The notes under the pieces: model-generated
Databases searched by the model: none
Seen by the model: only the letters and a program-made list of their open reading frames with translations
What the model was told of the DNA's origin: nothing
In this document: positions 1 through 64,000 of the stretch, piece after piece
How positions within the stretch are numbered: the stretch's first letter is position 1
How the letters are laid out: each line of letters begins with the position of its first letter
Assembly (NCBI GenBank): GCA_050950825.1
Contig: JBMNIH010000002.1
Coordinates: forward strand, 224,001 to 288,000
Origin: Clostridia bacterium
GTDB taxonomy: Bacteria > Bacillota > Clostridia > JAAYHZ01
DNA: 64,000 nucleotides
Direction of reading: 5' to 3'
Made by a program: the position numbers and the translations under genes

Positions 1-878
1 ATGTTTCCGCCCTTGCTGACGGTGTCAATCAGCATTTGGACAAGCATATCTACGCTCTTCCAGGATTCTTCGTCTCGATTGTAACCCCAAGAACCGGAGA
101 AGGTCTGGCAAGCTTCCCAAACAACCGGTTTCCCGTTGACCTTTAACCATTCACGGGGCTGGTACTGCTCCGGAGTCTTGATGTCTTGGTCGATCTGCAA
201 ACGGTCGTTAATGATGATATCGGGCTGATGCTTTCTTACCAATTCAATCAGCTTTTCCGATCTCCATTGGTCTTTTCCTTTTCCTTCGAAACGGTCGGAT
301 TTGGCAACGGAAAAGTCATACCACAAAATATCGATCTTGCCGAACTTGGTAACCAGCTCTTCCGATTGCTTGTAGAGATATTCGACATAAAGATCCAAAT
401 TCCGTTCTTTATCCTGTGCAATATACTCCGGATTATCTCGCATAGGATGGCAGTGGTCGACGGTGTAGTGAGGATGGTGCCAATCCAACAGGGAATGATA
501 GAATCCCACCTTTAAGCCTTCTTCTCGGAAAGCTTCTACCATGGGTTTTAACAAATCTTTTCCGTAAGGCGTATTGGGCGCTTTGTACCAAGTATACGCC
601 GTATCCCACAAACAGAAGCCTTCATGGTGCTTTGTGGTGATAACAAAATACTTCATACCCGCTTCTTTTGCGGCTTTTGCCCATTCTCTTGGGTTGTACA
701 GATCGGGATTAAAGTATTTGAAATACTTTTCATATACCTGTACGGGAATCTTTTCGTAGGACATGACCCATTCGTGACGGGCAGGCAGTGCATAAAGGCC
801 CCAATGAATAAACATTCCAAAACGATCGTGGACAAACCATTCGGTATTGCCGGGCGTCTTATCGGGTTGCGGAATCAT
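1..878 (-). CDS. Alpha-L-fucosidase (GH29), partial; runs off the left edge
   Basis: Manual translation from ATG at 878 (SD GGAGG upstream): MIPQPDKTPGNTEWFVHDRFGMFIHWGLY...AKEAGMKYFVITTKHHEGFCLWD...GFYHSLLDW; these are GH29 motifs. Missing from the ORF track because it has no stop in the window. Confidence 0.92.
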   Translation of the reverse strand, partial: MIPQPDKTPGNTEWFVHDRFGMFIHWGLYALPARHEWVMSYEKIPVQVYEKYFKYFNPDLYNPREWAKAAKEAGMKYFVITTKHHEGFCLWDTAYTWYKAPNTPYGKDLLKPMVEAFREEGLKVGFYHSLLDWHHPHYTVDHCHPMRDNPEYIAQDKERNLDLYVEYLYKQSEELVTKFGKIDILWYDFSVAKSDRFEGKGKDQWRSEKLIELVRKHQPDIIINDRLQIDQDIKTPEQYQPREWLKVNGKPVVWEACQTFSGSWGYNRDEESWKSVDMLVQMLIDTVSKGGN

Positions 879-1128
879 GATAGATCCTCCTTTCGCAACG
901 AAAAATGCGGAATAGTTGAATACGTATTTAGTATATCATCCCCTGTCCGGCTGTCAATTGCAATCTCGTATAAGGAAACCCGAAGGAAGGGAAATGCCGG
1001 GCCCGAGTAAAACCCAATCGTTTCCCGGTCTTCCGGATATTACTTGTGTTGTTTTTACAATCATCCGAACACAGTATGAGGCGATTGTGATATAATTGAA
1101 GAACAATTCAATAGATTCAGGTGGTCAA

Positions 1129-2055
1129 ATGGATAAAAAAATTGAGCGACAGAAAAGGCTGCTAAAAATTTCAATAGGTCTGGCAATTTTTTTCTTTCTT
1201 CTTTCCGGGCTATTGATATATCTCAACTTTGATTACTTAGCATTTAAATTTTTAATCACACAAAAATACATATATACGGATACGCTTGATACCGTTTACG
1301 ACAAGTATTTAAAAACCGATCCGAACGGCAATTATTTAAGAAACTTTGACGATTTGGTAATCGCCCTGTCCACCATCGGCATCACCTATGAGAATAAAGA
1401 CAATTACACGTATTTGTATATTCCAGAAGCATACGAGGCGTACAAAGCGTATACCAAGGACAAAGGCTTAAAAACCGAGGTCCGCATTATCAACGATGAT
1501 ATCGTGTATCTTAGTCTGACCAATTTTTCCAAATACTCTTTGGACTTGATCAAGAAAAACATGGATGTTCTGACAAGCCGCAAAAATATCATCATTGACC
1601 TTCGGGATAACGGAGGCGGTCGGGTGGATATCATGCGCAAAACCGCTTCTTATTTCCTGCCGAAAAACGCCGTTATCGCTCAAGTGAGCTACCGCAACCG
1701 AATACAAATTACCAAGTCGCGCACAAAGCAAGTCTTAAGCTATGATAACATATATATTCTTCAAAGCGGTTCGACGGCCAGTGCCTCGGAAAACCTGATC
1801 GCCGCTTTAAAAGACAATTTGGATAACGTAACGCTCATCGGAGAAAACACCTTCGGTAAGGGCATCGGCCAGCTGACCATTCCTTTGAAGGACGGATATG
1901 CGGTAAAAGCAACAACCCTTTTATGGCAATCTCCGAAAGGATATGACATTCATCTGAAAGGAATCGCTCCCGATATCGAATACGGCGATCCGGATATGTT
2001 AGAGTACGCTATTGAATTGTTAAACAGCGTCCTAAGTACGGAAAACGTTGAATAA
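1129..2055 (+). CDS. S41-family (CtpA-like) peptidase, membrane-anchored
   Basis: N-terminal TM helix; IIDLRDNGGG, TASASE (catalytic Ser) and GENTFGKG motifs; ATG 1129 follows AGGTGG. Confidence 0.88.
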   Translation: MDKKIERQKRLLKISIGLAIFFFLLSGLLIYLNFDYLAFKFLITQKYIYTDTLDTVYDKYLKTDPNGNYLRNFDDLVIALSTIGITYENKDNYTYLYIPEAYEAYKAYTKDKGLKTEVRIINDDIVYLSLTNFSKYSLDLIKKNMDVLTSRKNIIIDLRDNGGGRVDIMRKTASYFLPKNAVIAQVSYRNRIQITKSRTKQVLSYDNIYILQSGSTASASENLIAALKDNLDNVTLIGENTFGKGIGQLTIPLKDGYAVKATTLLWQSPKGYDIHLKGIAPDIEYGDPDMLEYAIELLNSVLSTENVE

Positions 2056-2061
2056 GAAATT

Positions 2062-2099
2062 AAAAAAGCCCGGCGGGACCTTGGTCCTCCGGGCTTTAT
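2062..2099. terminator. Bidirectional intrinsic terminator
   Basis: AAAGCCCGG-GGACC/GGTCC-CCGGGCTTT hairpin between convergent genes. Confidence 0.75.
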
Positions 2100-2109
2100 A
2101 CATACCGGT

Positions 2110-3480
2110 TTAATCTCTCTCACTGAGCTTTGTATATTTTTTCGGCGTAACCACGTTTTTGTATGCCGGTCTCATGATCTTTCCGCCGTTAATCAATTCC
2201 TCGATGCGGTGTCCGCACCATCCTACGATTCGGGATACGGCGAACAGGGGCGTGTACATATCCTTCGGTATCCCCAGCATATCCAACAAGAAGCCGGAAT
2301 AAAAGTCTACATTCGCACTGATAGCTTTATTCAAGCCCTTATGCTCGTTAAACAAAGCGGGCGATATTCTTTCGATCATATCGTACAATTTAAATTCATC
2401 CGTTCTGCCGGTTTTTTCGGCCAAGTATTTGGCTTGTTCTTTTAATATGACGGCTCTGGGGTCGGATAAGGTATAAACCGCATGGCCGATCCCGTATATC
2501 AAGCCGGTCCGGTCATAAGCCTTCTTTTGCAGTATCTTTTTTAAGTAATCCGCCACTTCGTTTTCATCGTCCCAGTTCTTCACGTTGGCCTTAATCTCAT
2601 CCATCATGCCCATAACCTTTATGTTTGCACCGCCGTGCCTCGGCCCCTTCAAAGAACCGATGGCCGCTACAATGGCGGAGTAAATATCCGTTCCGGAAGA
2701 GGATACTACGTGGGTGGCAAATGCCGAGTTGTTACCGCCACCGTGTTCGGCATGGAGTATGAGGAACAAATCCAAAATTTTCGCTTCTTCTCTTGTGTAC
2801 TGTCCGTCGGAACGGATCAGCCTTAATATGTTCTCGGCGGAGCTTAATTCCGGCAAGGGATTCCGAATATGCAGCGTTTTGTTGTTGTAGTTGTACTCCT
2901 TCGCTTGGTATCCGTAGGAAACAAAGGACGGAAACATAGCGATCAAAAGGATGCTTTGAACGATGTTGTTTTTTACATCCAAATTATCCGGATCGTCGTC
3001 AAAAGAGTACATGGCCAAAACATATCTTGCCAGCATGTTCATCAAGTCTTTGCTGGGAAAAGCCAAAATGACGTCTTCCAAGAAACCGTCCGGCAATCTT
3101 CTTTGGCTGCCCAAAAGCTCGGTGAAGGTTTCCAACTCTTTTTTACCGGGTAATTTCCCGAAAAGGATCAAATAGCATACTTCTTCAAAGCCGAAGCGAT
3201 CCTCTTCCAGTATTCCGGAGATGATTTCCTCCACGTCAATGCCTCGGTAACGCAAACGGCCGTGGACGGGTACTTTCTCGTTTTCGTCCATGATATATCC
3301 GTGAACATCACCGATTTCGGTCAATCCCACCAAGACGCCGGTTCCGTCTTCGTTTCGTAATCCTCTCTTTACGTTGTACCTCCAATACAACTCCGGAGAT
3401 ATCTTATTGGTTGCAATGGTTTCATCCGTAATTTTATCAATGAAACCGTTATAGTTTTCTACAATAAGTCTTTTCTTCAT
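2110..3480 (-). CDS. gltA: Citrate synthase (citrate/2-methylcitrate synthase family)
   Basis: LHAEHGGGNNS, GPRHGGAN, GIGHAVY-DPRA and ANVDFYSG motifs. Confidence 0.92.
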   Translation of the reverse strand: MKKRLIVENYNGFIDKITDETIATNKISPELYWRYNVKRGLRNEDGTGVLVGLTEIGDVHGYIMDENEKVPVHGRLRYRGIDVEEIISGILEEDRFGFEEVCYLILFGKLPGKKELETFTELLGSQRRLPDGFLEDVILAFPSKDLMNMLARYVLAMYSFDDDPDNLDVKNNIVQSILLIAMFPSFVSYGYQAKEYNYNNKTLHIRNPLPELSSAENILRLIRSDGQYTREEAKILDLFLILHAEHGGGNNSAFATHVVSSSGTDIYSAIVAAIGSLKGPRHGGANIKVMGMMDEIKANVKNWDDENEVADYLKKILQKKAYDRTGLIYGIGHAVYTLSDPRAVILKEQAKYLAEKTGRTDEFKLYDMIERISPALFNEHKGLNKAISANVDFYSGFLLDMLGIPKDMYTPLFAVSRIVGWCGHRIEELINGGKIMRPAYKNVVTPKKYTKLSERD

Positions 3481-4169
3481 AGCATAATCTCCTTACTGTC
3501 TCCATTTATGACATTCAACCAGTATACTCTTGCATTCTTTACATGAAGGTACATCATTTCCTCGGCTTGCCGAGCATTGTGTTCCTTCAAAGCGGTTAAT
3601 ATTGCTCTGTGCTCTTCCAAAACCTTTTCCGCTCGCTCCGGCGTTGCCAAAGCTTGGCTTCGAGCACGTTGAACATATTTATGAAACATTTTTAAAACAT
3701 GGATGAGAGGACGGCTGTCGCAGGCGCAGAAAATGATATCGTGAAAAAGCGTATCGATTTTCATCAGCTGTTCCGCATCTTTCTTTTGTGTAAAAAACTC
3801 CTGCAATTCCAACGCTCTCTCTAAAGCTTGAAGCTCCTCGTCCGTTATCCCGGTAGCGGCCCATCGTGCGGCCAAGCCTTCAATCAAGACGCGGATTTCG
3901 TATATATCGCGGATATCTTTCTCCGAGATGCCTTTAACGATGGCTCCTTTATTCGGTATGTACTCTACGAGCCCCTCAAGCTCCAACTGTCTGATCGCTT
4001 CCCTTACCGGAGTCCGGCTGACGCCCAATTCCGCGGAAAGACGAACTTCGGTTAAGTTTTCTCCGTCTCTTAAATGCCCTTCGATAATGGCATTTTGAAG
4101 CTTTTCAAACACCTTGCTTCTTAAAGAGCCTATATCCTCCGGATTAATTTCATCCAACTTACTAAACAT
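3477..4169 (-). CDS. GntR/FadR-family transcriptional regulator, coupled to gltA
   Basis: wHTH LSAELGVSRTPVREA plus FCD domain; 4-bp overlap with gltA. Confidence 0.92.
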   Translation of the reverse strand: MFSKLDEINPEDIGSLRSKVFEKLQNAIIEGHLRDGENLTEVRLSAELGVSRTPVREAIRQLELEGLVEYIPNKGAIVKGISEKDIRDIYEIRVLIEGLAARWAATGITDEELQALERALELQEFFTQKKDAEQLMKIDTLFHDIIFCACDSRPLIHVLKMFHKYVQRARSQALATPERAEKVLEEHRAILTALKEHNARQAEEMMYLHVKNARVYWLNVINGDSKEIML

Positions 4170-4204
4170 AAAGATTTACCTCAATCCGACATTTAATGAG
4201 TTAG

Positions 4205-4233
4205 ATTGTATACAAATATACATTATCCGTCAA
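4205..4233 (-). promoter_or_regulatory. Sigma-A promoter TTGACG-17-TACAAT with overlapping TTGTATACAA palindrome (probable GntR autoregulatory operator)
   Basis: -35 at 4233-4228, -10 at 4210-4205; palindrome at 4206-4215 matches FadR-subfamily operators. Confidence 0.7.
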
Positions 4234-4489
4234 TATCTTTTTAAACTTTTTTGAAAAATATATTATCCTAAATTTCAAAAATGCCGAATAAATGAAATCA
4301 AAAGCAGAAATATGGGGCGTTTAAAACTTATTACGAAATTTTACCCGTCACCATGTTTCATTTGCATAATTATACGAAATAGGAGACAAAAATTCCTATT
4401 TATACAGGAAAAAGATTTATATCAAAAAAAGGACAAAGATCCGAAAGATACGAAAAAAGACCGGATTCCGCCGGAGTTTCGACCGTTTC

Positions 4490-5194
4490 TTAAGAAAGGA
4501 CCTGATCTTGGTTATTGTTATCATCGTCCTCAATCTCTTGGATTTCCTGACGTTCTTCCATGTTGTTGATGTTGGGAATTTCCATCTTGGTTACGGAAAC
4601 CTCATAAGCGGTTTTATTCTCGACCGTACCGTCATCGTATTTTTTCTGATAATCGCGGCTTTGTATGCGACCCCAAATACGAATATTATCTCCTACCTTC
4701 AGTCTTCGTGAATACCGGGCGTTTCTCCCCCATGCGATACACGGTATGTAATCGGATTTGTTATACGGCCTGTTAATGGCCAGCAACAGATCGGTAATTT
4801 CTCGTCCGAAGGGCGTCGTTCGATATACCGGCTTTTTACATATAAATCCGCATAGATAAATTTGATTGGGGTTTTTGATTTCGTTATAGTCGTTGATGAA
4901 TTCGATTTCCCTGGCAAACAAGGTTAACAACAGCTTGCTTCCGTAAGGATTCATATTGTTGTAGGATCGGAACTGACCGTCTACCAAAATTTGTTTTCCG
5001 GGCGTTAATGTATGAATATCCAGCAAACGATCGGATACCGTTATTAATATCGTGTCATAGCTGGAACTCAGTCTTGGGATACGCAAGAAGAAGTTATAAA
5101 AGGATTCACTGTATATCTCGTGACTGAACTTTAATTCCGAAGCGATCTCTCCTGCCAAGCTGGCAATATTGTTGTCTATTGTATATTCGCTCAT
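4490..5194 (-). CDS. ssb: Single-stranded DNA-binding protein (two OB folds, clostridial type)
   Basis: Two SSB-like halves (VDGQFRSYN; KSDYIPCIAWGRNA..GRIQSRDY) and an acidic tail. Confidence 0.85.
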   Translation of the reverse strand: MSEYTIDNNIASLAGEIASELKFSHEIYSESFYNFFLRIPRLSSSYDTILITVSDRLLDIHTLTPGKQILVDGQFRSYNNMNPYGSKLLLTLFAREIEFINDYNEIKNPNQIYLCGFICKKPVYRTTPFGREITDLLLAINRPYNKSDYIPCIAWGRNARYSRRLKVGDNIRIWGRIQSRDYQKKYDDGTVENKTAYEVSVTKMEIPNINNMEERQEIQEIEDDDNNNQDQVLS

Positions 5195-5436
5195 CGTTTC
5201 CTCCTCTGAATCCGTTCCATACCATCACGTACGGTCGATTCGAAATCCATGCGGTGTGTGCTTTCTTGTCATTATAAACTACAACGATGCAAAATGCAAT
5301 ATTATTACATAATTAATATCTTCTTCGAATTTTACAATCATTTTTTTACAAAATCGATTCCTCTCGTCATATTCAAAGCGGATGAGTTCTTTTCTAGGAA
5401 ATCCTGTTTCATGAAACTTTACATTCTTCGCTTTTC

Positions 5437-5620
5437 ATTTTACCACATCACGGGTAAACAAATACATGCGCAATTGCTATAAATTTAATTTTTTTCGGTA
5501 TTTTTATACCGATTCTCTATCCTTTCTTCGGAACAGGAGCATGTAAAGAAAAAGATTGGCGATAAGCAGATCGGGATTTCCTGTAAAAAGTATCTTTTGT
5601 TTTCCCGAATCCATCTTCTC
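5437..5620 (+). repeat. 184-bp direct repeat, left copy (target duplication of the IS1634-family element)
   Basis: Matches 10828-11011 by eye (ATTTTACCACATC...CCATCTTCTC); abuts the element's IR. Confidence 0.92.
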
Positions 5621-6198
5621 GGGTCTTTGACAGTTTAAAAATGAAAAAATCCCCAAAAGCCTTGATATAGGCTTATTTTTTTGTCAATTTTTCTATATTA
5701 ATATTGCACAATGTATCACAATGTGCTAATATAAGTATATATCTAAAGTAGGTGATATCATGAGACTGCAAATATCCGGTTCGAGAAATGCCGCTTCTTA
5801 TTATGTTGTCAAAACCGTTTACGAGAACGGAAAAAAAACAAATAAGATTCATGAAAAACTTGGAACTCACGCGGAACTAAAAGCTAAATTAGGTGATAAG
5901 GATCCCAAAGAATGGGCTGAAGAATACGTTAAAGAATTGAATCGCCAAATGAAAGAAGGAAAAGAACCCGATATCATCGTGAAATATTCTCCTTATAAGC
6001 GGATTGAAAAAGACATACAACGGTTATTTAACGGAGGGTACCTTTTTCTACAGCAGATTTACCATGAACTTAAATTGAATATTCCGAGGTGGCGGAGCCA
6101 CCTAATCTTTTAAGATAGAGCCATCTGTTCCGTTACAGAGAGCCGGTAATATGATAGCGGGAGCCACCACTTTACCGATGACTCCCTGAGAATGAATC

Positions 6199-6945
6199 TT
6201 AATCCTGTATAATGCGTTTACGTTGACGCATAGAAACATCACCATCAATTTTCATTATGTAAGCAGACGGAACTATACGGTCTAGAATGGAATCGGCAAG
6301 AGCGCTACCGCCTAACCTTTGATGCCAACCTTCGGGGGTAAATTGAGAGCAAAATATGGTGGATGCATGCCCGCATCTGTATTCCATAAGTTCAAGGAGG
6401 TCACGCTGCTCTTGATCTGACGCAGGAATAAGGAGAAACTCATCCAATATGACAAGGGCATATTTCTGATACTGTCTCATTATCTGTTGATACTTTCCTT
6501 GGATACGCGCCGCCTCCAATTCACTGAATAGCTCAGGGAGACGAACATACCTTGTCTTGTATCCGGATTGACATGCGTTAACTCCAAGTGCATTCGCTAT
6601 GTAGGTTTTACCGCATCCGGTTGCCCCAATTAAAATGACATTTAAACCTCTACGAATATATTCATTATCAGCAAGATTATTCAAAAGATCACGGTTTAGA
6701 TGGCGATCCGGAAGGTAGTCAATGTTACCAAGGAAGGCGGAAGAATTAGAGAATCTTGCATTCTTGATGAGTCGCTTGATATTGTTATTGTGTCTGGAAT
6801 CGAATTCGGCATCCGCTAAAAGGGTCAACCGCTCGTGGAATGACAAAGACGAATATTCCGTTTCATTATCAATTTGTCTTTGGTATGCTTCAGCGAAGGC
6901 GGGCAGTTTCATGGCTTTCAGCTTTCTAATCGTCTCATTTTTCAT
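6199..6945 (-). CDS. istB: IS21 helper ATPase IstB
   Basis: Walker A GATGCGKT, Walker B VILDE, ADSILDR; start MKNETI after GGAGG. Confidence 0.93.
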   Translation of the reverse strand: MKNETIRKLKAMKLPAFAEAYQRQIDNETEYSSLSFHERLTLLADAEFDSRHNNNIKRLIKNARFSNSSAFLGNIDYLPDRHLNRDLLNNLADNEYIRRGLNVILIGATGCGKTYIANALGVNACQSGYKTRYVRLPELFSELEAARIQGKYQQIMRQYQKYALVILDEFLLIPASDQEQRDLLELMEYRCGHASTIFCSQFTPEGWHQRLGGSALADSILDRIVPSAYIMKIDGDVSMRQRKRIIQD

Positions 6946-8283
6946 GTTTTTCACCTCCGAAGTAAGCAGCACCTCTTATGATGGCGTATTTATCAGAGGA
7001 AGTATCGTCAGTTTTGTTGGGTTTGGACATTTCTGACGACTTTTTATCTTGGCCTGCTTCTAAAATCAGGCGAATGTTTTTGTAGCGAGGGTTGGGTATC
7101 TTGGTAAGTGCTATTCGACAGGCATCTTCTAACCTTTCAGGTGTATATTTGTCGGACAGTTTCAGAAGCGATAGGCAGCCTTTGTATGCCTGTTCTTCTA
7201 TTCGATAGGATTCAAACATTCTCCGGACGACCTGCTTTGTGGCTTCGCCGATATCGGAAGCCCATTTCAGAAAACGTGTGGAATCCCATTCGCTGTACAA
7301 TTGGTGGTTCGCCGGCATATGATCAACCACGGTGGAATACTGTCCCCTGCGGCCATACAAGCGTTTATGACTACAAATACGGGTTCCTTTGTAATAGACT
7401 TCGATGATACTCTTGGTATACCTAACGTCTACCTTCTTTTTAACATATTCATAAGGTACTGAATAGTATTGTTGATCTATGGCAATATGGTAATTCAGCT
7501 GTACCGTCGCTGTTTTCCATTGTGCCAATTCGTACGGGTATTTAGGCAGCGATTGCATGAAGGGAAGTTCTTCTTCCATGAAAACCGAATAACGGCTGCC
7601 ATCCTTCTTCTGGAATGGATTTTGGTTGAATTTATCCAATTCCTTGAGAATTGCTTTATTCAATTCTTCAATACTGAAGAACTGACGATTTCGTAACCTT
7701 GCTATGATATGGGATGTCAGATTACCTACAGTAGTTTCTACGGCTGCTTTATCACGCGGGGCCATAATGCGAGCCGGTAGAATGGCTGTTTGGTAGTGAT
7801 CTGCTAACTCTTGATATGCGCGATTAACAATAGGATCTTCATGTTTCTTGTTTTCGAGGATCCCAACCTTAAGGTTATCGGGTATTAACATCCTGGTTGT
7901 TCCTCCGAAGTACTCATACATGCTAATATGAGCATTTATCCAGTCTTCCTCCTTCATGGTAAGACATGCTTTTGCATAACAGTACATGCTAAACGGAAGA
8001 GTCCCGACAAACAAATAAACCTTGCAGCTTTTTCCTGTCAATTTGTCATATAGCGGCAAGGTGGCTCCATCCCAATCTACCATTAATTTATCTCCGGGTT
8101 TATGCCGGATATGCATTGTAAGGCTGTTTTTGTCTACATAGTCCTGGTAGAGTTTACAGTACTGAGAATACATGTAGGGCGGTTTACCCTCGTTACGACA
8201 AGCGTCAACATATTCTTGCCACAGAAGCTTTAATGTTACTCCGCTTTTCAGTAGTTCTTTGTGGATGTAATCAAAGTCAGGGG
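6935..8283 (-). pseudogene. istA: IS21 transposase IstA, N-terminally truncated
   Basis: DDE motifs MVDWDG, IPDNLK and DKAAVE; begins at PDFDYIHKEL with no N-terminal HTH. Confidence 0.85.
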
Positions 8284-9718
8284 TGAACTTAAATTGCATC
8301 AACTGTGTAAAGAGATATCTGAAAAATATAAATTTGAGTTTAATTTGGATTCCATTCTCTCCCGATTGGTTTACGGTAGAATACTATTCCCTTTATCGAA
8401 GCTTGGAACTTTTGAAGAATCAAAAAAGTTTATCGAACAACCGGATTTTAAGTTACATCAAATATACAGAGCGCTTGAATACCTCGCCAAAGAAATCGAT
8501 TTCATACAAAGCTTTTTATACAAAAATAGTCTTAAGATTTCGAAAAGAAATACCGGGATACTTTACTATGATTGCACGAACTTCTATTTCGAGATTGAAG
8601 AGGAAGACGGTATAAAGCAATACGGAGCGAGTAAGGACCACAAACCCAATCCAATCGTGCAGATGGGGCTATTCATGGACGGAGACGGTATTCCTCTTGC
8701 TTTTAGTCTTTTTAACGGGAACATGAATGAACAGCTCACGTTAAAGCCGTTGGAAAAGAAAATCCTGTCCGACTTCGAACTATCTAAGTTCGTTGTCTGT
8801 ACCGATGCGGGTCTTTCTTCAGAAGCCAATCGCAGGTTTAATGACAGAGAAGAACGTGCCTTTATCACCACGCAGTCCGTCAAAAAATTGAAAGCACATC
8901 TTAAAAAGTGGGCCCTTGATCCAACCGGTTGGAAACTTTCCGGGAGCGATAAGATTCATGATATTTCAAAACTTGATGAGATGATAGAAAAAGCCGACGC
9001 GAAGGGCAAAGAAAGAATACGCTCCATGGTTTTCTACAAAGAACGCTGGATTAAAGAAGATGATTTCGAGCAAAAATTGATTGTAACGTACTGTGTAAGA
9101 TACAGGGATTATCAGCGTAGTATACGTAATTCCCAAATAGAACGTGCGGAAAAGATAATGGAACAAAATCCTAGCGTGATAAAGAAATCCAGACAAAATG
9201 ACTGCAAACGATTTATCAAAAAGACAAACGTAACAACAAATGGTGAAATTGCAGAAAAAGAATTATACAGCATAGACACTGCTCTGATAGAGAAAGAAGC
9301 ATCTTATGACGGTTTTTATGGGGTATGCACGAATTTGGATGATGACGTATCACAAATTATCAAGATCAATCAGCGAAGATGGGAAATTGAAGAATGCTTC
9401 AGAATCATGAAAAGTGAGTTTGAAGCGAGACCCGTATATTTAACTCGAAAAGAACGAATAGAAGCGCATTTCATTACTTGCTTCATAGCTTTAGTTATTT
9501 ACAGACTTCTTGAAAAAAGGCTTAATGAAAAATTCACTTGCGGTGAGATTATCGGCGAATTAAGAGAAATGAACTTTAAGAGGATTGAAGGAGAGGGATA
9601 TGAGCCGCTTTATACAAGAACCGATTTCACCGATGCCTTACATGAAGCTTTTGGTTTTCATACGGATTATGAAATTGTCACTCTGAAGCAAATGAAAAAA
9701 ATTTTTAAAATCACAAAA

Positions 9719-10305
9719 TGTAGATGATTCACTGTCTCAAGTACAAAATCAACTTCCAAAGATGGACTCACTACCCATGCTAGGAGTTCTTTTGTACAGG
9801 CATCTATAATAGTAGACATATAGCATCTAGGTGCTCTACCGTTAATAATATATGTGATATCTGTAAGCAGAACTTTCCGTGGTCCATGTTCCTCAAACTC
9901 GCGATTCAGGAGATTTGGAGCGACATAGGAAGTACCTATCGCTTTTGCTATACGTCTGTATGGATTTGCTTTGCGAATTGGGCATTTTAATCCATACTTC
10001 TTCATAAGACGCCGAATCTTTTTTATGTTCATGACAACCGGTGGAGTCTGATGCAGTAATCTCATATAAATCCCACGTGCACCCTTATCATATCCTCTGT
10101 GTTTATATGCTTCTATGATGAGAAGAAAATCCTGTTGATCCTGTTCTTCTTTCTGTTTTCTAACTTCTTCTGTAGTGAGATAGTGATAATAGCCGGATCT
10201 AGAAACACCAGCGATTTCGCACAGGACAGAAACATTTAAAAGATTCCCATGCAGTGCTACTGTTTCTTGTATGATTTTATACTTGGCATTTGCAGGAATG
10301 ATCAT
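9719..10305 (-). pseudogene. IS3-family OrfB (integrase core), truncated
   Basis: GVSRSGYY, KKIRRLMKKYGL, NLLNREF, LLTDITY and STIIDA present; HSDQG and the catalytic Glu are absent. Confidence 0.85.
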
Positions 10306-10706
10306 AATTCCCGTGCCTCCGGATCTAAAGATACAATTTTTTTTAGAAACTCTATCTCTTGCTCCTTATATGCCAGTTGCATCTCTAGGTATTTAATCCT
10401 GTTTTCTGCTGACATATAGCCGTTTCCAGCTTGCATATAAGTATTCAAGTCACGGAATCCATTGCCTTTTTTTACTTCATTACGGATCATTGTTTTTAAT
10501 CCGCCAATCCTTATTTCGCCTAGTATCTCGGGATTAATGCCAAGAGATTTAACTATATCTTTTGGTAATTTCCCTTGCATTAGTGCATTCCAGAATTCTT
10601 TTTTGAATTCCGCAGAGAAGTGTACAGTGCTTGGTGATACATCCAGAACATACTTGCTTTTTCTTAACTCGGACATTTCTTCTGGGGTAAATTTCTTATT
10701 TGCCAT
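10302..10706 (-). CDS. IS3-family OrfA (HTH)
   Basis: Ends EQEIEFLKKI with an A8 run; ATGA overlap with orfB. Confidence 0.8.
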   Translation of the reverse strand: MANKKFTPEEMSELRKSKYVLDVSPSTVHFSAEFKKEFWNALMQGKLPKDIVKSLGINPEILGEIRIGGLKTMIRNEVKKGNGFRDLNTYMQAGNGYMSAENRIKYLEMQLAYKEQEIEFLKKIVSLDPEAREL

Positions 10707-10760
10707 ATATGCCTCCAATCCAACTACATTTAACATTGTGCATTTTATTGATCAACAAAA

Positions 10761-10803
10761 AAAGCTTGAAACCCAGTATTCTCAACGGGTTTCAAGCTTT
10801 TTA
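10761..10803. terminator. 14-bp stem hairpin near the IS1634 right end
   Basis: AAAGCTTGAAACCC-12 nt-GGGTTTCAAGCTTT. Confidence 0.7.
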
Positions 10804-10827
10804 TTCTCAAAAAGTGTCAAAGACCGA

Positions 10828-11011
10828 ATTTTACCACATCACGGGTAAACAAATACATGCGCAATTGCTATAAATTTAATTTTTTTCGGTATTTTTATAC
10901 CGATTCTCTATCCTTTCTTCGGAACAGGAGCATGTAAAGAAAAAGATTGGCGATAAGCAGATCGGGATTTCCTGTAAAAAGTATCTTTTGTTTTCCCGAA
11001 TCCATCTTCTC
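10828..11011 (+). repeat. 184-bp direct repeat, right copy; includes the 3' end of the patatin gene
   Basis: Matches 5437-5620. Confidence 0.92.
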
Positions 11012-12187
11012 CATGATAATGGATTTTAAGGATTGCCTGCGATATTTTCCGACCTTTTTCGGCTTCCACAAAAGATCCGCTATCTCTTTCATCGGATTGT
11101 CATCGGAGGTATCTTGTATCACTTCTTTGTATTTTCCCAATATCGCATCGGCAAGAGTCGGAATCGTATATACCTTCAATCGGTCAACTTTTAAAATATC
11201 CGCCGTTATTTCCATGGCTGCGACAAATCCCGAAACCTCGTCGAAATTCGTACCGCAATAATTCTTCAAACGCCGAAGCATGCGGTAAATCATAAAACCG
11301 TCCGGTTTTCCTTGGCGATTCACCATTTCCATGTCCGTCATCCATCGGCCGTATTCTTCTTGCTTCGGAATTTCATACCATCCGGAAAAAGAATCTTCAT
11401 GATAGCTTAAATAATACCGGATACCCTTTACCATGCCGAAGGCCTTCAGCGTATCCAAGTAGCCGGTCTTCATATTGGTGTGCACTTGCTCTTTTTCAAA
11501 CTGCAAAACCCCGCCGGGATTCGTATTTTTTACGGTAATGATATTCAGCCCTTCGGTATCCACCTTTTTTACGCGACCGATAGCCGAAAGGTCCACCACG
11601 ATAAGATTTTTAAATCCTTTATCCGCCAGCACCGAAACGGGTACATTGTCGTAAACGCCACCGTCCACATACAGCTTGTCGTCTACGATATGGTCTTGAA
11701 AAAGAGGGAAAGCGGCGCTGGCCATGATATATTCCACTAGCTTTCCTTCCGGAATTTCGTCGATGTATTTTACGATAGGCTTCATATCGGTTAAAGAGAA
11801 GGTAACCAAACCGTAGAAAATGTCGGATTTTCGAATTTTTTCTTCATCGATATTTTGGGATAACAAGACCTTCAGCGCATGGGTATCCAACCCTCTGTTT
11901 TTAATAATGTTTTTTACATAATCGATTTTTTCTTGGAAGGACATTTTGCTTCGCTTTTCCGCATCGAATAAAGCAAAGTCAAATATGACATCGTAATCGA
12001 TGTTCTCCCACACTCTTTTTGCCAATTCGAAATCCTTTTGTGCGAAAATCGCACCGTTAATGGCTCCTACCGATGTGCCGGCAACTGCGGCAATTTTAAT
12101 GTTCATTTCTTGGAGAGCTTTCCATACTCCCAATTGGTAAGAACCTCTTGCTCCGCCGCCGGCCAATATCAAACCGTATTCCGTCAT
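10895..12187 (-). CDS. Patatin-like phospholipase
   Basis: GGGARG, GTSVG nucleophile and DGG motifs. Confidence 0.92.
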   Translation of the reverse strand: MTEYGLILAGGGARGSYQLGVWKALQEMNIKIAAVAGTSVGAINGAIFAQKDFELAKRVWENIDYDVIFDFALFDAEKRSKMSFQEKIDYVKNIIKNRGLDTHALKVLLSQNIDEEKIRKSDIFYGLVTFSLTDMKPIVKYIDEIPEGKLVEYIMASAAFPLFQDHIVDDKLYVDGGVYDNVPVSVLADKGFKNLIVVDLSAIGRVKKVDTEGLNIITVKNTNPGGVLQFEKEQVHTNMKTGYLDTLKAFGMVKGIRYYLSYHEDSFSGWYEIPKQEEYGRWMTDMEMVNRQGKPDGFMIYRMLRRLKNYCGTNFDEVSGFVAAMEITADILKVDRLKVYTIPTLADAILGKYKEVIQDTSDDNPMKEIADLLWKPKKVGKYRRQSLKSIIMEKMDSGKQKILFTGNPDLLIANLFLYMLLFRRKDRESV

Positions 12188-12203
12188 GTTTTCACCTGTT
12201 TTG

Positions 12204-13307
12204 TCATTTTATATTCCAATAATCGCTTTCTTCATTGCAATTCTTTAGTTTAACCGCCATTATTTTTGACCTTAAAGCCGCATTTCGGATCCAAGGCGTA
12301 TAATATATTTTGCTTTTTGCAATCTTTCCTATGATATTTTGTCTTAACTTCGCCACGCCCTTTTCATAAAGGGCCAAGTATCTCTTCGGATCGGTCATTA
12401 TTGCGTGATAGAGCTCGTAAGAGGTTTTTAGGGCGTAGCTGATGCCTTCCGCCGAGCTGGTACTGATAAATCCCCCCGCTTCCCCGATCAAAGGGATGTC
12501 GCCGGACCGGCAACAAGGCAGTGCCGTAAATTCGGGACGAGCAATGAGGGTGCTTCGCTCGTTGATTTTTCTACCGGGGTTGATTCCCAATTCTCTCATA
12601 CGCCGAACCAAGACCTCCATGGAATCTTTTTTATATCGGTCTTCCGATACGGCGTATCCTACGACCAGCTTATCCGCCTTCGGTATCATCCAGCCGTAAA
12701 AGTCCGTTAATCGTATATCAAAAAAGGAATAATACATAAAATACCGTTCATCCGCTTCGTATGCACATTGCACGGATATGTACCGAGGAACCTTTTGTAC
12801 ATTTCCGAGACGCGCCGTTTTCGAAACGCCCCCGTCGGCGCCAACCAAGGTTTTACACAAAAAGACTTCTTCCTTGCCGTTTTTTCGAACGGTCACCTTA
12901 TGGAAGTCTTTTTCCTTTTGAGCGTTCAGAAAAAGCGTATTTTCCCAAAGCTCCACATGTCCTTCCGACAGCGAATAAAGCCATCGGTCCAATTTCGCTC
13001 GATCGGTGTTGATATAAAAGCGTTGGTAGACGGCGCTTGCACCGGTTTTCAAATCCACGGCGTTTACGGCGAAAATTTGGGGATCAATCAATACGCGGAC
13101 CGGAATGCTCAAACGCTGGCAGGCAAACTCTTTTTGTGCATCCGGAGCCAGTAGCCCTCCGCACAGCTTCCCCTCTTTGATCATATCCTCTTGCCCCGAT
13201 ATGTTTCTTTTATCAATGAGCAAAATATCCTGTTTTCCTTTTAGTAGTCTTGCCAAATTCAAGCCTGCAATTCCGCACCCTACGATGCAAAGATCAAATG
13301 TTTTCAT
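12204..13307 (-). CDS. FAD-dependent oxidoreductase (CbrA/geranylgeranyl-reductase-like)
   Basis: GCGIAG, KLCGGLLAPDAQK, VGADG and GEAGG..SAEGIS motifs. Confidence 0.8.
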   Translation of the reverse strand: MKTFDLCIVGCGIAGLNLARLLKGKQDILLIDKRNISGQEDMIKEGKLCGGLLAPDAQKEFACQRLSIPVRVLIDPQIFAVNAVDLKTGASAVYQRFYINTDRAKLDRWLYSLSEGHVELWENTLFLNAQKEKDFHKVTVRKNGKEEVFLCKTLVGADGGVSKTARLGNVQKVPRYISVQCAYEADERYFMYYSFFDIRLTDFYGWMIPKADKLVVGYAVSEDRYKKDSMEVLVRRMRELGINPGRKINERSTLIARPEFTALPCCRSGDIPLIGEAGGFISTSSAEGISYALKTSYELYHAIMTDPKRYLALYEKGVAKLRQNIIGKIAKSKIYYTPWIRNAALRSKIMAVKLKNCNEESDYWNIK

Positions 13308-13340
13308 TCTATCTTCTTCCGCCTTCCGCGCTCGATTCGG

Positions 13341-14174
13341 TTATTTCTCCGCCATGATGTCAACCGTCACGGATTTGATAACCGCCAAGAATTCTCGTAA
13401 ATAACTGTTCGGTCGAATATACCAAGGCGTTTTCCCGGGTATTCCGTAGGGCGTAAATCCGTAGTGCTTCGCCAGCATTTTCGAGCGAAACATGTGAAAA
13501 TCACTGGTTGCGATGACCGTTTTCGCATCGATTTGTCCAAAGCGTTCTTCGATGATTTGCTTCGAAAACTTCATATTCTCGTTGGTGCTGGTTGACTTAG
13601 ACTCCGTCAATATTTTTTCTTCCGGTATACCCTTTGACATTAAATAGTTTTTCATAGCCGTCGCTTCCGGGACGGGCTCCTTCGGCCCTTGCCCGCCGGA
13701 GACCACAAATACGGCATCCGGATGTTGATTGTAATATTCCAATGCCGCATCCAAACGATTTTGTAATGTCTGCGTCAGACTCCCGTCGGGAAAAATGCCG
13801 CAACCTAAGACAAGGATAAAATCCGCCTTTTCATCCGACGATACGGTTTTCGATGCATGATAAATAATCAAGCCTTCTACAACAGCAAAAAGGATTAAGC
13901 CCGCTAAAAAAATTGCGTACGCCCCCTTCCGAAGCTTTCGGTTCCCTATGATCGGTCCTTTCTTTTTCAATCTTAAAAGAGAATAAAGAATGAGGACGGA
14001 ACCAAAAAGCGCCGGCATAATCAACCCCGCATCGATTCCGGGCATGAACGGTATTAATACAATCGTATCCAAAATGCCTGCAATTCCTAAGGCTATGAAT
14101 ATATACCACAGGAGATTGGTCCTTCTTTTTTTCGTTTTCTTCGTATCTTTGATGTCCATGATGTTCTTCGTCAT
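13341..14174 (-). CDS. YdcF/ElyC/SanA (DUF218) membrane protein
   Basis: Three TM helices; VLGCG, VSGGQG, STSTNEN, TSDFHMFR and YLRE motifs. Confidence 0.88.
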   Translation of the reverse strand: MTKNIMDIKDTKKTKKRRTNLLWYIFIALGIAGILDTIVLIPFMPGIDAGLIMPALFGSVLILYSLLRLKKKGPIIGNRKLRKGAYAIFLAGLILFAVVEGLIIYHASKTVSSDEKADFILVLGCGIFPDGSLTQTLQNRLDAALEYYNQHPDAVFVVSGGQGPKEPVPEATAMKNYLMSKGIPEEKILTESKSTSTNENMKFSKQIIEERFGQIDAKTVIATSDFHMFRSKMLAKHYGFTPYGIPGKTPWYIRPNSYLREFLAVIKSVTVDIMAEK

Positions 14175-14180
14175 ATGTAC

Positions 14181-14209
14181 ATAATAAACTTTTCCATTAA
14201 CTGTGTCAA
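14181..14209 (-). promoter_or_regulatory. Sigma-A promoter TTGACA-17-TATTAT of the DUF218 operon
   Basis: -35 at 14209-14204, -10 at 14186-14181. Confidence 0.75.
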
Positions 14210-14224
14210 TTTACTTATAAGCTT

Positions 14225-16000
14225 GATAGTGTCAACTTACTGTAGGGAAAAAATGAATAGATGACATCCTGAATTTTTGTTAGAGCAACACTACTATGGG
14301 AATGCTGCTAATAGCAAGAATCCCTCATATAATCTGCCGGATAGAGCAGACTCTTCACGTGTTCGTGGTTGTTGTCTACCCAATTATATCACATCAACAT
14401 CACCTTTTGTAAGAAGTCGGGTTTTCCCTACAATCTTATCCACACAAACCTCTTAACCATTTCAATTCATTGTATAAACCGGTTTTATGCCCTTTCGCAA
14501 GAACCGTTAGTTTACTGTTCCATACATTCTCATAACCGCTTGATAATCTCCTTAATTCTTTTATCAGTATTTCTTGTTCTTCTCGTTTTTTGACCGCTGC
14601 TTTTCTTCGCTTTTGTGCCATAACCAAGTCATATACCCTTCCGCCGTTCTTTGTATAGATCAATAACTTCGACATCTTTTCTACACCGATTTTAGACCAT
14701 CCTCTGGGGCGTGTACTCAAACGATCGGAATATACATGACTTATATGACCTTCCGCACTACAGCCGACAATTTCAGCCCCCTTGTCTTTTTTTATTTTTA
14801 TCCCGTCCCAATTATTTAATATATATCGCTTTGCACCTTTTATGGTTTCCAGTTTGCTATCATTGCTTGTCAATTCAATTATTTTTTCAAATGTCTCCTT
14901 CACTTTGTTTTTATCGGCATGGTTTATCGCTTCCTCCAGTTCTTGCCGTATCGTTCTGTCATCCAAATGAGCCGTTGCTTGTTTAATGTATTTTTTTAGA
15001 TGGAAGTTATCCAACACAAACTTACTCTTTGGCAGCCAATTCAGACCATTCTTAATCCATGAAGCTCCGTCACCCGATAAGTATATGGTTTCCAAGCATT
15101 CGACATCGTACTGTTCGTCTATGTAGTCCGCCACTTTAATCCAAAGATCATCCGTGTTTTCACATATTTCTCCGAAATAGCGGACATTCTTTAATACATT
15201 TCTGTTTTTGCTGCTTTTTTCCGTATCAATTCCCTCATGCACATAAACAAGTTTCGGTGTGACTTTCTTTTTTGTGCCTTTCTTTTCTTTTGATACACAC
15301 TTGGTTTGTAAAGATACATAATCCTCATCCGCCTCGACGTACAATGTTTTCAACTTCTTCTTTTTTTCCACCTTTATTTCGGGCTCGATGATCTCCAGAT
15401 TATGTATTTTCTTCATTACCGCTTGTTTGCTGATTTCATCAAGGTATGTGGCCATTTCTCCCGCTTTCCTGTAACTGCTTTCAACGGCTTCTTCTATTAC
15501 ATTAATAACGACATCTGCACTTACTCTATCATGCGGTTCTATTCCTATAATCTTATCGACCAAGTATTCTCGTTTACCTCCATTTTTCAGCTTAAAATAT
15601 GTCCTGCTATATCTAACCTCTCCGAAAATCGTTAAAATCTTGTTTTCGTCTTTTCTGATAATTTCCCAGTACTTTTTTCTCTCTTCATTGTTTCTCAATA
15701 GATCATCCATATCTTCAATTACTTCTTGTAAGATATTTCTAATAAGTTCAAACACATCTTCTTTTAAATTCAGGATCAAGTCTGCCAAGTCTCCACCGTT
15801 ACTTACAAAATCTTTAACCCTTTTTTCAATATTTTTTACCCCAAATTCGATAAAATGGTTTATACTATTGTACATAGATGACATCCTTTCTTAAGAATAT
15901 TTGTTTTAGGTTTATTAAATATATCTTAACAGGATGTCATCTTCTTTTCAATTATAGCTGGTATTTTATTCCTCAATCCCTACAGTAACTTTACTCTATG
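14225..16000 (-). mobile_element. ISLre2-family IS, copy 1 (1776 bp)
   Basis: IRs GATAGTGTCAACTTACTGTAGGGA / CATAGAGTAAAGTTACTGTAGGGA; 8-bp TSD ATAAGCTT (14217-14224, 16001-16008). Confidence 0.92.
14436..15875 (-). CDS. ISLre2-family (UPF0236) DDE transposase
   Basis: YVEADED, LSGDGASWI, LDNFHL and GCSAEGHISH motifs; likely start MYNSINHF after AAAGGA. Confidence 0.9.
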   Translation of the reverse strand: MYNSINHFIEFGVKNIEKRVKDFVSNGGDLADLILNLKEDVFELIRNILQEVIEDMDDLLRNNEERKKYWEIIRKDENKILTIFGEVRYSRTYFKLKNGGKREYLVDKIIGIEPHDRVSADVVINVIEEAVESSYRKAGEMATYLDEISKQAVMKKIHNLEIIEPEIKVEKKKKLKTLYVEADEDYVSLQTKCVSKEKKGTKKKVTPKLVYVHEGIDTEKSSKNRNVLKNVRYFGEICENTDDLWIKVADYIDEQYDVECLETIYLSGDGASWIKNGLNWLPKSKFVLDNFHLKKYIKQATAHLDDRTIRQELEEAINHADKNKVKETFEKIIELTSNDSKLETIKGAKRYILNNWDGIKIKKDKGAEIVGCSAEGHISHVYSDRLSTRPRGWSKIGVEKMSKLLIYTKNGGRVYDLVMAQKRRKAAVKKREEQEILIKELRRLSSGYENVWNSKLTVLAKGHKTGLYNELKWLRGLCG

Positions 16001-16129
16001 ATAAGCTTCGAGCTTCATCCGATGATTTATAATCCTTTAATTCCTAATATTGGATAATAAGTTGTTTATATTATAAGCCGGCTTATGTTAGAATATATTT
16101 ACAATATAGATGGAATGGAGGGAGTTTTT

Positions 16130-17433
16130 TTGTCACGTCAGAATATAAGCATGACACCGGTGGAACGGAACGTGAAAGAGTGCCTCCGGAAGTTCGCTCC
16201 CCGCACAGGCCGCAAAAACGTTGCCTGTCTCAAGAAACGTATCGGCCGGTCGTGCAGTGCAAATGCCGCCGCCATGACCGAAACAAAAAGGGAAATTAAA
16301 AAGCATATCACTTTAATCGCACGAAAATCGAAAACACTTTCAATAATGCTGGCTGCAGTATTCTTGTCTGCGGCTTTTACGACGGGTTGTACCTATACCG
16401 GAGCCGAATTCAAAAAAGGCGTTCATAGTATGGAGTATGAGACAACCGAAGCGCAAGAGGATGAAGGGACCGAAAAACTTGTTTCATCCGAGGATATTCT
16501 CAAAAAGCTTGACGAGATTATCGGAAATCCTCGTCTCTCCGGGGATGAATTAAAGTCTGAAGGAGACCTTCTTGGAATGGAAACGGTAACGGTTGAAACC
16601 GTGGAAGAGTTTCTTGATTCAATTGGACCCCATAAGGTTATAAAACTGAGTCCCGGAACATACCGATTGGATGAATTACCGAGCGGTTATAAAGGCAATG
16701 AATACGTACGCATCCAAGAGGAAAGGCAAGGAAACCGATTCGGAGGCAAGGAGATCGTAATCCGTGATGTGGAAAACTTATGGATAGAGGGACTTGGAAA
16801 CGAGCGAGTGAACGTGGTGACGGCAGATCAAGAGGCAAACGTACTGACCTTTGAAAACGCAAGCTATGTTTTTATTGATAATTTATGCTTAGGCCACCTG
16901 CCGAAAAAAGGCGGCTGCTACGGAGGGGTCGCTGTCTTCATAAATTCCGCTAAAATAAGGATTGAGAATACCGAGTTATTCGGATGCGGGATTAACGGCC
17001 TTGAGCTGTGCAATACCGAGGATGTCTTATTTACACGCTCCGTCATTACCGACTGCTCATCCGGCATCCTGTTTTTAAGCAATTCGTCGAGAGTATGCTT
17101 TGAGTACTCAAGCTTCAAGGAGAACAGAGGAACGGCCTTCGTGAATATAAACAACTGCAGCGATGTGATTTTTAGAGGCTGTAGCTTTGAGAACAATACG
17201 GCGGTTACCGACATTGCGGCTCTTTTCGTTATTGATTGCGCTTATTCCCCTACGTATATTACTCCGAGCCTAAAGATTTGGTATCGGACGTTTTGGTCGC
17301 CGATACCCGTTTCGCCAATAACGAAATAACATCAAACCGGTTCGCGAGGTTTTCCGACAATAGCGGCAACAGTATAAAATTAGAAAACAACACATTTGAG
17401 GGCAGCGGTCCGTACCCCGATGCTTCGAGCTAA
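16130..17433 (+). pseudogene. Right-handed beta-helix lipoprotein with a frameshift near 17255-17275
   Basis: Lipobox-like FTTGC; parallel beta-helix repeats; the repeats continue in the 17236-17433 frame (DTRFANNEITSN..ENNTFEG). Confidence 0.6.
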
Positions 17434-18113
17434 CGAACGGTATCCATTCGCTTATGGATTTTAGCCGCCGCCTTAATAAAGCCCCGTTCTTCGGGTATGT
17501 ATTCGTCGCATAAAGTCAAGATTTCTTCTTTGTTTTTTATCTCAAATTCGTCCTCTACCCCTACGATATAAAACCCTAAAGCCTTTGCCGTTTTGATGCT
17601 GTATAAAGCATCCTCGAATAGGGCTACATCCTCCGCTTCACAGTCGAATTTTCTTAAAACCGCATGGAATATGTCAGGATCGTGTTTTCCTTTCGGGTAG
17701 TCGTCCGGTGTAAGAATAAAATCAAAATAATCTCGAATACCGGTCTTTTCAAGGGCGATTTCCACCTGTTTACCGGGTGTTGCGGATGCAACACACATCG
17801 GAATGTTCTTTTCCGCAAGGGCTTCCAAAAACTCCACGGCACCTTTTTTCGGTTCCGCACTGTGCCTGTAATGGTATTCAATAACCGATAAAACGTCTTG
17901 GAAGGATACTTTGTCTAAAAGATTCGTCCCGGTTAAGGATCGAATGTATTCCAATCCGCTTCTTACGGTCATTTTTCGAAGCACGCATTCAAGATCATCG
18001 GTCATACCCTTGACGCCTCTTTGCTTTGCAATCTCGAAAGCGGCACTTCTCCAATATTTCATGGTATCAAGCAATGTTCCGTCCATATCAAATACGGCAT
18101 AACGATAACGCAT
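17430..18113 (-). CDS. HAD-superfamily phosphatase
   Basis: FDMDGTLLDT, ASAT, GKHDP and FEDA motifs. Confidence 0.9.
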   Translation of the reverse strand: MRYRYAVFDMDGTLLDTMKYWRSAAFEIAKQRGVKGMTDDLECVLRKMTVRSGLEYIRSLTGTNLLDKVSFQDVLSVIEYHYRHSAEPKKGAVEFLEALAEKNIPMCVASATPGKQVEIALEKTGIRDYFDFILTPDDYPKGKHDPDIFHAVLRKFDCEAEDVALFEDALYSIKTAKALGFYIVGVEDEFEIKNKEEILTLCDEYIPEERGFIKAAAKIHKRMDTVR

Positions 18114-18164
18114 TTTTACCCCCTAGTCCCTTTATAACATGCCGTCAAAAAAAACGTATACAAT

Positions 18165-18196
18165 AAAAGAAGCCGTTGAAACGACGGACTTCTTTT
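18165..18196 (-). terminator. Terminator of the tRNA operon
   Basis: AAAAGAAG-CCGT...ACGG-ACTTCTTTT hairpin directly after tRNA-Tyr. Confidence 0.65.
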
Positions 18197-18199
18197 AAA

Positions 18200-18284
18200 T
18201 GGTGGAGGAAGGTGGATTCGAACCACCGAAGGCACTGCCAACAGATTTACAGTCTGCCCCCTTTGGCCGCTCGGGAATTCCTCC
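18200..18284 (-). tRNA. tRNA-Tyr(GTA)
   Basis: GGAGGAATTCCCGAGCGGCCAAAGGGGGCAGACTGTAAATCTG...GTTCGAATCC...ACCA; long variable arm. Confidence 0.97.
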
Positions 18285-18287
18285 GTA

Positions 18288-18363
18288 TGGAGCTGGTGGA
18301 CGGATTCGAACCCCCGACCTGCTGATTACAAATCAGCTGCTCTACCTGCTGAGCTACACCAGC
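18288..18363 (-). tRNA. tRNA-Thr(TGT)
   Basis: GCTGGTGTAGCTCAG...CTGATTTGTAATCAG...TTCGAATCC..CCA. Confidence 0.97.
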
Positions 18364-18378
18364 ACTTTTTTAAAAAAA

Positions 18379-18455
18379 TGGCGACCCGGAAGGGACTCGA
18401 ACCCTCGACCTCCAGCGTGACAGGCTGGCATTCTAACCGACTGAACTACCGGGCC
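18379..18455 (-). tRNA. tRNA-Asp(GTC)
   Basis: GGCCCGGTAGTTCAG...CCTGTCACGC...GTTCGAGTCCC..CCA. Confidence 0.97.
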
Positions 18456-18459
18456 GTGT

Positions 18460-18534
18460 TGGTGACCCATAGGGGATTCGAACCCCTGTTACCGCCGTGA
18501 AAGGGCGATGTCTTAACCACTTGACCAATGGGCC
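18460..18534 (-). tRNA. tRNA-Glu(TTC)
   Basis: GGCCCATTGGTCAAG...CCCTTTCACGG...GTTCGAATCCCC..CCA. Confidence 0.97.
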
Positions 18535-18567
18535 ATTTTTCGTCGTTCGGAACACGACGCATTGTTT

Positions 18568-18596
18568 ATTTTAACTGCCTCCATCTTTATTGTCAA
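18568..18596 (-). promoter_or_regulatory. Sigma-A promoter TTGACA-17-TAAAAT for tRNA-Glu-Asp-Thr-Tyr
   Basis: Near-consensus hexamers with a 17-bp spacer. Confidence 0.8.
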
Positions 18597-18641
18597 GTGC
18601 TTTTTCATCGATCCGTTCGATTTTTGTTTTGGAGAGCAGTT

Positions 18642-18717
18642 TGGTGAGCCATCGGGGGTTCGAACCCCGGACCCCATGATTAAAAGTCATGTGCTCTACC
18701 TGCTGAGCTAATGGCTC
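18642..18717 (-). tRNA. tRNA-Lys(TTT)
   Basis: GAGCCATTAGCTCAG...GACTTTTAATC...GTTCGAACCCC..CCA. Confidence 0.97.
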
Positions 18718-18766
18718 TCATATTGCGAAGCGGTTCAAATTTCTCGAATCGCTAACGTGCTGTGCC

Positions 18767-18795
18767 ATTTTAATATATCTTCGGTGCTTTGTCAA
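18767..18795 (-). promoter_or_regulatory. Sigma-A promoter TTGACA-17-TAAAAT for tRNA-Lys
   Basis: Near-consensus hexamers with a 17-bp spacer. Confidence 0.8.
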
Positions 18796-18933
18796 TACCA
18801 AAAGAAAGAGTTTTTCTCCGATAGACCGGAAAGTTTCTGTGTTTTTCTGCGAATGCTACGTATACTTTTTTATTGTTCTGTTTTTCGCGGAATGCTATAA
18901 TTAAAAACACACCTGTCGTAGGAGGACAAGCTA

Positions 18934-20238
18934 ATGAAACAAGATATGATAGTAGTTTTAGATTTAGGAAGTACAAAAAATACGGAAATCGCAAGAGCCG
19001 TTCGCAATTTAGGCGTTTACAGTGAAATACATCCCCATGATATTACCGTCGATCAGCTTACACAATTGTCCGGCGTAAAAGGAATCATTATAAACGGCGG
19101 AAAGAATAACATCGTAAACGGAGCTGTTATTGATGTGATGCCTGAGATTTATCATACCGGCTACCCTATTTTATCCGTAGGGCATCCGCTAGCTAAATGC
19201 GAGAATCTCGAGACTTGGCCCGATTCCGAAGAAGAAATCCGGAATCTTTTAAAAGGCTTTGTATTCGATGTTTGCCATGCCCAACCGAATTGGAATATGA
19301 AGAATTTTATCGAGGATCAAGTAAAAGCGATTCGAGAACAAGTAGGAAATAAAAAGGTTCTTCTTGCTTTATCCGGCGGGGTGGACAGTACCGTTGTCGC
19401 CACACTCCTTATTAAAGCCATCGGGAAGCAACTGGTTTGCGTTCATGTTAATACCGGGTTGATGCGCAAAGGCGAGTCGGAGTCCATCGTTCGGTTATTC
19501 GAAAAACAGTTAGGCGAAAATCTCATTTTCGTAGATGCAAGCGAGCGGTTCTTAAAGAAGCTGGAAGGCATTGCGGATCCCGAGCAAAAACGAAAGATCA
19601 TCGGTGCCGAGTTTATTCGCGTATTTGAAGAAGAAGCCAAAAAGCTGGACGGAATCGAATTCTTGGCACAAGGAACCATTTATCCCGATGTGGTGGAAAG
19701 CGGCACAAAAACCATGGAAACCATAAAGTCCCATCACAACGTGGGAGGACTGCCGAAGGACCTTCAATTTAAGCTGGTCGAGCCCTTGTACCATCTTTTT
19801 AAAGATGAAGTACGAGCCTGCGGTCTCGAATTGGGACTGCCCGAATCCATGGTATACAGACAACCCTTCCCCGGTCCCGGTTTAGGCGTTCGCTGCTTAG
19901 GAGCCATTACCAAAGACCGTTTGGAAGCCATTCGAGAATCGGACAGCATACTGCGAGAAGAGTTCGAAAAAGCCGGATTGAATAAAAAGGTATGGCAGTA
20001 CTTTACCGTGGTCCCCGACTTTATGTCCGTAGGAGTCAAAAACCAAGTTCGATGCTACGAATATCCGGTCATTATCCGCGCCATTAATACCGTCGATGCC
20101 ATGACGGCGGATGTAGCCCAAATCGATTGGTCCATTTTAATGAAAATTACCGATCGAATCTTAAAAGAAGTCCCTCATGTAAACCGGGTTTGTTTCGACT
20201 TAAGTCCGAAACCGCCTGCAACCATCGAATGGGAGTAA
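18934..20238 (+). CDS. guaA: GMP synthase, short form with a reduced glutaminase domain
   Basis: ALSGGVDS, QGTIYPDVVES, IKSHHNVGG, QPFPGPGL and KPPATIEWE motifs; N-domain lacks GICxG and HPE. Confidence 0.85.
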   Translation: MKQDMIVVLDLGSTKNTEIARAVRNLGVYSEIHPHDITVDQLTQLSGVKGIIINGGKNNIVNGAVIDVMPEIYHTGYPILSVGHPLAKCENLETWPDSEEEIRNLLKGFVFDVCHAQPNWNMKNFIEDQVKAIREQVGNKKVLLALSGGVDSTVVATLLIKAIGKQLVCVHVNTGLMRKGESESIVRLFEKQLGENLIFVDASERFLKKLEGIADPEQKRKIIGAEFIRVFEEEAKKLDGIEFLAQGTIYPDVVESGTKTMETIKSHHNVGGLPKDLQFKLVEPLYHLFKDEVRACGLELGLPESMVYRQPFPGPGLGVRCLGAITKDRLEAIRESDSILREEFEKAGLNKKVWQYFTVVPDFMSVGVKNQVRCYEYPVIIRAINTVDAMTADVAQIDWSILMKITDRILKEVPHVNRVCFDLSPKPPATIEWE

Positions 20239-20273
20239 AGAAAAGACGAGCAAAAAACGAATATTTAAATACG

Positions 20274-20306
20274 GTAAAAAAAGCATCCAACGGATGCTTT
20301 TTTTAC
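20274..20306. terminator. Bidirectional terminator
   Basis: A-run-GCATCC-AAC-GGATGC-T-run. Confidence 0.8.
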
Positions 20307-20337
20307 AATCGTTTTCTTTCCAATAGTATCGGATGCA

Positions 20338-21612
20338 TCAAGAGCTAAAAAGCTCAATTGCCGCTGCCGTCATTATGTCTCCGGCTTCATGAGCAAGCTT
20401 GCTGCTCCTTGTGGTTCGAACCTCGTAACCTCCTTGGGCAAAAGCTTCTTTAACGGGTATGTAGCCGTGTCTTCCGTTGGTATGGGAGGATAGAAAGTGA
20501 ACGAATCCCGGTTTTTCTTCCTTTATTCTAAGCCCGAATTCCGTAAATATGTCTCCCGGAAATCCGGTGATAAAAGCGTCTCCGATTTGGATGACTTGTA
20601 TCTCCACGGGAATCTCTTTCGTTTTGTATTGGGAAAAAACGAGAAGCTCTTCGGCAAAGACTTTTTCTATGGCCGGAGTATCCTCCGAAGCAAGCAATTC
20701 CTTCGCTTTTTGATATTCATCTTCGGAAACGGTCCGCAAGGGTATCGGCAATATCTTCGATTTGACCTTTACGGATACGTCTTCGCGGCATTGGATGAAA
20801 GGCCGGGTTTTTATAACTTCTCCCGCTAAAACCGCTCCCATCTTCTTGTAATGATACGGATCCGGTTTAGACTCCGCATGAATATCGATGTGATTGATAT
20901 TTCCCGAAAAACCGTTTAAAAACAACGTACAAAAATCTTTCCCGTAAACGGCTTTTAAGATTCGGGACAGTTCTCCGGGGTAATCGGCGCAGAACTCGTT
21001 ACCTCCGACGGTATCCAAATGGCATGCAAAATTCACAACCGCACCTAAAGGCCGATCATCCGTATCCGTTATGATCATCATCGTCAGATCCGGATCTACG
21101 GGACCTGCCGGCTTTTGAACGTTCGGGTTTTTCCTCCCCGGATTTGTTTTTACGCTTCCGTCTTTCATGACATACCTTCGATTAAAAGCAATGTTTTCCG
21201 CCTTCCCTTTTCCGAACCCCAATTTTACGGGCTTTAACTTGGAATCAGCGGAAGCCACGGCTTCAGCGGCCTTTTCTATCAAGAAGGATATGTAAGCCTC
21301 GTCTCTTTTCGTTCCAAAACAGTTGACTACGGGGCCACCCGTATGGGTATGGGTAAGGCATACCATTACATTTTGCTCGGGTATTTTTGTGAACTCATAA
21401 ACTCTTTCACGTATTCTTTTTACATCTTCGGCTTCAAAGTCCAAAGCGTCAATGGAAATTAAAGCCGCTGTTTCATCGTCCCGCCGAAATACGGCGGCTT
21501 TCGCATACAGATTGTCTTTTATTCCGTCTGCGAATCTTGCGTTCAAATAACCCGGTATGGGAAGCCCCAATTGCGGAGTTATATCCGTTTCGCTCATTCC
21601 GCATCGAATCAT
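20338..21612 (-). CDS. Neutral/alkaline ceramidase-like metallohydrolase
   Basis: DITP, THTHTGGP, FNRR, NFACH, ADYPG and GGYE motifs. Confidence 0.7.
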   Translation of the reverse strand: MIRCGMSETDITPQLGLPIPGYLNARFADGIKDNLYAKAAVFRRDDETAALISIDALDFEAEDVKRIRERVYEFTKIPEQNVMVCLTHTHTGGPVVNCFGTKRDEAYISFLIEKAAEAVASADSKLKPVKLGFGKGKAENIAFNRRYVMKDGSVKTNPGRKNPNVQKPAGPVDPDLTMMIITDTDDRPLGAVVNFACHLDTVGGNEFCADYPGELSRILKAVYGKDFCTLFLNGFSGNINHIDIHAESKPDPYHYKKMGAVLAGEVIKTRPFIQCREDVSVKVKSKILPIPLRTVSEDEYQKAKELLASEDTPAIEKVFAEELLVFSQYKTKEIPVEIQVIQIGDAFITGFPGDIFTEFGLRIKEEKPGFVHFLSSHTNGRHGYIPVKEAFAQGGYEVRTTRSSKLAHEAGDIMTAAAIELFSS

Positions 21613-21627
21613 AATAATCCCCTTTCC

Positions 21628-22911
21628 TTAGTCGTCGAAAATTACGGTGTATTTCCAAGCGTCCGCCGAGAAAACTTCATTCAAATTGGCTCCGTACTTT
21701 GTCAAATGGATTTCCATCTCCTTTGTTTCTCTGTCTTGAATAATGGAGAAGTTGGAAAGCTGCACCTTTTCGCTTTCCGTTTCGGGATTTCTTTTATCAA
21801 TAATTGTATAGGTAGCCTTTTTTAAAAATCCGGTATTTTCATCGACCTCCGCCATAACCAAGGGTTCCCTCGGAAAGCTTCCTTTCGTATCTTTAGGCGT
21901 AATATTGCCGATCCAATAAGCTTTTCCGTTCTTTATACTCCTTACAAACGCGGATATGCTGGCGGGAGAATAAACGAGCTCTCCGTCGTCAAATCGATAA
22001 GGAACGGGATCGGAAAAGGTCTTCCCCCCGTCGTCGGAATAGGTATACCACTTATGTGCGGGAGCATCCGGCGCGATTCGTGTATTCCACCCGGGCAAAT
22101 CCGTGTTGGCTCCTCGGAAAACCACCACAATCCTGCCGCTTTTTAGCAAAAGGATGGTTGGCTCGTCGATTCCTCGTGAAGATTTTAAATCGGATATGAC
22201 CAAAGGCTTCGAAGGATAAAAATCATACCGGTTTTCTTTTTCATTCCATACACCACGTACGACAATCAAGCCGTTGGCGATATGAGGACAGGAAGGGAAG
22301 ATATCGGAAGGATCTATCCCTAAAATTTTGCAACAAGCTTTTACTCTTGCACCGATGGGAAACAAAATGTCGCCGTTTGAGTCGATTTCAAGGTTACAGC
22401 CAAAGTAAGCCAAGTTCTTTTCGGTATACTCACGATCCAAATATTCTTTACCGCTGTAATCGGCTCCTTCTTCGTATTTGACCAAAAAAGAGCTCCGGTT
22501 CTCCAAGTCCTTTGAAACTTCAATGAAGGTGTGGTCCAAGGTTCCTTTGATCCCGGACCATAAAAGCCTGTAATCTTCGCGATGGCCGTTAGGAAACAGC
22601 CTTTGCATGCATAAAACCACATAGTGATCGTGATAAGGGTTGTAAACGGCAGGGGGCTTTGCCCACATGATTTCACCGTGACCCCATTTTTTTATGATTT
22701 GCTCGTATACGTTTTTCCATGGCGACCACGTACGTCCGTTATCGTAAGATACACGCTCGTATGCTTCGTTGGTGTAGTCGCTCTCGTAATCCACACATCT
22801 TCTGTGCACTTTCGTCAACCCCTGCCCTTTGTAATAGAAGCTGTGACTCGGTGCCATATTTTTTCCCGGTGATTTTTCAAAAAGCTCACGTTTTACCGAA
22901 TGAATTGACAT
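21628..22911 (-). CDS. BNR/Asp-box sialidase-like beta-propeller
   Basis: Asp-boxes SYDNGRTW and SDDGGKTF; DEP motif; start MSIHS after AAGGAGG. Confidence 0.65.
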   Translation of the reverse strand: MSIHSVKRELFEKSPGKNMAPSHSFYYKGQGLTKVHRRCVDYESDYTNEAYERVSYDNGRTWSPWKNVYEQIIKKWGHGEIMWAKPPAVYNPYHDHYVVLCMQRLFPNGHREDYRLLWSGIKGTLDHTFIEVSKDLENRSSFLVKYEEGADYSGKEYLDREYTEKNLAYFGCNLEIDSNGDILFPIGARVKACCKILGIDPSDIFPSCPHIANGLIVVRGVWNEKENRYDFYPSKPLVISDLKSSRGIDEPTILLLKSGRIVVVFRGANTDLPGWNTRIAPDAPAHKWYTYSDDGGKTFSDPVPYRFDDGELVYSPASISAFVRSIKNGKAYWIGNITPKDTKGSFPREPLVMAEVDENTGFLKKATYTIIDKRNPETESEKVQLSNFSIIQDRETKEMEIHLTKYGANLNEVFSADAWKYTVIFDD

Positions 22912-22951
22912 TTTGTATCCCTCCTTATCCCTTACCCTTTGCCGTAAGGTT

Positions 22952-24424
22952 TTATTCCGACCAGTCGATATTATCAAGAACCCATGCAGTCAACTCGTTT
23001 AAAGACGGATGAATCACCATGGATTCATTGATGGTCGTAAATCCGCTTAGCTGCGGGCATACCGAATTCTCGCATTTTTGAATCTCACGCTTGCTGCATT
23101 TAATATCCGAATCCATAAGATATACAAAGGATTGAATCAGAATCGAGGCATGAGGACCCACGATATGCGCTCCTAAAATTCTTCGATTGCCGTCTACAAT
23201 GATTTTGATAAACCCGTTATCCGTCGATCTGCTGTTTATGCCCAATGCGATGCCTCCGGCTATTTGGGAATAATAGTTACGGCCGATATAGCATTTGATG
23301 CCCTTTTTTTCGGCTTGTTCTTGGGTCATTCCTACGTGGGCAACTTGAGGATGGGTAAATACGGCCCAAGGCACCGTATCATAGGTTGCCTTTCTTTTTT
23401 CACCTTCCGTAAACAGGTTGTGAATAAGGATCTCCGCTTCGTAATTGGCTTTATGCCGGAATTGGTATATACCGTTGATATCTCCGATGGCATAGATATT
23501 TTCCTGCGTTGTTTCCAAGTACTCGTTGGTCTTTATCCAACCTCTCTCATCGGTTTCAACAAGGGTATTCTCAAGATGCAAAGTGTCGCCGCTGGAACGA
23601 AGACCGGATGCGATAAATATTTCTTCCGCCTCGAAGATATGGACTTTACCGGTCGTCCTGTCTTGGACGGTTAGGGTTTTCATGGTGCCGTTTTTACCGG
23701 AATCCAAAATATCGATGTTCGTTATTACCGAAATACCGACGTTTTTAAACTCTCTTTCGACAAAAGCGCTGATTTCTTGTTCTTCCGTTGACAGTATACG
23801 ATCGTTTCTCTCTAAAACGGTTACCTTCGTTCCGAAGGCGGAGAAAATATGGGCAAACTCCGCACCGATCACGCCCCCTCCGACTATGAGGAGGCTTTTC
23901 CATGGCTTTTTCGGGTACTTGTCTCCGAAAAAGGTTTCGTATGTAATATATCCCGCATCTTCGATATTTTTAATGGGAGGTACAAAGGATCTTGCACCGC
24001 CGGCGATAACGATAATATCTCCTTGGATTTCTTCCGAGTAATCCCCCTCGGGAAGCCTTACTCTCAACGTGTTTTTTCCCGTAAATTCAGCCGTTCCGTT
24101 GTACACTTGAAGGTTTTCAATCTTTTTTAGATTCTTTTCGATGGAAAGGCTGTAATTGATTTGTTTCCACATTCTTTTGGAGATTACATTCCAATCTACA
24201 TGAGGCTTTTTGAATTGAACTCCGACCCTATCGGATTTTTCCGTTTCTCGAATGAGATCCGCAGGATAAACAAGCATTTTTGACGGGATGCAGCCTTTTG
24301 TAAGGCACGTACCTCCGAATTTTGACTTTTCGATAATGGCGCATTTTAAGCCCATCGTCACGGCGGCTTCGATAACCATAAGCCCTGCACCGCTGCCGAT
24401 CACAACAATGTCAAATTTTTTCAT
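22952..24424 (-). CDS. Class I pyridine nucleotide-disulfide oxidoreductase (dihydrolipoamide dehydrogenase/mycothione-reductase-like)
   Basis: GSGAG, GGTCLTKGCIPSK, GGGVIGAE, YAIGD and HPSLNE motifs. Confidence 0.85.
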   Translation of the reverse strand: MKKFDIVVIGSGAGLMVIEAAVTMGLKCAIIEKSKFGGTCLTKGCIPSKMLVYPADLIRETEKSDRVGVQFKKPHVDWNVISKRMWKQINYSLSIEKNLKKIENLQVYNGTAEFTGKNTLRVRLPEGDYSEEIQGDIIVIAGGARSFVPPIKNIEDAGYITYETFFGDKYPKKPWKSLLIVGGGVIGAEFAHIFSAFGTKVTVLERNDRILSTEEQEISAFVEREFKNVGISVITNIDILDSGKNGTMKTLTVQDRTTGKVHIFEAEEIFIASGLRSSGDTLHLENTLVETDERGWIKTNEYLETTQENIYAIGDINGIYQFRHKANYEAEILIHNLFTEGEKRKATYDTVPWAVFTHPQVAHVGMTQEQAEKKGIKCYIGRNYYSQIAGGIALGINSRSTDNGFIKIIVDGNRRILGAHIVGPHASILIQSFVYLMDSDIKCSKREIQKCENSVCPQLSGFTTINESMVIHPSLNELTAWVLDNIDWSE

Positions 24425-24510
24425 GTCCTGCCTCCTCGTTCGCTTCACGATTTTCACTTTAAGTCTATTATATACACAAGTTGAAAAAGAAGTCTATTCT
24501 TCCGGGGAAG

Positions 24511-25014
24511 TTACAACGGTTTTTCGTAGCGAAGCTCCGTTAAATTTTTACCGATTTGTATATCCTTTTTATACCCTTTGTATCGAAAACCGATTTTTTC
24601 GTAAAAATTCCGTGCACGGATGTTTTCCTCAAGGACCCAAAGGGTCGCCTTTTCGAAGCCTCGGTTTGAAAGCTCCTCCAATCCCCAAAGCAAAGCGTAT
24701 GCACCGATGCCCTTGCCCCAATACTCGGGCAAGATATACAGCCCCCGTACTTCGCCGGTCCTTGCGTCTTGGTCTTCGTCTCGGCACTTTCCGATGCATA
24801 TCAACCCTACAGGATTGTTATCATAAAAGACGAGAAAGTCTTCTTCCCGCTCTTCTGTCAAAGCCTTTTCAAAGTATTTTTGTCTCTTTTCCGGGGTAAA
24901 TCGGTCCAAGAACGAATCCGGCACAATGTTTTTATAAGCCGCTTTCCATGATTTTGCGTGAATTTCTCCCAATACGGAAGAATCTTTTACGGCGGCTTTT
25001 CGAATTTCGATCAT
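24511..25014 (-). CDS. GNAT acetyltransferase
   Basis: LYILPEYWGKGIG and NIRARNFYEKIGF motifs. Confidence 0.88.
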   Translation of the reverse strand: MIEIRKAAVKDSSVLGEIHAKSWKAAYKNIVPDSFLDRFTPEKRQKYFEKALTEEREEDFLVFYDNNPVGLICIGKCRDEDQDARTGEVRGLYILPEYWGKGIGAYALLWGLEELSNRGFEKATLWVLEENIRARNFYEKIGFRYKGYKKDIQIGKNLTELRYEKPL

Positions 25015-25060
25015 ATCCTTTTTCCTGCTTTTATTGTTTATGATATTTCTTCGATAAAAA

Positions 25061-25093
25061 TGAAAGGTTCTCCTGCATTACGGGGAACCTTTC
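25061..25093. terminator. Terminator after the MATE gene
   Basis: GAAAGGTTCTCC...GGGGAACCTTTC hairpin. Confidence 0.65.
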
Positions 25094-25110
25094 GTTTTCT
25101 CAATGTTATA

Positions 25111-26553
25111 TTATTCCGTTGCCAAAGCGGCATTTTCCTGTGCCAATTCCGCTTCGATTCGGTTGACTTGCCTCTTCTTCCATCTTCCCGCTTTGTAAGC
25201 AATTACGTTAATGATCATACCGAGGGTCCAAGCGGACAGAAGAGATACGAACACCATCTTTTGCTGCGTTAAAACGGGAGCTCCGGCATTTCGGGTAATG
25301 GCGACCAATATATACGCCAAAGGTACTCTTATCAAAATGGATGTGGCAAGACTGATCCACATGGGCGTTACCGTATCCCCGGCTCCTCGCATCACTCCCG
25401 ATAAGCTTTGGGTTATGCTCATGGCAACATATCCCGGGGAGATAATGTACATCATGGTCATGGACATGTTAATAAGCTGAACATTTCCGGGTGTAAACAG
25501 ACCCATCAAGGAAGGTCCTCCGATAAGCACCAGCGGGGTTAAAATCACCGCCGTTAAAAAGGCCATCAGCGTACCCTGTTTTGTTCCTTGGTACAGTCGA
25601 TCCAGTTTTCTTGCACCTACATTTTGACCTGCGTATGTACTCATGGCTTGGCCGAAGCTAAAGTTCGGCAGCATGGCGTATCCGTCCACACGCATCACCA
25701 TAACGTTGCAGGCTACGAACATGGCGTCTTCAAAGCTGTTGATAAGCGCTTGAACCGCCAACATGGCAAAGGAGAATATGGCTTGTGTAAGTCCCGAAGG
25801 AAGCCCTAAACGAACAAGGTCCTTGACAAACATTTTCTTCGGTTTTAAGGTCTCCTTTGTCAGTACAAAAAGGTGTTTTAACCTTAAAAGTTGCATTAAA
25901 CACAGCATGGCCGATATAATTTGCGAGACCACCGTTGCGATGGCCACACCGGCAACACCCATGGAGTCCACCAAGAGAATATCGCCTACAACGTTCAGAC
26001 CGGAACAGATAAACAATATAACCAAAGCCGAGAACGAGTCACCGAGACCTCGAAGAATACCGGCAAAAATGTTGTAGAACAAGGTACCGGCGATGCCCAA
26101 AAAGAAAATATTCAAATAGCTGCGGCTTTGATCGAAAACCTCCGGTAAGGTGTCCACCGCTCTCAACAGGGGACCGGTTATGATGGGACCTACGATCATG
26201 ATAAATACGGATGCCAAGCCGGTTATGGTAATGCAGTTGCCGATGGTCATCCCCAGCTCTTCTTTTTTTCGAGCACCGAAGTATTGGGATACCAATACGC
26301 CGGCTCCCGTTGCAATACCTACAAAAAGCGAAAGCAACAGGAACATGACAGGCCCTGCGTTTCCAACCGCCGCCAAGGCGGTGTAACCCCATTTGCTTCG
26401 GCCGACCACAACGGCGTCTACCGTATTGTACAATTGCTGAGCGAAGTTTCCGATCAGCATGGGAAAGGCGAATTCCGCAATTCTCTTCCACGGCGGACCG
26501 ATACACATATCTCGAGGGCTGAATATGCTTCGAACTTTATTTATAAAACTCAT
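25111..26553 (-). CDS. MATE-family efflux transporter
   Basis: About 12 TM helices; QQLYNTVD, LRGLGDS, GQNVGA and MRGAGDT motifs. Confidence 0.92.
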   Translation of the reverse strand: MSFINKVRSIFSPRDMCIGPPWKRIAEFAFPMLIGNFAQQLYNTVDAVVVGRSKWGYTALAAVGNAGPVMFLLLSLFVGIATGAGVLVSQYFGARKKEELGMTIGNCITITGLASVFIMIVGPIITGPLLRAVDTLPEVFDQSRSYLNIFFLGIAGTLFYNIFAGILRGLGDSFSALVILFICSGLNVVGDILLVDSMGVAGVAIATVVSQIISAMLCLMQLLRLKHLFVLTKETLKPKKMFVKDLVRLGLPSGLTQAIFSFAMLAVQALINSFEDAMFVACNVMVMRVDGYAMLPNFSFGQAMSTYAGQNVGARKLDRLYQGTKQGTLMAFLTAVILTPLVLIGGPSLMGLFTPGNVQLINMSMTMMYIISPGYVAMSITQSLSGVMRGAGDTVTPMWISLATSILIRVPLAYILVAITRNAGAPVLTQQKMVFVSLLSAWTLGMIINVIAYKAGRWKKRQVNRIEAELAQENAALATE

Positions 26554-26721
26554 AACACTCTCTTTCCTACTTTTATATATTCAATATAGTCAAATATGAA
26601 TCATACTACCACAGAAACTCGTCTGTTCCAATATGAAATTTTTAAAAAATTCATGAAAAAATCATGGAAAAGGCACCGTAAAGCAGTGCCATATTGAATC
26701 CTATGTCATTATTTCATCATT

Positions 26722-27843
26722 TTACGACAAACGTTCTTTAAAATCCTCGTATCCGAAACGCTTGACGACTTTATAATTTCCTTCCGAGTCGATGCTTGCT
26801 ATATCCGGCAATTTTACGCCGTTGAAGGTGTTGTTTTTCACCATGGTATAGATGGCCATATCGCAGAAAATAACTCGGTCTCCTATTTTCAATTCCTTCT
26901 CAAAAGAATAATCCCCGATAATATCGCCGGCCAAGCATGTAAGGCCGCCGAAGCGGTAGGTATAAGGTTTTTCATACGGATCGAAAGCTCCGATGACCTT
27001 CGGCCTGTAGGGCATCTCCAAAACGTCCGGCATATGACAAGCGGCGGAGGTGTCCAAAATGGCCGTCTTTATTTCGTTCTCTGTAATATCCAATACGGTG
27101 CTCACTAAAAATCCGGCGTTTAACGCAATAGCCTCTCCCGGCTCCAAGTACACTTCCGTGTTGTATTTTTTCTTAAAGTCGACGATTAATTTTACAAGCA
27201 GGTCGATATCGTATCCTTCCCGGGTAATGTGGTGACCGCCTCCGAAATTGACCCATTCCAAATCGTAAAAATACTTACCAAACTGTTCTTCTACCGCATT
27301 GAGGGTCGCCGCCAAGTCCTTGCTGTCCTGCTCGCATAAGGTGTGAAAGTGAAGGCCGCTGATTCCTTTCGGCAGATAAAACCGATCCTTGATCACTCCT
27401 AAACGGGAGCCTTTGCCGCAAGGGTCGTAGATACCCCGGCTTTGCGTGGAAAACCGGGGATTGATCCTGATACCGAACTTTTTGTTCGACTTCAGCGCCT
27501 TCTCCTTATACTTCTCCCATTGGGACATGGAATTGAATATGATATGGTCGCAAATCTCCAGGATCTCGTCAAACTCTTCCTCGATATATGCGGTGGAAAA
27601 AACATGGTTTTCTTTACCCATTTCTTCATAAGACAGCTTGGCTTCGTAAAGGCCGGAAGCGGCGGTACCGTGAAGGTATCTGCCGATTAACGGGTACAAA
27701 CGAAACATGGAGAAGGCCTTTTGCGCCAACAAGATTTTGCAGCCGGCACGGTCGGATACGGATTTTAAAATTTTTAAATTCTTTTCAATCAGCCCTTCGT
27801 CTACGACATAGACCGGTGTCTTGATTCCTTCCGGTATTTTCAT
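26722..27843 (-). CDS. nspC: Carboxy(nor)spermidine decarboxylase
   Basis: LLAQKAF, HFHTLCEQ, GGGHHIT, HMPDVLEMPYRP, TCLAGD and YTMVKNNTFNG motifs. Confidence 0.93.
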   Translation of the reverse strand: MKIPEGIKTPVYVVDEGLIEKNLKILKSVSDRAGCKILLAQKAFSMFRLYPLIGRYLHGTAASGLYEAKLSYEEMGKENHVFSTAYIEEEFDEILEICDHIIFNSMSQWEKYKEKALKSNKKFGIRINPRFSTQSRGIYDPCGKGSRLGVIKDRFYLPKGISGLHFHTLCEQDSKDLAATLNAVEEQFGKYFYDLEWVNFGGGHHITREGYDIDLLVKLIVDFKKKYNTEVYLEPGEAIALNAGFLVSTVLDITENEIKTAILDTSAACHMPDVLEMPYRPKVIGAFDPYEKPYTYRFGGLTCLAGDIIGDYSFEKELKIGDRVIFCDMAIYTMVKNNTFNGVKLPDIASIDSEGNYKVVKRFGYEDFKERLS

Positions 27844-27854
27844 ATCTTCCTCCG

Positions 27855-29054
27855 TCAGTCCACCAATACCGGATTAAAATCCTCGTGCCAAGGAAGACCC
27901 CATTTGTTCAAGGCATCCATGAACGGATCGGGATCAAACTCTTCCACGTTGTATACCCCGGGCTTCATCCATTTCCCTTGTATCATCAGCATAGCGCCGA
28001 TCATGGCCGGTACTCCGGTGGTATAGGATATGGCTTGGCTTTCCGTTTCTTTGTAGCTTTCTTGGTGGTCGCATACGTTGTATACGTAATAGGTTCTTTC
28101 CTTTCCGTCCTTAATCCCTTGGAAGATACAGCCGATATTGGTTTTTCCCTTTGTTCTCGGCCCCAAGGAGGCCGGATCCGGCAGCACCGCTTTCAAAAAC
28201 TGCAGGGGTACAATCTTCATACCGTTAAAATCGATGGGCTCTATGGAGGTCATACCCACATTTTGCAGGCATTTTAAATGGGTCAGGTAGCTTTGTCCGA
28301 AGGTCATAAAGAAGCGGATTCGCTTTAATCCTCTCACGTTCTTTACAAGGCTTTCCAGCTCTTCATGGTACAAAAGGTACATATCTTTTTCGCCGATTTG
28401 AGGAAAGTCGTACACCCGTTTGATTTCCATAGGCTCCGTTTCCACCCAACGACCGTTTTCCCAGTACCTGCCTTTGGACGTAACCTCGCGGATATTGATT
28501 TCCGGATTGAAATTGGTTGCAAAAGGATACCCGTGATCGCCGCCGTTGCAATCCAAAATGTCGATATAGTGGATTTCGTCGAAATAATGCTTTTGGGCAT
28601 AAGCGGTAAATACTCCGGTAACGCCGGGATCGAATCCGCAGCCTAACAAAGCCATAATTCCCGCTTTTTCGAATTTTTCTTTATACGCCCATTGCCATTT
28701 GTATTCGAACTTAGCCGTATCCTTCGGCTCGTAATTGGCCGTGTCCAAGTAATGGGTTTTCGTTGCAAGGCAAGCATCCATGATGGTCAGATCCTGGTAA
28801 GGAAGCGCCAAATTGATCACTACATCCGGCTTGAAGGATTCAATTAAAGGAATCAATTGATCCGTATAATCCGCATCCACTTGGGCCGTATGGATCTTTG
28901 TTTTACCGCCCTCCAATTTCGCCTTCAAAGCATCGCATTTGCTTTTGGTTCGGCTTGCAATCATAATTTCTTCAAATACGTCGCTGTTTTGGCAGCATTT
29001 GCGAATGGTAACGTTCGCAACGCCTCCGCATCCTATAATCAATGCCTTTCCCAT
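27855..29054 (-). CDS. Carboxy(nor)spermidine dehydrogenase (saccharopine dehydrogenase family)
   Basis: ALPYQDLTIMDAC, GCGFDPG, FATNFNPEIN and QAISYTTGVP motifs; adjacent to nspC. Confidence 0.92.
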   Translation of the reverse strand: MGKALIIGCGGVANVTIRKCCQNSDVFEEIMIASRTKSKCDALKAKLEGGKTKIHTAQVDADYTDQLIPLIESFKPDVVINLALPYQDLTIMDACLATKTHYLDTANYEPKDTAKFEYKWQWAYKEKFEKAGIMALLGCGFDPGVTGVFTAYAQKHYFDEIHYIDILDCNGGDHGYPFATNFNPEINIREVTSKGRYWENGRWVETEPMEIKRVYDFPQIGEKDMYLLYHEELESLVKNVRGLKRIRFFMTFGQSYLTHLKCLQNVGMTSIEPIDFNGMKIVPLQFLKAVLPDPASLGPRTKGKTNIGCIFQGIKDGKERTYYVYNVCDHQESYKETESQAISYTTGVPAMIGAMLMIQGKWMKPGVYNVEEFDPDPFMDALNKWGLPWHEDFNPVLVD

Positions 29055-29058
29055 AGTG

Positions 29059-29907
29059 TCAACCTCCGATTAATAATAGAATTTCTCTTAGCAGCTTACA
29101 CGCAACCGCCGTCGATACGCCGCTAGGGTCATAGTGGGGAGCCAATTCGCAAACGTCGGCTCCAACCATAACAAGGTCCTTCATTTTCAACAAGGCACCC
29201 AGCAATTCCTTAAATGTCACTCCGCCGGCCTCCGGGGTTCCCGTTCCCCCCAGTACGGAAGGATCCAAAACGTCAAGGTCCAAGGACAAGTAAACCGGCT
29301 TGCCGGACAATCGGGGCAAAAGCTCTTCCAACCCCGAAAAATCGAATTTTCGTATAAACAAGTGTTTTTCCGCAAACTCAAACTCATGCTTTTCTCCGCT
29401 TCGTATACCGAATTGGAAGATACGCTTGTCCCCCAAGATTTCCCACAGCCTTTTCATGACACAGGCATGGGAAAGCTTTTCTCCTAAGTAATGATCCCGA
29501 AGGTCCGTATGGGCATCCATATGGATGACGTGAAGGTCCGGATATTCGTCAACCAAAGCCCGTACGGTGCCTAAAGTAACCAAATGCTCCCCTCCTACCA
29601 TGACCGGTACCTTCTTGTCCTTTATAAGGCGGCGGCAGTAGTTTTCAATAACAGAAAGAGCATGCTCGGTATTTCCGAACGGAAGCTCCAAATCGCCGCC
29701 GTCATAAACTTCAATATCGCACAAGTCCTTGTCTTGGTAAGGAGAATAGGTTTCAATCCCATAGGACTCGCTCCGAACGGCGCTGCTGCCGAATCTTGCT
29801 CCGGGCCGATAGGAGACGGTTCCGTCAAAGGGAGCACCGAATAAAACAATGCTCGCATCCTTGTATTCCCTGTCGCATCCGATAAATGTTTGTATGTTTT
29901 TATTCAC
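29059..29907 (-). CDS. speB: Agmatinase
   Basis: GGEH, DAHTD, DLDVLDP and GTGTPEAGG motifs. Confidence 0.92.
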   Translation of the reverse strand: MNKNIQTFIGCDREYKDASIVLFGAPFDGTVSYRPGARFGSSAVRSESYGIETYSPYQDKDLCDIEVYDGGDLELPFGNTEHALSVIENYCRRLIKDKKVPVMVGGEHLVTLGTVRALVDEYPDLHVIHMDAHTDLRDHYLGEKLSHACVMKRLWEILGDKRIFQFGIRSGEKHEFEFAEKHLFIRKFDFSGLEELLPRLSGKPVYLSLDLDVLDPSVLGGTGTPEAGGVTFKELLGALLKMKDLVMVGADVCELAPHYDPSGVSTAVACKLLREILLLIGG

Positions 29908-30751
29908 TTTCGCGCAGCATCTCCTCTACGTAAACCGGTAAGTAAAAAGCTCCTTTATGCAAATTGGTGCTGTAATACTTGGTCTTTATTCCCAAACGAT
30001 TCCATTCCTCCGCTCTCAAGTGAGCGACGGGATGATATTTTTTTGAAGCAAACCCGAACAACCAGTGTCCGGAAGGATAGGTCGGGATATGGGCTTGGTA
30101 GACACGGCTGATGGGAAAGGACTCCACAATCCTTTTGTGTGCTCTCTTCATGGCCATGGCATCCCCGTCGTAAAACGGACTTTCGTGCTGGTTCACCATA
30201 ATTCCGTCGGACTTTAAGGCTTTGTAGCAGTTACCGTAAAATTCTCTCGTGAACAGCCCTTCCCCCGGTCCGAAAGGATCCGTGGAATCTACGATTATAA
30301 GGTCGTAGGTATCCACGTATTTTCGAACAAATTTCAAGCCGTCTTGGTAGTAGATGCGAAGTCTGGGATCGTCAAACTTGCAAGCCGTCTTCGGTAAATA
30401 CTGCTTGCATACTTCCACGACCATTTCGTCGATTTCCACCATATCGATTTCCTTTATGGTGTCATAACGGGTCAGCTCTCTTATTACCCCGCCGTCTCCG
30501 GCGCCGATAACCAGCACTTTCTCCACATTCGGATGGACCGCCATGGGAACATGGGTAATCATTTCATGGTAAATGAATTCATCCTTTTCCGTCAGCATCA
30601 TATACCCGTCAAGAGTTAAAAAACGTCCGAACTCATAAGACTCAAAAACATCGATTCTTTGATACTCGCTTTCCCCGCTAAAAAGATGCTTGTTCACTTT
30701 AATTTGCAGCCTTACGTTTTTGGTATGATGTTCGCTAAACCATAAATCCAT
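29900..30751 (-). CDS. speE: Spermidine synthase / polyamine aminopropyltransferase
   Basis: DEFIYHEM, IGAGDGG, DSTDP and PTYPSG motifs; start MDLWFSE after AGGAG. Confidence 0.93.
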   Translation of the reverse strand: MDLWFSEHHTKNVRLQIKVNKHLFSGESEYQRIDVFESYEFGRFLTLDGYMMLTEKDEFIYHEMITHVPMAVHPNVEKVLVIGAGDGGVIRELTRYDTIKEIDMVEIDEMVVEVCKQYLPKTACKFDDPRLRIYYQDGLKFVRKYVDTYDLIIVDSTDPFGPGEGLFTREFYGNCYKALKSDGIMVNQHESPFYDGDAMAMKRAHKRIVESFPISRVYQAHIPTYPSGHWLFGFASKKYHPVAHLRAEEWNRLGIKTKYYSTNLHKGAFYLPVYVEEMLRESE

Positions 30752-30756
30752 TTTAT

Positions 30757-32211
30757 TTACAACTCTCCTTTTATAACCTTTACTTTTTCTACCTTCATAT
30801 CTTCCGGTCCCGTTAAGGTACAACCTTTTTCTTTGGAATACAGGATGCGGCGTATAATTTCTTCCGTAATCCTTTCGCCCGGTGCCAATATGGGGATTCC
30901 CGGAGGGTAGGCCATAACAAATTCACTGCAAACACGACCTGCACTTTTTTCAAGATCGATGCTTTCCGTTTCGGAGTAGAAAGCTTCTTGAGGGGTAGTG
31001 ACAACAATAGGGTTGATATACTCGTAAGTAATCATACCGGTTTTATCTTTTTTGTATCTTCTTCGGATTTCGCTGAGCGCACCGATCAATCGCTCGATAT
31101 TTTTCGGATTATCGCCGATGGTAACATATGCCAAAATGTTACCCAAATCTCCGAATTCGATTTGGATATCGTACTCGTCCCGCAAAATATCGTAAACCTC
31201 GATTCCCGCCAGACCGGTTTCCGTCGTATTAACGGAAAGCTTGGTAATGTCGAAATCGTATATGGAATCTTTGTTGATCAGTTCTTTTGAAAAAGCATAA
31301 TAATCGCCGATTTGGTTTATCTCTTGTCTTGCGTATTCCGTCATGGCTTTCACCGCTTCGATCTTCTCTTTGCCGTTTAAAACCATATTTCTTCTCGAAA
31401 GGTCCAAAGAAGACAGCAAAAGATAGGATCCGCTTGTGGTTTGGGTTAAATTTATTACCTGCCTTACGTAATTGGCGTTTACGTTTTTGCCGCACAACAG
31501 AAAGGAGCTTTGCGTCAGCGAGCTTCCCGACTTATGCATGCTGACGGAAGCCATGTCCGCTCCGGCCGCCATGGCGGTTACGGGAAGGTTTTCGCCGAAA
31601 TAAAAGTGGGTTCCGTGGGCTTCGTCCACCAAAACCTTCATTCCCTTTTTATGAGCCAATTCCGTAATTTTCTTAACATCGGAGCAAATACCGTAGTAAG
31701 TGGGATTATTCATCAGCACGGCTTTGGCATCCGGATTCTTTTCAATGGCCTCTTCTACATCCTTCACGGACATCCCTAAAGCAATTCCTAATGTCGGATG
31801 GATTCCGGGGTTTACGTATATCGGTACGGCGCCGCATAAAATGAGGGCGTTGATGACGCTTCGGTGAACGCTTCGATGAAGAATAATCTTGTCTCCCTTT
31901 TTTAATGTGGAAAGCAGCATGGCTTGCACGGCGGAGGTGGTGCCGTTCACCATAAAAAAGGCATGAGCGGCGGAAAAAGCGTCGGCGGCGAGCAGCTCCG
32001 CTTCTCTTATGACGCTTACCGGGTGGCACAGGTTATCCAAAGGCTTCATGGAGTTTACGTCTACGGTTAAGCATTTTTCTCCTAGAAAATCCGTTAACTC
32101 CTTGTTCCCTCTTCCTCTTTTATGCCCCGGCACATCAAACGGAACAATGCGGGCTTTTTTAAATTCTTCCAAAGCTTCGTATATCGGCGCCCTTCTTTGA
32201 TCCAAGTGCAA
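30757..32211 (-). CDS. speA: Arginine decarboxylase (Orn/Lys/Arg fold-type I PLP family)
   Basis: VPGHKRG, NGTTSA, VDEAHG, SMHKS and YPPGIP motifs; TTG start after AAAGGAGG. Confidence 0.85.
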   Translation of the reverse strand: MHLDQRRAPIYEALEEFKKARIVPFDVPGHKRGRGNKELTDFLGEKCLTVDVNSMKPLDNLCHPVSVIREAELLAADAFSAAHAFFMVNGTTSAVQAMLLSTLKKGDKIILHRSVHRSVINALILCGAVPIYVNPGIHPTLGIALGMSVKDVEEAIEKNPDAKAVLMNNPTYYGICSDVKKITELAHKKGMKVLVDEAHGTHFYFGENLPVTAMAAGADMASVSMHKSGSSLTQSSFLLCGKNVNANYVRQVINLTQTTSGSYLLLSSLDLSRRNMVLNGKEKIEAVKAMTEYARQEINQIGDYYAFSKELINKDSIYDFDITKLSVNTTETGLAGIEVYDILRDEYDIQIEFGDLGNILAYVTIGDNPKNIERLIGALSEIRRRYKKDKTGMITYEYINPIVVTTPQEAFYSETESIDLEKSAGRVCSEFVMAYPPGIPILAPGERITEEIIRRILYSKEKGCTLTGPEDMKVEKVKVIKGEL

Positions 32212-32228
32212 CGTAAAAACCCCTCCTT

Positions 32229-32990
32229 TCAGTAGATATTGATGCCGCTGAAAATCTCGATCATTTCTTTCCGCAATACATTCGTAATTCTTAGCCTTTC
32301 CTTCGGGGGTATTTCGTATACATCGACGTTAAAGAGGTAGTTCTGCAAGTCGATTTCCTTGATCAAAGCTTTCGTATGGAATATATTGGACTGGTACACG
32401 TTAATATCGATCATATCATATTTTTGCAATATGTCTTCGGAAATGAAATCTTGGATGGATGTTATTTTATGATCGATAAAAATCTTCTTGCCTTCTACGT
32501 CGCGGGTAAATCCTCGAACACGATAATCCATGGTGATGATATCCGAATCAAAGCTTCCGATAAGAAAATCCAACGTGGACAAAGGTGTGATTTTACCGCA
32601 GGTGGAAACATCGATATCCACTCGGAAGGTCGCAACGGAATTGTCGGGATGATACTCCGGATACGTATGGACGGTGATATGGCTTTTATCCAAATGGGCA
32701 GCGACGGTGTCTTTTACCGGAGGAATCTTCGGTTCTTCGGAAATGAGGACGGTGACACTGGCCCCTTGGGGCTCGTAATCCTGCAAAGAAACATTCAGTA
32801 CGGTGGCTCCGATCATATCCGTAAGCTTTAAAAGAATGTTTTTTAGCCGCTCCGAATTGTATTGCTCGTCAATGTAAGCAATATAATCCCTTTGCTCCTG
32901 CTGCGTTTTGGCATAGCAAATATCGTAAATATTGAAGCTTAATGTTTTTGTTAAGTTATTAAATCCGTACAGTTTGATTTTGTTGTTCAT
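32229..32990 (-). CDS. speD: S-adenosylmethionine decarboxylase proenzyme (E. coli-type class 1A)
   Basis: [39 protein letters not shown] (K/S cleavage site) and DVSTCG; conserved start MNNK at 32990. Confidence 0.93.
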
Positions 32991-33137
32991 GATCGTCGGG
33001 TTTAATCGATACAAACACGAAAGCCTGCATCCGGCCCTTTCGTATTCGTCCATCGATTAACCGGGAATCTCACCGCCTTTCTGTAGTAATAAAAAATCAA
33101 GTTGCTTATGCGCTTCAAGCTTTGTAAAAGGTGATAC

Positions 33138-33170
33138 AAAAAAAGTGTGTCGCTACAGTCGGCAACACAC
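33138..33170 (-). terminator. Attenuator terminator in the speD leader
   Basis: GUGUGUUGC-8 nt-GCGACACAC followed by U7. Confidence 0.8.
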
Positions 33171-33240
33171 CCGTGATAGATATCGTAATTGTAGAAGACG
33201 ACGCAGCGCCTTCCTTGCCGTTTTTTAAACGGGCAATCGT

Positions 33241-33460
33241 CAGAGCATTTTAGTAAGAACTACCTTAACTACTCTTATTGACCTTTTCACAAGTGTGTAC
33301 CGCTGTACACGTTTACGGTTTATAGTAACCAACTTATAAAATTCGAGCGTATGCTCAATCAATAATGCAGCTATCGCTGCAGCGGCAGTCGACCCGGCTG
33401 TCCGTTAGCCTTTTACCCTTCGGGCGGTCATTCTTACTACAATGCATTTATGTCTGCATC
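33241..33460 (-). ncRNA. Large structured cis-regulatory RNA (probable ldcC motif, riboswitch candidate)
   Basis: Nested stems read by eye (see findings); lies between the promoter and a terminator, upstream of polyamine genes. Confidence 0.75.
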
Positions 33461-33476
33461 GTTCGGGAATGGAACG

Positions 33477-33505
33477 AGTTTAGCACGTTCACCCTCCCTT
33501 GTCAA
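33477..33505 (-). promoter_or_regulatory. Sigma-A promoter TTGACA-17-(TG)TAAACT of the polyamine operon
   Basis: -35 at 33505-33500; extended -10 at 33482-33477. Confidence 0.78.
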
Positions 33506-33527
33506 CATATTTCATCTATATATATTA

Positions 33528-34754
33528 TTATATGAAAAACACCCCGCCCGGTTCATATATGTATTTTCCGCTTAAATAGTGCCGTTTTATACTTCTTTCC
33601 AAAGTCGTTCTTTCCGGCAAATCCTCCAAACGCTCGTATCGATCAAAAAAGACAAAGGTTATGGCTCCTCTGCCGCTGCTGTAGGTCGGAAAACGCATGT
33701 ATTTATTCTGAAACGTTACGATGTTGGAGTCCGGCGGCAGCATGTCGGCCAGCTGCGGGTCCATCAACCACGAAAAGCATACAAATGCTTTAAACCGGAA
33801 TTCGGGAAAGCATTTCGAAATAACCTCCGCCGACCTTTTGTAGGATTCTTCGCACAGTTCGGGAGTCAATTTTTCACCGGCCGGGATATGAACGCTGAGG
33901 ACAGGATCTTCGGGACTTAGCACAATACGCCAATCGGATACGGGAAGCTTGGTCCTTTCTTTTAATGCGCGACCGTTCTTCCCTACAAGATGGCCTTCGA
34001 AATATTCTTCCGTTTGAACAAAGCTTGCATCAAAGGATCCCTCATCGTCTTCATACCCCGGAATACCTAAAACCATACCGTCCCTGTGGAGTCTTACGCC
34101 GGTCATCATCATAAGCCGTTCGCCCTTTTGGTTTTCCAACACGTAAACAGGACCTTTAAACATGGAGCGCATTTCGATGTTCAATCGCCCTACGCGCAAA
34201 ATGGTTACGTCGATATACCGCTGGATCCAATTAAAATATCGTTTATCAAAGCCGTATCGGTCCGTTTTCCTTTTGTAACCTTTTAAGCATTCTTCGTAAG
34301 CCGTATGGGTGGCAAAGCGAATATCCGTGGGCACACCCCGCTCTTTCAGCACGGAATCGATTCGAGGAATTTTGGATAGCAAGGTAAAAAGCAGTGCAAA
34401 GTCATACGGCGCAGGGTCTTCTCCCGGAGAAAAAGAAGGAACCTCCAAAGCGCCTATTTCCCTTTTGAAAGACTCCCGATCCTCCATAGCCAAGTCAAGA
34501 AGCAGAATATACTGCATAAGCTCAGGAAAGCTTTTTAATTTTTCCGCCGCATCCAAAACCTCATCCAGCGTATTATCGAAAAGCCTGTACTTTTCATGAA
34601 GCTCCAATATATACTCTCGGCCGGGATAGATACCTCCGTAGCCTACAAAGCTTTCTTTTAGCCTTTCGTTAAAAAGGTTCCATCGATCGGGATAACCGGA
34701 GATCTTCAGCTTTTTCATCAACTCTTCTACGGAATTTACCATGTTGATTGCCAT
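33528..34754 (-). CDS. GNAT-like acyltransferase-domain protein (DUF5596-like)
   Basis: GRLNIE, LSVHIPAG, FVCFSWLMDPQL, SNIVTFQ and TTLER motifs. Confidence 0.65.
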   Translation of the reverse strand: MAINMVNSVEELMKKLKISGYPDRWNLFNERLKESFVGYGGIYPGREYILELHEKYRLFDNTLDEVLDAAEKLKSFPELMQYILLLDLAMEDRESFKREIGALEVPSFSPGEDPAPYDFALLFTLLSKIPRIDSVLKERGVPTDIRFATHTAYEECLKGYKRKTDRYGFDKRYFNWIQRYIDVTILRVGRLNIEMRSMFKGPVYVLENQKGERLMMMTGVRLHRDGMVLGIPGYEDDEGSFDASFVQTEEYFEGHLVGKNGRALKERTKLPVSDWRIVLSPEDPVLSVHIPAGEKLTPELCEESYKRSAEVISKCFPEFRFKAFVCFSWLMDPQLADMLPPDSNIVTFQNKYMRFPTYSSGRGAITFVFFDRYERLEDLPERTTLERSIKRHYLSGKYIYEPGGVFFI

Positions 34755-34768
34755 ACCTTACCTTCCTT

Positions 34769-35623
34769 TTACCACATCCGATTCCATTCTTCGTTAAAAC
34801 GAAGACTTTCTTCTTCGTTTTTTAATATACGCAGAACATTTACGGCCCGGTCTACCGCCATTTGGGTGTAAGCCTTTCCAATCCTCTCGTTTACGTTTAA
34901 GGGAGGGTCTCCCGCATAGGAGTTAGGATAATCCGCGTTCCAAAAATGGGCGGTGTATATTCCCGCTTTCGTCAAATGATCAAATCTTTTCGTAGAAGCG
35001 CTGCTTTCCGCTTCGTACTTGTCCGTTCGAACCAGCTCCGGATAGGTGCCCAGCATTCCCGCCGTTTCGCAAAAACCCCCGTGTTCGTCGGTTTTCTTTT
35101 TTACAACGTAATCGTTTAAAATATCCAAATCCTCCCGGGTTAAATAGGAGAACCTCTCTTTATTTTCTTGAATGACCTTCAGCATATACGACGGATGCAA
35201 AAGATTGTTGAAGAACGTGTAGACCACGTAATCCTTTTTCCTATAAAGGGTCGTACGAATGAAATTATTCAAAAAAGCGATATTCCCTCCGTGACCGTTA
35301 AACAAAAGAATTTTCTTAAACCCGTTTCGGGCAATCTCATCGCACAATTCCGTCATCAACGAAAGGAGCAGCCCGCCGCTTAAAATAACGGAGCCCTTGT
35401 GTTGATGCAAGCCTTGGATGTCGCCGAAATAAAAGCAGGGAAATACGCAAACCGGTTCGATTTCCGAAGCCGTTTCCAAAACCTTATTTGCTTCCAATGT
35501 ATCGGTTCCGACCGGCAGATGCTGCCCGTGCTTTTCAAGGCATCCGACGGCCATTGCACAGACCCCTTTGGATATTTTTATGGCATCATCAAATTCTTCT
35601 TCCCTCAAATACGCCCACAACAT
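34769..35623 (-). CDS. Creatininase-family amidohydrolase
   Basis: GCLEKHGQHLPVGTD, NGHGGN and HGGFCET motifs. Confidence 0.85.
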   Translation of the reverse strand: MLWAYLREEEFDDAIKISKGVCAMAVGCLEKHGQHLPVGTDTLEANKVLETASEIEPVCVFPCFYFGDIQGLHQHKGSVILSGGLLLSLMTELCDEIARNGFKKILLFNGHGGNIAFLNNFIRTTLYRKKDYVVYTFFNNLLHPSYMLKVIQENKERFSYLTREDLDILNDYVVKKKTDEHGGFCETAGMLGTYPELVRTDKYEAESSASTKRFDHLTKAGIYTAHFWNADYPNSYAGDPPLNVNERIGKAYTQMAVDRAVNVLRILKNEEESLRFNEEWNRMW

Positions 35624-35723
35624 AGACGATCCTCCTCCCGCCTATTATCAAGCTTATTATACCATGCAAATGTTCCCATGCCACCTTTTTTTATCCTAAG
35701 CAAATGTGCTTGGCCTTACCGGC

Positions 35724-35761
35724 TAAAAAAAGCCGTACTTCGGAATTCATCCGAGTACGGC
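35724..35761 (-). terminator. Terminator after the SBP gene
   Basis: GCCGTACT-CGGA/TCCGAGTACGGC stem with U-run on the minus strand. Confidence 0.75.
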
Positions 35762-35779
35762 ATATTTTAATCCTTACCA

Positions 35780-37720
35780 TTAATTAATAGTCGGCCAAAT
35801 AATGGTCAAGTCCGGTGTCTTGTAGTATGCAAATTGATCGCTCATGTAGAAATCTTTCACGAGCTTTTCAAGACCTGCATCGTACAAACGGTTGATGTAT
35901 TGCTCCCACTCGGTTTCGTAGTTGGAGATTTGTCCGTTCCAAGAACGATTACGGAAGTCGGCAATGATGTTGTTAATGTCGCCGCTGATGTTCGCCCAGT
36001 AATCGTTGTATTCTTTCATCATATCGTCGGGTACATATGTGGAGCTCCAGTACTTGATGGGCTCAATGCAGTAGTATTTGTACCATTCTTCTTCGTAAAT
36101 CCTTCTTGTAATTTGCGACTTCGCTTCATGAGAGAACAAGTCCGGTCCGCCGGTGGAGAATATTCCGATGAATCCGCCGTATCTGCTGTAGTGAGGAGGA
36201 ATCTTCGTGGCGTCCGTTTGTATTCTTGCGGAGTTCCAAGGCTCACCGCTCCATGTGTAATGTACGCCTTCGATTCCGAAACGTACTTTGGACCAGAAAG
36301 GATCGTTTAAAGCAGCCGTATTGGCATCGTTCCACATCGTCAAAACACGGGCAAGCTTTTCGTCGGAAACTTGTTTTCCTACCAACCAGGTTCTGAAGGT
36401 ACCCGAACCGAAAGCGTCAAGATTGTATCTTCTTGTTCCCCATTTGTTGTTCGGTTCCCAACCGTATGCATTGCCTAATACCGGCCATACAACGAAGGTT
36501 GCCGATTCGTCACCGGCATTGAGCCAGATGCTCTGCGGCGGCTGTCTGTCGGAGTATTCGGGGAAGTCCGGTCTGCCGATGTACTGCATGTCGCAGAAGA
36601 AGTATCCGATTTTACCGGTCATCCAGTTTGCCAGCAGGTTGTCGTACCAAGAACCTTGAGGCGCCAAGCTCTGGAAGCCTTCAGGCAGGGTTCTTATGTA
36701 CCCTTTGTCTCTCATTTCAACGGCCCACTTCATGTAGTCTCTGTATCCTACATAAGCGTACCAAGGTACAATGTCTCCCGTGACGGGGTCTTCATACAGG
36801 AAGTTTCCGTCGGAGGAAATGACGCCGAATTGTCCCCACCAAAGATCCGTCCAGTGAGAGCGGAAGCTGTGATCAAATATGACGGCTCCGTATGTATCGT
36901 CTTCACCGTTTCCGTCCGGGTCGTCTTCCGTGAAGGCGCGGAAGATATCGTTCATATCTTCGAAGCTCCAAATATAGCTGGTTAGATAAATTTGCCCGCT
37001 GTATTTGCCCAATTTTTCGTCGGTTAAGGTTATGGGTGTCAGCAAGCTGTCATCAATACTATAACCGATGTTCTCCAGCCAGTCGTAACGCATCAACGGA
37101 ATGTTGTAATACCATTTGTTGTCCACTACATAGGAAATACCGTAGAAGTTATCGGACAAGGAACCGTCTTCATTTCTGCAGTTGTTGTGGATATAGGAAG
37201 TCGGCTCGTTTTGCAGCATCAATTCATAGTAATACGGGAAATATTTTTTGTACATTTCGATGTTGATCAGTCGAGTCAGCCCTTGTTCGTACAATTGGGG
37301 AGGACCTAAAGGAGAGTGATCCAAGTGGCTGATATCGGGCATATCGCCTGCCGCCAACATCATGGCGATTCCTTCCGGGTCGTATGTGCTGATTGCCCAC
37401 GGCTTCAAATCAATGTTGTACCTTTCTTCCAACATCTTTTCGTCGAATCCGCCTTCAACATAATCCGTTGTAATGGTAGCAATCCAAGTAATTTCAAAGA
37501 ATTCGGCAAAAGGATTTTCTTCTACGGCTTGCGTAGTCGTTGCCGCAGTCGTGGTTGTTTGTCCCGCTGTAGTCGTAACGGCTTTGGTTGTTGTCGTTGC
37601 GGCAGCGGTTGTCGTTGTTGTTTCCTGCGACTGCTCCGTCGAACTAGAGCAAGCTACCATTGAGAACATCACACCAATAACTACAAGTACACATAACAGT
37701 TGTTTTACGTGCCTAGACAT
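35780..37720 (-). CDS. Extracellular solute-binding lipoprotein (LplA-like) with Thr/Ala linker
   Basis: Lipobox MVAC, AAGDMPD, DWLENIG, FTEDDPDGNGEDDTYG and FGIEGVHY motifs. Confidence 0.82.
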   Translation of the reverse strand: MSRHVKQLLCVLVVIGVMFSMVACSSSTEQSQETTTTTAAATTTTKAVTTTAGQTTTTAATTTQAVEENPFAEFFEITWIATITTDYVEGGFDEKMLEERYNIDLKPWAISTYDPEGIAMMLAAGDMPDISHLDHSPLGPPQLYEQGLTRLINIEMYKKYFPYYYELMLQNEPTSYIHNNCRNEDGSLSDNFYGISYVVDNKWYYNIPLMRYDWLENIGYSIDDSLLTPITLTDEKLGKYSGQIYLTSYIWSFEDMNDIFRAFTEDDPDGNGEDDTYGAVIFDHSFRSHWTDLWWGQFGVISSDGNFLYEDPVTGDIVPWYAYVGYRDYMKWAVEMRDKGYIRTLPEGFQSLAPQGSWYDNLLANWMTGKIGYFFCDMQYIGRPDFPEYSDRQPPQSIWLNAGDESATFVVWPVLGNAYGWEPNNKWGTRRYNLDAFGSGTFRTWLVGKQVSDEKLARVLTMWNDANTAALNDPFWSKVRFGIEGVHYTWSGEPWNSARIQTDATKIPPHYSRYGGFIGIFSTGGPDLFSHEAKSQITRRIYEEEWYKYYCIEPIKYWSSTYVPDDMMKEYNDYWANISGDINNIIADFRNRSWNGQISNYETEWEQYINRLYDAGLEKLVKDFYMSDQFAYYKTPDLTIIWPTIN

Positions 37721-37909
37721 AACAAAACCTCCTTAATTTATGTTTTATATATCTATCGACTTTTACACCTGCTCCTTTTGCAGATGTTTTTCGCTTTTAC
37801 ACAAAACAATTCTAAGGAGCTCCGGTCTGTCACTACTAGGGACCGTTTCAACTCGTATATATTATTTTTTATGCTATAAATAAATATTTTTATACCTAAT
37901 TTTGCTATT

Positions 37910-37938
37910 ATTATAATAGGTATAAAAATATTTGTCAA
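37910..37938 (-). promoter_or_regulatory. Consensus sigma-A promoter TTGACA-17-TATAAT of the SBP gene
   Basis: -35 at 37938-37933, -10 at 37915-37910. Confidence 0.85.
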
Positions 37939-37955
37939 TATATATAATAATGACA

Positions 37956-39731
37956 GATAGTGTCAACTTACTGTAGGGAAAAAATGAATAGATGACATCC
38001 TGAATTTTTGTTAGAGCAACACTACTATGGGAATGCTGCTAATAGCAAGAATCCCTCATATAATCTGCCGGATGGAGCAGACTCTTCACGTATTCGTGGT
38101 TGTTGTCTACCCAATTATATCACATCAACATCACCTTTTGTAAGAAGTCGGGTTTTCCCTACAATCTTATCCACACAAGCCTCTTAACCATTTCAATTCA
38201 TTGTATAAACCGGTTTTATGCCCTTTCGCAAGAACCGTTAGTTTACTGTTCCATACATTCTCATAACCGCTTGATAATCTCCTTAATTCTTTTATCAGTA
38301 TTTCTTGTTCTTCTCGTTTTTTGACCGCTGCTTTTCTTCGCTTTTGTGCCATAACCAAGTCATATACCCTTCCGCCGTTCTTTGTATAGATCAATAACTT
38401 CGACATCTTTTCTACACCGATTTTAGACCATCCTCCGGGGCGTGTACTCAAACGATCGGAATATACATGACTTATATGACCTTCCGCACTACAGCCGACA
38501 ATTTCAGCCCCCTTGTCTTTTTTTATTTTTATCCCGTCCCAATTATTTAATATATATCGCTTTGCACCTTTTATGGTTTCCAGTTTGCTATCATTGCTTG
38601 TCAATTCAATTATTTTTTCAAATGTCTCCTTCACTTTGTTTTTATCGGCATGGTTTATCGCTTCCTCCAGTTCTTGCCGTATCGTTCTGTCATCCAAATG
38701 AGCCGTTGCTTGTTTAATGTATTTTTTTAGATGGAAGTTATCCAACACAAACTTACTCTTTGGCAGCCAATTCAGACCATTCTTAATCCATGAAGCTCCG
38801 TCACCCGATAAGTATATGGTTTCCAAGCATTCGACATCGTACTGTTCGTCTATGTAGTCCGCCACTTTAATCCAAAGATCATCCGTGTTTTCACATATTT
38901 CTCCGAAATAGCGGACATTCTTTAATACATTTCTGTTTTTGCTGCTTTTTTCCGTATCAATTCCCTCATGCACATAAACAAGTTTCGGTGTGACTTTCTT
39001 TTTTGTGCCTTTCTTTTCTTTTGATACACACTTGGTTTGTAAAGATACATAATCCTCATCCGCCTCGACGTACAATGTTTTCAACTTCTTCTTTTTTTCC
39101 ACCTTTATTTCGGGCTCGATGATCTCCGGATTATGTATTTTCTTCATTACCGCTTGTTTGCTGATTTCATCAAGGTATGTGGCCATTTCTCCCGCTTTCC
39201 TGTAACTGCTTTCAACGGCTTCTTCTATTACATTAATAACGACATCTGCACTTACTCTATCATGCGGTTCTATTCCTATAATCTTATCGACCAAGTATTC
39301 TCGTTTACCTCCATTTTTCAGCTTAAAATATGTCCTGCTATATCTAACCTCTCCGAAAATCGTTAAAATCTTGTTTTCGTCTTTTCTGATAATTTCCCGG
39401 TACTTTTTTCTCTCTTCATTGTTTCTCAATAGATCATCCATATCTTCAATTACTTCTTGTAAGATATTTCTAATAAGTTCAAACACATCTTCTTTTAAAT
39501 TCAGGATCAAGTCTGCCAAGTCTCCACCGTTACTTACAAAATCTTTAACCCTTTTTTCAATATTTTTTACCCCAAATTCGATAAAATGGTTTATACTATT
39601 GTACATAGATGACATCCTTTCTTAAGAATATTTGTTTTAGGTTTATTAAATATATCTTAACAGGATGTCATCTTCTTTTCAATTATAGCTGGTATTTTAT
39701 TCCTCAATCCCTACAGTAACTTTACTCTATG
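37956..39731 (-). mobile_element. ISLre2-family IS, copy 2 (1776 bp)
   Basis: Near-identical to copy 1; 9-bp TSD ATAATGACA (37947-37955, 39732-39740). Confidence 0.92.
38167..39606 (-). CDS. ISLre2-family transposase
   Basis: Three amino-acid differences from copy 1. Confidence 0.9.
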   Translation of the reverse strand: MYNSINHFIEFGVKNIEKRVKDFVSNGGDLADLILNLKEDVFELIRNILQEVIEDMDDLLRNNEERKKYREIIRKDENKILTIFGEVRYSRTYFKLKNGGKREYLVDKIIGIEPHDRVSADVVINVIEEAVESSYRKAGEMATYLDEISKQAVMKKIHNPEIIEPEIKVEKKKKLKTLYVEADEDYVSLQTKCVSKEKKGTKKKVTPKLVYVHEGIDTEKSSKNRNVLKNVRYFGEICENTDDLWIKVADYIDEQYDVECLETIYLSGDGASWIKNGLNWLPKSKFVLDNFHLKKYIKQATAHLDDRTIRQELEEAINHADKNKVKETFEKIIELTSNDSKLETIKGAKRYILNNWDGIKIKKDKGAEIVGCSAEGHISHVYSDRLSTRPGGWSKIGVEKMSKLLIYTKNGGRVYDLVMAQKRRKAAVKKREEQEILIKELRRLSSGYENVWNSKLTVLAKGHKTGLYNELKWLRGLCG

Positions 39732-39764
39732 ATAATGACATTATTGCTTTTAACCGAATTTAGG

Positions 39765-40235
39765 TCAATCTTTCGTATCTTTTTTTGATTGTACTTTTTC
39801 GGAGTTCGATTTTAACACATCTATGGCATTCGTGATCACGGAAGGAATGGGAATTCCCATTAGTCCCGCATTTTCGATAATGCTTAACGCTTCATTTACA
39901 ATATAGCCGATGGTTACCGCATCCCTAATGAACGTAGAGCCAACCGCCAAATCCAATCGATGAGCGATAAGAACGATTAACAAAATCATCCCTTTCTTTG
40001 AAAGGCCCTTCCAACCGGCTTTCGATTCCAATCCCCCTTTTTCGGATTTGTCACTCTTATGAAAAACGGCAGCCACGATGAAGCCGGAAAAATAATCGAT
40101 AGCCATAAAAATTACTAAAGTTGTCAAGGCGGAACTCCAACCTCCGAAAAGCATGGAAATAAATGCACCGATAGTTCCGAGAATGCTACAAAAACCGATT
40201 TTGAACTTGCAAAATTGATTCATTTTAACCCCCAC
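39765..40235 (-). CDS. Phage holin family 4 (toxin secretion/phage lysis holin), orphan
   Basis: IDYFSG, GWKGLSKKG, IRDAV and NEALSIIENAGLMGIPIP motifs. Confidence 0.85.
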   Translation of the reverse strand: MGVKMNQFCKFKIGFCSILGTIGAFISMLFGGWSSALTTLVIFMAIDYFSGFIVAAVFHKSDKSEKGGLESKAGWKGLSKKGMILLIVLIAHRLDLAVGSTFIRDAVTIGYIVNEALSIIENAGLMGIPIPSVITNAIDVLKSNSEKVQSKKDTKD

Positions 40236-40447
40236 TTTTTTGATTATGTATCTTTATCCGCCTTGATGCTTTATTATATGCACCGAGGTTTTTGATTGTC
40301 TCAATCGAAAATTAAGTCCATAGAAAAAATACATAAAAAAGCAAACCTCTTCATTGTCGGATATTTGAATATGATAGAATTATGGTAGATTATTCAAGAA
40401 CAATATAAAAATCGACAGCGGTGTATGCGGAAGGAGGAAGGATTTTG

Positions 40448-41887
40448 ATGAACAAGAACGTACCTATTTTAGCCGGAGTTGCAAAAAGAGAGATAACGGC
40501 GCAGGGCGGGCGGCCCGTAAACGACCCCCTCTATGCAAGGGTACTTGTTATGGATGACCGTACAAAAAGAATAGCGATCATCGCCATGGATACCGTAGGC
40601 ATAGGCGGTCCTTTTGATCTTGGAGATGACTTTATGGATAAGCTTCGTGCTCGTATCGTATCCGAACTGTCCATTGATCCTAGCGGCATATTAATAAATG
40701 CAACCCACACCCACACGGAAGGTCCGATGCTTTGTAACCAAGATGCGGTTCTTGACAGAACCTTTGAAGCCGTAAAGGAAGCATGTGACAACCTTCGCAT
40801 CGTTACGGTAGGCTCGGGTATGGCTATGGAGTCAAGCGCCATTATCAACCGTACGCTGCGGCTTAAGGACGGGACACACCAAACCGTGCGCCAAGCTCAT
40901 CCCTGTCCGCAGGACGAAGACGTGGAAAGTCTTGGTCCCGTCGACCCGTCTATCGGGATCCTTCGTTTTGACTCCGAGGATGCAAAGCCTTATGCCATCC
41001 TATACACCTATTCGTGCCACCCTTTGTTGGGCGTACCGGACAAGGCGATCACGGCGAATTTTCCGGGTTTTGCCTCAAAAATTATCGAGGATTGTACCGG
41101 CTGTTCGGCGATCTTCCTTCAAGGCACCCTTGGCGACGTGTGCGAGGTCTTGTACAAGGATGTTACGCAGCCCATGGATAGCGAACCGGTAGGAAGGCTA
41201 CTCGGAATTAGTACGATAAAAGGGGCTCGGGAAATACAAACCCGGTCCGTATCCGTCAATGCCATAACGGAAAAGGCGGAGCTTCCGCTGAGGGTAGATA
41301 TTCCGGCGCGAATCGATGATTTAAAGCAAAAGCAGGAAGAGCTTTTGGAATCCTTAGGAGCCATGAGCCTTAATTTTAAAACCTTCCTTCCCCTGTATAT
41401 CCGGCATATGATGGATCCGAAACATCCTTCCGATTATTCGTACAGGTACATGCAAGCCCGGGACGATCGGCTGCATCACTTAGACGCTCAAAACAAAGCT
41501 CGCATACAAAAGTATCTACAGAACATTTGCACCATGGAAAAGCTCTGTAGAATACGGAGCGATATGAAAACCCTCGAGTATCATGATAAAATGATTCGTG
41601 ATCTCGGAAAACAGACGGTTTCGTGCGAAATCGTCGGCATACGCATAGGGGATTTCGTCATGATATCATCCCCTGCGGAAATGCTTGTGGAAACGGGGCA
41701 AATCATGAAATCCTCTTCGCCCTATCGGCACACCTATGTGATATCCCCCTCAAACGGGTATGTACATTACGGAGCACCCGCTTCTTATTACGACAAGGGC
41801 GGCTACGAGGTGACGGAATGCATGCTGGCACCGGAGTGGCAGAAGATCTATGAGCGGGTTGCCTTGGATATTATCCGTCGTCTTTGA
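40448..41887 (+). CDS. Ceramidase-like metallohydrolase (second paralog)
   Basis: DPLYAR, NATHTH, INR, YSCHP, ANFPG and GGYEV motifs. Confidence 0.65.
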   Translation: MNKNVPILAGVAKREITAQGGRPVNDPLYARVLVMDDRTKRIAIIAMDTVGIGGPFDLGDDFMDKLRARIVSELSIDPSGILINATHTHTEGPMLCNQDAVLDRTFEAVKEACDNLRIVTVGSGMAMESSAIINRTLRLKDGTHQTVRQAHPCPQDEDVESLGPVDPSIGILRFDSEDAKPYAILYTYSCHPLLGVPDKAITANFPGFASKIIEDCTGCSAIFLQGTLGDVCEVLYKDVTQPMDSEPVGRLLGISTIKGAREIQTRSVSVNAITEKAELPLRVDIPARIDDLKQKQEELLESLGAMSLNFKTFLPLYIRHMMDPKHPSDYSYRYMQARDDRLHHLDAQNKARIQKYLQNICTMEKLCRIRSDMKTLEYHDKMIRDLGKQTVSCEIVGIRIGDFVMISSPAEMLVETGQIMKSSSPYRHTYVISPSNGYVHYGAPASYYDKGGYEVTECMLAPEWQKIYERVALDIIRRL

Positions 41888-41930
41888 GCGTTTGATATAT
41901 ATCAAGAAGTCTTTTTTTCGGAAAAAAACA

Positions 41931-41969
41931 AAAGGGCCGTTTTCACTTGGAAGTGATAACGGTCCTTTT
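41931..41969. terminator. Bidirectional terminator
   Basis: AAAGGGCCGTT-TCAC/GTGA-AACGGTCCTTT hairpin. Confidence 0.72.
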
Positions 41970-41992
41970 CTTCTTTCCCGTATAAAGGAAGC

Positions 41993-43783
41993 CTATTCTT
42001 TCATCTTGAATTTGTCACCGGGATCGTATTTTTCAAAAGCCGGGTTGTTGTATATTTCATCCACCAGTCTTTGTAATCCCGCTGCATACAATTGATCGAT
42101 ATACTGACTCCATTCGCTGTTAATGTCGGCGACCTCTCCTTCAATGACTCTTTGCTTAAAGTCGTAAAAGACCGTAGATATTTCGGAACCGACTTCGTCA
42201 TTTATTTCTAAAAATATTTGGTACAGCTCTCTTCCCATATAGACTTCGGAGCGGTACTTTTCGGGGTTCAAAGCGTACTTTTCGAAGAGCCCGTGGGCAT
42301 GCATATACGGCATGTATGCCCAATACCCGTTATTAACGGCATTGTCGATTTGCTGTTGTACAACGGAGGGGTATACAAATAAAGTAAATACATTGGTTTT
42401 TCCTCTGTATTGTTCCGGCAGATCCGCTCTCGGCGTGCTTATCCTGTTGCTTACATACGGTTCTCCCGCCCACTTCCAATGGATACCTTCTATACCGTAT
42501 TGGTATCGCAAATAGATGTCTTGGCTGCTGAAAACGGTGTACTGCAGCAACCTTAATATTCTTTCGAGCTCTGCATCCGAAACTTGGCTTCCTACCATTT
42601 GGACACGCCAAGTACCCGTACCGAAAGGATCGATGTTATAGGTCTTGTTTACCGCCACACCGTTCGGACCTCGAAACATGGGACCGATCACAAAACGAGC
42701 ATTTTCGTCGGTGTTTAATAAAATGTTTTGAGGAGGTAAAACCCTGTAGGCGTCGCTGTTTAAGTTTAGATAACCGCCGCCGTTGATTTGCATAATGCCT
42801 ACTCGATTTGTCAACGAAACCTGCTGGTATTCGGTGTACCAGTAATCGATACCCGGAAGCTTTCTCATGTATCCTTTTTGAAGCATGTCGGATATCCATT
42901 TCAAGTAATCTTTAAAGGGAGTGTAGGCATAATAGGGTACGACATTGCCGGTTGCCGGATCTTTGTATAAATAATTTTGATCTTCCACGAAGCCGAATAA
43001 TCCGTATTGCGACATATTGACCGTTGCATCGTAGTCCAAATACATCATTCCGTATGTATCGTCTTGGCCGTTTCCATCCGGATCATCCTCGGTAAACTTC
43101 TTCATGATATCCAACAAGTCATCAAAAGACATGTTCCCTTCGGTAAAATAGATGTTGTCGTTGAATTTTTCATAACCTTCCACCGTCATTTTAACCGGGG
43201 TTAACCTGCTCGGGTCGATTCCGTATCCTACGGCTTCAAGCCAATCCAGGTTTACACAGGTTGCATCATAGAAGTATTGGCATCCGCTGATATTAACGTG
43301 AGTTAATCCCAAATACTCGTCGTCTTTGCCTTCTACCAAGTTATACATGAATCCGACAGGCAATCTTTCCAATAAGGCATAATACCCGGGAAGATAGTTT
43401 CGGATCATATCGATATGTATGGAACGTGTCAGCTGTTCTTTATACATATCTTCCGGGCTACGAGGGCAAGCAGGCATAAAGAAAAAGTCAGGAATATCGC
43501 CGGCTGCAACCAAAGCCGCCATTTGCTCCGCGTTTCTCGAATCAAGAGGCCAACAATTGAGGTCAATGTTGAACATTTCTTCAAGCTCCGTTTCATCCCA
43601 TCTTCCCTCAATGTAATCCGCATTTTCTTCGGTTAACCAAGTAATTTCAAAAAATTCTTCGAAGGGATTTTCTTCAACCGCCGTCGTTGTCGTTTCATTT
43701 TTTGGCTCTTTTTCCTCCGATCGACTGCAAGCACAAGTCATAACCAATAAGACTATAAGAAGTAGCGATAGTATTTTTCTCAT
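41993..43783 (-). CDS. Extracellular solute-binding lipoprotein
   Basis: Lipobox TCAC and DPDGNGQDDTYG; close paralog of 56813-58633. Confidence 0.82.
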   Translation of the reverse strand: MRKILSLLLIVLLVMTCACSRSEEKEPKNETTTTAVEENPFEEFFEITWLTEENADYIEGRWDETELEEMFNIDLNCWPLDSRNAEQMAALVAAGDIPDFFFMPACPRSPEDMYKEQLTRSIHIDMIRNYLPGYYALLERLPVGFMYNLVEGKDDEYLGLTHVNISGCQYFYDATCVNLDWLEAVGYGIDPSRLTPVKMTVEGYEKFNDNIYFTEGNMSFDDLLDIMKKFTEDDPDGNGQDDTYGMMYLDYDATVNMSQYGLFGFVEDQNYLYKDPATGNVVPYYAYTPFKDYLKWISDMLQKGYMRKLPGIDYWYTEYQQVSLTNRVGIMQINGGGYLNLNSDAYRVLPPQNILLNTDENARFVIGPMFRGPNGVAVNKTYNIDPFGTGTWRVQMVGSQVSDAELERILRLLQYTVFSSQDIYLRYQYGIEGIHWKWAGEPYVSNRISTPRADLPEQYRGKTNVFTLFVYPSVVQQQIDNAVNNGYWAYMPYMHAHGLFEKYALNPEKYRSEVYMGRELYQIFLEINDEVGSEISTVFYDFKQRVIEGEVADINSEWSQYIDQLYAAGLQRLVDEIYNNPAFEKYDPGDKFKMKE

Positions 43784-43943
43784 TAAGATACCTCCTTTCA
43801 TTCATTCCTTGGTTTTTTTTCAAAAAATAAATTTCTTTGTATCTTAATCTTATCTTCCTCCCCGAACAATACAATGAAACGGTTAGCCATAAAACCGCCA
43901 TTCCTGTCTGATTTTTTTAATTGAAAAACCGACTGAAAATATG

Positions 43944-43982
43944 AAAAAGTCGGAACCCTATATTAGGCTCCGACTCTTTTTT
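43944..43982 (-). terminator. Terminator after the sialidase-like gene
   Basis: AGTCGGA-CC/GG-TCCGACT stem flanked by A and T runs. Confidence 0.6.
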
Positions 43983-43989
43983 GCATTTT

Positions 43990-45066
43990 CTATTTCATTT
44001 TATTTACAATCATTTTTAGCCTCGCTTTTTCCGTCACGCACCGTCCTTGCCGAATGTCTTCTTCGGTAATTACGGCCATAAGAATCTCCTTTGCGTCATA
44101 TCGTTCTCTGTCATAGATGATATAAACGGTTCCGTCTTCCGCCTGTACCCCGTCGGGATAGGAAACCCGGCTTCTTTCGTCTATCGTTATTTTGTATTTC
44201 CAAGTCATCCCGTCATCCTCGGACAGCATGGCCGTAAGATGACTCCTGCCCGTAAAATTCAGGTGGTTTACCAACAAAAGGTTACCCGATTGCAGTCTTC
44301 GGATAAAAAAGCGGGAATTGGGACCGCCCAATCCGGAATCTCTTCCCGGCGTCCAAGTCTTTCCTTTGTCGAAGGAATAGCTTTCACCGATACCGTATTT
44401 TGTCCGAACCAACATCCATAAGGACCCGTCCTTTTTCTCGACAATCATGTGTTCGTCAAAAGCCCGGTCCGGTACATCCGCCCGCCCTTGAAGGCGAAAG
44501 TTTTTGCCTTGGTCGTCGCTGATGTACACATTGGAGAATCGTTCTTCTTCCAAGCGATTGAATTCGGAATCTCTGCATTTCCAAACGGCACAGGGAAAAA
44601 GCCACTCGCCCGTTGAAAGAATCGTAGGCTTGTTAATCATGATACCGTGGCATATGCGAATAGGCGTACTCCAAGCCGCATCATCATCGTCCGGATTTTC
44701 CATAACCGATGCCCAAACCCCGGCACGACCGTCATACAAGGTGTAGCTTTGGCTCCAAAACCACCAAAGCCTTCCTAAAGGATCGATCCATAAGCAAGGG
44801 TCAAATGCCCTCACCTTGTCGGGAGGATCGATTACATATAAAGGATCGGACCAAGTAAGCCCGTTGTCATCGCTTTTTAGTAACAATACGAAGTTTTCCG
44901 AGCCTTCTCCCTTGCCTCCGCTGTAGAAGGTAGCGTATAGGCGACCTTTTCTCGTTCTTTCGATACCGGGTATGCCCTGCCATAGACGTTTCATGTAGAG
45001 CCCATCATGCTTTTGATCCAATTTTTTCGGAAGCACCGTCAAAAGAGCCAAATCCTTGTTTTCCAT
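43990..45066 (-). CDS. BNR/sialidase-family protein
   Basis: QGIP start motif; Asp-boxes SDDNGLTW, SDDQGKNF, SFDKGKTW and SEDDGMTW; SYP and YDRER motifs. Confidence 0.8.
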   Translation of the reverse strand: MENKDLALLTVLPKKLDQKHDGLYMKRLWQGIPGIERTRKGRLYATFYSGGKGEGSENFVLLLKSDDNGLTWSDPLYVIDPPDKVRAFDPCLWIDPLGRLWWFWSQSYTLYDGRAGVWASVMENPDDDDAAWSTPIRICHGIMINKPTILSTGEWLFPCAVWKCRDSEFNRLEEERFSNVYISDDQGKNFRLQGRADVPDRAFDEHMIVEKKDGSLWMLVRTKYGIGESYSFDKGKTWTPGRDSGLGGPNSRFFIRRLQSGNLLLVNHLNFTGRSHLTAMLSEDDGMTWKYKITIDERSRVSYPDGVQAEDGTVYIIYDRERYDAKEILMAVITEEDIRQGRCVTEKARLKMIVNKMK

Positions 45067-45176
45067 GTTATTTGTTCTCCTTCCTTTGTTCGTTTCCGAT
45101 CAATTTCATTATATCGAATAAATGAAAATTTCTTTATTTCAATCGAAAAAATCAATAAATAAAGCGAATACTATCA

Positions 45177-45227
45177 TTGACAGAATGAAAGATACGTGTT
45201 ATTCTTTCTTTGTTAATATATTAACAA
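45177..45227 (+). promoter_or_regulatory. Sigma-A promoter TTGACA-17-(TG)TATTCT followed by a Rex-type operator TTGTTAATATATTAACAA
   Basis: Perfect 18-bp palindrome at 45210-45227 over the predicted TSS; matches the clostridial Rex consensus TTGTTAA-N4-TTAACAA. Confidence 0.8.
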
Positions 45228-45279
45228 TAAAGCTATAGAATATTCCGTTCGGGAGAATATTTGGAATCGGGAGGTATGT

Positions 45280-46038
45280 ATGTTTTCACTGAAAGGACGG
45301 GTAGCGGTCGTAACGGGAGCATCATCGGGATTAGGCCTTCAAATGGCCCAAGGCTTTGCCAAGCAAGGCGCAGACCTGGTGATTATGGCCCGAAGAATGG
45401 ATCGATTGGAAAAAATCGCAGAAGAATTCAGAGCCCAAGGAGTAAGATGTCTACCTCTAAAATGTGATGTCACCAATACGGAAGAAGTGAATCGGGCTGC
45501 GGAAGCGGCATTTAAAGAATACGGAAGAATCGACATTCTCGTGAACAATGCCGGCGCCTCAAGAAACGCCGGGGTATTGGAAATGACCGACGAGGATTGG
45601 AATTTCACCATCGAAGCGGATTTAACAAGCGTGTTTAAAGTCACGAGAGCCTTTTCCAAGTATATGGTCGAGCAAAGATACGGACGTATCATTAACATTG
45701 CCTCCATATACGGACAAGTGGGCAACACCGCTATGGATACCATCGCTTACCACTCCTCCAAAGGCGGAGTTATCAACTTTACAAGAGCCGTTGCGGCGGA
45801 GCTTGCAAAATACAATATAACATGCAACTGCATAAGCCCGGGCTATTTTGAAACGGAATTGACAGCCGATACGTTGAAAACCGAAGCGTTTACGAACTAT
45901 ATGAAAGCGACCGTTCCTTTGAGACGCTACGGAAGGCCCGGCGAATTGAATGCGGCTGCCGTGTTCTTAGCCAGTGAAGAAGCCTCGTATATCACGGGTC
46001 AAAACATCAAGGTTGACGGCGGATATACGGCAGTATAA
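45280..46038 (+). CDS. Short-chain dehydrogenase/reductase (gluconate 5-dehydrogenase-like)
   Basis: TGASSGLG, NNAG and YHSSK motifs. Confidence 0.88.
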   Translation: MFSLKGRVAVVTGASSGLGLQMAQGFAKQGADLVIMARRMDRLEKIAEEFRAQGVRCLPLKCDVTNTEEVNRAAEAAFKEYGRIDILVNNAGASRNAGVLEMTDEDWNFTIEADLTSVFKVTRAFSKYMVEQRYGRIINIASIYGQVGNTAMDTIAYHSSKGGVINFTRAVAAELAKYNITCNCISPGYFETELTADTLKTEAFTNYMKATVPLRRYGRPGELNAAAVFLASEEASYITGQNIKVDGGYTAV

Positions 46039-46073
46039 CGAAACCACACCCTATTGATACCTTTATATATACG

Positions 46074-46108
46074 GCGCTGTCCTTATTTGGGACAGCGCAA
46101 TTTTTTTC
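46074..46108 (+). terminator. Intrinsic terminator
   Basis: GCGCTGTCC-loop-GGACAGCGC followed by a T-run. Confidence 0.82.
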
Positions 46109-46169
46109 TTATTCATAGAGGAGAAACCCGATTCGCATTGAATATATACTAAAGCATAAATGGAAGCGG

Positions 46170-46967
46170 GTGATTCTTATTAAAATCGGTATAACAGGTT
46201 GTTTAGACAGATTGCCAATCGTAAAGGCAATAGGCTTTGATTTTGTAGAACCCGGCGCATACAACGTGTACGGCATGTCGGAAGAAGATTTTTCAAAATT
46301 GGAACAAGATATTCGGCATCACGAAGTTCCGGCATCGGCTTTTAACATGTTCTTCCCCACGGAGATAAAGACAACGGGAGATGATGTGGATTACGACAGG
46401 ATTGCCGATTACTTGCACAAGTGCTTAGCCCGGTGCAAAAAGCTAGGCGGAGAAGTTGTGGTATACGGAAGCGGAAACTCGCGAAAAGTGCCGGACGGCT
46501 TCGATTTTGAAAAAGCTTGGAGGCAGCTGGTAACCTTCTTCAAGCTTGCCGGAGATATTGCGGTCCAATACAATATCACCATTGTCATTGAACCTCTTTA
46601 CAAGAAGAATACCAACATCATTAATACCGTTGCCGAAGGGTTAAGCTTATGCAAAGAAGTCGATCATCCCGGCATCCGGCTTTTGGCCGACAGTTTTCAT
46701 ATGATTCATGAAAACGAAAGCCCGGAAATCATTCTGAAAGCCGGTTCCGAATATTTGCATCACATCCATATCCGGGACGATACGGAAGGCTTCCCTTTGG
46801 AAAAAGACCGCCCCTATTTTACAACCTTCCTCTCCTATTTAAAGAAAATCGGATATGATAAAACCCTAAGCTTCGAAGTAAGCACAAGAAAAATGACGCC
46901 GGATGAATTCGAAGAAAAAGCCGCAGCCGGATTAAAGCTGCTAAAGGAATGGATGGAAGAAGCATAA
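46170..46967 (+). CDS. Sugar phosphate isomerase/epimerase (xylose-isomerase-like TIM barrel)
   Basis: GFDFVE, IEPL, ADSFHM, HIHIRD and SFEV motifs. Confidence 0.82.
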   Translation: MILIKIGITGCLDRLPIVKAIGFDFVEPGAYNVYGMSEEDFSKLEQDIRHHEVPASAFNMFFPTEIKTTGDDVDYDRIADYLHKCLARCKKLGGEVVVYGSGNSRKVPDGFDFEKAWRQLVTFFKLAGDIAVQYNITIVIEPLYKKNTNIINTVAEGLSLCKEVDHPGIRLLADSFHMIHENESPEIILKAGSEYLHHIHIRDDTEGFPLEKDRPYFTTFLSYLKKIGYDKTLSFEVSTRKMTPDEFEEKAAAGLKLLKEWMEEA

Positions 46968-46988
46968 CGCGTTAAAAAGGGGGATGTT

Positions 46989-47994
46989 TCATTTGCTATT
47001 TCCTTTTATACATTTACTTTTGAAGGAGCAATCACTGCAATCTTCGCATGTATAAACCGTTTTCTCGCTCAAAAATCCGTTTTTGCTTCTTTTCTTTATT
47101 ATATCGCTAACGACAAGTTTTCTCTTGTTATGACAGACGTAATAATCTCCTTCTGCATGGTATTCCATATTTTCCATAAGACCAATGTCATTTTTATATT
47201 TCTTGGTTTTGGATTGTTCGTAATTTAACGGTTTAATATACGCCGATTGGCCGTTTTTATCCAAGTAAATATAGTTTTCTTCGCTTTCGTATCCTGCGTC
47301 CGCGACAACTTTTTTGTATTTGAATTTTAAATGGGATCTCATTTCATTCAAAAAAGGTATTAGAGTCGGTGCATCCGTTGTGCATTGATTCACCGTTACC
47401 CATGTTATGTACTCGGAGTCAACGCCATGCTGAATGTTATATGCCGCTTTCAGCTGACCGTTGCCCATAGCGTCCTCTTTCATTCTCATAAACGTCGCAT
47501 CGTGATCCGTTTTTGAAAAACTGTTGCGGTCTCCGCATACATGTATGTTTTTCGTATATTCCTTCAGCTTATCCAAATAATTCTCCAAAGTCTCAATGGA
47601 TCGTTGGAAAGGTGTTTTTCTCTTCCCTTTTCCATGTACGAACTCGATGTTTTCTTCCTTCTTTATGGCATACAGTCTCTTGCGTAACTTTTTAACGTGT
47701 TTCATTTCGACTTGATTATTGTATACTATTTTGATTCCGTACTTTTCCTCGCATTCCGCGAAGAAATCCGCCAATTTTGCAAGCAACTTCTCTTGATTTT
47801 TTGTGACCGCTCTTTTCCAGACAAAAGTGTATTTGTTTGCACACGCCTCTATTTTCGTGCCGTCAATAAATATGGCGTCGCCGGATAATTCTCCGATATC
47901 ATAGAGAAATTCGGACATTTCACTCAAAATTCTTTTGGCACAAGGTGTGAAATGCAAGCTTCGAAACCTGGAAAACGTTGCATGATCAGGTACC
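46989..47994 (-). pseudogene. IS1182-family transposase, central fragment
   Basis: PDHATFSRFR, FIDGTKIEACANKYTFVW, SKTDHDATFMRMK, GQLKAAYN and VADAGYESEEN motifs; C-terminus missing. Confidence 0.85.
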
Positions 47995-48113
47995 GGCAGC
48001 GTAAAGTAAGTTTCGGATAATAATCAATGGAAGAATATAACAAATAGAAAGAGGACCCCGATTGTGATATGATTAAATTTCCATACAAAAAATCACAAAG
48101 GAAGGTGTCCTCT

Positions 48114-49598
48114 ATGTATAAAAGTATACTACATTTTATTGAAAATGGGTTAGTCGAAATTGAAAAAATGATGGGTGATATTCTGGCAGGTAAAAAAGAT
48201 GCCGATGATTTGACTGCACTCGTTAATAAAGTTACGTCAACGTTAGCGGTCAGCCTTATAGTGGATTTGTACGAGAAAGCTGATAACGATATACGAGAAA
48301 GCAGCGTGAGAAAAAAGTATTGGAATGTCGAGCACAGGAACAAAAAGAAAACCATCGTAGATGTCATGGGTAAGGTTGAATTCTGCCGAACCGGATATTG
48401 TGCGAAAGGAACGGGTGAGTATGTATATCTTTTGGATCAGGTGCTCGGATTTGAACCGCACCAGAAGGTAACGCTAGGCGCAGCTGCGAGAGCCTTGGAA
48501 GAAAGTATAGACAGCAGTTACCGCAAAGGCGGAGAGAATGCAAGCATAAAAGCGGAAGAAGGCATTAGCAAACAAGCCGTGATGGATCTGGTACATGAGA
48601 TTGAGGCGGACATGCCGATGCCGGAACCGGAAGGAAAGAAGAAGATAAAAAGGCTTCATGTCATAGCCGATGAAGATCATGTGGCGGCACAGTTTTGGAA
48701 TGAAAAGGGCGATTTGAAGCGAGATGCGAGGGGCCATAAGATTAATACCCTGATGCCTAAGCTTGTTTGTGTATTCGAGGATATTATCAATGAATCGGGG
48801 GAAGCATCCAAGAATCCCAGATATAAGCTGATCGGAAAAAAATACTTTTGCGGTATTTACGAGGGTGGCAAAGGCAACGAAAAGCTTTGGATGGAGGTTG
48901 CCGAATACATAGAAAAAACATACGATACGGACTATCTTGAGAGAATATACGTAGTCGGAGACGGAGCTTCGTGGATAAAAAAAGGATGCGAATATTTGGA
49001 GAACAGCAAATATGTCCTTGATAAATACCATATGATGAAATATATAAACAGGTCAGTGGCGCATCTTTACGATAGCGCGGACGAGGTGAAAGACTGGATT
49101 TGGGGAGCCTTGAATCGTTTGGACAAAAAGGAATTGAAGAATATCTATGAGCAGATCCTGAAGGTTACGGAAAGTGAAAACAAGAAGCAAGAAGTGGAAG
49201 ATGCGTTAAGATATTTTCTAAATCATTGGCAAGGGATAAAAACCCGAGTGGAAGAAACAAGCGGCTGGACATATTGCATAGAAGGGCAAATAAGCCATGT
49301 ATTGTCGGCAAGAATGAGCAGCAGACCAATGGGATGGAGCGAATTGGGTTGCGACCGCATGGCAAGGCTCAGAGCGTACAAAAGAAACGGCGGTAAGATT
49401 CTTGACTTGCTAAAATATCAAAAACAACGAAAAAAGCAAAAGGAAAGGCGTGAAGCACAAGAAGAATTGATAAGAGATCTGAGAAGAAGACATTCAAAAT
49501 GGACGTATGCGGAAGATACCAGACGTCACATACATGGTTTGGAAAGGAGCAGTATGAAGTGGCTAAAGAATATGACCACACTGGCTTGGGACGCATAA
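48114..49598 (+). CDS. ISLre2-family (UPF0236) transposase
   Basis: ADEDHV, VGDGASWI, LDKYH, EGQISHVLSARMSSRPMGWS; start MYKSILHF after AAGGAAGG. Confidence 0.9.
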   Translation: MYKSILHFIENGLVEIEKMMGDILAGKKDADDLTALVNKVTSTLAVSLIVDLYEKADNDIRESSVRKKYWNVEHRNKKKTIVDVMGKVEFCRTGYCAKGTGEYVYLLDQVLGFEPHQKVTLGAAARALEESIDSSYRKGGENASIKAEEGISKQAVMDLVHEIEADMPMPEPEGKKKIKRLHVIADEDHVAAQFWNEKGDLKRDARGHKINTLMPKLVCVFEDIINESGEASKNPRYKLIGKKYFCGIYEGGKGNEKLWMEVAEYIEKTYDTDYLERIYVVGDGASWIKKGCEYLENSKYVLDKYHMMKYINRSVAHLYDSADEVKDWIWGALNRLDKKELKNIYEQILKVTESENKKQEVEDALRYFLNHWQGIKTRVEETSGWTYCIEGQISHVLSARMSSRPMGWSELGCDRMARLRAYKRNGGKILDLLKYQKQRKKQKERREAQEELIRDLRRRHSKWTYAEDTRRHIHGLERSSMKWLKNMTTLAWDA

Positions 49599-49641
49599 GC
49601 AGCTTGAACCGCTATGACTTTGTAACCGTGTGACGGTAGGC

Positions 49642-49805
49642 TTTATGCCGCGAAAGTCGCTTTACGATGAGTAGACGGCATGTTAGGCTTGTCTGCCTGG
49701 CATCAAACACACAAAGCCGTATCCGGCTTCACCCTGTAGGAAGATGCCGCAGAGGCCACTAAACATGCCGGCAGAGGCTCGTCGTAAAGCGAACCGTGGA
49801 ATAAA
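49642..49805 (+). ncRNA. Putative rod-like structured RNA in the ISLre2 3' region
   Basis: Nested stems with G-U pairs that are valid only on the + strand. Confidence 0.55.
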
Positions 49806-49990
49806 TGAGTACTTTACTTGTGCATTTGCTATTGTCTTCATGAATTCTTGAATAGGGGTGATGTGTAATAATCAATTAAAAAAACAAATGTGGAAAAATT
49901 GATGGAAATGATATATGATACAGACAAGATTTAATCTTATCATAAGGGTGAACTCTCTCTTTTTATTTCCGAATGTATATTGACGCTATC

Positions 49991-50061
49991 TCTATTGGAA
50001 GTTTTAGTTGATAATTTCTTCGTTTAAATGTATACTTCTTATTAAGTTTTAAGTTTTTCAT
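49991..50061 (-). pseudogene. IS1182 transposase N-terminal fragment
   Basis: MKNLKLNKKYTFKRRNYQLKLPI; YQLKLP is typical of IS1182 N-termini in Bacillota. Confidence 0.7.
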
Positions 50062-50121
50062 ATTGTTATTTTACCATAAATCCCTTGCTTCTTGGGCATC
50101 GGGATTTATTTTTTATCAATT

Positions 50122-50169
50122 AAAAAGAGGCTGTGCACTATTTCTTTTTAGTGCAACAGCCCCTTTTTT
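50122..50169. terminator. Terminator hairpin at the IS1182 boundary
   Basis: AAAAAGAGGCTGTGCACTA...TAGTGCAACAGCCCCTTTTTT. Confidence 0.7.
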
Positions 50170-50170
50170 A

Positions 50171-52204
50171 TTACCAATTCATATAATTCGGTTCTTCTTC
50201 CGCCGGTTGACTTGCCTTTGTCGAAAAAATCCGATTAATGGATTTTTTATCGTCCGTATTCTTAAAGGTATGCACAACTCCCGGTTCCAAATACATTATG
50301 GCCCTATCGCGGGCATAGTCGGCGAGAAAATAATCCTTTTTCGGTTTCGGATCGATTTGAGAAATTTTTCTTCCGTGAAGAGGAAGAATGATGACTTCGT
50401 CTTGCCAAGTAAATATGTATCCGGTGTCGTTCTCCTCCGTAGGATAATAGATTACCGTTTCTCCTTTTATCGTCATTCCGTTGATTTTATCCCCGTCTTT
50501 TAAAACCCAATTCCCGAAGCTATCCATATACACCCTGCCGTTTGGTCTGAATTTGGTCATTTGCAGAAGATTACCTAACTGTCGCTTTTGCTCGATCGAA
50601 AATTCGTTTCTATGGTCCGGATTTCCGTAAATGTAGCTTCCGTTCGGATACTTTGCAAAATCATGAAATTGCTTCAGATAATAAATGGAAGGAACGGCGT
50701 ACAAAGCGGCACTGATGTAATGGGCTTTTATCCACCGGGTGAACATCAAAGCACCGTCCGAATCAATAGGTAAATCGGGGCATCCTAAGCTTGCAATCCT
50801 TGCTCTCATCTCTTTTTCGATAACGCCACAGTGGGTATCGTGCAAGCGATTAAAGTCGATGACGTGCTCAAATCTCGGATCTCCCACTGTTGCGTTGATC
50901 AATACGTCCGGTTTTACCTTCTTCGCTTCTTCGTAAAACATTTCATAGAATAAAAGCAGTTCCCTCATCCCGATTCCTTTTTCCGGGTTTTCGTAAGAAC
51001 GGGTTACGGCAGGATCTCGTAAAAGCCCCAAAAAGTCCAACTTGATTCCGTCTGCGTTGTACTGACCTTCCTCGTCACCGAATAGAACCCGGACAACCTC
51101 TCGTATAAATTGCCTTGCATTGTTCGAGGTGTAGTCGATGGCATAACAGCCGGGGAAGCTTTTAAAGTAGGGCGACTTGTATTCATAATCCGTCAAAACA
51201 CCGAGTCTTTGTGTCCTTGTCGTAAAGCCGTTAGTTATTTTGTCAAACAAAGGCGTTTGCCAAAGGATAACGCGATGGCCTCTATCATGCAAGGAATCGA
51301 TGAGACCTCGAAAATCGGGGAATCGATTTTTATCCGCTATCGGTTCAAAGGCATGAGGCGGCTGCCACGAATCGTCGATGATTAAGTTGATGTTCTTCAT
51401 TCCCCACTCTTCTTCCGCAATTCGCACTTGCTCCAAAACCCATTTTTCATCGATGAATTGTCCGACTTTTCTTTCTAACATTTGGTCGCCATAGGTACAA
51501 ACAAACGGATTCTTCCACCAGTCGGGAAGCTCGGTGAACTTTCTTTTTTGAGGCTTGTACAGCCCGAATTCAAAAAGCTTATTCCGAAATACGGTAACGG
51601 CATCCCATTCGTCCTCGGGAAAGGTAATGAGGATACCGGGCATACGGTAGACACCGCCTTGGGGTATGACTTTATTACCGCCGCAGCTTTCCACCAAAAC
51701 GGAATGATCCTCGTCCATTTTGCATGTTTTTGAATCCGGAATGTCCAAAAGACCGAAGGATACCCAACCGTAAGGACTGCCGATGGAAAACGACAGCAGG
51801 CAAGGAGAAAAGTATCCGTTTTGAGAAATGTCCGGCAGCCGATGGTAATAGTCCATATTCTTACCGCCGTTGTTTCGAGGCTGCGGGCAAAAAGCTCGGT
51901 CAATGCCTTTCAAGTCGACGGTTCGGACTCCGTCGGTAAATATGCGGGCTTGAAAGATAGGCGTTTTTTCTTCGAATGTTTTTTCGTATCGAACGATTAT
52001 ACAGTCATCGTATAAATCGAAAGTCATGGTTTCGAAGTCCGATGAAAAACGTATGGTATTTTCATCGGTTGTTTGTCGGGTAAAACGAGAGAAAACCTTG
52101 TTCACCGAGGCCGAAGCCGGAAGGGACAAAAAATCCTTGCCGTTTCTCTTCAAAGTCAAGACATTGTCTTCGATAATGCAATCGTATTTTCCTTTCTTGA
52201 TCAT
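50171..52204 (-). CDS. Clan GH-D glycoside hydrolase (GH31/GH36-like TIM barrel)
   Basis: IIDDSWQ, RFPD, GIKLDF (nucleophile) and RLHD (acid/base) motifs. Confidence 0.7.
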   Translation of the reverse strand: MIKKGKYDCIIEDNVLTLKRNGKDFLSLPASASVNKVFSRFTRQTTDENTIRFSSDFETMTFDLYDDCIIVRYEKTFEEKTPIFQARIFTDGVRTVDLKGIDRAFCPQPRNNGGKNMDYYHRLPDISQNGYFSPCLLSFSIGSPYGWVSFGLLDIPDSKTCKMDEDHSVLVESCGGNKVIPQGGVYRMPGILITFPEDEWDAVTVFRNKLFEFGLYKPQKRKFTELPDWWKNPFVCTYGDQMLERKVGQFIDEKWVLEQVRIAEEEWGMKNINLIIDDSWQPPHAFEPIADKNRFPDFRGLIDSLHDRGHRVILWQTPLFDKITNGFTTRTQRLGVLTDYEYKSPYFKSFPGCYAIDYTSNNARQFIREVVRVLFGDEEGQYNADGIKLDFLGLLRDPAVTRSYENPEKGIGMRELLLFYEMFYEEAKKVKPDVLINATVGDPRFEHVIDFNRLHDTHCGVIEKEMRARIASLGCPDLPIDSDGALMFTRWIKAHYISAALYAVPSIYYLKQFHDFAKYPNGSYIYGNPDHRNEFSIEQKRQLGNLLQMTKFRPNGRVYMDSFGNWVLKDGDKINGMTIKGETVIYYPTEENDTGYIFTWQDEVIILPLHGRKISQIDPKPKKDYFLADYARDRAIMYLEPGVVHTFKNTDDKKSINRIFSTKASQPAEEEPNYMNW

Positions 52205-52221
52205 CACAACCTCCAATGTTT

Positions 52222-53358
52222 TTAGCCTTTTCTTCCGTGGATTCGATAGTAGTTCAAGCCCTCGATCAGCGTTTTTATATTCTCCCATTTCACTCCGGGT
52301 ACCAAGGAACTGGACAAACCCAATATGAGGCCGTTCTTAGGACCGTTTTCCACCAAGAATTTTAATTCTTTTTTCACATCCTCCGGTGTACCGAAGGGCA
52401 GGGTGACGGTTACCGAAACGCCTGCTTGAATCACCAATTCCTCTCCGTCTCTTGCTTTCATTTTACATAGCTTCACGTAATCGATACCGTCTTCGTATTG
52501 GAAGCCTTGGAATCCCTTAATGCCGCATTCCAAAAGATAGGGCACCATAGGCATAATGTTGCCGTCGCAATGCCAAATGACCGTTACCCCTGCATCGATA
52601 ACGGGACGGAAGCATTTTTCAAAATACGGAAACCATATTTTCTCCATGCTTTTGATATTCACCAAGGTCCCCCTGGAATCGGTCATATCGTGGTCCGCTC
52701 GATACAAAGGAGGAAGCTTGTATTGTTTATACATCTTGGCAACCGCCTTGTTTTTAAGATAAGCCAATTCGCTTTGCAATTTGAAATCCCGCTCTATGAT
52801 TTCGGGATACAGAGCATAGGCACAAAAATAGTTTACATACCCGTATGTACCGTATCGCATGTACGGGAAAGGACAGAACCCGTAACCGGTTCTCAGAATA
52901 TCCTCCCCGAACAACCGTTGAATCTCCGTTTCTCGTTGTATGACATCCCGGATATATTGCTCTTCGTCGAATTCTTGTATGGCTTTTTTCAAACCGGGGA
53001 AAATAAATTTCTCCATATGGGCGACAACATCCTCCGGAGATTCGATTTTCATGTTGCTCACGATAATTTCTTTTGCTCCGGTGGTTGCGCTTCTTCCTCC
53101 CTCGTATCCGTAATCGCCCATGGACAGGGGATTTTCCGGTATGAATTGGTCGATTATATCGACGTTCATATTTTTTTGGGCTTTCAAGTACACATGAACC
53201 GGGTCTTTCTCGTAGCTTCCCGGGAGTACTTTTGCAATTCTTTCAATGACGCTGTGCTGCATAATATGAAGCAAAGCAATGGGAATCATGGAGGAAGGTT
53301 TTCGCATGATAGTATCCATAACATGCCGTTTCTTTTCACAATAATACGAAAAATCCAT
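52222..53358 (-). CDS. Uroporphyrinogen-decarboxylase-fold protein (URO-D/MtaA-like)
   Basis: WHCDGN, GVSVTVTLPFGTPEDV and WENI motifs. Confidence 0.72.
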   Translation of the reverse strand: MDFSYYCEKKRHVMDTIMRKPSSMIPIALLHIMQHSVIERIAKVLPGSYEKDPVHVYLKAQKNMNVDIIDQFIPENPLSMGDYGYEGGRSATTGAKEIIVSNMKIESPEDVVAHMEKFIFPGLKKAIQEFDEEQYIRDVIQRETEIQRLFGEDILRTGYGFCPFPYMRYGTYGYVNYFCAYALYPEIIERDFKLQSELAYLKNKAVAKMYKQYKLPPLYRADHDMTDSRGTLVNIKSMEKIWFPYFEKCFRPVIDAGVTVIWHCDGNIMPMVPYLLECGIKGFQGFQYEDGIDYVKLCKMKARDGEELVIQAGVSVTVTLPFGTPEDVKKELKFLVENGPKNGLILGLSSSLVPGVKWENIKTLIEGLNYYRIHGRKG

Positions 53359-53424
53359 GGTATGTATCCTCCCGTTTTTACAGGATAGCAATATCGGCAT
53401 TTTCCAACCTTATTTCATCATATT

Positions 53425-54036
53425 TTATTCTTTCTCCTTCGTCAATGAGGACACGGAAGATTTGTAAGCAAAATACAACGCTTCCCAATCCTGAAGAAAA
53501 TACGGCAAAAGATTCGGCCTTCTTACAACGGCAAGAGGGTGGTAGGAAACAAATACGGAAAATCCTTTCGTGTTATGAACCTTTCCTCGAAAGCATTTTA
53601 CCGAGGCTTCCTTTTCTTCAAAAAAGCTTTGTACTGCCGTATCCCCTAAGCAAAATATATAATCGGGTTTTTGAAGCTCGAGCTGAAGGAAAAGATGCTT
53701 CATGCAATTATTTCTCGCCTCTTGTTTGTTATACTTTCTTCTCGGACGGCATTTTAGGATATATGTGACAAATAGGTCATCCGGTTTAAATCCGACTTTA
53801 TGCGCTGCATATTGGAGCATACGCCTTGTGCCGCAAACAAAAGGATTCCCTTCCTTATCTTCTCGCTCTCCCGGATTATCCAATAGAACCGTAATCGAAG
53901 CCTGCGGGTTTCCCTCTCCCCAAATCATTCTTTTTCTTTGTTTATATAATTCGCACCTTTGGCAATCCGTCATTTCCGAAGGTATGACGGCTTCCGGCCA
54001 AAGAAAAGAAGAAAATGTCGATTCCATCTTATACAC
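53425..54036 (-). CDS. Uracil-DNA glycosylase, family 4-like (4Fe-4S)
   Basis: CQRCEL, WGEGN, PFVCG, KCRP and YHP motifs. Confidence 0.8.
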   Translation of the reverse strand: MYKMESTFSSFLWPEAVIPSEMTDCQRCELYKQRKRMIWGEGNPQASITVLLDNPGEREDKEGNPFVCGTRRMLQYAAHKVGFKPDDLFVTYILKCRPRRKYNKQEARNNCMKHLFLQLELQKPDYIFCLGDTAVQSFFEEKEASVKCFRGKVHNTKGFSVFVSYHPLAVVRRPNLLPYFLQDWEALYFAYKSSVSSLTKEKE

Positions 54037-54191
54037 TCCGATTCACTGCAATTTTAAGGCATGGAAAAATTAAATTGTCTTTTTTTTTTATTATTTATTC
54101 CTCAATCTTTCTATGGGTAAAACCGATAGCGTTTTCTATCATAAAAATCTTATGCATAAATTACAAAAAACGCATGGAATAATATCGAAGC

Positions 54192-54691
54192 GATAGTGTC
54201 AACTTACTGTAGGGAAAAAATGAATAGATAACATCCTGAATTTTTGTTAGAGCAACACTTCTATGGGAATGCTGCTAATAGCAAGAATCCCTCATATCAT
54301 CTGCCGAAAGGAACAGACTCTTCACGTATTTATGGTTGTTGTCTACCAGATTATATCACATCAACACCGCCTTTTGTAAAAAGTTGGGTTTTCCCTACGA
54401 TCTTATCCACACAAGCCTCTTAACCATTTCAATTCATTGTATAAACAGGTTTTATACCCTTTCGCAAAAACCGTTAGTTTACTGTTCCATACGTTTTCAT
54501 AACCGCTTGATAATCTCCTCAATTCTTTTACCGGTATGTCTTTGTTCTTCTCGTTTTTTGACCGCCGCTTTTCTTAGCTTTTGTGCCATAACCAAGTCAT
54601 ATACCCTTCCGCCGTTCTTTGTATATATCAATAGCTTTGACATCTTTTCTACACCGATTTTAGACCATCCTCTAGGTCGTGTACTCAAACG
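54192..54691 (-). mobile_element. ISLre2 copy 3: diverged 3'-end remnant (500 bp)
   Basis: Same IR and 3' region as copies 1 and 2 with substitutions and a frameshift; fused to a lyase fragment. Confidence 0.88.
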
Positions 54692-55468
54692 ATGGGTATC
54701 GGAAAAACTTTTAAAGCCGTTTCCGCAACCTGTCCCGAAGCCGTCGGAGGTCATCGGTTTGAAAGAACCCTTTTGCTTTCCGATATTTCGTCAAAAGATT
54801 GCTACATAATCGATGTTTTTCGAACCGAAGAAGGTTCCGGCGGTAACCGGGATCGGTACGGCTGCATAATAAATATTCAAACGGACACCTCCATAAAAGA
54901 GCAATGGCATGTTACATGGGAAATTGACGATTCCTATTACCAAATGCATCATGGAGATTTGCCGGTTTATTTAGAATATACCGATGTCAGCGGTCCTTCC
55001 ACGGTCATTTTGTGTGAATCTTGGGTGGATTTATGGAGAGATAAAAAAGACAGCAAAGGAACCGACCGAATGGGAGATTGGATACCTATGTTAATTACAA
55101 GGAAAACCGGACCGGAAGGGCTAAGTTCCGTATGCGTAAGTGTCATCGAGCCATACGAAGGACGGACGAATATATTTTCCGTAAAAAGATATTCCGCGAC
55201 GGATTTTAACGGTACCGATTCGGAAAGCAACGTGGCAATAGTAATTTTATTGGAAAACGGTTTAAAAGTCTTTATCGTATTTACGGACCAAGAACCTGAG
55301 AATCGACAAGATGATCAAAATATTTTCGGGTTCCTCAATGGGATCACTATGAAAAACTTGAAGGTGAAGTGTTATCACTGAACGAATCTTTTTGAAGTAC
55401 ATATAAAGAACGGAAAAATCGATTGCATGGAAGGAAATCCGGAGATACCGGTGGAAATTTCATATTAA
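54692..55468 (+). pseudogene. C-terminal remnant of a heparinase II/III-like paralog
   Basis: Aligns by eye to about 60610-61579 (GKTFKA..CPEA, WEIDDSYY, LCESWVDLWR) with internal deletions and a stop. Confidence 0.85.
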
Positions 55469-55622
55469 AAGAAAAAACTCATTTCCCTTTTACTGTTTTG
55501 TTAGGTAAAATGATATAATAATAGCAACATATGGGTGATTAAGATTGCAGTATATGTACTAACGTTGCATTCAAGGCATGTTAACTGTTCCCCGATCCGT
55601 GATGCTTATATAATCTTTATTT

Positions 55623-56588
55623 TTGTATCCTTATAAAGAAAGGGTAACTAAAAGGAAAGAACAATCCGCTCTTCATAAAATAGACGCTATGTTGGGTCAA
55701 TACCATAAGTTTGATGTGTCTCTTACTCCCCTTGTACTGAAGGTTTATTTACCGATTATTCAATTCTCCGATATTCCGGTGAATACCTATCATAACGTAA
55801 GACACAATCACAGCAATTATGAATTGCAGTTTTTTGTTGAAGGGAACGATCTCGTAGAGATTAATAATTACGTTATTCCGATTTCCAATAACAGCCTTCT
55901 TCTCATTACCCCCGGCGAATACCACCGACAAAAAATGACCGAATGTTGCGCTTTAAAGTACTGTATACGTTTTGATTATATGATCACCGATAAAACGTTG
56001 AGTGTTCATGAGGTTCCATGGTGCACCGAAATCATAAAAATCCTCACGGAGTCGCCTTTTCTACATATTGAAAATTGCGATATGTTACTTCATTTCTTTA
56101 ACCAAATTCGTGAAGAGTCTCAAAAAAAAGGATTGTTTTATTTCGAAAGAATTCACGTACTTTTATCGGATCTTTTTATTTCAATTTTCCGATTGATTGC
56201 CGATAAGTTTCACGGACATCAATCCGATAACCGAGACATTGAAAAAGAAGATTTGGTTTTGGACCTGTTTTTTGAAGAGCTATATTCCATACCGACATTA
56301 ACGGCGGAAGATATGGCATTACATATCGGTATCAGCGTACGACATTTGAACCGCTTGTTAAAAAAGAACTATAACCTTACGTTCCGACAGAAGCTGACAG
56401 CAACACGAATCGAAGTCTCGAAAGGACTTTTAAAAAGCACGGACCTGTCTATCGAAGATATCTCCGAAAAAACCGGTTTTTCCTCCGTAGAGTATTTTTA
56501 TAAATGCTTCAAACATAACACCGGGATGACTCCAGGAGAATTCAAAAGAGAAAGCATAAAGAATTGTTTTCACGAATCTACTTTTTAA
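55623..56588 (+). CDS. AraC-family regulator
   Basis: Cupin HNHSNYEL; HTH ISVRHLNRLLK..GFSSVEYF..GMTPGEF; exact start uncertain. Confidence 0.9.
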   Translation: MYPYKERVTKRKEQSALHKIDAMLGQYHKFDVSLTPLVLKVYLPIIQFSDIPVNTYHNVRHNHSNYELQFFVEGNDLVEINNYVIPISNNSLLLITPGEYHRQKMTECCALKYCIRFDYMITDKTLSVHEVPWCTEIIKILTESPFLHIENCDMLLHFFNQIREESQKKGLFYFERIHVLLSDLFISIFRLIADKFHGHQSDNRDIEKEDLVLDLFFEELYSIPTLTAEDMALHIGISVRHLNRLLKKNYNLTFRQKLTATRIEVSKGLLKSTDLSIEDISEKTGFSSVEYFYKCFKHNTGMTPGEFKRESIKNCFHESTF

Positions 56589-56812
56589 ATTAATTCTCTC
56601 ATCCATCAATGTCGAATACCTATTTCCCTCATAGATTGCAATAAATCAATATAGCCAATATCAAAGTCCTTGCAAACCTTACACACCCCGTTAACTGCAA
56701 TTTTTAGACATGAAAATTTTAAATTGTCTAGTACTTCCATTATGTCCGGAAACCCTCCCCGCTAGTATGAAAATAGATGACTGTAACCGTATGAATTACA
56801 GGAGGTGCTAAA

Positions 56813-58633
56813 ATGAGAAAATGGTTGAGTGTCCTATTAGCTTTTCTTATACCGGTTTCCCTCATATCGTGTTCAAAAGCCGATAAAGATGTCGCTCAAA
56901 CAACGACAACCCAAACGGCCCAAGTAACGGAAGAAGAGCCGAATCCTTTCGAAGAATTCTACGAAATTACTTGGTTAACACAGTTGAATGCGGACTGGAA
57001 AGACGGAAGATGGGATGAATTGGAGTTAGAAGAAATGTTCAACATAGACCTGAAAGTATGGCCTATGGACTCCTACAATGACTATGAAAGCGTAGCAGCC
57101 CTTATTGCCGCGGGAGAAATTGCAGATTTCATGCGTATCCCCCGTGCGCCTATGGAACCTTGGCAAATGTACGAACAAAAATTAATTCGTTCCATTCCTC
57201 TGGAAATGTTCAAAAATTATTTGCCGGGCTACTATCGTCTGTTGGAAATGATGCCCATCGGATTCAAGTACAATTTGGTTGACGGTACAACCGACCAATA
57301 TTTAGGTATAACCAATATTGGCTTTGCGTCGGCACAATACTTTTACGATGCTACCGCCGTGAATTTGGATTGGTTGGAAGCCATCGGCTACAGCATACCG
57401 GAGGCGGATTTGAAACCGATTAAAATTCCTACGGAGGGTTATGAGAAGTGGAGCAATCAGCTTTTTGTAACGGACGGGAAATTCACCTTTGAAGAAATGA
57501 ACGATATGCTTAAGAAGTTTACCGAAAACGATCCTGACGGAAACGGACAAGACGATACCTTTGGTATGCTCTATCTCCCGGAAGCGGCGGACTCGAATAT
57601 GACCCAAGAAGGATTGTTCGGCTTCTGTCATGAGCCTAATTACCTGTACAAAGATCCGGTCACAGGAGATATTGTTCCGAGAGAAGCCTATACGCCCTAT
57701 CGTGATTACCTGCTTTGGATTTCGGAATCCTTGACCAAAGGTTACATCCAAAGACTTCCCGGAATTGAATCTTGGTATACCGAATACCAACAATTAACAC
57801 GAACCAATAAAATCGGAATTATTCAAATCCATAGGGACGGCTATCTTTACCCCACGAATTCGACCTATGCAAACCTTCCTCCTCAAAGCATTTTACTGGA
57901 TACGGATCCTACCGCTCGTTTTGTTATCGGGCCCATGTTCTACGGACCGTACGGTACGAAAAACGGTATGGCCTACAGCATTGACACCTTCGGTACCGGT
58001 GCCGCCCGCGTTGAGATGATCGGCGGACAAGTAGACGACGGAAAACTGGAAAGAATACTTCGAATGCTGCAGTACATCATTTACACAAGTGAAGACATAT
58101 TCTATCGTTATCATTTGGGTATCGAAGGCATTCATTGGAAATGGGCCGGAGAACCTTATCAAAGTGCAAAAATTATTGTTCCTCAAGAAGATCTTCCCGA
58201 ACAATACAGAGGAAACACAAAAGTGTTTACATGCTGGCTAATGCAGTGGCCTACAGCGGAAGCTGACGCATATAACGCGTTAACCCACGGTTATTGGTCC
58301 ATGCCCGCATTTATGTATGCCTATGATCTGTATGAAAAGTATGCTTTAAAACCTGCAAAATACATATCGGAAGTATACATGGGAAAAGACTTGTATATGC
58401 AATACAGAGAAATCCGCGACAAGGTCAGCGACCAAATGGCAGTGGTAGCGGCGGATTTTAAGCAACGTGCATTAACCGGCCAAATTACGGATATACGAAG
58501 CGAATGGTCACAATATATTGACCAATTATATGCCGCAGGCCTTCAAGAACTGGTGGATAAGATCTTTAACAATCCGGCTTACGAGCCCTATGACCCGGGC
58601 GATAAGTTTAAAATCAAGGGACCGTTGTATTAG
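56813..58633 (+). CDS. Extracellular solute-binding lipoprotein
   Basis: Lipobox LISC, DPDGNGQDDTFG and GIEGIHW; SD AGGAGG. Confidence 0.83.
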   Translation: MRKWLSVLLAFLIPVSLISCSKADKDVAQTTTTQTAQVTEEEPNPFEEFYEITWLTQLNADWKDGRWDELELEEMFNIDLKVWPMDSYNDYESVAALIAAGEIADFMRIPRAPMEPWQMYEQKLIRSIPLEMFKNYLPGYYRLLEMMPIGFKYNLVDGTTDQYLGITNIGFASAQYFYDATAVNLDWLEAIGYSIPEADLKPIKIPTEGYEKWSNQLFVTDGKFTFEEMNDMLKKFTENDPDGNGQDDTFGMLYLPEAADSNMTQEGLFGFCHEPNYLYKDPVTGDIVPREAYTPYRDYLLWISESLTKGYIQRLPGIESWYTEYQQLTRTNKIGIIQIHRDGYLYPTNSTYANLPPQSILLDTDPTARFVIGPMFYGPYGTKNGMAYSIDTFGTGAARVEMIGGQVDDGKLERILRMLQYIIYTSEDIFYRYHLGIEGIHWKWAGEPYQSAKIIVPQEDLPEQYRGNTKVFTCWLMQWPTAEADAYNALTHGYWSMPAFMYAYDLYEKYALKPAKYISEVYMGKDLYMQYREIRDKVSDQMAVVAADFKQRALTGQITDIRSEWSQYIDQLYAAGLQELVDKIFNNPAYEPYDPGDKFKIKGPLY

Positions 58634-58645
58634 TCCGTTTTGTAT

Positions 58646-58674
58646 GGGAGCAGTCATATTATTCGGCTGCTCCT
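58646..58674 (+). other. Intergenic stem-loop after the SBP gene (mRNA-stabilising or weak terminator)
   Basis: GGAGCAGTC...GGCTGCTCC. Confidence 0.5.
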
Positions 58675-58795
58675 GTTCCATCCAATATTCTTCAGTCTAC
58701 GGTAGCGACTGTTGTGGAATCAATCTGTGGTCTTGTATAATTAATTTAAGTCTGACGGAGGTATGCCGTGGAGGCTTGTTCTGCGGCGAGATAAT

Positions 58796-61579
58796 ATGGG
58801 AAAAACTAAGAGTGTTTTCTTTCACAAGGACCTTTTGAATATTATCAAAAAAAATGCATGGAACAACGCCGAAGCAAGAAACTCTTTGACGGAAAAAGCG
58901 GCTCCTTGGCTTCACATGTCGGATGACCAATTATGGAATCTGGTATTTTCATCAAGCATAAAAAGAGCCTACCATGTTCTTTCCGACGGATATTGCCCCT
59001 CTTGTCGCTGCGAAGTTCCTTTGTTCAACTGGATTATTGATGTATGGAACCGCCCATACAAGGTTCAGTGTCCGGGATGCAAGGAGTTCTTCCCGAAAAA
59101 CGATTTTTATGCCTTCTATCAATCCGGAATTGATAAAAACGGCCAATTTAACTACGATATTGCCGATCGTTCTTTGCTTATTAACCAAGAAGCAAGAAGT
59201 CCGGATGAAATCCGGTTTGGTGTTGATGACGGAAACGGCTATTCCCGGGACGGTCGTACCTGGATGTTTATTGCTTACTATATGCTTTTCGGGCATTGGA
59301 CTCGGCTTGTCATAGACGGTATTAAAAACTTAGCCAAAGCTTATGCCGCTACAGGTTATCCCGTATATGCAAGGAAAGCTTGCATTTTATTGGATCGAGT
59401 AGCTGATGTTTACCCGGATTTTGATTTCATGACACAAGGGATTATGTATGACCGGAAAAACGTGGACCACGGATATGTTTCCTATTGGTTCGTCTCTTGT
59501 CTTGAAGTTCGTGATTTGGCCATCGCCTATGACATGATTTTTGATGCCGTTAAAAACGACCGACATCTTGTATCTTTTCTTAAACAAAAGTCTGTTGAAT
59601 CAAGCTATCCGGTTACAAAGGATTCGTTCGAAAAGATACAAGAAAACATTGAAACCCGCATTTTTCGCGATGCCCTCCGCAATTCCCATAAGATTAAATC
59701 CAACGTTCCTCAGACCGATATAACCAGGTGCATGGTGGAAACGGTTCTGGAATGGCCAAATAATAAAGAAAAAATTATGGAGCAAATAGCTTCCATCACT
59801 CACCACACCACAGCCGTAGACGGAACAACAGGCGAAAAAGGATTGGTGGTGTACGGATCTCACGCCGTCTGGGGCTACTCCAATTTTATATGGTATTATG
59901 AAAACATGCAGCCGGGGTTCATCGAAGAATTATTGAAAATCCATCCGATCATCAAGGATTCCTATCGATTCTTCATCGATACTTGGTGTCTGCAAAAATA
60001 TTACCCCCGTATCGGTGACACCGGCGCATTTGCACAGCCGGATACCGAATACGCCGTATTATACTACTCCAAAGACTATTACAAGCATTCCTATTTAGAC
60101 CCAAGCATTGAAACGGTGTTGTGGAAGATGTACGAAATCACCCATGACCCGGACTTTGCAAAAATCATATACATCAGCAACGGATATACGGCAAAAGGCG
60201 CTTTCCGATTGGACATAACTCGACCGAATTTATGCAAAGCGGAAAATGCTTTGGAAGAAGTCATACGATGCAGCGGTTATTATCTCGAACAAAAAAGCGT
60301 GAATAAAGAGAATTGGCGTCTTGCTCTCCTCCATTCCGGTGAAGCGGAATACAAGAGGGCTGTGTGGCTTCATTACGACTCCGGCGGATACCACGGCCAT
60401 CATGACGGATTGACGGCGGGATTTTACGCAAAAGGTTTGGACTTGATGCCGGACTTCGGGTACCCTCCCGTACATTTAGGCTGGGATTATGGACGCAACC
60501 CAAAGTTTGCATGGTATCGATCCACAGCCGCTCATAATACGGTATCGGTAGATTGGAATGACCACGCGGCCCATGCAAAGTTTCAATCGGACATGGGAAA
60601 AATTCTTATGTGGAGTATCGGGAAAACATTTAAAGCTATATCCGCCGCTTGTCCCGAAGCCATAGGAGAAAATCGATTTGAAAGAACTCTCTTGCTTTCC
60701 GACATATCGGTAGAGGACTGTTACCTAATCGACGTTTTTCGAATAGAAGGCGGTTCGGAACACGTAAAATTTATGCGCACAACTTTCGGAAAGATAATAG
60801 AACATCCTTTTCATTTAACAGAGTTTGACGGCAGCAAATGGGATCGATACGGTTGCTTGAGGAATTTTAAGTCAGATATACCCTTTGAAGATCATTGGTA
60901 TGTTACGTGGGAAATTGACGATTCCTATTACCGTATGCATGAAGGAGATGTGCCGGTTTATTTAAAATATACCGATCTCAGCGGACCTTCGACAGTGATT
61001 TTATGCGAATCTTGGGTCGATTTGTGGAGAGGTAAAAAAGACAGCAAAGAAACTGACCGGATGGAAGATTGGATACCTACAATAATAACGAAAAAAACCG
61101 GTTCAAACGGTTTTCGCTCCGTGTTTGCTAGCGTCATAGAACCGTTTGAAGGTCGTTCTAATATTCATTCCGTCAAAAGATACGCGGTCTCGGATGCAGA
61201 AGGGAAAAATTCGGAAAATAATATTGCCATTGAAATTCTTTTGGAAAACAATTTGAAAGATTATATCGTTATTTCCGATCAAGAAAACGGAAGCGGCCAA
61301 AACCGACAAGCCTTATTTTCCGTACCTTTTTGGAAATTGGAAACCGATGCTCGAATTTGCATCGTTCGTTACAAAGCGACAATAGAAGGCACCTCGGAAA
61401 GCCTTGAACCGGTATGTATCACCATCATGGACGGAAGCTATGTAACCATGAAAAATCTCAAGGTAAAATGCTTCGGCAGAGCGAACCTTATTGAAGTTCA
61501 CATGAGTGACGGAAAACTCGATTGTAAAATCGACAGCCCGGATGGAAACACCGAGATGCCGGTGGAAATCACCTATTGA
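58796..61579 (+). CDS. Heparinase II/III-family polysaccharide-lyase-like protein
   Basis: PRIGD, GGYHGHHDGL, DFGY and AHNTV motifs; N-terminal CPSC/CPGC. Confidence 0.75.
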   Translation: MGKTKSVFFHKDLLNIIKKNAWNNAEARNSLTEKAAPWLHMSDDQLWNLVFSSSIKRAYHVLSDGYCPSCRCEVPLFNWIIDVWNRPYKVQCPGCKEFFPKNDFYAFYQSGIDKNGQFNYDIADRSLLINQEARSPDEIRFGVDDGNGYSRDGRTWMFIAYYMLFGHWTRLVIDGIKNLAKAYAATGYPVYARKACILLDRVADVYPDFDFMTQGIMYDRKNVDHGYVSYWFVSCLEVRDLAIAYDMIFDAVKNDRHLVSFLKQKSVESSYPVTKDSFEKIQENIETRIFRDALRNSHKIKSNVPQTDITRCMVETVLEWPNNKEKIMEQIASITHHTTAVDGTTGEKGLVVYGSHAVWGYSNFIWYYENMQPGFIEELLKIHPIIKDSYRFFIDTWCLQKYYPRIGDTGAFAQPDTEYAVLYYSKDYYKHSYLDPSIETVLWKMYEITHDPDFAKIIYISNGYTAKGAFRLDITRPNLCKAENALEEVIRCSGYYLEQKSVNKENWRLALLHSGEAEYKRAVWLHYDSGGYHGHHDGLTAGFYAKGLDLMPDFGYPPVHLGWDYGRNPKFAWYRSTAAHNTVSVDWNDHAAHAKFQSDMGKILMWSIGKTFKAISAACPEAIGENRFERTLLLSDISVEDCYLIDVFRIEGGSEHVKFMRTTFGKIIEHPFHLTEFDGSKWDRYGCLRNFKSDIPFEDHWYVTWEIDDSYYRMHEGDVPVYLKYTDLSGPSTVILCESWVDLWRGKKDSKETDRMEDWIPTIITKKTGSNGFRSVFASVIEPFEGRSNIHSVKRYAVSDAEGKNSENNIAIEILLENNLKDYIVISDQENGSGQNRQALFSVPFWKLETDARICIVRYKATIEGTSESLEPVCITIMDGSYVTMKNLKVKCFGRANLIEVHMSDGKLDCKIDSPDGNTEMPVEITY

Positions 61580-61810
61580 AAACGTGAATCCGTCATTTCC
61601 CGATTTACTGTTTCGGTTGATAAACCGGTATAATTGTGCAGTAAAAGGAGGTTAGTAAGGGATTTAGTTTGATATTTAATCGGAAAAACAACGGTTAGCA
61701 GGTTATTAAAAGAGTATAAAAAAAAAGAATATTTTTAATATCTTTAACCGAAACCTTAATACATAATTTTTATACTTTTATTTTATACATAAGGCGAAAG
61801 GGAGAATTAG

Positions 61811-62749
61811 ATGAAAGGACAAATTCATCTTAATGGCGAAAAACTGGACGCCATGTTGGGTAATTACTTAAAGTTCGATGTGTCCATTAATCTCCTTGTG
61901 CTCAATGTCTATTTGTTTATTGATCAATTCATCGATGATAAGTTGGATATGAGCAATAACGTAAGACATAACCACAGCAATTTCGAGCTGCAGTTTTTCC
62001 GAGAAGGAAATGCCGTCTTGGAAGTCGGCAACAACCTTCTTCCCGTTTCTCAAAACAGCCTTCTTCTTATTGCCCCCGGTGAATACCACCACCAGAAATT
62101 ATCCGAAAAATATGCTTTAAAGTATTGCCTACGTTTCGACTATATCATCACGGATCGATCGGTAAGTGTAAACAATGTGCCTTGGTGTGCCAAAATCATT
62201 AAAATCCTTACGGAATCACCTTTTCTGCATATAGATAATTGCTTCATACTCCTTGATTATTTAAACCAAATAAAAAGCGAACTTCAAAAAAAAGAATTGT
62301 TATACATCGAAAGAGTACATATTTTATTAACGGATCTTTTTATAAACATCTTTCGGTTGATTATTGATAAGCTCCACGGTCAACAACTTACCGATCAAGA
62401 TGTTGAAAGAGACGACTTGGTTTTAGACCTATTCTTTGAAGAGCTTTATTCACTACCAACGTTAACAGCAGAAGACATGGCAAAGCATATCGGTATCAGC
62501 GTACGACACTTAAATCGTATACTGAAGAAAAACTACAACCTTACGTTCCGGCAGAAACTGATAGCAACACGTATTGAAATTTCCAAAGGACTATTAATGA
62601 GCACGGACTTGTCCATCGAAAAAATTTCCGAGAAAACGGGTTTTTCTACTTCGGAGTATTTTTATAAATGCTTTAAGCGAATCACGGGAATGACTCCCGG
62701 CGAATATCGAAATAAAAGCAGGAAGGAAACGGATAGAAATAAATCATGA
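61811..62749 (+). CDS. AraC-family regulator (paralog of 55623)
   Basis: Long shared stretches, e.g. DLVLDLFFEELYS and HIGISVRHLNR. Confidence 0.9.
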   Translation: MKGQIHLNGEKLDAMLGNYLKFDVSINLLVLNVYLFIDQFIDDKLDMSNNVRHNHSNFELQFFREGNAVLEVGNNLLPVSQNSLLLIAPGEYHHQKLSEKYALKYCLRFDYIITDRSVSVNNVPWCAKIIKILTESPFLHIDNCFILLDYLNQIKSELQKKELLYIERVHILLTDLFINIFRLIIDKLHGQQLTDQDVERDDLVLDLFFEELYSLPTLTAEDMAKHIGISVRHLNRILKKNYNLTFRQKLIATRIEISKGLLMSTDLSIEKISEKTGFSTSEYFYKCFKRITGMTPGEYRNKSRKETDRNKS

Positions 62750-63325
62750 GAATTTATCTTGAATTTTTAGAAATCCTTCCGGCTTTATCAATAAGTGAAC
62801 TTGCTTCGATACAAAAACTGCCGTTACCGGGTTACGATTGAAATCCGAAGAATATGCCAAGAATCAGGTTCGATGATAAAGACAGACCGAATGTTAAAAT
62901 TTTGGTAGTACTATGCGAAAGCAAACCTGTAGACTTTTTGCAAGTAAACTAAATCTACTATTACAACAAGGTATTCCTAAAAGTCGATTTCATCGCCGTT
63001 TTGCCTGGGTTTAGAAAAAGCGGATTGGGATTGGTTTTGCTAAGATATTTAAAACGGTTATTGTCCGACCCGATACCCGGTCATAAGTACATGGGAATGA
63101 TCGGATTGACGGAAGTCGAGAATTCGTTAGATCCATTTTCCTAAAAACGCCTTCTTCTATACTCAAAACTAGGAGCACAAATACATCGAGATTTAGTAAA
63201 TAAAACACCGGATTATCCCGATGCTTATGTTGTTTTTTACCCTGCTTCGAAGTCCTATTCCGACATTTCCACACCGGTTCTTGCATGGCAAATATGGAGA
63301 ATTTCACAGTATACGATAAAGCAAC

Positions 63326-64000
63326 TCAAAGAATATGTCGTTGATTTTGATTACAAGCATGTAAGAGCGGAATGGCAAAATATAAATAGCAATGAAAAAT
63401 CGGCATGATCTTTGATCGTTGCAATTTATAATAATCGATTAATTCATCGATATGTTTTTTGTATTCTTCCAACAAGTCGGCTTGATCGAGCATTTCTCTT
63501 AAGTCGTTCTTGATCCGGTCGGCCGTAACCCGGCTTTCCGGATCCTCTAGAAAATGATCCAAAACGGATTGTAAGTATTCGGTACGCTTTTGCATACTTC
63601 GCCTTTGGTTATCTGTCAGTTTCAATAAATCAAATGCATCTTTGTTCTGCACGGATACAATCGCCTTGTATAACGGTGGGAATTCGGCTTTCTTGGCTAG
63701 GTTTTTGTATTCGTCTGTCCGGTCAAAGGCTTGGTTGTTGAAAGGAAATAACCGGTTCGAAAAATTGGCAATTAAATTGTGAAACAGGTATACGGTTAGC
63801 CCGTCTTTATTATAAGTGATGATATCATTAACAAAACGATAACCGGAAAGCACCCCTTTATCCGTACCGAAAGTTAATAAATCCGCGACTTCTTCATCGG
63901 TAAACAGCCAATTGACAAAACTTAATGCTTTTTCAGGTTGGTTACATGTATAGGGTACAAAAATCGGTTGAATGCTCAAAATATTTCTATAAACGGTGTT
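63326..64000 (-). CDS. C-terminal part of a probable solute-binding-protein-like gene, partial at the right edge
   Basis: Frame is open to 64000; PEKALSFVNWLF..DLLTFG resembles SBP C-termini. Confidence 0.5.
   Translation of the reverse strand, partial: NTVYRNILSIQPIFVPYTCNQPEKALSFVNWLFTDEEVADLLTFGTDKGVLSGYRFVNDIITYNKDGLTVYLFHNLIANFSNRLFPFNNQAFDRTDEYKNLAKKAEFPPLYKAIVSVQNKDAFDLLKLTDNQRRSMQKRTEYLQSVLDHFLEDPESRVTADRIKNDLREMLDQADLLEEYKKHIDELIDYYKLQRSKIMPIFHCYLYFAIPLLHACNQNQRHIL

Follow-up and report, generated by a model that had tools for sequence, protein, structure and literature searches.

The transposase genes of IS10 and IS50 are reportedly protected from outside transcription by "fold-back inhibition," a mechanism attributed to the Kleckner and Reznikoff laboratories and covered by Mahillon and Chandler in their 1998 review. 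The ISLre2-family element described here, which we call IS-A, resembles them in that an inverted repeat at its left end would pair with the translation start only in RNA begun upstream, with the native start lying inside the structure. It differs in belonging to the Mutator-like ISLre2 family rather than the IS4 family, in carrying the upstream arm within the spacer of an extended −10 promoter, and in mirroring that arm at its right end; its lock is known from sequence and predicted energies. In IS200, too, a hairpin acting in cis on the RNA blocks the transposase ribosome site and limits translation, but that hairpin sits in the normal mRNA and a separate terminator stops outside transcription, whereas the normal mRNA of IS-A is predicted to lack the arm. 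The copy-out-paste-in elements IS911, IS2, and IS30 have junction promoters. Like them, IS-A may couple expression to abutted ends, having an outward TTGACA 5 nt from its right tip and −10-like hexamers in its left tip. Unlike theirs, the unlocking proposed for IS-A would act on translation through RNA pairing and not on transcription, and the RNA from its candidate junction promoter would carry the arm without the right-end counterpart of the arm (the "decoy").

To our knowledge, very little is known about the control of transposase in ISLre2-family elements. Guerillot et al. (2014) described the family as having a Mutator-like DDE transposase, terminal inverted repeats, and 8- to 9-bp duplications and as inserting upstream of sigma-A promoters in a fixed orientation, and IS-A shares this definition in its transposase type, inverted repeats, duplications, and sigma-A insertion (PMC3942029, available portions). 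The same portions of that article make no mention of a nested promoter, an RBS hairpin, or a second repeat block, and we found no published account of such a design in ISLre2 or TnGBS in the literature. The lock itself looks like a familiar type of insertion sequence safeguard; an RNA unlock across joined ends would be the twist. A promoter nested in an RBS-sequestering hairpin, in every lineage examined, and a right-end mirror of the arm, in most of them, would together make a concrete, testable model of ISLre2 regulation.

IS-A is one of several related copies in the window, by which we mean the whole 64,000-nt stretch of DNA that was analyzed (Table 1). The host is a bacterium of anaerobic digesters that has not been cultured. 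Its transposase matched PF06782 (3.7e-88, 296 bits; cut-off, 24) and NF033529 (about 6e-89 [6.2e-89], 299 bits; cut-off, 200) and is of the UPF0236/ISLre2 type (p-MULT 3), the family to which an earlier note on this DNA had assigned the element. Three full copies with differing flanks, together with their target duplications, placed the exact ends at 14225 and 16000. These duplications, AAGCTTAT, TGTCATTAT (8 or 9 bp), and AAACAAAA, are of 8 bp, with one apparently of 9 bp, and a second ISLre2-family member of the genome, IS-B, has a 9-bp duplication. The terminal inverted repeat of IS-A is imperfect, spanning 23 to 24 nt with 87% identity over 23 nt. The three full copies have TTGACA, TTGACA, and TTGACT downstream of their right tips, at distances of 15, 17, and 16 nt, respectively, the first of these hexamers belonging to an 11/12 promoter match. 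IS-A thus follows the ISLre2 insertion rule of a fixed distance and a single orientation relative to a downstream sigma-A −35 box. A search of the genome found no transposase-less derivatives of IS-A, and an Rfam search of five loci at permissive thresholds gave no family match.

Table 1. Features of IS-A and its copies in the window
Feature	Coordinates	Strand	Remarks
IS-A, complete ISLre2-family insertion sequence	14225..16000	-	1776 bp; full copies and transposase profile matches
Second full IS-A copy	37956..39731	-	also carries the three motif copies
5'-truncated IS-A fragment ("copy 3")	54192..54693	-	right-end motif only, with a C-to-T change
Transposase gene	14436..15875	-	479 aa, start ATG 15875
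Left terminal inverted repeat CATAGAGTAAAGTTACTGTAGGGA	15977..16000	-	contains −10-like TAGAGT and TAAAGT
−35 box TTGAAA, putative native transposase promoter	15946..15951	-	conserved in the IS-A clade as TTGAAA or TAGAAA
L1, "arm" AGATGACATCCTG	15930..15942	-	in the native-promoter spacer; left copy of the subterminal inverted-repeat block
Extended −10 box TGTTAAGAT	15923..15931	-	within the hairpin loop
L2 AGGATGTCATCT	15876..15887	-	part of the SD and spacer up to the start codon; complementary to L1
Internal copy of the terminal-repeat inner core TGTAGGGAAAA	14422..14432	-	directly after the stop codon, inverted relative to the right end
Outward promoter-like site in the 3' UTR	14383..14412	-	TTACAA, 18 nt, TATAAT preceded by TGa; box TGATATAAT at 14391-14383
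R1, "decoy" CAGGATGTCATCTAT	14257..14271	-	right copy of the subterminal inverted-repeat block, 10 nt inside the terminal repeat
Right terminal inverted repeat	14225..14248	-	outward TTGACA (14235-14230), 5 nt from the tip

All of the sequences quoted in the earlier note lie on the minus strand where it had put them, and the motif AGATGACATCCT is present three times in IS-A, in the arm, in the RBS region, and in the 3' copy. Allowing up to two mismatches, the 13-mer occurred seven times in the window (0.97 expected; 0 of 100 shuffles reached seven), and all seven occurrences fall within insertion sequence copies. A repeat search recovered both pairings that the note had reported, one of 12 nt (15876-15887 with 15931-15942, 43 nt apart) and one of 13 nt (14259-14271 with 15930-15942), each 100% complementary. 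Its start codon, ATG 15875, also held, since the conserved N terminus of the relatives, MYxxIxHF, aligns there; the upstream ATG 15884, which the open reading frame listing had chosen, was rejected on this alignment. The argument drawn from "copy 3," in which a C-to-U change had been said to keep a G-U pair, fell away. That copy is a 5'-truncated fragment of 502 bp, 93% identical to IS-A, with neither arm nor RBS, so its C-to-U change says nothing about pairing.

The hairpin formed by the arm and the RBS region proved real. In IS-A, it has a predicted energy of −25.6 kcal/mol (z = −6.7), which none of 200 shuffles equaled, and the pairing was present in all 39 family elements, with sequences that differ between lineages. 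An ungapped helix of 7 to 15 bp, ending between positions −8 and +2 of the start codon, was found in 18 of 18 elements, and the L1/L2 duplexes ranged from −17 to −28 kcal/mol in 39 of 39. Across 31 distinct helices we counted 492 Watson-Crick pairs, 19 G-U pairs, and twelve 1×1 mismatches, the 19:6 ratio of G-U to A·C being biased by the duplex program. The pairing often reaches past the shared motif to TTTGTG/CACAAA. An RNAalifold consensus fold of a MAFFT alignment of 30 leaders returned 0 pairs, since the arms of different lineages do not line up, and it was replaced by per-element duplexes and a comparison of cognate with noncognate partners. Cognate L1-L2 duplexes averaged −22.3 kcal/mol versus −11.6 kcal/mol for noncognate ones, and the cognate partner ranked first in 16 of 23 cases. 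IS-A thus shows one feature of an IS10/IS50-type lock, an inverted repeat with its 3' arm lying over the SD and start region.

Just downstream of the arm, in the loop of this hairpin, an extended −10 box is present in 39 of 39 ISLre2-family elements. The sequence TGnTAnnnT starts 46 to 58 nt before the start codon (−46 to −58) in every one of them (35 distinct 5' regions), the chance of such a match being about 1.2% per 13-nt window. In IS-A, the candidate native promoter reads TTGAAA-17-TGtTAAGAT (15951-15923, minus strand). This conservation points to its use as the transposase promoter; the RNA data, contigs of four RNA runs, carry no information on starts, strand, or junctions. The native mRNA of IS-A should accordingly lack the arm and hence be translatable without excision. 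The earlier note had instead made the arm an obligatory part of the transposase mRNA, begun at a TATAAT upstream of L1 (15956-15951, minus strand). That hexamer has neither a −35 box nor a TG, and TAnnnT occurs there in only two of eight aligned left ends of the clade. Nor does it follow that transposase is translated only after excision, since all 39 elements have an extended −10 box beyond the arm, on its downstream side.

Sequence comparison of the two ends indicates that R1 mirrors the arm at the right end and belongs to a long terminal inverted repeat in two parts, which recurs across the family. In 18 of 25 elements, the inner parts of the two ends could be aligned (shuffle P ≤ 0.05), often beyond the helix-forming part and into the −10 box, and in IS-B 14 of 15 bases around this box are identical at both ends. 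The terminal 24 bp stay alike among lineages, while the second repeat block varies by lineage; the spacing between the two parts is unequal at the two ends (34 versus 10 nt in IS-A). An ungapped 17-mer search against the RBS side had suggested that 15 distant elements were without a 3' copy, a result rejected by gapped end comparison and duplex energies: the apparent lack was a false negative caused by indels.

The right end also carries the outward-facing extended −10 box of the earlier note (14391-14383), but this site is confined to the IS-A clade. L025, L055, and L056 have it as far from the right tip as IS-A does; it is visible also in L057 and L060 and was absent from the family elements compared outside the clade.

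The match of R1 to the arm is much looser than that of the RBS copy. Comparison of L1 with R1 gave 353 identities, 38 transversions, 22 gaps, 5 A·C-type changes, and 10 wobble-compatible changes. Where L1 is altered within the IS-A clade, in three lineages (L056/L060, L058, and L065), L2 followed, fully so in L058, and R1 did not. The earlier note had proposed testing whether decoy and arm covary. Family-wide, the right-end block was more complementary to its own arm (mean, −17.3 kcal/mol versus −10.8 kcal/mol for noncognate arms; own arm among the top three in 15 of 23), but within the IS-A clade the decoy ignores changes in the arm.

We then compared linear with junction-spanning transcripts. 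Opening costs for the region from SD to AUG were computed with minimum free energies on simulated RNAs from 25 elements, and their means were 16.4 kcal/mol for read-through RNA, 10.5 kcal/mol for junction RNA, and 5.0 kcal/mol for native RNA. Read-through RNA was more than 3 kcal/mol costlier to open than native RNA in 24 of 25 elements. In IS-A, the cost of 20.9 kcal/mol for read-through RNA fell to 6.6 kcal/mol in junction RNA, close to the native 6.5 kcal/mol, and returned to 19.6 kcal/mol when the R1 block was shuffled; the corresponding ensemble costs were 20.1, 6.3, and 6.7 kcal/mol for read-through, junction, and native RNA. IS-B behaved similarly (read-through, 17.0; junction, 4.2; native, 4.0; block shuffled, 10.9 kcal/mol). 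Relief was thus complete in these two elements; in the 25-element comparison, relief disappeared when only the right-end block was shuffled. Relief of the RBS in junction RNA is therefore predicted, as the earlier note had expected, and depends on the decoy block. These models make unlocking in the circle physically plausible, though it could be only a by-product.

On balance, we think it probable that IS-A has two ordinary design features of insertion sequences sharing one sequence: a lock against outside transcription and a two-part terminal inverted repeat. The transposase promoter would sit in the loop of an inverted repeat, with L1 in the promoter spacer and L2 over the SD and the spacer to the start codon. 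RNA from the native promoter would start after L1, so its ribosome site would be free. RNA started upstream, whether by host read-through or at the TATAAT at 15956-15951, would carry L1 and bury the ribosome site in a 12-bp hairpin. Because this hairpin would form only in upstream-started RNA, it would guard against accidental activation from outside. The terminal repeats would consist of a family-wide terminal part of about 24 bp, a short spacer, and a lineage-specific second block, which is L1 on the left and R1 on the right. The second block is most likely a transposase DNA site at both ends, and binding at the left end would presumably also repress the promoter. Against such a DNA site, the specificity of the transposase would have to drift along with the block in every lineage, and the spacing from the terminal part differs between the ends. 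As R1 mirrors L1, RNA running across the abutted right and left ends could form an R1-L1 duplex, so that the ribosome site stays exposed. In our reading, this unlocking follows from the design and is not what the design is for. The decoy of the earlier note would then keep its predicted effect at the junction while being the right-end half of a long inverted repeat, the very alternative that the note had set against itself.

Complementarity of the right-end block to its own arm and relief in junction RNA would also be expected from a selected RNA decoy, and sequence alone fits both readings. In an amended form of the earlier idea, which seems to us possible but rather doubtful, the lock would not bear on the normal mRNA, and selection would keep R1 so that RNA from the element's own 3' end stays translatable. 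Such RNA, whether transposase read-through or begun at the 3' promoter (14412-14383), would need a circle or a tandem dimer to arrive at the left end. The fall of opening costs to the native level in IS-A and IS-B and their rise with the block shuffled argue for this idea, as does relief of more than 3 kcal/mol from the right-end block in 19 of 25 elements. So does the energy difference between cognate and noncognate pairings of arm and right-end block, and the right-end duplex is stronger than the L2 duplex in IS-A, L055, L056, L004, and L054 and about equal to it in L046. R1 would be transcribed ahead of L2, the 3' extended −10 box keeps its tip distance in four clade members, and the stretch of IS-A from the stop codon to the right end showed no terminator on the sense strand. 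Circular forms of ISLre2 elements have been reported as well, by PCR with "data not shown" (PMC3942029, available portions), and the accessible part of another source lists ISLre2 among the circle-forming families (PMC9333248). Yet the native promoter would already give arm-less RNA in every state, and the minimum-energy fold of junction RNA keeps the arm paired with the RBS. R1 ignores the changes to L1 in L056, L058, and L065, and most left-right differences break pairing, the 10:5 ratio of wobble to A·C changes being not significant and too small to decide. Outside the clade the 3' promoter is absent, and many family members have 3' UTRs of just 41 to 64 nt. A junction promoter using the conserved TTGAC of the right tip would produce transcripts that begin beyond R1 and are therefore locked. 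No joint of right end to left end was seen in the contigs of the four RNA runs, which drop rare forms. We would advance only tentatively, as something rather improbable, the stronger claim that lock and terminal repeats form one RNA device in ISLre2, in which the lineage-specific RBS-side copy at the right end lets only RNA from the element's own 3' end neutralize the arm. Were it true, translation of the transposase would distinguish "self, excised" transcripts from host read-through, doing in translation what a junction promoter does in transcription. With a mirror copy acting as RNA, a copy-out-paste-in element would have a new means of tying the synthesis of its transposase to the formation of circles; one inactive as RNA would leave one more case of a classic safeguard.

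It is unlikely that L1, L2, and R1 are DNA sites only, bound by transposase or a repressor, with L1 and L2 as an operator pair bracketing promoter and leader and the RNA hairpin incidental. Such sites would suit the inverted-repeat partnership of L1 with R1, the position of L1 within the promoter spacer, and the palindromy of the IS-A-clade core GATGNCATC, whose center base flips in L057 and L063; the palindromy, however, is not seen in other lineages. L2 moreover covers the SD and start codon, and the predicted duplex ends within a few nucleotides of the start in all 39 elements. The L1/L2 complementarity counted above is also much tighter than the L1/R1 identity, and it frequently extends beyond the shared motif. 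Very unlikely indeed is a small RNA acting in trans, by which the 3' promoter would yield a short R1-carrying RNA that titrates out the arm in locked transcripts, whichever copy they come from. The promoter-like site exists and R1 can pair over 13 bp with the arm, but there is no terminator or defined 3' end after R1, the promoter is clade limited, and the contigs of the RNA runs show no sign of a discrete small RNA. A loosely comparable arrangement occurs in ISPpu9 (IS110 family), where a structured 5' leader likewise hides the RBS and the sRNAs Asr9 and Ssr9 flank the element; both sRNAs have been demonstrated as separate molecules, and one is antisense, whereas the putative competitor of IS-A would act in cis on junction RNA (PMC8450116, available portions).

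Of 28 family elements, 22 have TTGAC at the right tip. The candidate junction promoter of IS-A would join the outward TTGACA of the right tip to TAGAGT or TAAAGT in the left tip, with a spacing of 16 to 18 nt obtained only with junction spacers of 5 to 6 or 9 to 10 bp. As a separate observation on the tips, a single joint, with sides (21 nt) too short to interpret, connected 14252 to 15978 in two RNA runs, fusing the two terminal repeats.

The minus-strand element IS-A is one complete insertion sequence. Pfam UPF0236 (3.7e-88) and the NCBIfam model 'ISLre2 family transposase' (6.2e-89, which exceeds the curated cut-off) both match its protein of 479 aa. By BLAST, its own genome holds three full-length copies, a further copy that a contig end interrupts and a 502-bp 3' fragment. 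Flanks differ among the full-length copies, which have target duplications of 8 bp (one possibly 9 bp); this fixes the tips, and they agree exactly with the boundaries proposed in the earlier note. A TTGAC(A/T) −35 box lies 15, 17 and 16 nt downstream of the right tip in the three full copies, with a promoter match of 11/12 in the first. This placement is the oriented, promoter-proximal insertion pattern described for the ISLre2 family in PMC3942029. IS-B, a second family member that occurs at least 11 times in this genome and has a 9-bp target duplication, shares the IS-A design (arm AGAGGACCCC, extended −10 box TGATATGAT, RBS side GGTGTCCTCT).

Positions in the window of the two elements and of features within IS-A
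Feature	Position	Strand	Remarks
IS-A	14225-16000	−	
IS-B	about 47995-49990	+	~2.0 kb; protein 41% identical to IS-A
Arm (L1)	15942-15930		
RBS-side copy (L2)	15887-15876		complementarity to arm 12/12
Right-end block (R1)	14271-14257		complementarity to arm 13/13 over 14271-14259
Extended −10 box TGTTAAGAT	15931-15923	−	TTGAAA 17 nt upstream
TATAAT	15956-15951		
TTGAC by right end	14230-14235		
Left-tip stretch with GTAAAG	15988-15998		
11-nt copy of terminal-repeat inner core (TGTAGGGAAAA)	14422-14432		directly 3' of transposase stop; inverted relative to right end

All sequences quoted in the earlier note, those of the arm, the RBS-side copy and the right-end 'decoy' among them, were found in place, and the motif count in the window is far above chance expectation. 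The IS-A 5' hairpin has a predicted folding energy of −25.6 kcal/mol (z = −6.7). An argument from a preserved G-U pair in a 'copy 3' fails because that copy is a truncated fragment with neither arm nor RBS. We compared 39 ISLre2-family elements, IS-B included, with protein identities to IS-A of 31-95%. Each of the 39 has, upstream of its leader, a block that can pair with the Shine-Dalgarno (SD)/start region (−17 to −28 kcal/mol). The pairings make up 31 distinct helices, whose sequence varies by lineage (for example, AGATGACATCCT, AGAGAGCACCT, ATAAGAGACC, ATAGAGGTTG and AGGTGGCATCC). A plain alignment gave no RNAalifold consensus, since it does not bring the arms into register. In an alignment-free covariation test, L1:L2 duplexes averaged −22.3 kcal/mol for cognate versus −11.6 kcal/mol for non-cognate partners, and the cognate partner ranked first in 16 of 23 elements and among the top three in 21; complementarity between the arm and the RBS side is thus lineage-specific. 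The L1:L2 tally was 492 Watson-Crick and 19 G-U pairs against 12 mismatches.

Enough 3' sequence for a comparison of ends was available for 37 of the 39 elements. We removed four with a terminal-repeat match below 16/22 (L057, L060, L061 and, at that stage, IS-B), five with the best match away from the termini (L033, L035, L049, L050 and L067) and three duplicates (L025, L048 and L053), and 25 remained for inner-end alignment and fold energies. The L1/R1 change tally and the cognate duplex test also left out the near-duplicates L003 and L038, and the change tally added L057. Since the elements are related, their counts are descriptive and do not represent independent trials.

An extended −10 box (TGnTAnnnT, with a chance of about 1.2% per positional window) stands right behind the arm in all 39 elements, starting 46-58 nt before the start codon; the −35 box in the IS-A clade is TTGAAA or TAGAAA. 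The arm therefore lies within the spacer of this predicted promoter, and RNA made from it would be expected to begin near 15916, without the arm. The TATAAT to which the earlier note pointed, just before the arm, has neither a −35 box nor a TG, and a TAnnnT box occupies its position in only two of eight aligned clade left ends. The note's model of an arm-locked transposase mRNA breaks down at the conserved, predicted promoter inside the hairpin. To open the stretch from SD to AUG in IS-A should cost 6.5-6.7 kcal/mol in the native RNA and 20-21 kcal/mol in RNA starting at the TATAAT or in the flank; the means of 25 elements are 5.0 kcal/mol (native) and 16.4 kcal/mol (arm-carrying). The most fitting reading of the hairpin is that it locks out transcripts from outside, a kind of safeguard that is known but new for the ISLre2 family. 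In IS10 and IS50, only transcripts entering from outside fold shut, and the predicted nested promoter of IS-A would give the same arrangement. In IS200, a stem-loop sequesters the SD (PMC4513863).

The right-end block had appeared, in an ungapped search, to be limited to close kin of IS-A, which a gapped comparison of inner ends ruled out. A terminal repeat of about 22-24 bp, alike across the family, is followed by a short spacer and then, as a general pattern, by a second right-end block that mirrors the arm-holding left block. In 18 of 25 elements, the local alignment of the inner ends scored above 95% of shuffles (p = 0.07-0.56 for the remaining seven). The similarity often does not stop with the helix-forming part but reaches the −10 box (L001, L003, L030, L031, L047, L052 and L066), and in IS-B, for which ten copies set the ends, the two ends share 14 of 15 bases around that box. 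R1 thus makes up the right half of a long inverted repeat in two parts, which is the alternative that the earlier note had itself named as refuting. In L001, L003 and IS-B, the right-end mirrored block retains an intact inward-facing extended −10 box, which would yield RNA antisense to the 3' UTR.

The earlier note had further proposed that RNA crossing the junction of a circular form frees the RBS by pairing the arm with R1. In simulated RNA from the 3' promoter over the abutted IS-A junction, arm and RBS remain paired in the fold of minimum energy. Since R1 offers the arm another partner, the RBS can nevertheless be forced open for only 6.3 kcal/mol. Mean opening costs in 25 elements were 10.5 kcal/mol for junction RNA, 16.4 for read-through RNA and 16.5 for junction RNA with the right-end block alone shuffled. 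Predicted relief exceeded 3 kcal/mol in 19 of 25 and was complete in IS-A (6.6 kcal/mol) and IS-B (4.2 kcal/mol). On these models, the junction unlock would be a physically sound, family-wide possibility.

It is possible that the right-end block is kept for RNA pairing and not for protein binding: the second block varies between lineages while the terminal block is constant, and its distance from the tip is unequal at the two ends. The block pairs better with its own arm (−17.3 versus −10.8 kcal/mol for non-cognate arms; among 23 elements, the cognate ranked first in 6 and within the top three in 15), but this lineage-specific complementarity and the relief at the junction would follow from any mirrored block, protein-binding or RNA-pairing alike. 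Against RNA pairing, the L1/R1 match is loose (353 identities versus 38 transversions, 22 gaps, 5 A.C-type and 10 wobble-compatible changes). Within the IS-A clade (56-63% protein identity), the arm core changed in three lineages, and with it L2 (completely in L058) but not R1. The proposed covariation of arm, RBS and decoy holds across the family for arm and RBS; for arm and decoy it appears in lineage-specific duplex energy and is absent within the clade. Moreover, the predicted native promoter would make a lock on the normal mRNA needless, the 3' extended −10 box is found only in IS-A's clade, and 3' UTRs are just 41-64 nt in many members.

IS-A is contained in 20 public runs, 6 of them digester RNA libraries. 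Contigs of four RNA runs cover IS-A, although none holds a right-to-left junction. Contigs of two RNA libraries, X15 and X16, join 14225-14252 to 15978-16000 (about 51 bp, interior missing); with sides of only 21 nt, this terminal-repeat fusion could be a minimal derivative without both motif blocks or an assembly artefact. Circular ISLre2 forms are reported solely as 'data not shown' in PMC3942029, and other papers repeat this by citation. Our literature search, which covered material other than the supplementary figures on the PMC3942029 terminal repeats and the PMC8024623 ISGka4 promoter, found no published account of such a nested promoter, hairpin or mirrored block for either ISLre2 or TnGBS.

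In IS-B, L027, L002 and L058, the 3' UTR between stop codon and right end contains a structured element, conserved and about 105-135 nt long, with a variant form in L055, L056 and L065. Compensatory changes are seen in two stems (for example, CUUUACGAUGAG/CUCGUCGUAAAG versus CUUGAUAACGAG/CUCGUUGUCAAG), AGAGGCUC is conserved and unpaired, and the outer stem resembles the tip sequences of the same element; an Rfam search gave no match. The 11-nt inverted inner-core copy after the IS-A stop codon leaves the 3' UTR bracketed like a small element. TTGAC stands 5 nt from the right end in 22 of 28 family elements, with GTAAAG at the mirrored place of the left tip, and a single A/C asymmetry between the tips makes the difference between a −10-like and a −35-like box. 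Once abutted, the two tips could act together as a junction promoter; its RNA would contain the arm without the decoy. On a metagenome contig (L025:1750-1800), a copy of IS-A stops about 10 bp upstream of an IS-B left tip, a natural right-end/left-end junction of two different family members; IS-B also occupies this insertion site in the present genome (C6:108964), where IS-A is absent. At L041:2900-3090, two different ISLre2-family elements lie left end to left end, with tips 1-2 bp apart.

Follow-up and report, generated by a model that had tools for sequence, protein, structure and literature searches.

A large leader RNA containing the ldcC motif, with a conserved 3' core and a competing terminator, as a candidate polyamine riboswitch upstream of a speD-led operon

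Judged from the sequences compared here, the ldcC motif is one arm of a multi-helix leader RNA of about 200 nt, some four times the size of the motif on record. The constant core of this natural RNA lies in a 3' domain outside the Rfam model, and an inner helix of the core competes with the 5' arm of an intrinsic terminator. The RNA was analysed in a window of 64,000 nucleotides from a Clostridia bacterium ("the window" denotes this whole stretch), where it forms the control region of a six-gene operon carrying both spermidine routes. With a probability of about 0.6, the complete ldcC RNA is a cis-acting transcription attenuator whose core would be held shut by a polyamine and which would switch between helices E and C and the terminator. 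As a member of this known orphan family, the leader in the window is ordinary; the value of the comparison lies in what it shows of the family, namely the true size of its RNA, its core and its switch.

Polyamines are near-universal and abundant, and we know of only one validated class of polyamine riboswitches, which is rare. The ldcC motif occurs widely in Bacillota, and no ligand has been reported for it since 2017. If it is true that the truncated 54-nt motif alone was assayed, the orphan status of the family would be explained. The construct boundaries and the point mutations for a binding or termination test are now exact. The leader comprises the following elements.

33138..33470, minus strand: leader RNA of ~330 nt, with a promoter-like site at its 5' side and an intrinsic terminator at its end
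33505-33477, minus strand: promoter-like site, TTGACA, 17 nt, extended -10 TG-n-TAAACT (10/12 matches with TG in a consensus scan)
33445-33430 with 33260-33245, minus strand: P1, 15/16 positions pair, one G/A mismatch
33430..33445, minus strand: 5' strand of P1, GCAUUGUAGUAAGAAU, partner of 33260-33245
33382..33430, minus strand: ldcC subdomain, three-way junction P2/P2a/P2b followed by the tail ACUGCCG
33429-33426 with 33394-33391, minus strand: P2, GACC with GGUC, part of the three-way junction
33425-33415, minus strand: P2a, hairpin GCCC/GGGU, part of the three-way junction
33410-33396, minus strand: P2b, hairpin GGCU/AGCC with a conserved loop, part of the three-way junction
33387-33384 with 33264-33261, minus strand: tail/linker helix, UGCC with GGUA, enclosing P3 and the 3' domain
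33366..33381, minus strand: P3, variable hairpin UGCAGC GAUA GCUGCA, whose sequence differs per locus
33271..33365, minus strand: 3' domain of 95 nt, helices A-E followed by an invariant GAGU (33274-33271)
33365-33357 with 33283-33275, minus strand: helix A of the 3' domain, UUAUUGAUU/GGUCAAUAA
33356-33353 with 33348-33345, minus strand: helix B of the 3' domain, GAGC/GCUC
33340-33332 with 33294-33286, minus strand: helix C of the 3' domain, UUUAUAAGU/ACUUGUGAA
33330-33327 with 33320-33317, minus strand: helix D of the 3' domain, GGUU/AACC
33310-33305 with 33300-33295, minus strand: helix E of the 3' domain, GUGUAC/GUACAC
33241..33270, minus strand: linker and closing strands, comprising GGUA, the 3' strand of P1 and GCUCUG 33246-33241 (family consensus ACUCU)
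33194..33236, minus strand: spacer hairpins X (33236-33215) and Y (33213-33194) between aptamer and terminator, both present in the minimum free energy (MFE) fold

In this architecture P1 encloses the ldcC three-way junction and the tail/linker helix, and the latter in turn encloses P3 and the 3' domain. The position of the promoter-like site makes a transcript start near 33470 likely, and by eye a TTGACA-type box occurs at a similar distance in related loci. The MFE of the segment 33480-33130 (351 nt) is -113.5 kcal/mol, compared to -90.1 +/- 4.65 kcal/mol for 100 dinucleotide shuffles (z = -5.03), none of which was as good. The corresponding fold includes P1, helices A, B, C, D and E, hairpin X and the terminator. 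A preliminary description of this DNA, made from the sequence alone, had listed the helices of a large multi-junction, riboswitch-like leader. Every one of them was found at its proposed position on the minus strand, most of them in the MFE fold, and related loci uphold the secondary structure almost helix for helix. A qualification concerns the proposed helix ACUGCC/GGUAGU (33389-33384 with 33264-33259): it is present, and its last two bases are shared with P1, so that only four pairs, those of the tail/linker helix, are exclusive to it.

The suggestion that the leader is of ldcC type was borne out by an Infernal-type comparison with Rfam. RF02440 (SpF59 sRNA / ldcC RNA) matches 33430-33382 on the minus strand with 43.8 bits, the gathering cut-off being 37.2, over model positions 1-54 of 54; no other family of Rfam 15 gave a match at E<=10 in 32900-33700. 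The conserved ACGGACAGCCGGGUC block of the RF02440 hairpin with its large 3' bulge is present at 33405-33391, and the genome contains one copy of the leader. Weinberg et al. 2017 described it as a hairpin with a bulge and a possible pseudoknot, located in the 5' UTRs of Arg/Orn/SAM decarboxylase and potA genes, and suggested a role in polyamine homeostasis (PMC5737381). The leader in the window, upstream of speD and an OKR_DC_1 decarboxylase, has the same gene context. It further shares with the published motif the conserved letters and the suspected role (PMC5737381), and like it has no reported ligand. The two differ in extent. As given in the article, the motif measures 54 nt and forms a bulged hairpin (PMC5737381), whereas here it is a three-way junction within a ~200-nt RNA closed by P1. 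Neither a ligand assignment nor an enlargement of the ldcC motif was found in the full-text collection searched, which covers a minority of the subscription journals.

The 54-nt model covers the 5' subdomain only, about a quarter of the RNA, and no Rfam family matches the 3' domain. A covariance model of the 3' domain stretch alone was therefore used for the comparison of loci (R1; 96 positions, helices A, B and C); the window's own 3' domain scores 100.4 bits with it. R1 matched in 20 of the 151 genomes sampled from the class. A 24-nt piece from the 3' end of the 3' domain is matched exactly in at least 120 species records. Among the matches listed, the carriers are Clostridia (Oscillospiraceae, Lachnospiraceae, Blautia, Acetivibrio and others), Bacilli (Priestia, Paenibacillus, Brevibacillus, Neobacillus and Weizmannia), Acidaminococcus and Acetobacterium. 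In 99 of 100 related loci an R1 match is present, and the remaining locus is cut at its upstream end.

The same association is seen from the side of the catalogued motif. RF02440 matches were ascertained in a phylum sample (5/151), in the class Bacilli around genome G298 (11/151) and among relatives, where 6 of 61 genomes, including the source genome, have a match and all of these continue into a near-identical stretch beyond the Rfam model. R1 lies directly downstream of RF02440 in 22 of 22 loci ascertained in this way; after removal of three from genomes first chosen via the 3' pattern and of one duplicate, 18 of 18 independent loci remain. The converse does not hold. Among 19 loci without the strict ldcC core pattern, RF02440 is matched by five, and the other 14 give nothing at E<=1, which means that RF02440 misses 14 of the 98 loci having enough upstream sequence. 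In eight of these 14 loci (L029, L067, L068, L069, L079, L091, L106 and L017) P1 runs straight into P3 and the 3' domain. Because R1 follows every RF02440 locus and yet occurs without the ldcC motif, the 3' domain is, by its distribution, the constant core, and the ldcC motif appears as an accessory, dispensable arm.

The pairing of the core is well maintained. When 99 loci are aligned to R1, 98.9% of the pair cells are paired, compared to 35-48% with the partners slid. Helix B shows both-sided changes at three of three pairs (11 cells). The changes in helices A and C are one-sided only (U-G to U-A or C-G), which is partly due to the scan pattern, as it fixed their 3' strands. By eye, helix D occurs as GGUU/AACC, GAUU/AAUC, GGCC/GGCC, GGCU/AGCC and GGCA/UGCC, and the sequence of helix E is different in nearly every genus and covaries. 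RNAalifold was run on 41 of the 79 distinct full-length sequences, chosen for a length of 222-246 nt with six odd ones excluded and aligned with MAFFT. It recovered P2, P2a, A, B and C; P1, D and E were not recovered from this alignment. At four pairs of the P2 flanking pair and P2a, 14-18 of 41 sequences are changed on both sides. P2b is kept as GCC/GGC, GCCC/GGGC or CGCC/GGCG in five variants (L084, L096, L072, L089 and L070). Owing to this retained pairing, the "bulge" of the Rfam model is to be read as a hairpin and the motif as a three-way junction. P3 is a hairpin in every locus, each time with a different sequence, and in some loci two hairpins take its place.

The long-range elements P1, tail/linker helix and antiterminator were tested by scripts that compare cognate with non-cognate duplexes; the 5' strands of P1 vary too much in length among the loci to be placed in fixed alignment columns. 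The 22 nt preceding P2 pair with their own 3' strand at -10.5 kcal/mol and with non-cognate strands at -8.0 kcal/mol (n=77). None of 10000 permutations was as good, although this figure, like those of the other permutation tests reported here, overstates the significance since the permutations ignore relatedness. With wider windows the values are -21.7 kcal/mol for cognate and -17.3 kcal/mol for non-cognate pairs; the cognate duplex beats all eight random partners in 39 of 95 loci and the median partner in 71 of 95. For the tail/linker helix, GCGU-type linkers accompany 8 of 10 ACGCC tails and 0 of 72 UGCC tails. Where the published motif has a possible pseudoknot of invariant nucleotides, the pairing observed here is this one, between the 3' tail of the motif and the linker beyond the 3' domain. 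A lack of covariation had been named beforehand as a result that would refute the proposal; covariation is present and supports P1, P2, P2a, P2b, the tail/linker helix, B, D and E across the related loci. A structured aptamer with covariation, as expected of a riboswitch, is thus present.

Two more elements came out of the RNAalifold run, namely a local AGAGU/ACUCU hairpin and a CGG/CCG mini-hairpin, both made of invariant letters. The latter was rejected, as variants keep GGC/GCC instead. The ACUCU following P1 can pair either with an AGAGU in the 5' leader, which would extend P1, or with the 3' domain's own AGAGU, the letters being invariant. In some lineages (L008, L009, L019 and others) the leader begins directly with P2, and there the local hairpin is the only option.

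An intrinsic terminator had been predicted at the end of the leader and is readily identified there, together with two strands that can pair with each other in its place.

33138..33172, minus strand: intrinsic terminator, 11-pair stem 33172-33143, U-run 33144-33138, hairpin -14.7 kcal/mol
33288..33298, minus strand: antiterminator strand 1, ACACACUUGUG, end of the 3' arm of helix E and start of the 3' strand of helix C
33165..33175, minus strand: antiterminator strand 2, CACGGGUGUGU, 5' arm of the terminator and the bases just before it

The pairing of 33298-33288 with 33175-33165 comprises 11 bp and has a duplex energy of -21.0 kcal/mol, compared to -14.7 kcal/mol for the terminator hairpin; in the sister species the same pairing reaches -19.5 kcal/mol. 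Of the 100 related loci, 98 have a terminator-like hairpin 42-207 nt past the 3' domain according to script calls, which are uncurated and in some cases wrong. The spacer between aptamer and terminator varies among the loci in length and in the number and content of its hairpins. The terminator 5' arms have a motif in common, which is unusual for terminators. This motif, CA[AG]G[UC], is complementary to the invariant start of the 3' strand of helix C and occurs in 64 of 92 terminator 5' arms, compared to 5.3% of shuffled arms; in the source genome it was found in 19 of 491 generic terminator-like hairpins. In order to quantify the competing pairing, an aptamer segment of 20 nt, consisting of 10 variable nt and ACUUGUGAAA, was combined with the terminator arms of 92 loci. 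Its mean duplex energy is -12.0 kcal/mol with the locus' own arm, -9.9 kcal/mol with non-cognate arms and -5.9 kcal/mol with shuffled arms, and 0 of 10000 permutations were as good as the cognate assignment. Duplexes of -10 kcal/mol or lower are formed in 65 of 92 loci and in 7.6% of the shuffles; in the other 27 loci, some of which have wrongly called, uncurated terminators, the cognate duplex is weaker. The variable nucleotides (about 10-11) that precede ACUUGU themselves covary with the arm (-6.17 versus -5.06 kcal/mol, 0/10000). Among the 491 terminator-like hairpins of the genome, only the leader's own reaches -18.9 kcal/mol with the aptamer segment (mean -6.6, sd 2.8). By eye, the divergent locus L149 follows the same logic with other letters, CACGCUU pairing with AAGCGUG. 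Mutually exclusive structures linked to the aptamer, a further property expected of a riboswitch, were thus found computationally.

The preliminary description had placed the switch elsewhere, namely in hairpin X (33236-33215), whose CGGCAA could alternatively pair with UUGCCG in the terminator, so that this hairpin would act as an anti-antiterminator. The 6-bp pairing (33220-33215 with 33165-33160) does exist, and it is part of the MFE fold of a transcript cut before the 3' arm of the terminator. However, it contributes -10.1 kcal/mol, compared to -21.0 kcal/mol for the pairing between E/C and the terminator, and a fold in which it is forced has -100.0 kcal/mol, compared to -103.6 kcal/mol for the E/C-terminator alternative. 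By eye, the sister species retains hairpin X, its loop being larger there; the alternative pairing has no equivalent in G001, a relative of the same genus, and the spacer hairpins vary in number and sequence among the loci. As the expression platform the CGGCAA/UUGCCG pairing is thus very unlikely, and the role as a switch that had been assigned to this pairing is unsupported; it may add a local refinement in the source species.

With respect to the E/C-terminator switch, the terminator state has an energy of -111.4 kcal/mol, compared to -103.6 kcal/mol with the antiterminator forced, and is therefore the minimum already without ligand. As nearest-neighbour energies favour the terminator in this way, the switch must be kinetic or rest on tertiary structure. 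At ~110 nt the antiterminator is long for a riboswitch; it encloses the 3' strand of P1 and two hairpins. The leader is covered by metatranscriptome contigs. One of them stops at 33149, and a second, which runs from 33519 to 33136, stops two bases beyond the U-run; these ends, from two studies, are a weak hint that the terminator is in use. A contig bridging the terminator was found in none of four metatranscriptome runs, whose uncovered stretches differ per run.

Downstream of the leader, open reading frames and Pfam matches define the polyamine operon that the preliminary description had anticipated.

26722..33053, minus strand: polyamine operon of six co-oriented genes (open reading frames, Pfam)
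operon gene 1, minus strand: speD (AdoMet_dc, 3.5e-15)
operon gene 2, minus strand: Orn/Lys/Arg decarboxylase (OKR_DC_1)
operon gene 3, minus strand: spermidine synthase (Pfam)
operon gene 4, minus strand: agmatinase, arginase family (Pfam)
operon gene 5, minus strand: saccharopine-dehydrogenase-type enzyme (Pfam)
operon gene 6, minus strand: Orn/DAP/Arg decarboxylase-type enzyme (Pfam)

Genes 5 and 6 probably code for carboxyspermidine dehydrogenase and carboxyspermidine decarboxylase, respectively. The N-termini of homologues suggest that translation of speD starts at the ATG at 32990 and not at 33053. According to N-terminal motifs, the first downstream gene in the 100 loci is speD in 30 cases, an Orn/Lys/Arg decarboxylase in 29, potA in 25 and a gene of the saccharopine-dehydrogenase type in 13; three were left unassigned. 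A polyamine gene on the same strand thus lies directly downstream in 97 of 100 loci. A Pfam analysis of eight of the 100 first open reading frames (six class representatives and two of the three unassigned) agrees with each class; the two unassigned genes are ABC_tran, and the third such locus is truncated. All first-gene classes make or import polyamines, and among the 100 loci no class for export or degradation was seen.

Taken together, the following mechanism is proposed. A transcript starting at about 33470 would fold into the complete ldcC RNA, with P1 enclosing the junction and the A-E core, and the leader would attenuate transcription of the speD-led operon in cis. With the core folded and kept closed, most likely through a polyamine, 33298-33288 would stay within helices E and C, the terminator 33172-33143 would form and the operon would be off. 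If nothing keeps the core closed, the 5' arm of the terminator (33175-33165) would, once transcribed, pair with 33298-33288, no terminator would form and transcription would read through into speD. This direction, an off switch, is presumed because the folded core hides the competing strand, and it would fit the genes, as all their classes make or import polyamines. The effector would bind the RNA directly and presumably is a small molecule; the most likely ligand is a polyamine, with spermidine as the first guess. A broader claim, to which slightly less than even odds are assigned, is that the full ~200-nt ldcC RNA serves Bacillota as their main riboswitch for polyamines (spermidine), with the 3' domain as its sensing core and the 54-nt motif as an accessory arm dropped in some lineages.

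The same fold and the same terminator competition could also serve a macromolecular effector, such as a polyamine-responsive RNA-binding protein or a universal factor (ribosome, RNA polymerase or tRNA). For this reading speak the lack of a ligand in the literature searched, nine years after the description of the ldcC motif, and the size of the RNA with its long invariant single-stranded stretches. Examples of these possible protein contacts are the loop in 33406-33400 and the linker that follows 33271. The missing ligand is, however, explained equally well if only the 54-nt motif was assayed. Moreover, the core is kept nearly letter for letter in Bacilli, Clostridia and Negativicutes in front of four gene classes, so that a protein partner would need to be just as universal, and the flanks read showed no conserved regulator gene next to the leader. 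A macromolecule is therefore considered unlikely. If the effector is a small molecule, it could still be a pathway intermediate or by-product (agmatine, putrescine, dcSAM or MTA) or the general load of polycations or Mg2+ instead of spermidine. The controlled genes cover the whole pathway, with arginine decarboxylase at its start and, further on, both spermidine routes as well as the importer, which makes several compounds plausible as the signal. Yet potA-type importers and the aminopropyl and carboxyspermidine routes share this RNA, and their common factor is the end product. By analogy only, SAM and MTA were without effect on termination in the validated spermidine class (Salvail et al. 2023, PMC10853860), whose authors take this to exclude both, and probably dcSAM, as signals. 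Signals of this kind are judged decidedly unlikely.

The terminated leader might, finally, be a stand-alone small RNA acting in trans, its genomic position being incidental. Rfam types the family as an sRNA gene under the name SpF59 sRNA, and RNA contigs ending at the terminator would fit a stable short transcript. Terminated riboswitch leaders are, however, commonly detected as sRNAs. The location on the same strand directly upstream of polyamine genes in nearly all of the loci, the single copy in the source genome and the covariation of the terminator arm with the aptamer, as in a cis element, leave a trans-acting RNA hardly credible. Two further candidates were dropped: a leader peptide, as by eye the conserved core has stops in all frames and invariant third positions, and a mobile repeat, as the RNA is a single copy in the genome.

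A riboswitch with the proposed properties would have a functional counterpart in the spermidine riboswitch, a variant of SAM-I, which likewise controls genes such as speE, speB and lysine/arginine decarboxylases in the same phylum (Salvail et al. 2023, PMC10853860). It follows the off-logic proposed here, with an intrinsic terminator and a competing antiterminator (PMC10853860). That class is rare, with 13 representatives (PMC10853860), whereas the leader RNA is represented in at least 120 species records; conversely, its ligand binding was demonstrated, whereas that of the ldcC RNA is proposed. The folds are unrelated, as the leader in the window has no match to the four-stem SAM-I model in Rfam (E<=10).

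Cobalamin, lysine and tandem glycine riboswitches comprise 150-250 nt, have a multi-helix junction closed by P1 and contain a peripheral element that is absent in some members. In size, in the P1-closed junction and in the optional peripheral element, the complete ldcC RNA resembles them. It differs in that no sequence or model similarity to these classes was detected, and in that its switching strand belongs to the inner helices C and E and not to P1.

The Rfam-covered three-way junction of the leader, its ldcC subdomain, is wholly missing in eight related loci from other genomes (L017, L029, L067, L068, L069, L079, L091 and L106). In these variants the closing helix P1 is followed by a hairpin and then by the 3' domain. 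As judged by N-terminal motif, the first gene behind L017, L068 and L069 is speD, and that behind L029, L067 and L091 is an Orn/Arg decarboxylase gene. The gene downstream of L079 contains an ABC-transporter ATPase domain (Pfam); L106 is truncated. Among the 16 loci that lack the strict sequence pattern of the ldcC motif, a small and lineage-confounded sample that includes the eight variants, none has a first gene of the potA or saccharopine-dehydrogenase type by motif.

The 3' domain also occurs in short forms, as helices D and E are missing in L026, L033, L084 and L149. In L149 helix B is absent too; the competition of the terminator 5' arm with the 3' domain is kept with changed letters, and the downstream gene resembles an arginase-family agmatinase when the sequence is inspected by eye.

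The following features flank the leader of the window:

26722-33053, minus strand, polyamine operon (ORFs and Pfam)
32995-33075, minus strand, long strong hairpin GGUUAAUCGAU... / ...AUCGAUUAAACC (sequence and predicted fold)
33528-35623, minus strand, genes for an acyltransferase-like protein (GNAT_C/NAT_N) and for a member of the creatininase family (Pfam)

The operon encodes the aminopropyl route (speD and speE), arginine decarboxylase and agmatinase. It further contains a saccharopine-dehydrogenase-type and an Orn/DAP/Arg-decarboxylase-type gene (Pfam), a pair that, judging from these families, probably constitutes the carboxyspermidine route. Both routes to spermidine would then be combined in a single operon.

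Which ATG opens speD is ambiguous: ORF finding selects 33053, which yields a product of 274 aa, whereas the N-termini of homologues begin at the position equivalent to ATG 32990; by eye, neither ATG has a well-placed Shine-Dalgarno sequence. The hairpin lies after the leader terminator and before the likely speD start, and the predicted fold energy of the stretch 33140-32985, which spans it, is -41.8 kcal/mol. It occurs once in the genome and is absent from the sister species, where the terminator is directly followed by a ribosome-binding site and speD. The hairpin could be a second, translational layer of control or else the remnant of an insertion.

On the upstream side, the leader is adjoined by the acyltransferase-like and creatininase-family genes. 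One RNA contig spans from these genes into the leader; transcription may therefore read through from upstream. Elsewhere in the window, five tRNA genes are clustered at 18203-18717 on the minus strand.

Follow-up and report, generated by a model that had tools for sequence, protein, structure and literature searches.

The element, its ends and its setting

The whole stretch of DNA that was analysed, 64,000 nucleotides and referred to here as the window, carries an insertion sequence of the ISLre2 family whose 494-aa open reading frame matches NF033529 (p-MULT 3 transposase) at 257.8 bits against a cut-off of 200 and also matches PF06782. Its outer features, and the promoter beside which it lies, are as follows.

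47998..49990, + strand: ISLre2-family insertion sequence, with the 3 outermost bases of its left end missing
47998..48020, + strand: left terminal inverted repeat, a remnant (sequence, ends of the other copies, family logo)
48114..49598, + strand: transposase gene, 494 aa (PF06782, NF033529)
49965..49990, + strand: right terminal inverted repeat (sequence, ends of the other copies, family logo)
50008..50036, + strand: target promoter TTGATA-17-TATACT of the interrupted IS1182 (promoter scan, copy comparison)

The ends were set from other copies, the genome holding eight further near-full-length ones with an identity of at least 99.5%. The right end falls at 49990, as the preliminary description had it, but the left start given there (47995) needed correction, since the copy begins at 47998 and the intact left end would lie 3 bases before this. 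In the available text of the family description (Guerillot et al. 2014, PMC3942029), ISLre2 elements are characterized by a p-MULT 3 transposase, by 9-bp target duplications and by insertion roughly 16 bp upstream of a sigma-A promoter, which the right end adjoins, and circles are reported in Lactobacillus reuteri. Such 9-bp duplications flank five of the eight other full copies and one interrupted copy; the left duplication of the present element has been lost by deletion. The element is inserted in an IS1182 gene, of which 233 bp of flank are deleted in all, together with the 3 left-end bases, and a truncated IS1182 gene remains at 46989-47957 (the surrounding sequence being 47720-47997 and 49991 onward), its truncation accounting for a profile match under the cut-off. 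A strong target promoter motif begins 17 bases past the right end, in agreement with the family rule of insertion 15-17 bp upstream of a sigma-A -35. The transposase probably starts at the ATG at 48114-48116; a longer reading frame starting at 48069 was rejected, as the frame of one copy differs upstream of 48114 and relatives start at the position of 48114.

A second type of ISLre2 is present in the window at 14225-16000 and 37960-39740 (minus strand), and the transposases of these two copies are 38% identical to the product of 48114-49598. The preliminary description had regarded the two window elements as unrelated in sequence and had counted them as independent support for a common switch. 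Neither view could be upheld: in addition to the identity of their transposases, their arms share the layout AGA..CC..TG-TAnGAT, which is found family-wide, so that an independent origin was rejected. The two elements are homologous, having diverged from one ancestor, and therefore lend no independent support.

Among other copies, one (G000 C6:174592-176584, L017) has an altered left tip and is flanked by a longer direct host repeat instead of the 9-bp duplication, and in another (G000 C6:108966-115476, L013) the 3' region has been broken at two places by other elements, including an IS256 that itself carries an origin-like hairpin. Elsewhere the window carries an IS1634 transposase (8261-9727), a cluster of five tRNA genes (18203-18717) and an Rfam match to the SpF59 sRNA above the gathering score (33382-33430, minus strand). 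Within ISLre2 47998-49990, the Rfam search returned nothing at the gathering score and one chance match (E 0.23) at the right end.

A predicted sequestering hairpin and its right-end partner

Two complementary arms and a promoter-like motif precede the transposase gene, and a further segment complementary to the first arm lies just inside the right repeat.

48045..48073, + strand: predicted resident transposase promoter TAGAAA-17-TG.TATGAT (promoter scan; start estimated near 48080, in the hairpin loop)
48050..48078, + strand: anti-Shine-Dalgarno arm (the lock), overlapping the promoter spacer and -10 (folding, family pairing, shuffles)
48092..48113, + strand: RBS-side arm with the Shine-Dalgarno-like GGAAGGTG at 48100-48107 (sequence, folding)
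49929..49960, + strand: decoy, able to pair with the arm, the -10 and the first bases of the loop (duplex energy, shuffles, family pairing)

The two arms and the decoy have the sequences and positions attributed to them previously. The lock (48040-48125) folds at -19.6 kcal/mol with a z of -3.59, a value that none of 200 shuffles equalled, although over the wider segment 48012-48140 the z is only -1.43 and 18 of 200 shuffles are as good; the arm:RBS duplex, at -20.4 kcal/mol, was reached by 19 of 3000 shuffles. The stem had been described as lying over both RBS and ATG; it does cover the RBS, while the ATG at 48114-48116 follows directly after it and is met only if the stem is extended. Family-wide folding comparisons gave lock pairing better than shuffled sequences in 103 of 103 clusters (see below for their definition) and better pairing with the element's own partner in 35 of 50 swaps.

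The arm constitutes the spacer and -10 of the promoter-like motif (48045-48073), and because it lies within the resident promoter a resident transcript would lack it. A TG-extended -10 follows immediately behind the arm, some 40-60 nt ahead of the start codon, in 93 of 103 clusters, and the motif is likewise predicted in 93 of 103 to place the resident start in the loop between the arms. When the cost of opening the SD-AUG window was modelled in the intact copy L020, it was 5.2 kcal/mol for the resident transcript and 14.5 kcal/mol for read-through RNA, and the corresponding medians over 68 clusters were 5.0 and 16.3 kcal/mol. On this modelling the lock looks like the known, IS10-type protection against outside transcription, and would best be read as such. 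The IS10 mechanism is termed fold-back inhibition, and its hairpin reportedly forms only in outside transcripts, in line with the title of the 1985 report by Davis and colleagues. Sequestered transposase translation signals are described for IS10 and IS3 (PMC13181058) and for IS200 (PMC4513863) in the available parts of those papers.

The preliminary description had proposed 8+8+4+4 bp of complementarity between arm and decoy, including a G-U pair, and had itself named shuffled sequences as one comparison by which the proposal could fall. The duplex is present, in a 4+4+8+8 pattern with a single G-U pair and a single U-U mismatch, and its energy of -22.9 kcal/mol was reached by none of 3000 dinucleotide shuffles (mean -11.4) and by 12 of 20 000 random genome windows. 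No other 32-nt segment on the sense strand of the element, the RBS arm included, pairs as well with the arm as the decoy does. Treating the lone G-U pair as informative was not supported.

For the family survey, 232 loci yielded 231 with a transposase match, from which 35 with a short or broken reading frame or too little flank were dropped, leaving 196; both ends were defined by repeat motifs alone in 160 of these. Clustering by protein identity gave 103 clusters below 85% (43 with a duplication), 68 below 70% and 48 below 60%. Survey ends and arm were defined without reference to the decoy; the decoy window was picked after the sequences had been viewed, and nine other windows were therefore run as controls. 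Complementarity of the 3' end to the arm, for which a search across ISLre2 members had been suggested, was better than in shuffled sequences in 102 of 103 clusters (mean duplex energy -19.0 against -9.5), and the decoy is present in 102 of 103 clusters down to a protein identity of about 35%. The signal was limited to the window 28-72 nt from the right tip, the other windows giving -9.0 to -11.5. When arms and decoys were swapped between nearest neighbours, the own partner was better in 35 of 50 pairs, worse in 12 and tied in three (better in 26 of 33 at the 70% level); for the terminal repeats, the own partner was better in 27 of 50 and worse in 11. The three-part arrangement of arm, RBS and decoy is real, conserved and co-evolving, and arm and decoy co-evolve across the 103 ISLre2 clusters.

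Between neighbours (29 pairs) the identity of the decoy is 67-75%, compared with 70% for the loop and 92-93% for the terminal repeats, and divergence about as fast as that of the loop is unlike a fixed protein site; identity of decoy to arm is approximately 70%, below the 81-86% of the lock. Sense pairing was stronger than antisense pairing in 71 clusters and weaker in 30 of the 103 (p 3e-7, a value that is overstated because the clusters are related and the samples centred on Clostridia), and the terminal repeats, used as a control, had no excess strand bias (p 0.51). Neutral-decay simulations reached the observed bias in none of 25 runs in each of three settings, and whole-region neutral simulations in none of 12 at 103, 68 and 48 clusters. 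Outside the lock the bias is largely compositional (observed -2.45, simulated -1.6 and -1.9, with two of 12 AT-biased runs reaching it), and inside the lock it could be inherited from the arm's own tolerance of G-U pairs. An alignment-based count of G-U against A-C was not significant (257:226, p 0.17; 184:149, p 0.06), nor was it for the lock, included as a positive control. We grade this evidence as moderate. Family-wide, decoy pairing fades approximately 66-70 nt from the right tip, where a right-end transcript would start, while at the left end it continues for 14 nt beyond the first base of the -10, into loop outside the RBS arm, about as far as the resident start.

Predicted right-end promoter, circle junction and origin-like hairpin

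Between the transposase gene and the decoy lie two further features.

49642..49806, + strand: long hairpin resembling a plasmid-type single-strand origin, with RS_B at the foot of the stem and -35/-10 boxes at 49661-49689 (fold, RS_B definition, plasmid matches, covariation)
49891..49919, + strand: predicted outward promoter TGGAAA-17-TATGAT (promoter scan; start estimated near 49926, 3 bases before the decoy)

The outward promoter is one of five scan hits where 5.8 were expected by chance, and so counts for little by itself, but its position is conserved in the family. Its -10 lies 77 nt from the tip; across the family, sense -10 boxes peak 80-89 nt from the right tip (70 hits against about 15 per bin), and one occurs just upstream of the decoy in 58 of 103 elements, compared with 8-21 in shifted windows, the other 45 having no -10 box at this position. 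The predicted start coincides with the inner edge of the decoy. We also considered an antisense promoter within the decoy as a general feature and rejected it, as a TG-extended -10 is found there in only 11 of 103 clusters (the present element included), compared with 93 of 103 in the left arm.

Transcripts of a joined circle were then modelled. In L020, opening cost 14.8 kcal/mol in the transcript of the junction promoter and 5.3 kcal/mol in a junction transcript from the right-end promoter; with a shuffled decoy, with foreign decoys or with the repeat alone, the latter rose to 14.1, 13.6 and 15.2, respectively. A value of 5.2 was kept for spacers of 5-10 nt from either flank, and the start point was immaterial. 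Over 68 clusters the medians were 16.6 (junction-promoter RNA) and 9.5 (right-end junction RNA), and the right-end junction RNA was more open by over 1 kcal than its shuffled-decoy control in 62 (worse in none) and more open than with foreign decoys in 57 (worse in two). Relief of the lock was, however, at least 80% in only 22 of the 68, so that unlocking is partial in most elements, and such relief was no commoner with the right-end -10 box (8 of 35) than without it (14 of 33). Equilibrium folding leaves the order of transcription out, and this order, with the decoy made first, should favour the decoy. The other ISLre2 of the window has its right-end -10 at about 165 nt from the tip, and in the model its junction RNA opens as well, the cost falling from 20.5 to 4.6 kcal/mol.

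A second promoter may form at the junction itself. The right repeat contains TTGACG (49980-49985) and the left repeat TAAAGT (48002-48007), the -35 and -10 halves of a predicted junction promoter, a role that we infer by analogy with ISCth4, a related Mutator-type element (PMC7780238, available text). From position 9 of the right repeat, 56 of 103 clusters have TTGAC, 32 TTTAC and 15 TTAAC, and the left repeat has TAAA(A/G)T. A junction spacer of 5-6 nt would give a spacing of 17-18 bp here; the circle spacers of 6-10 bp given for the superfamily in the accessible portion of PMC3942029 would give 18-22 bp, so that the junction promoter may often not form. Its transcript is predicted to be locked, with the opening costs given above. 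No right-to-left circle joint was present in the contigs of eight runs, in which empty-site joints and many new flanks were seen, and circle-junction patterns occurred in none of 401 genomes and in no viral contig; contigs drop rare forms, and these absences are accordingly weak evidence. The run contigs cannot reveal transcript starts, strand or levels, and some DNA may be present in the RNA libraries, for which reasons they were used neither for nor against expression.

The hairpin at 49642-49806 is a separate matter. It has a DNA fold z of -6.59, differs between strands (-43.5 against -36, from folding), and is compensated at eight of 47 pairs in six sequences; matches to its ends occur in 77 Bacillus plasmids, in pFL7 on the rep strand. 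RS_B lies at the base of a long imperfect hairpin, as in the definition available from PMC6395029, PMC8860593 and PMC5703833. The loop region of the window copy contains no TAGCG and no exact CS-6 was found in the hairpin, and we therefore do not assign it to the ssoA subtype. It is optional cargo, outside the switch proposed below and independent of the decoy. In this genome, RS_B hairpins were found behind ISLre2 and IS3 transposases in sense and behind IS256 transposases in antisense orientation (49642-49806 in the window; L234, L235, L236 and L024), and their orientation may report which end of the element is cut first. For IS256, a first cut at the left end has been suggested (PMC3942029, in the text available), which fits the antisense orientation of its hairpin; ISCth4 and IS256 can use either end according to the accessible part of PMC7780238. 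A strong 3' hairpin is present in 42 of 103 ISLre2 clusters. Related long hairpins without RS_B in other ISLre2 elements start with GCGAAGCG, carry -35/-10 boxes on the 5' arm and have the same 3' arm, GCT(C/T)GTTGTCAA, and hairpins without RS_B or of further unrelated types occupy the 3' regions of L044, L047, L094, L098, L101, L105, L178, L184, L186, L197, L225 and others. Another copy of the present ISLre2 (L026, G000 C2:38908) was inserted some 15 bp ahead of the TTGACA of an origin-like hairpin carried by an IS256, an insertion suggesting that the boxes of that hairpin are recognized as a promoter in double-stranded DNA. As a predicted origin, the hairpin at 49642-49806 bears on how the second strand of the circle is primed; no single-strand origin inside an insertion sequence was found in the literature searched, which consisted of abstracts and few subscription journals.

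A proposed circle-activated switch, its alternatives and known systems

We propose that ISLre2 carries a two-state RNA translation switch activated by the circle, a reading to which we give about an even chance. The resident transcript would start in the loop, without the arm, and give basal transposase, while host read-through RNA, like any RNA starting upstream of the resident promoter, is predicted by folding to be locked, the hairpin blocking translation of the transposase. In the circle, RNA from the right end would run through decoy, right repeat, junction, left repeat, arm and RBS, and by pairing with the arm its first 35-40 bases would release the start site from the block. The decoy would be made first, pairing of the terminal repeats would set the register, and the arm would be captured before the RBS exists. 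The outcome would be a burst of transposase for the integration step, ended on insertion, when the ends part. The claim of a conserved RNA switch on circularization is sustained in part: co-evolution, the sense bias, the outward promoter motif and the modelled opening speak for it, whereas constraints at the DNA level, in position and helical phasing, would also suit protein binding. Against the switch, neither a circle nor a junction transcript came to light in the sources named above, and the junction promoter seems to be present with an RNA that is predicted to be locked because it starts upstream of the hairpin, and the model leaves this unexplained.

The main rival, which we consider unlikely, treats arm and decoy as the inner portion of long, imperfect subterminal inverted repeats with a role as DNA; transposase, perhaps together with RNA polymerase, would bind them to build the synaptic complex or to repress the resident promoter; the lock would then be ordinary read-through protection and the unlocking a by-product, since any inverted repeat would pair in junction RNA. 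Fixed positions favour such repeats, namely those of AGA and CC at the right end, with a decoy core 35-44 nt from the tip, as does the distance from left promoter to tip, which is phased at about 10.5 bp with peaks at 52-53, 62-63 and 72-73; in the shortest left class the arm would, by our estimate, lie at about the same distance from the tip as the decoy. Protein sites co-evolve too, as the terminal-repeat swaps indicate, and the G-U count was not significant. However, between close relatives the decoy changes at the rate of unconstrained sequence, the terminal repeats lack the sense-strand bias, and the outward -10 box, like the coincidence of start and decoy edge, would be left unexplained. 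The decoy also lies beyond repeats of the ISCth4 kind, which measure 31 bp with 24 nearly identical (PMC7780238, available text). The phasing indicates that something protein-bound is held in register at the left end, either the arm itself or transposase at the left repeat together with polymerase at the promoter; in the latter case, which fits a family that targets promoters, the arm need not be a site. DNA and RNA roles of arm and decoy need not be mutually exclusive.

Other rivals seem to us considerably less probable. Decoy and arm might anneal in a displaced, single-stranded top-strand circle, forming a hairpin in which the resident promoter is restored and at which RNA polymerase would prime the second strand, in the manner of single-strand origins. 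G-T wobble would give the same sense-strand bias, the decoy covers promoter spacer, -10 and the bases up to the start site, and RS_B-like hits among the 103 clusters number seven sense and one antisense, the antisense hit and one sense hit being weak two-mismatch matches. Yet pairing is near background at the -35, an outward promoter would not be needed, and the decoy is equally strong with a strong 3' hairpin (42 clusters, -18.7) and without one (61, -19.1), the present element having both; the decoy as a substitute for a single-strand origin was rejected in the absence of a trade-off. This scheme is improbable, and slightly less credible still is action in trans, by a small right-end RNA or by the message's 3' end folding onto its own 5' end, which would unlock junction-promoter transcripts. 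It would explain why the junction promoter is retained, and the decoy reaches unpaired loop that could serve as a toehold. Two-molecule folding, on the other hand, opened the lock in one of six elements (the present one) and left five closed, the sense strand of ISLre2 47998-49990 has no terminator-like site behind the decoy, and such an RNA would also unlock read-through RNA and so defeat the protection. Very improbable, finally, is a functionless decoy, a decaying ancestral long repeat or one refreshed by copying between ends: rapid divergence and an identity to the arm of about 70%, below the lock's 81-86%, would suit a remnant, but 102 of 103 clusters have kept the decoy, which changes with its own arm and has a strand bias beyond that of neutral simulations.

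Among these readings, circle-dependent unlocking accounts best for the decoy together with its promoter and has in our judgement an about even chance of being right, and the specific claim that ISLre2 senses its own circularization by RNA, through a dedicated right-end leader that displaces the lock only across joined ends, we hold a little more tentatively. Elements that copy out and paste in need transposase when the circle exists and silence under host read-through, two demands for which the junction promoter and the read-through hairpin are the known solutions. If the switch is real, the right-end RNA would be the key that resolves the conflict between junction promoter and read-through hairpin, and ISLre2 would possess, across the family, a counterpart of the junction promoter that acts on translation and whose three sites are rewritten together in each element. 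This would be a layer of control of insertion sequences for which, as for a decoy or circle-dependent unlocking as such, no description was found in the literature searched (abstracts and few subscription journals); the three-part motif is likewise absent from the available text of PMC8024623, PMC12056078 and bioRxiv 2023.06.07.543989. ISLre2 is active in industrial Firmicutes (PMC8024623 and PMC12056078, available portions), and its relatives mobilise TnGBS elements.

Comparison with known systems places these features as follows. The available text of PMC3942029 gives repeats of 18-39 bp for the ISLre2 family and mentions no hairpin, decoy or right-end promoter. Like ssoA, ssoU and ssoT as described in the accessible parts of PMC6395029, PMC8860593 and PMC5703833, the hairpin at 49642-49806 is approximately 165 nt long, has RS_B at the stem base and internal promoter boxes, and shares its ends with pFL7; unlike them, it belongs to an insertion sequence, lacks an exact CS-6 and stands apart from lock and decoy. 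As in IS10, IS3 and IS200, the predicted ISLre2 5' stem-loop covers the Shine-Dalgarno sequence, but in contrast to those elements, as far as the available text of PMC13181058 and PMC4513863 describes them, ISLre2 has a third partner at the right end that would reverse the lock. With junction-promoter (Pjunc) systems it would have in common that transposase output is tied to the circle, with a -35 in the right repeat and a -10 in the left; it differs in that its junction-promoter RNA is predicted to be locked and that the proposed sensor would act on translation, through the pairing of an RNA whose complete promoter lies within the right end. Finally, IS10 RNA-OUT and IS200 art200 are, like the proposed decoy transcript, element-encoded RNAs that pair with the transposase leader; in the available account (PMC4513863) they repress and are encoded opposite the leader, whereas the ISLre2 decoy would activate, from the sense strand and from the far end of the element.
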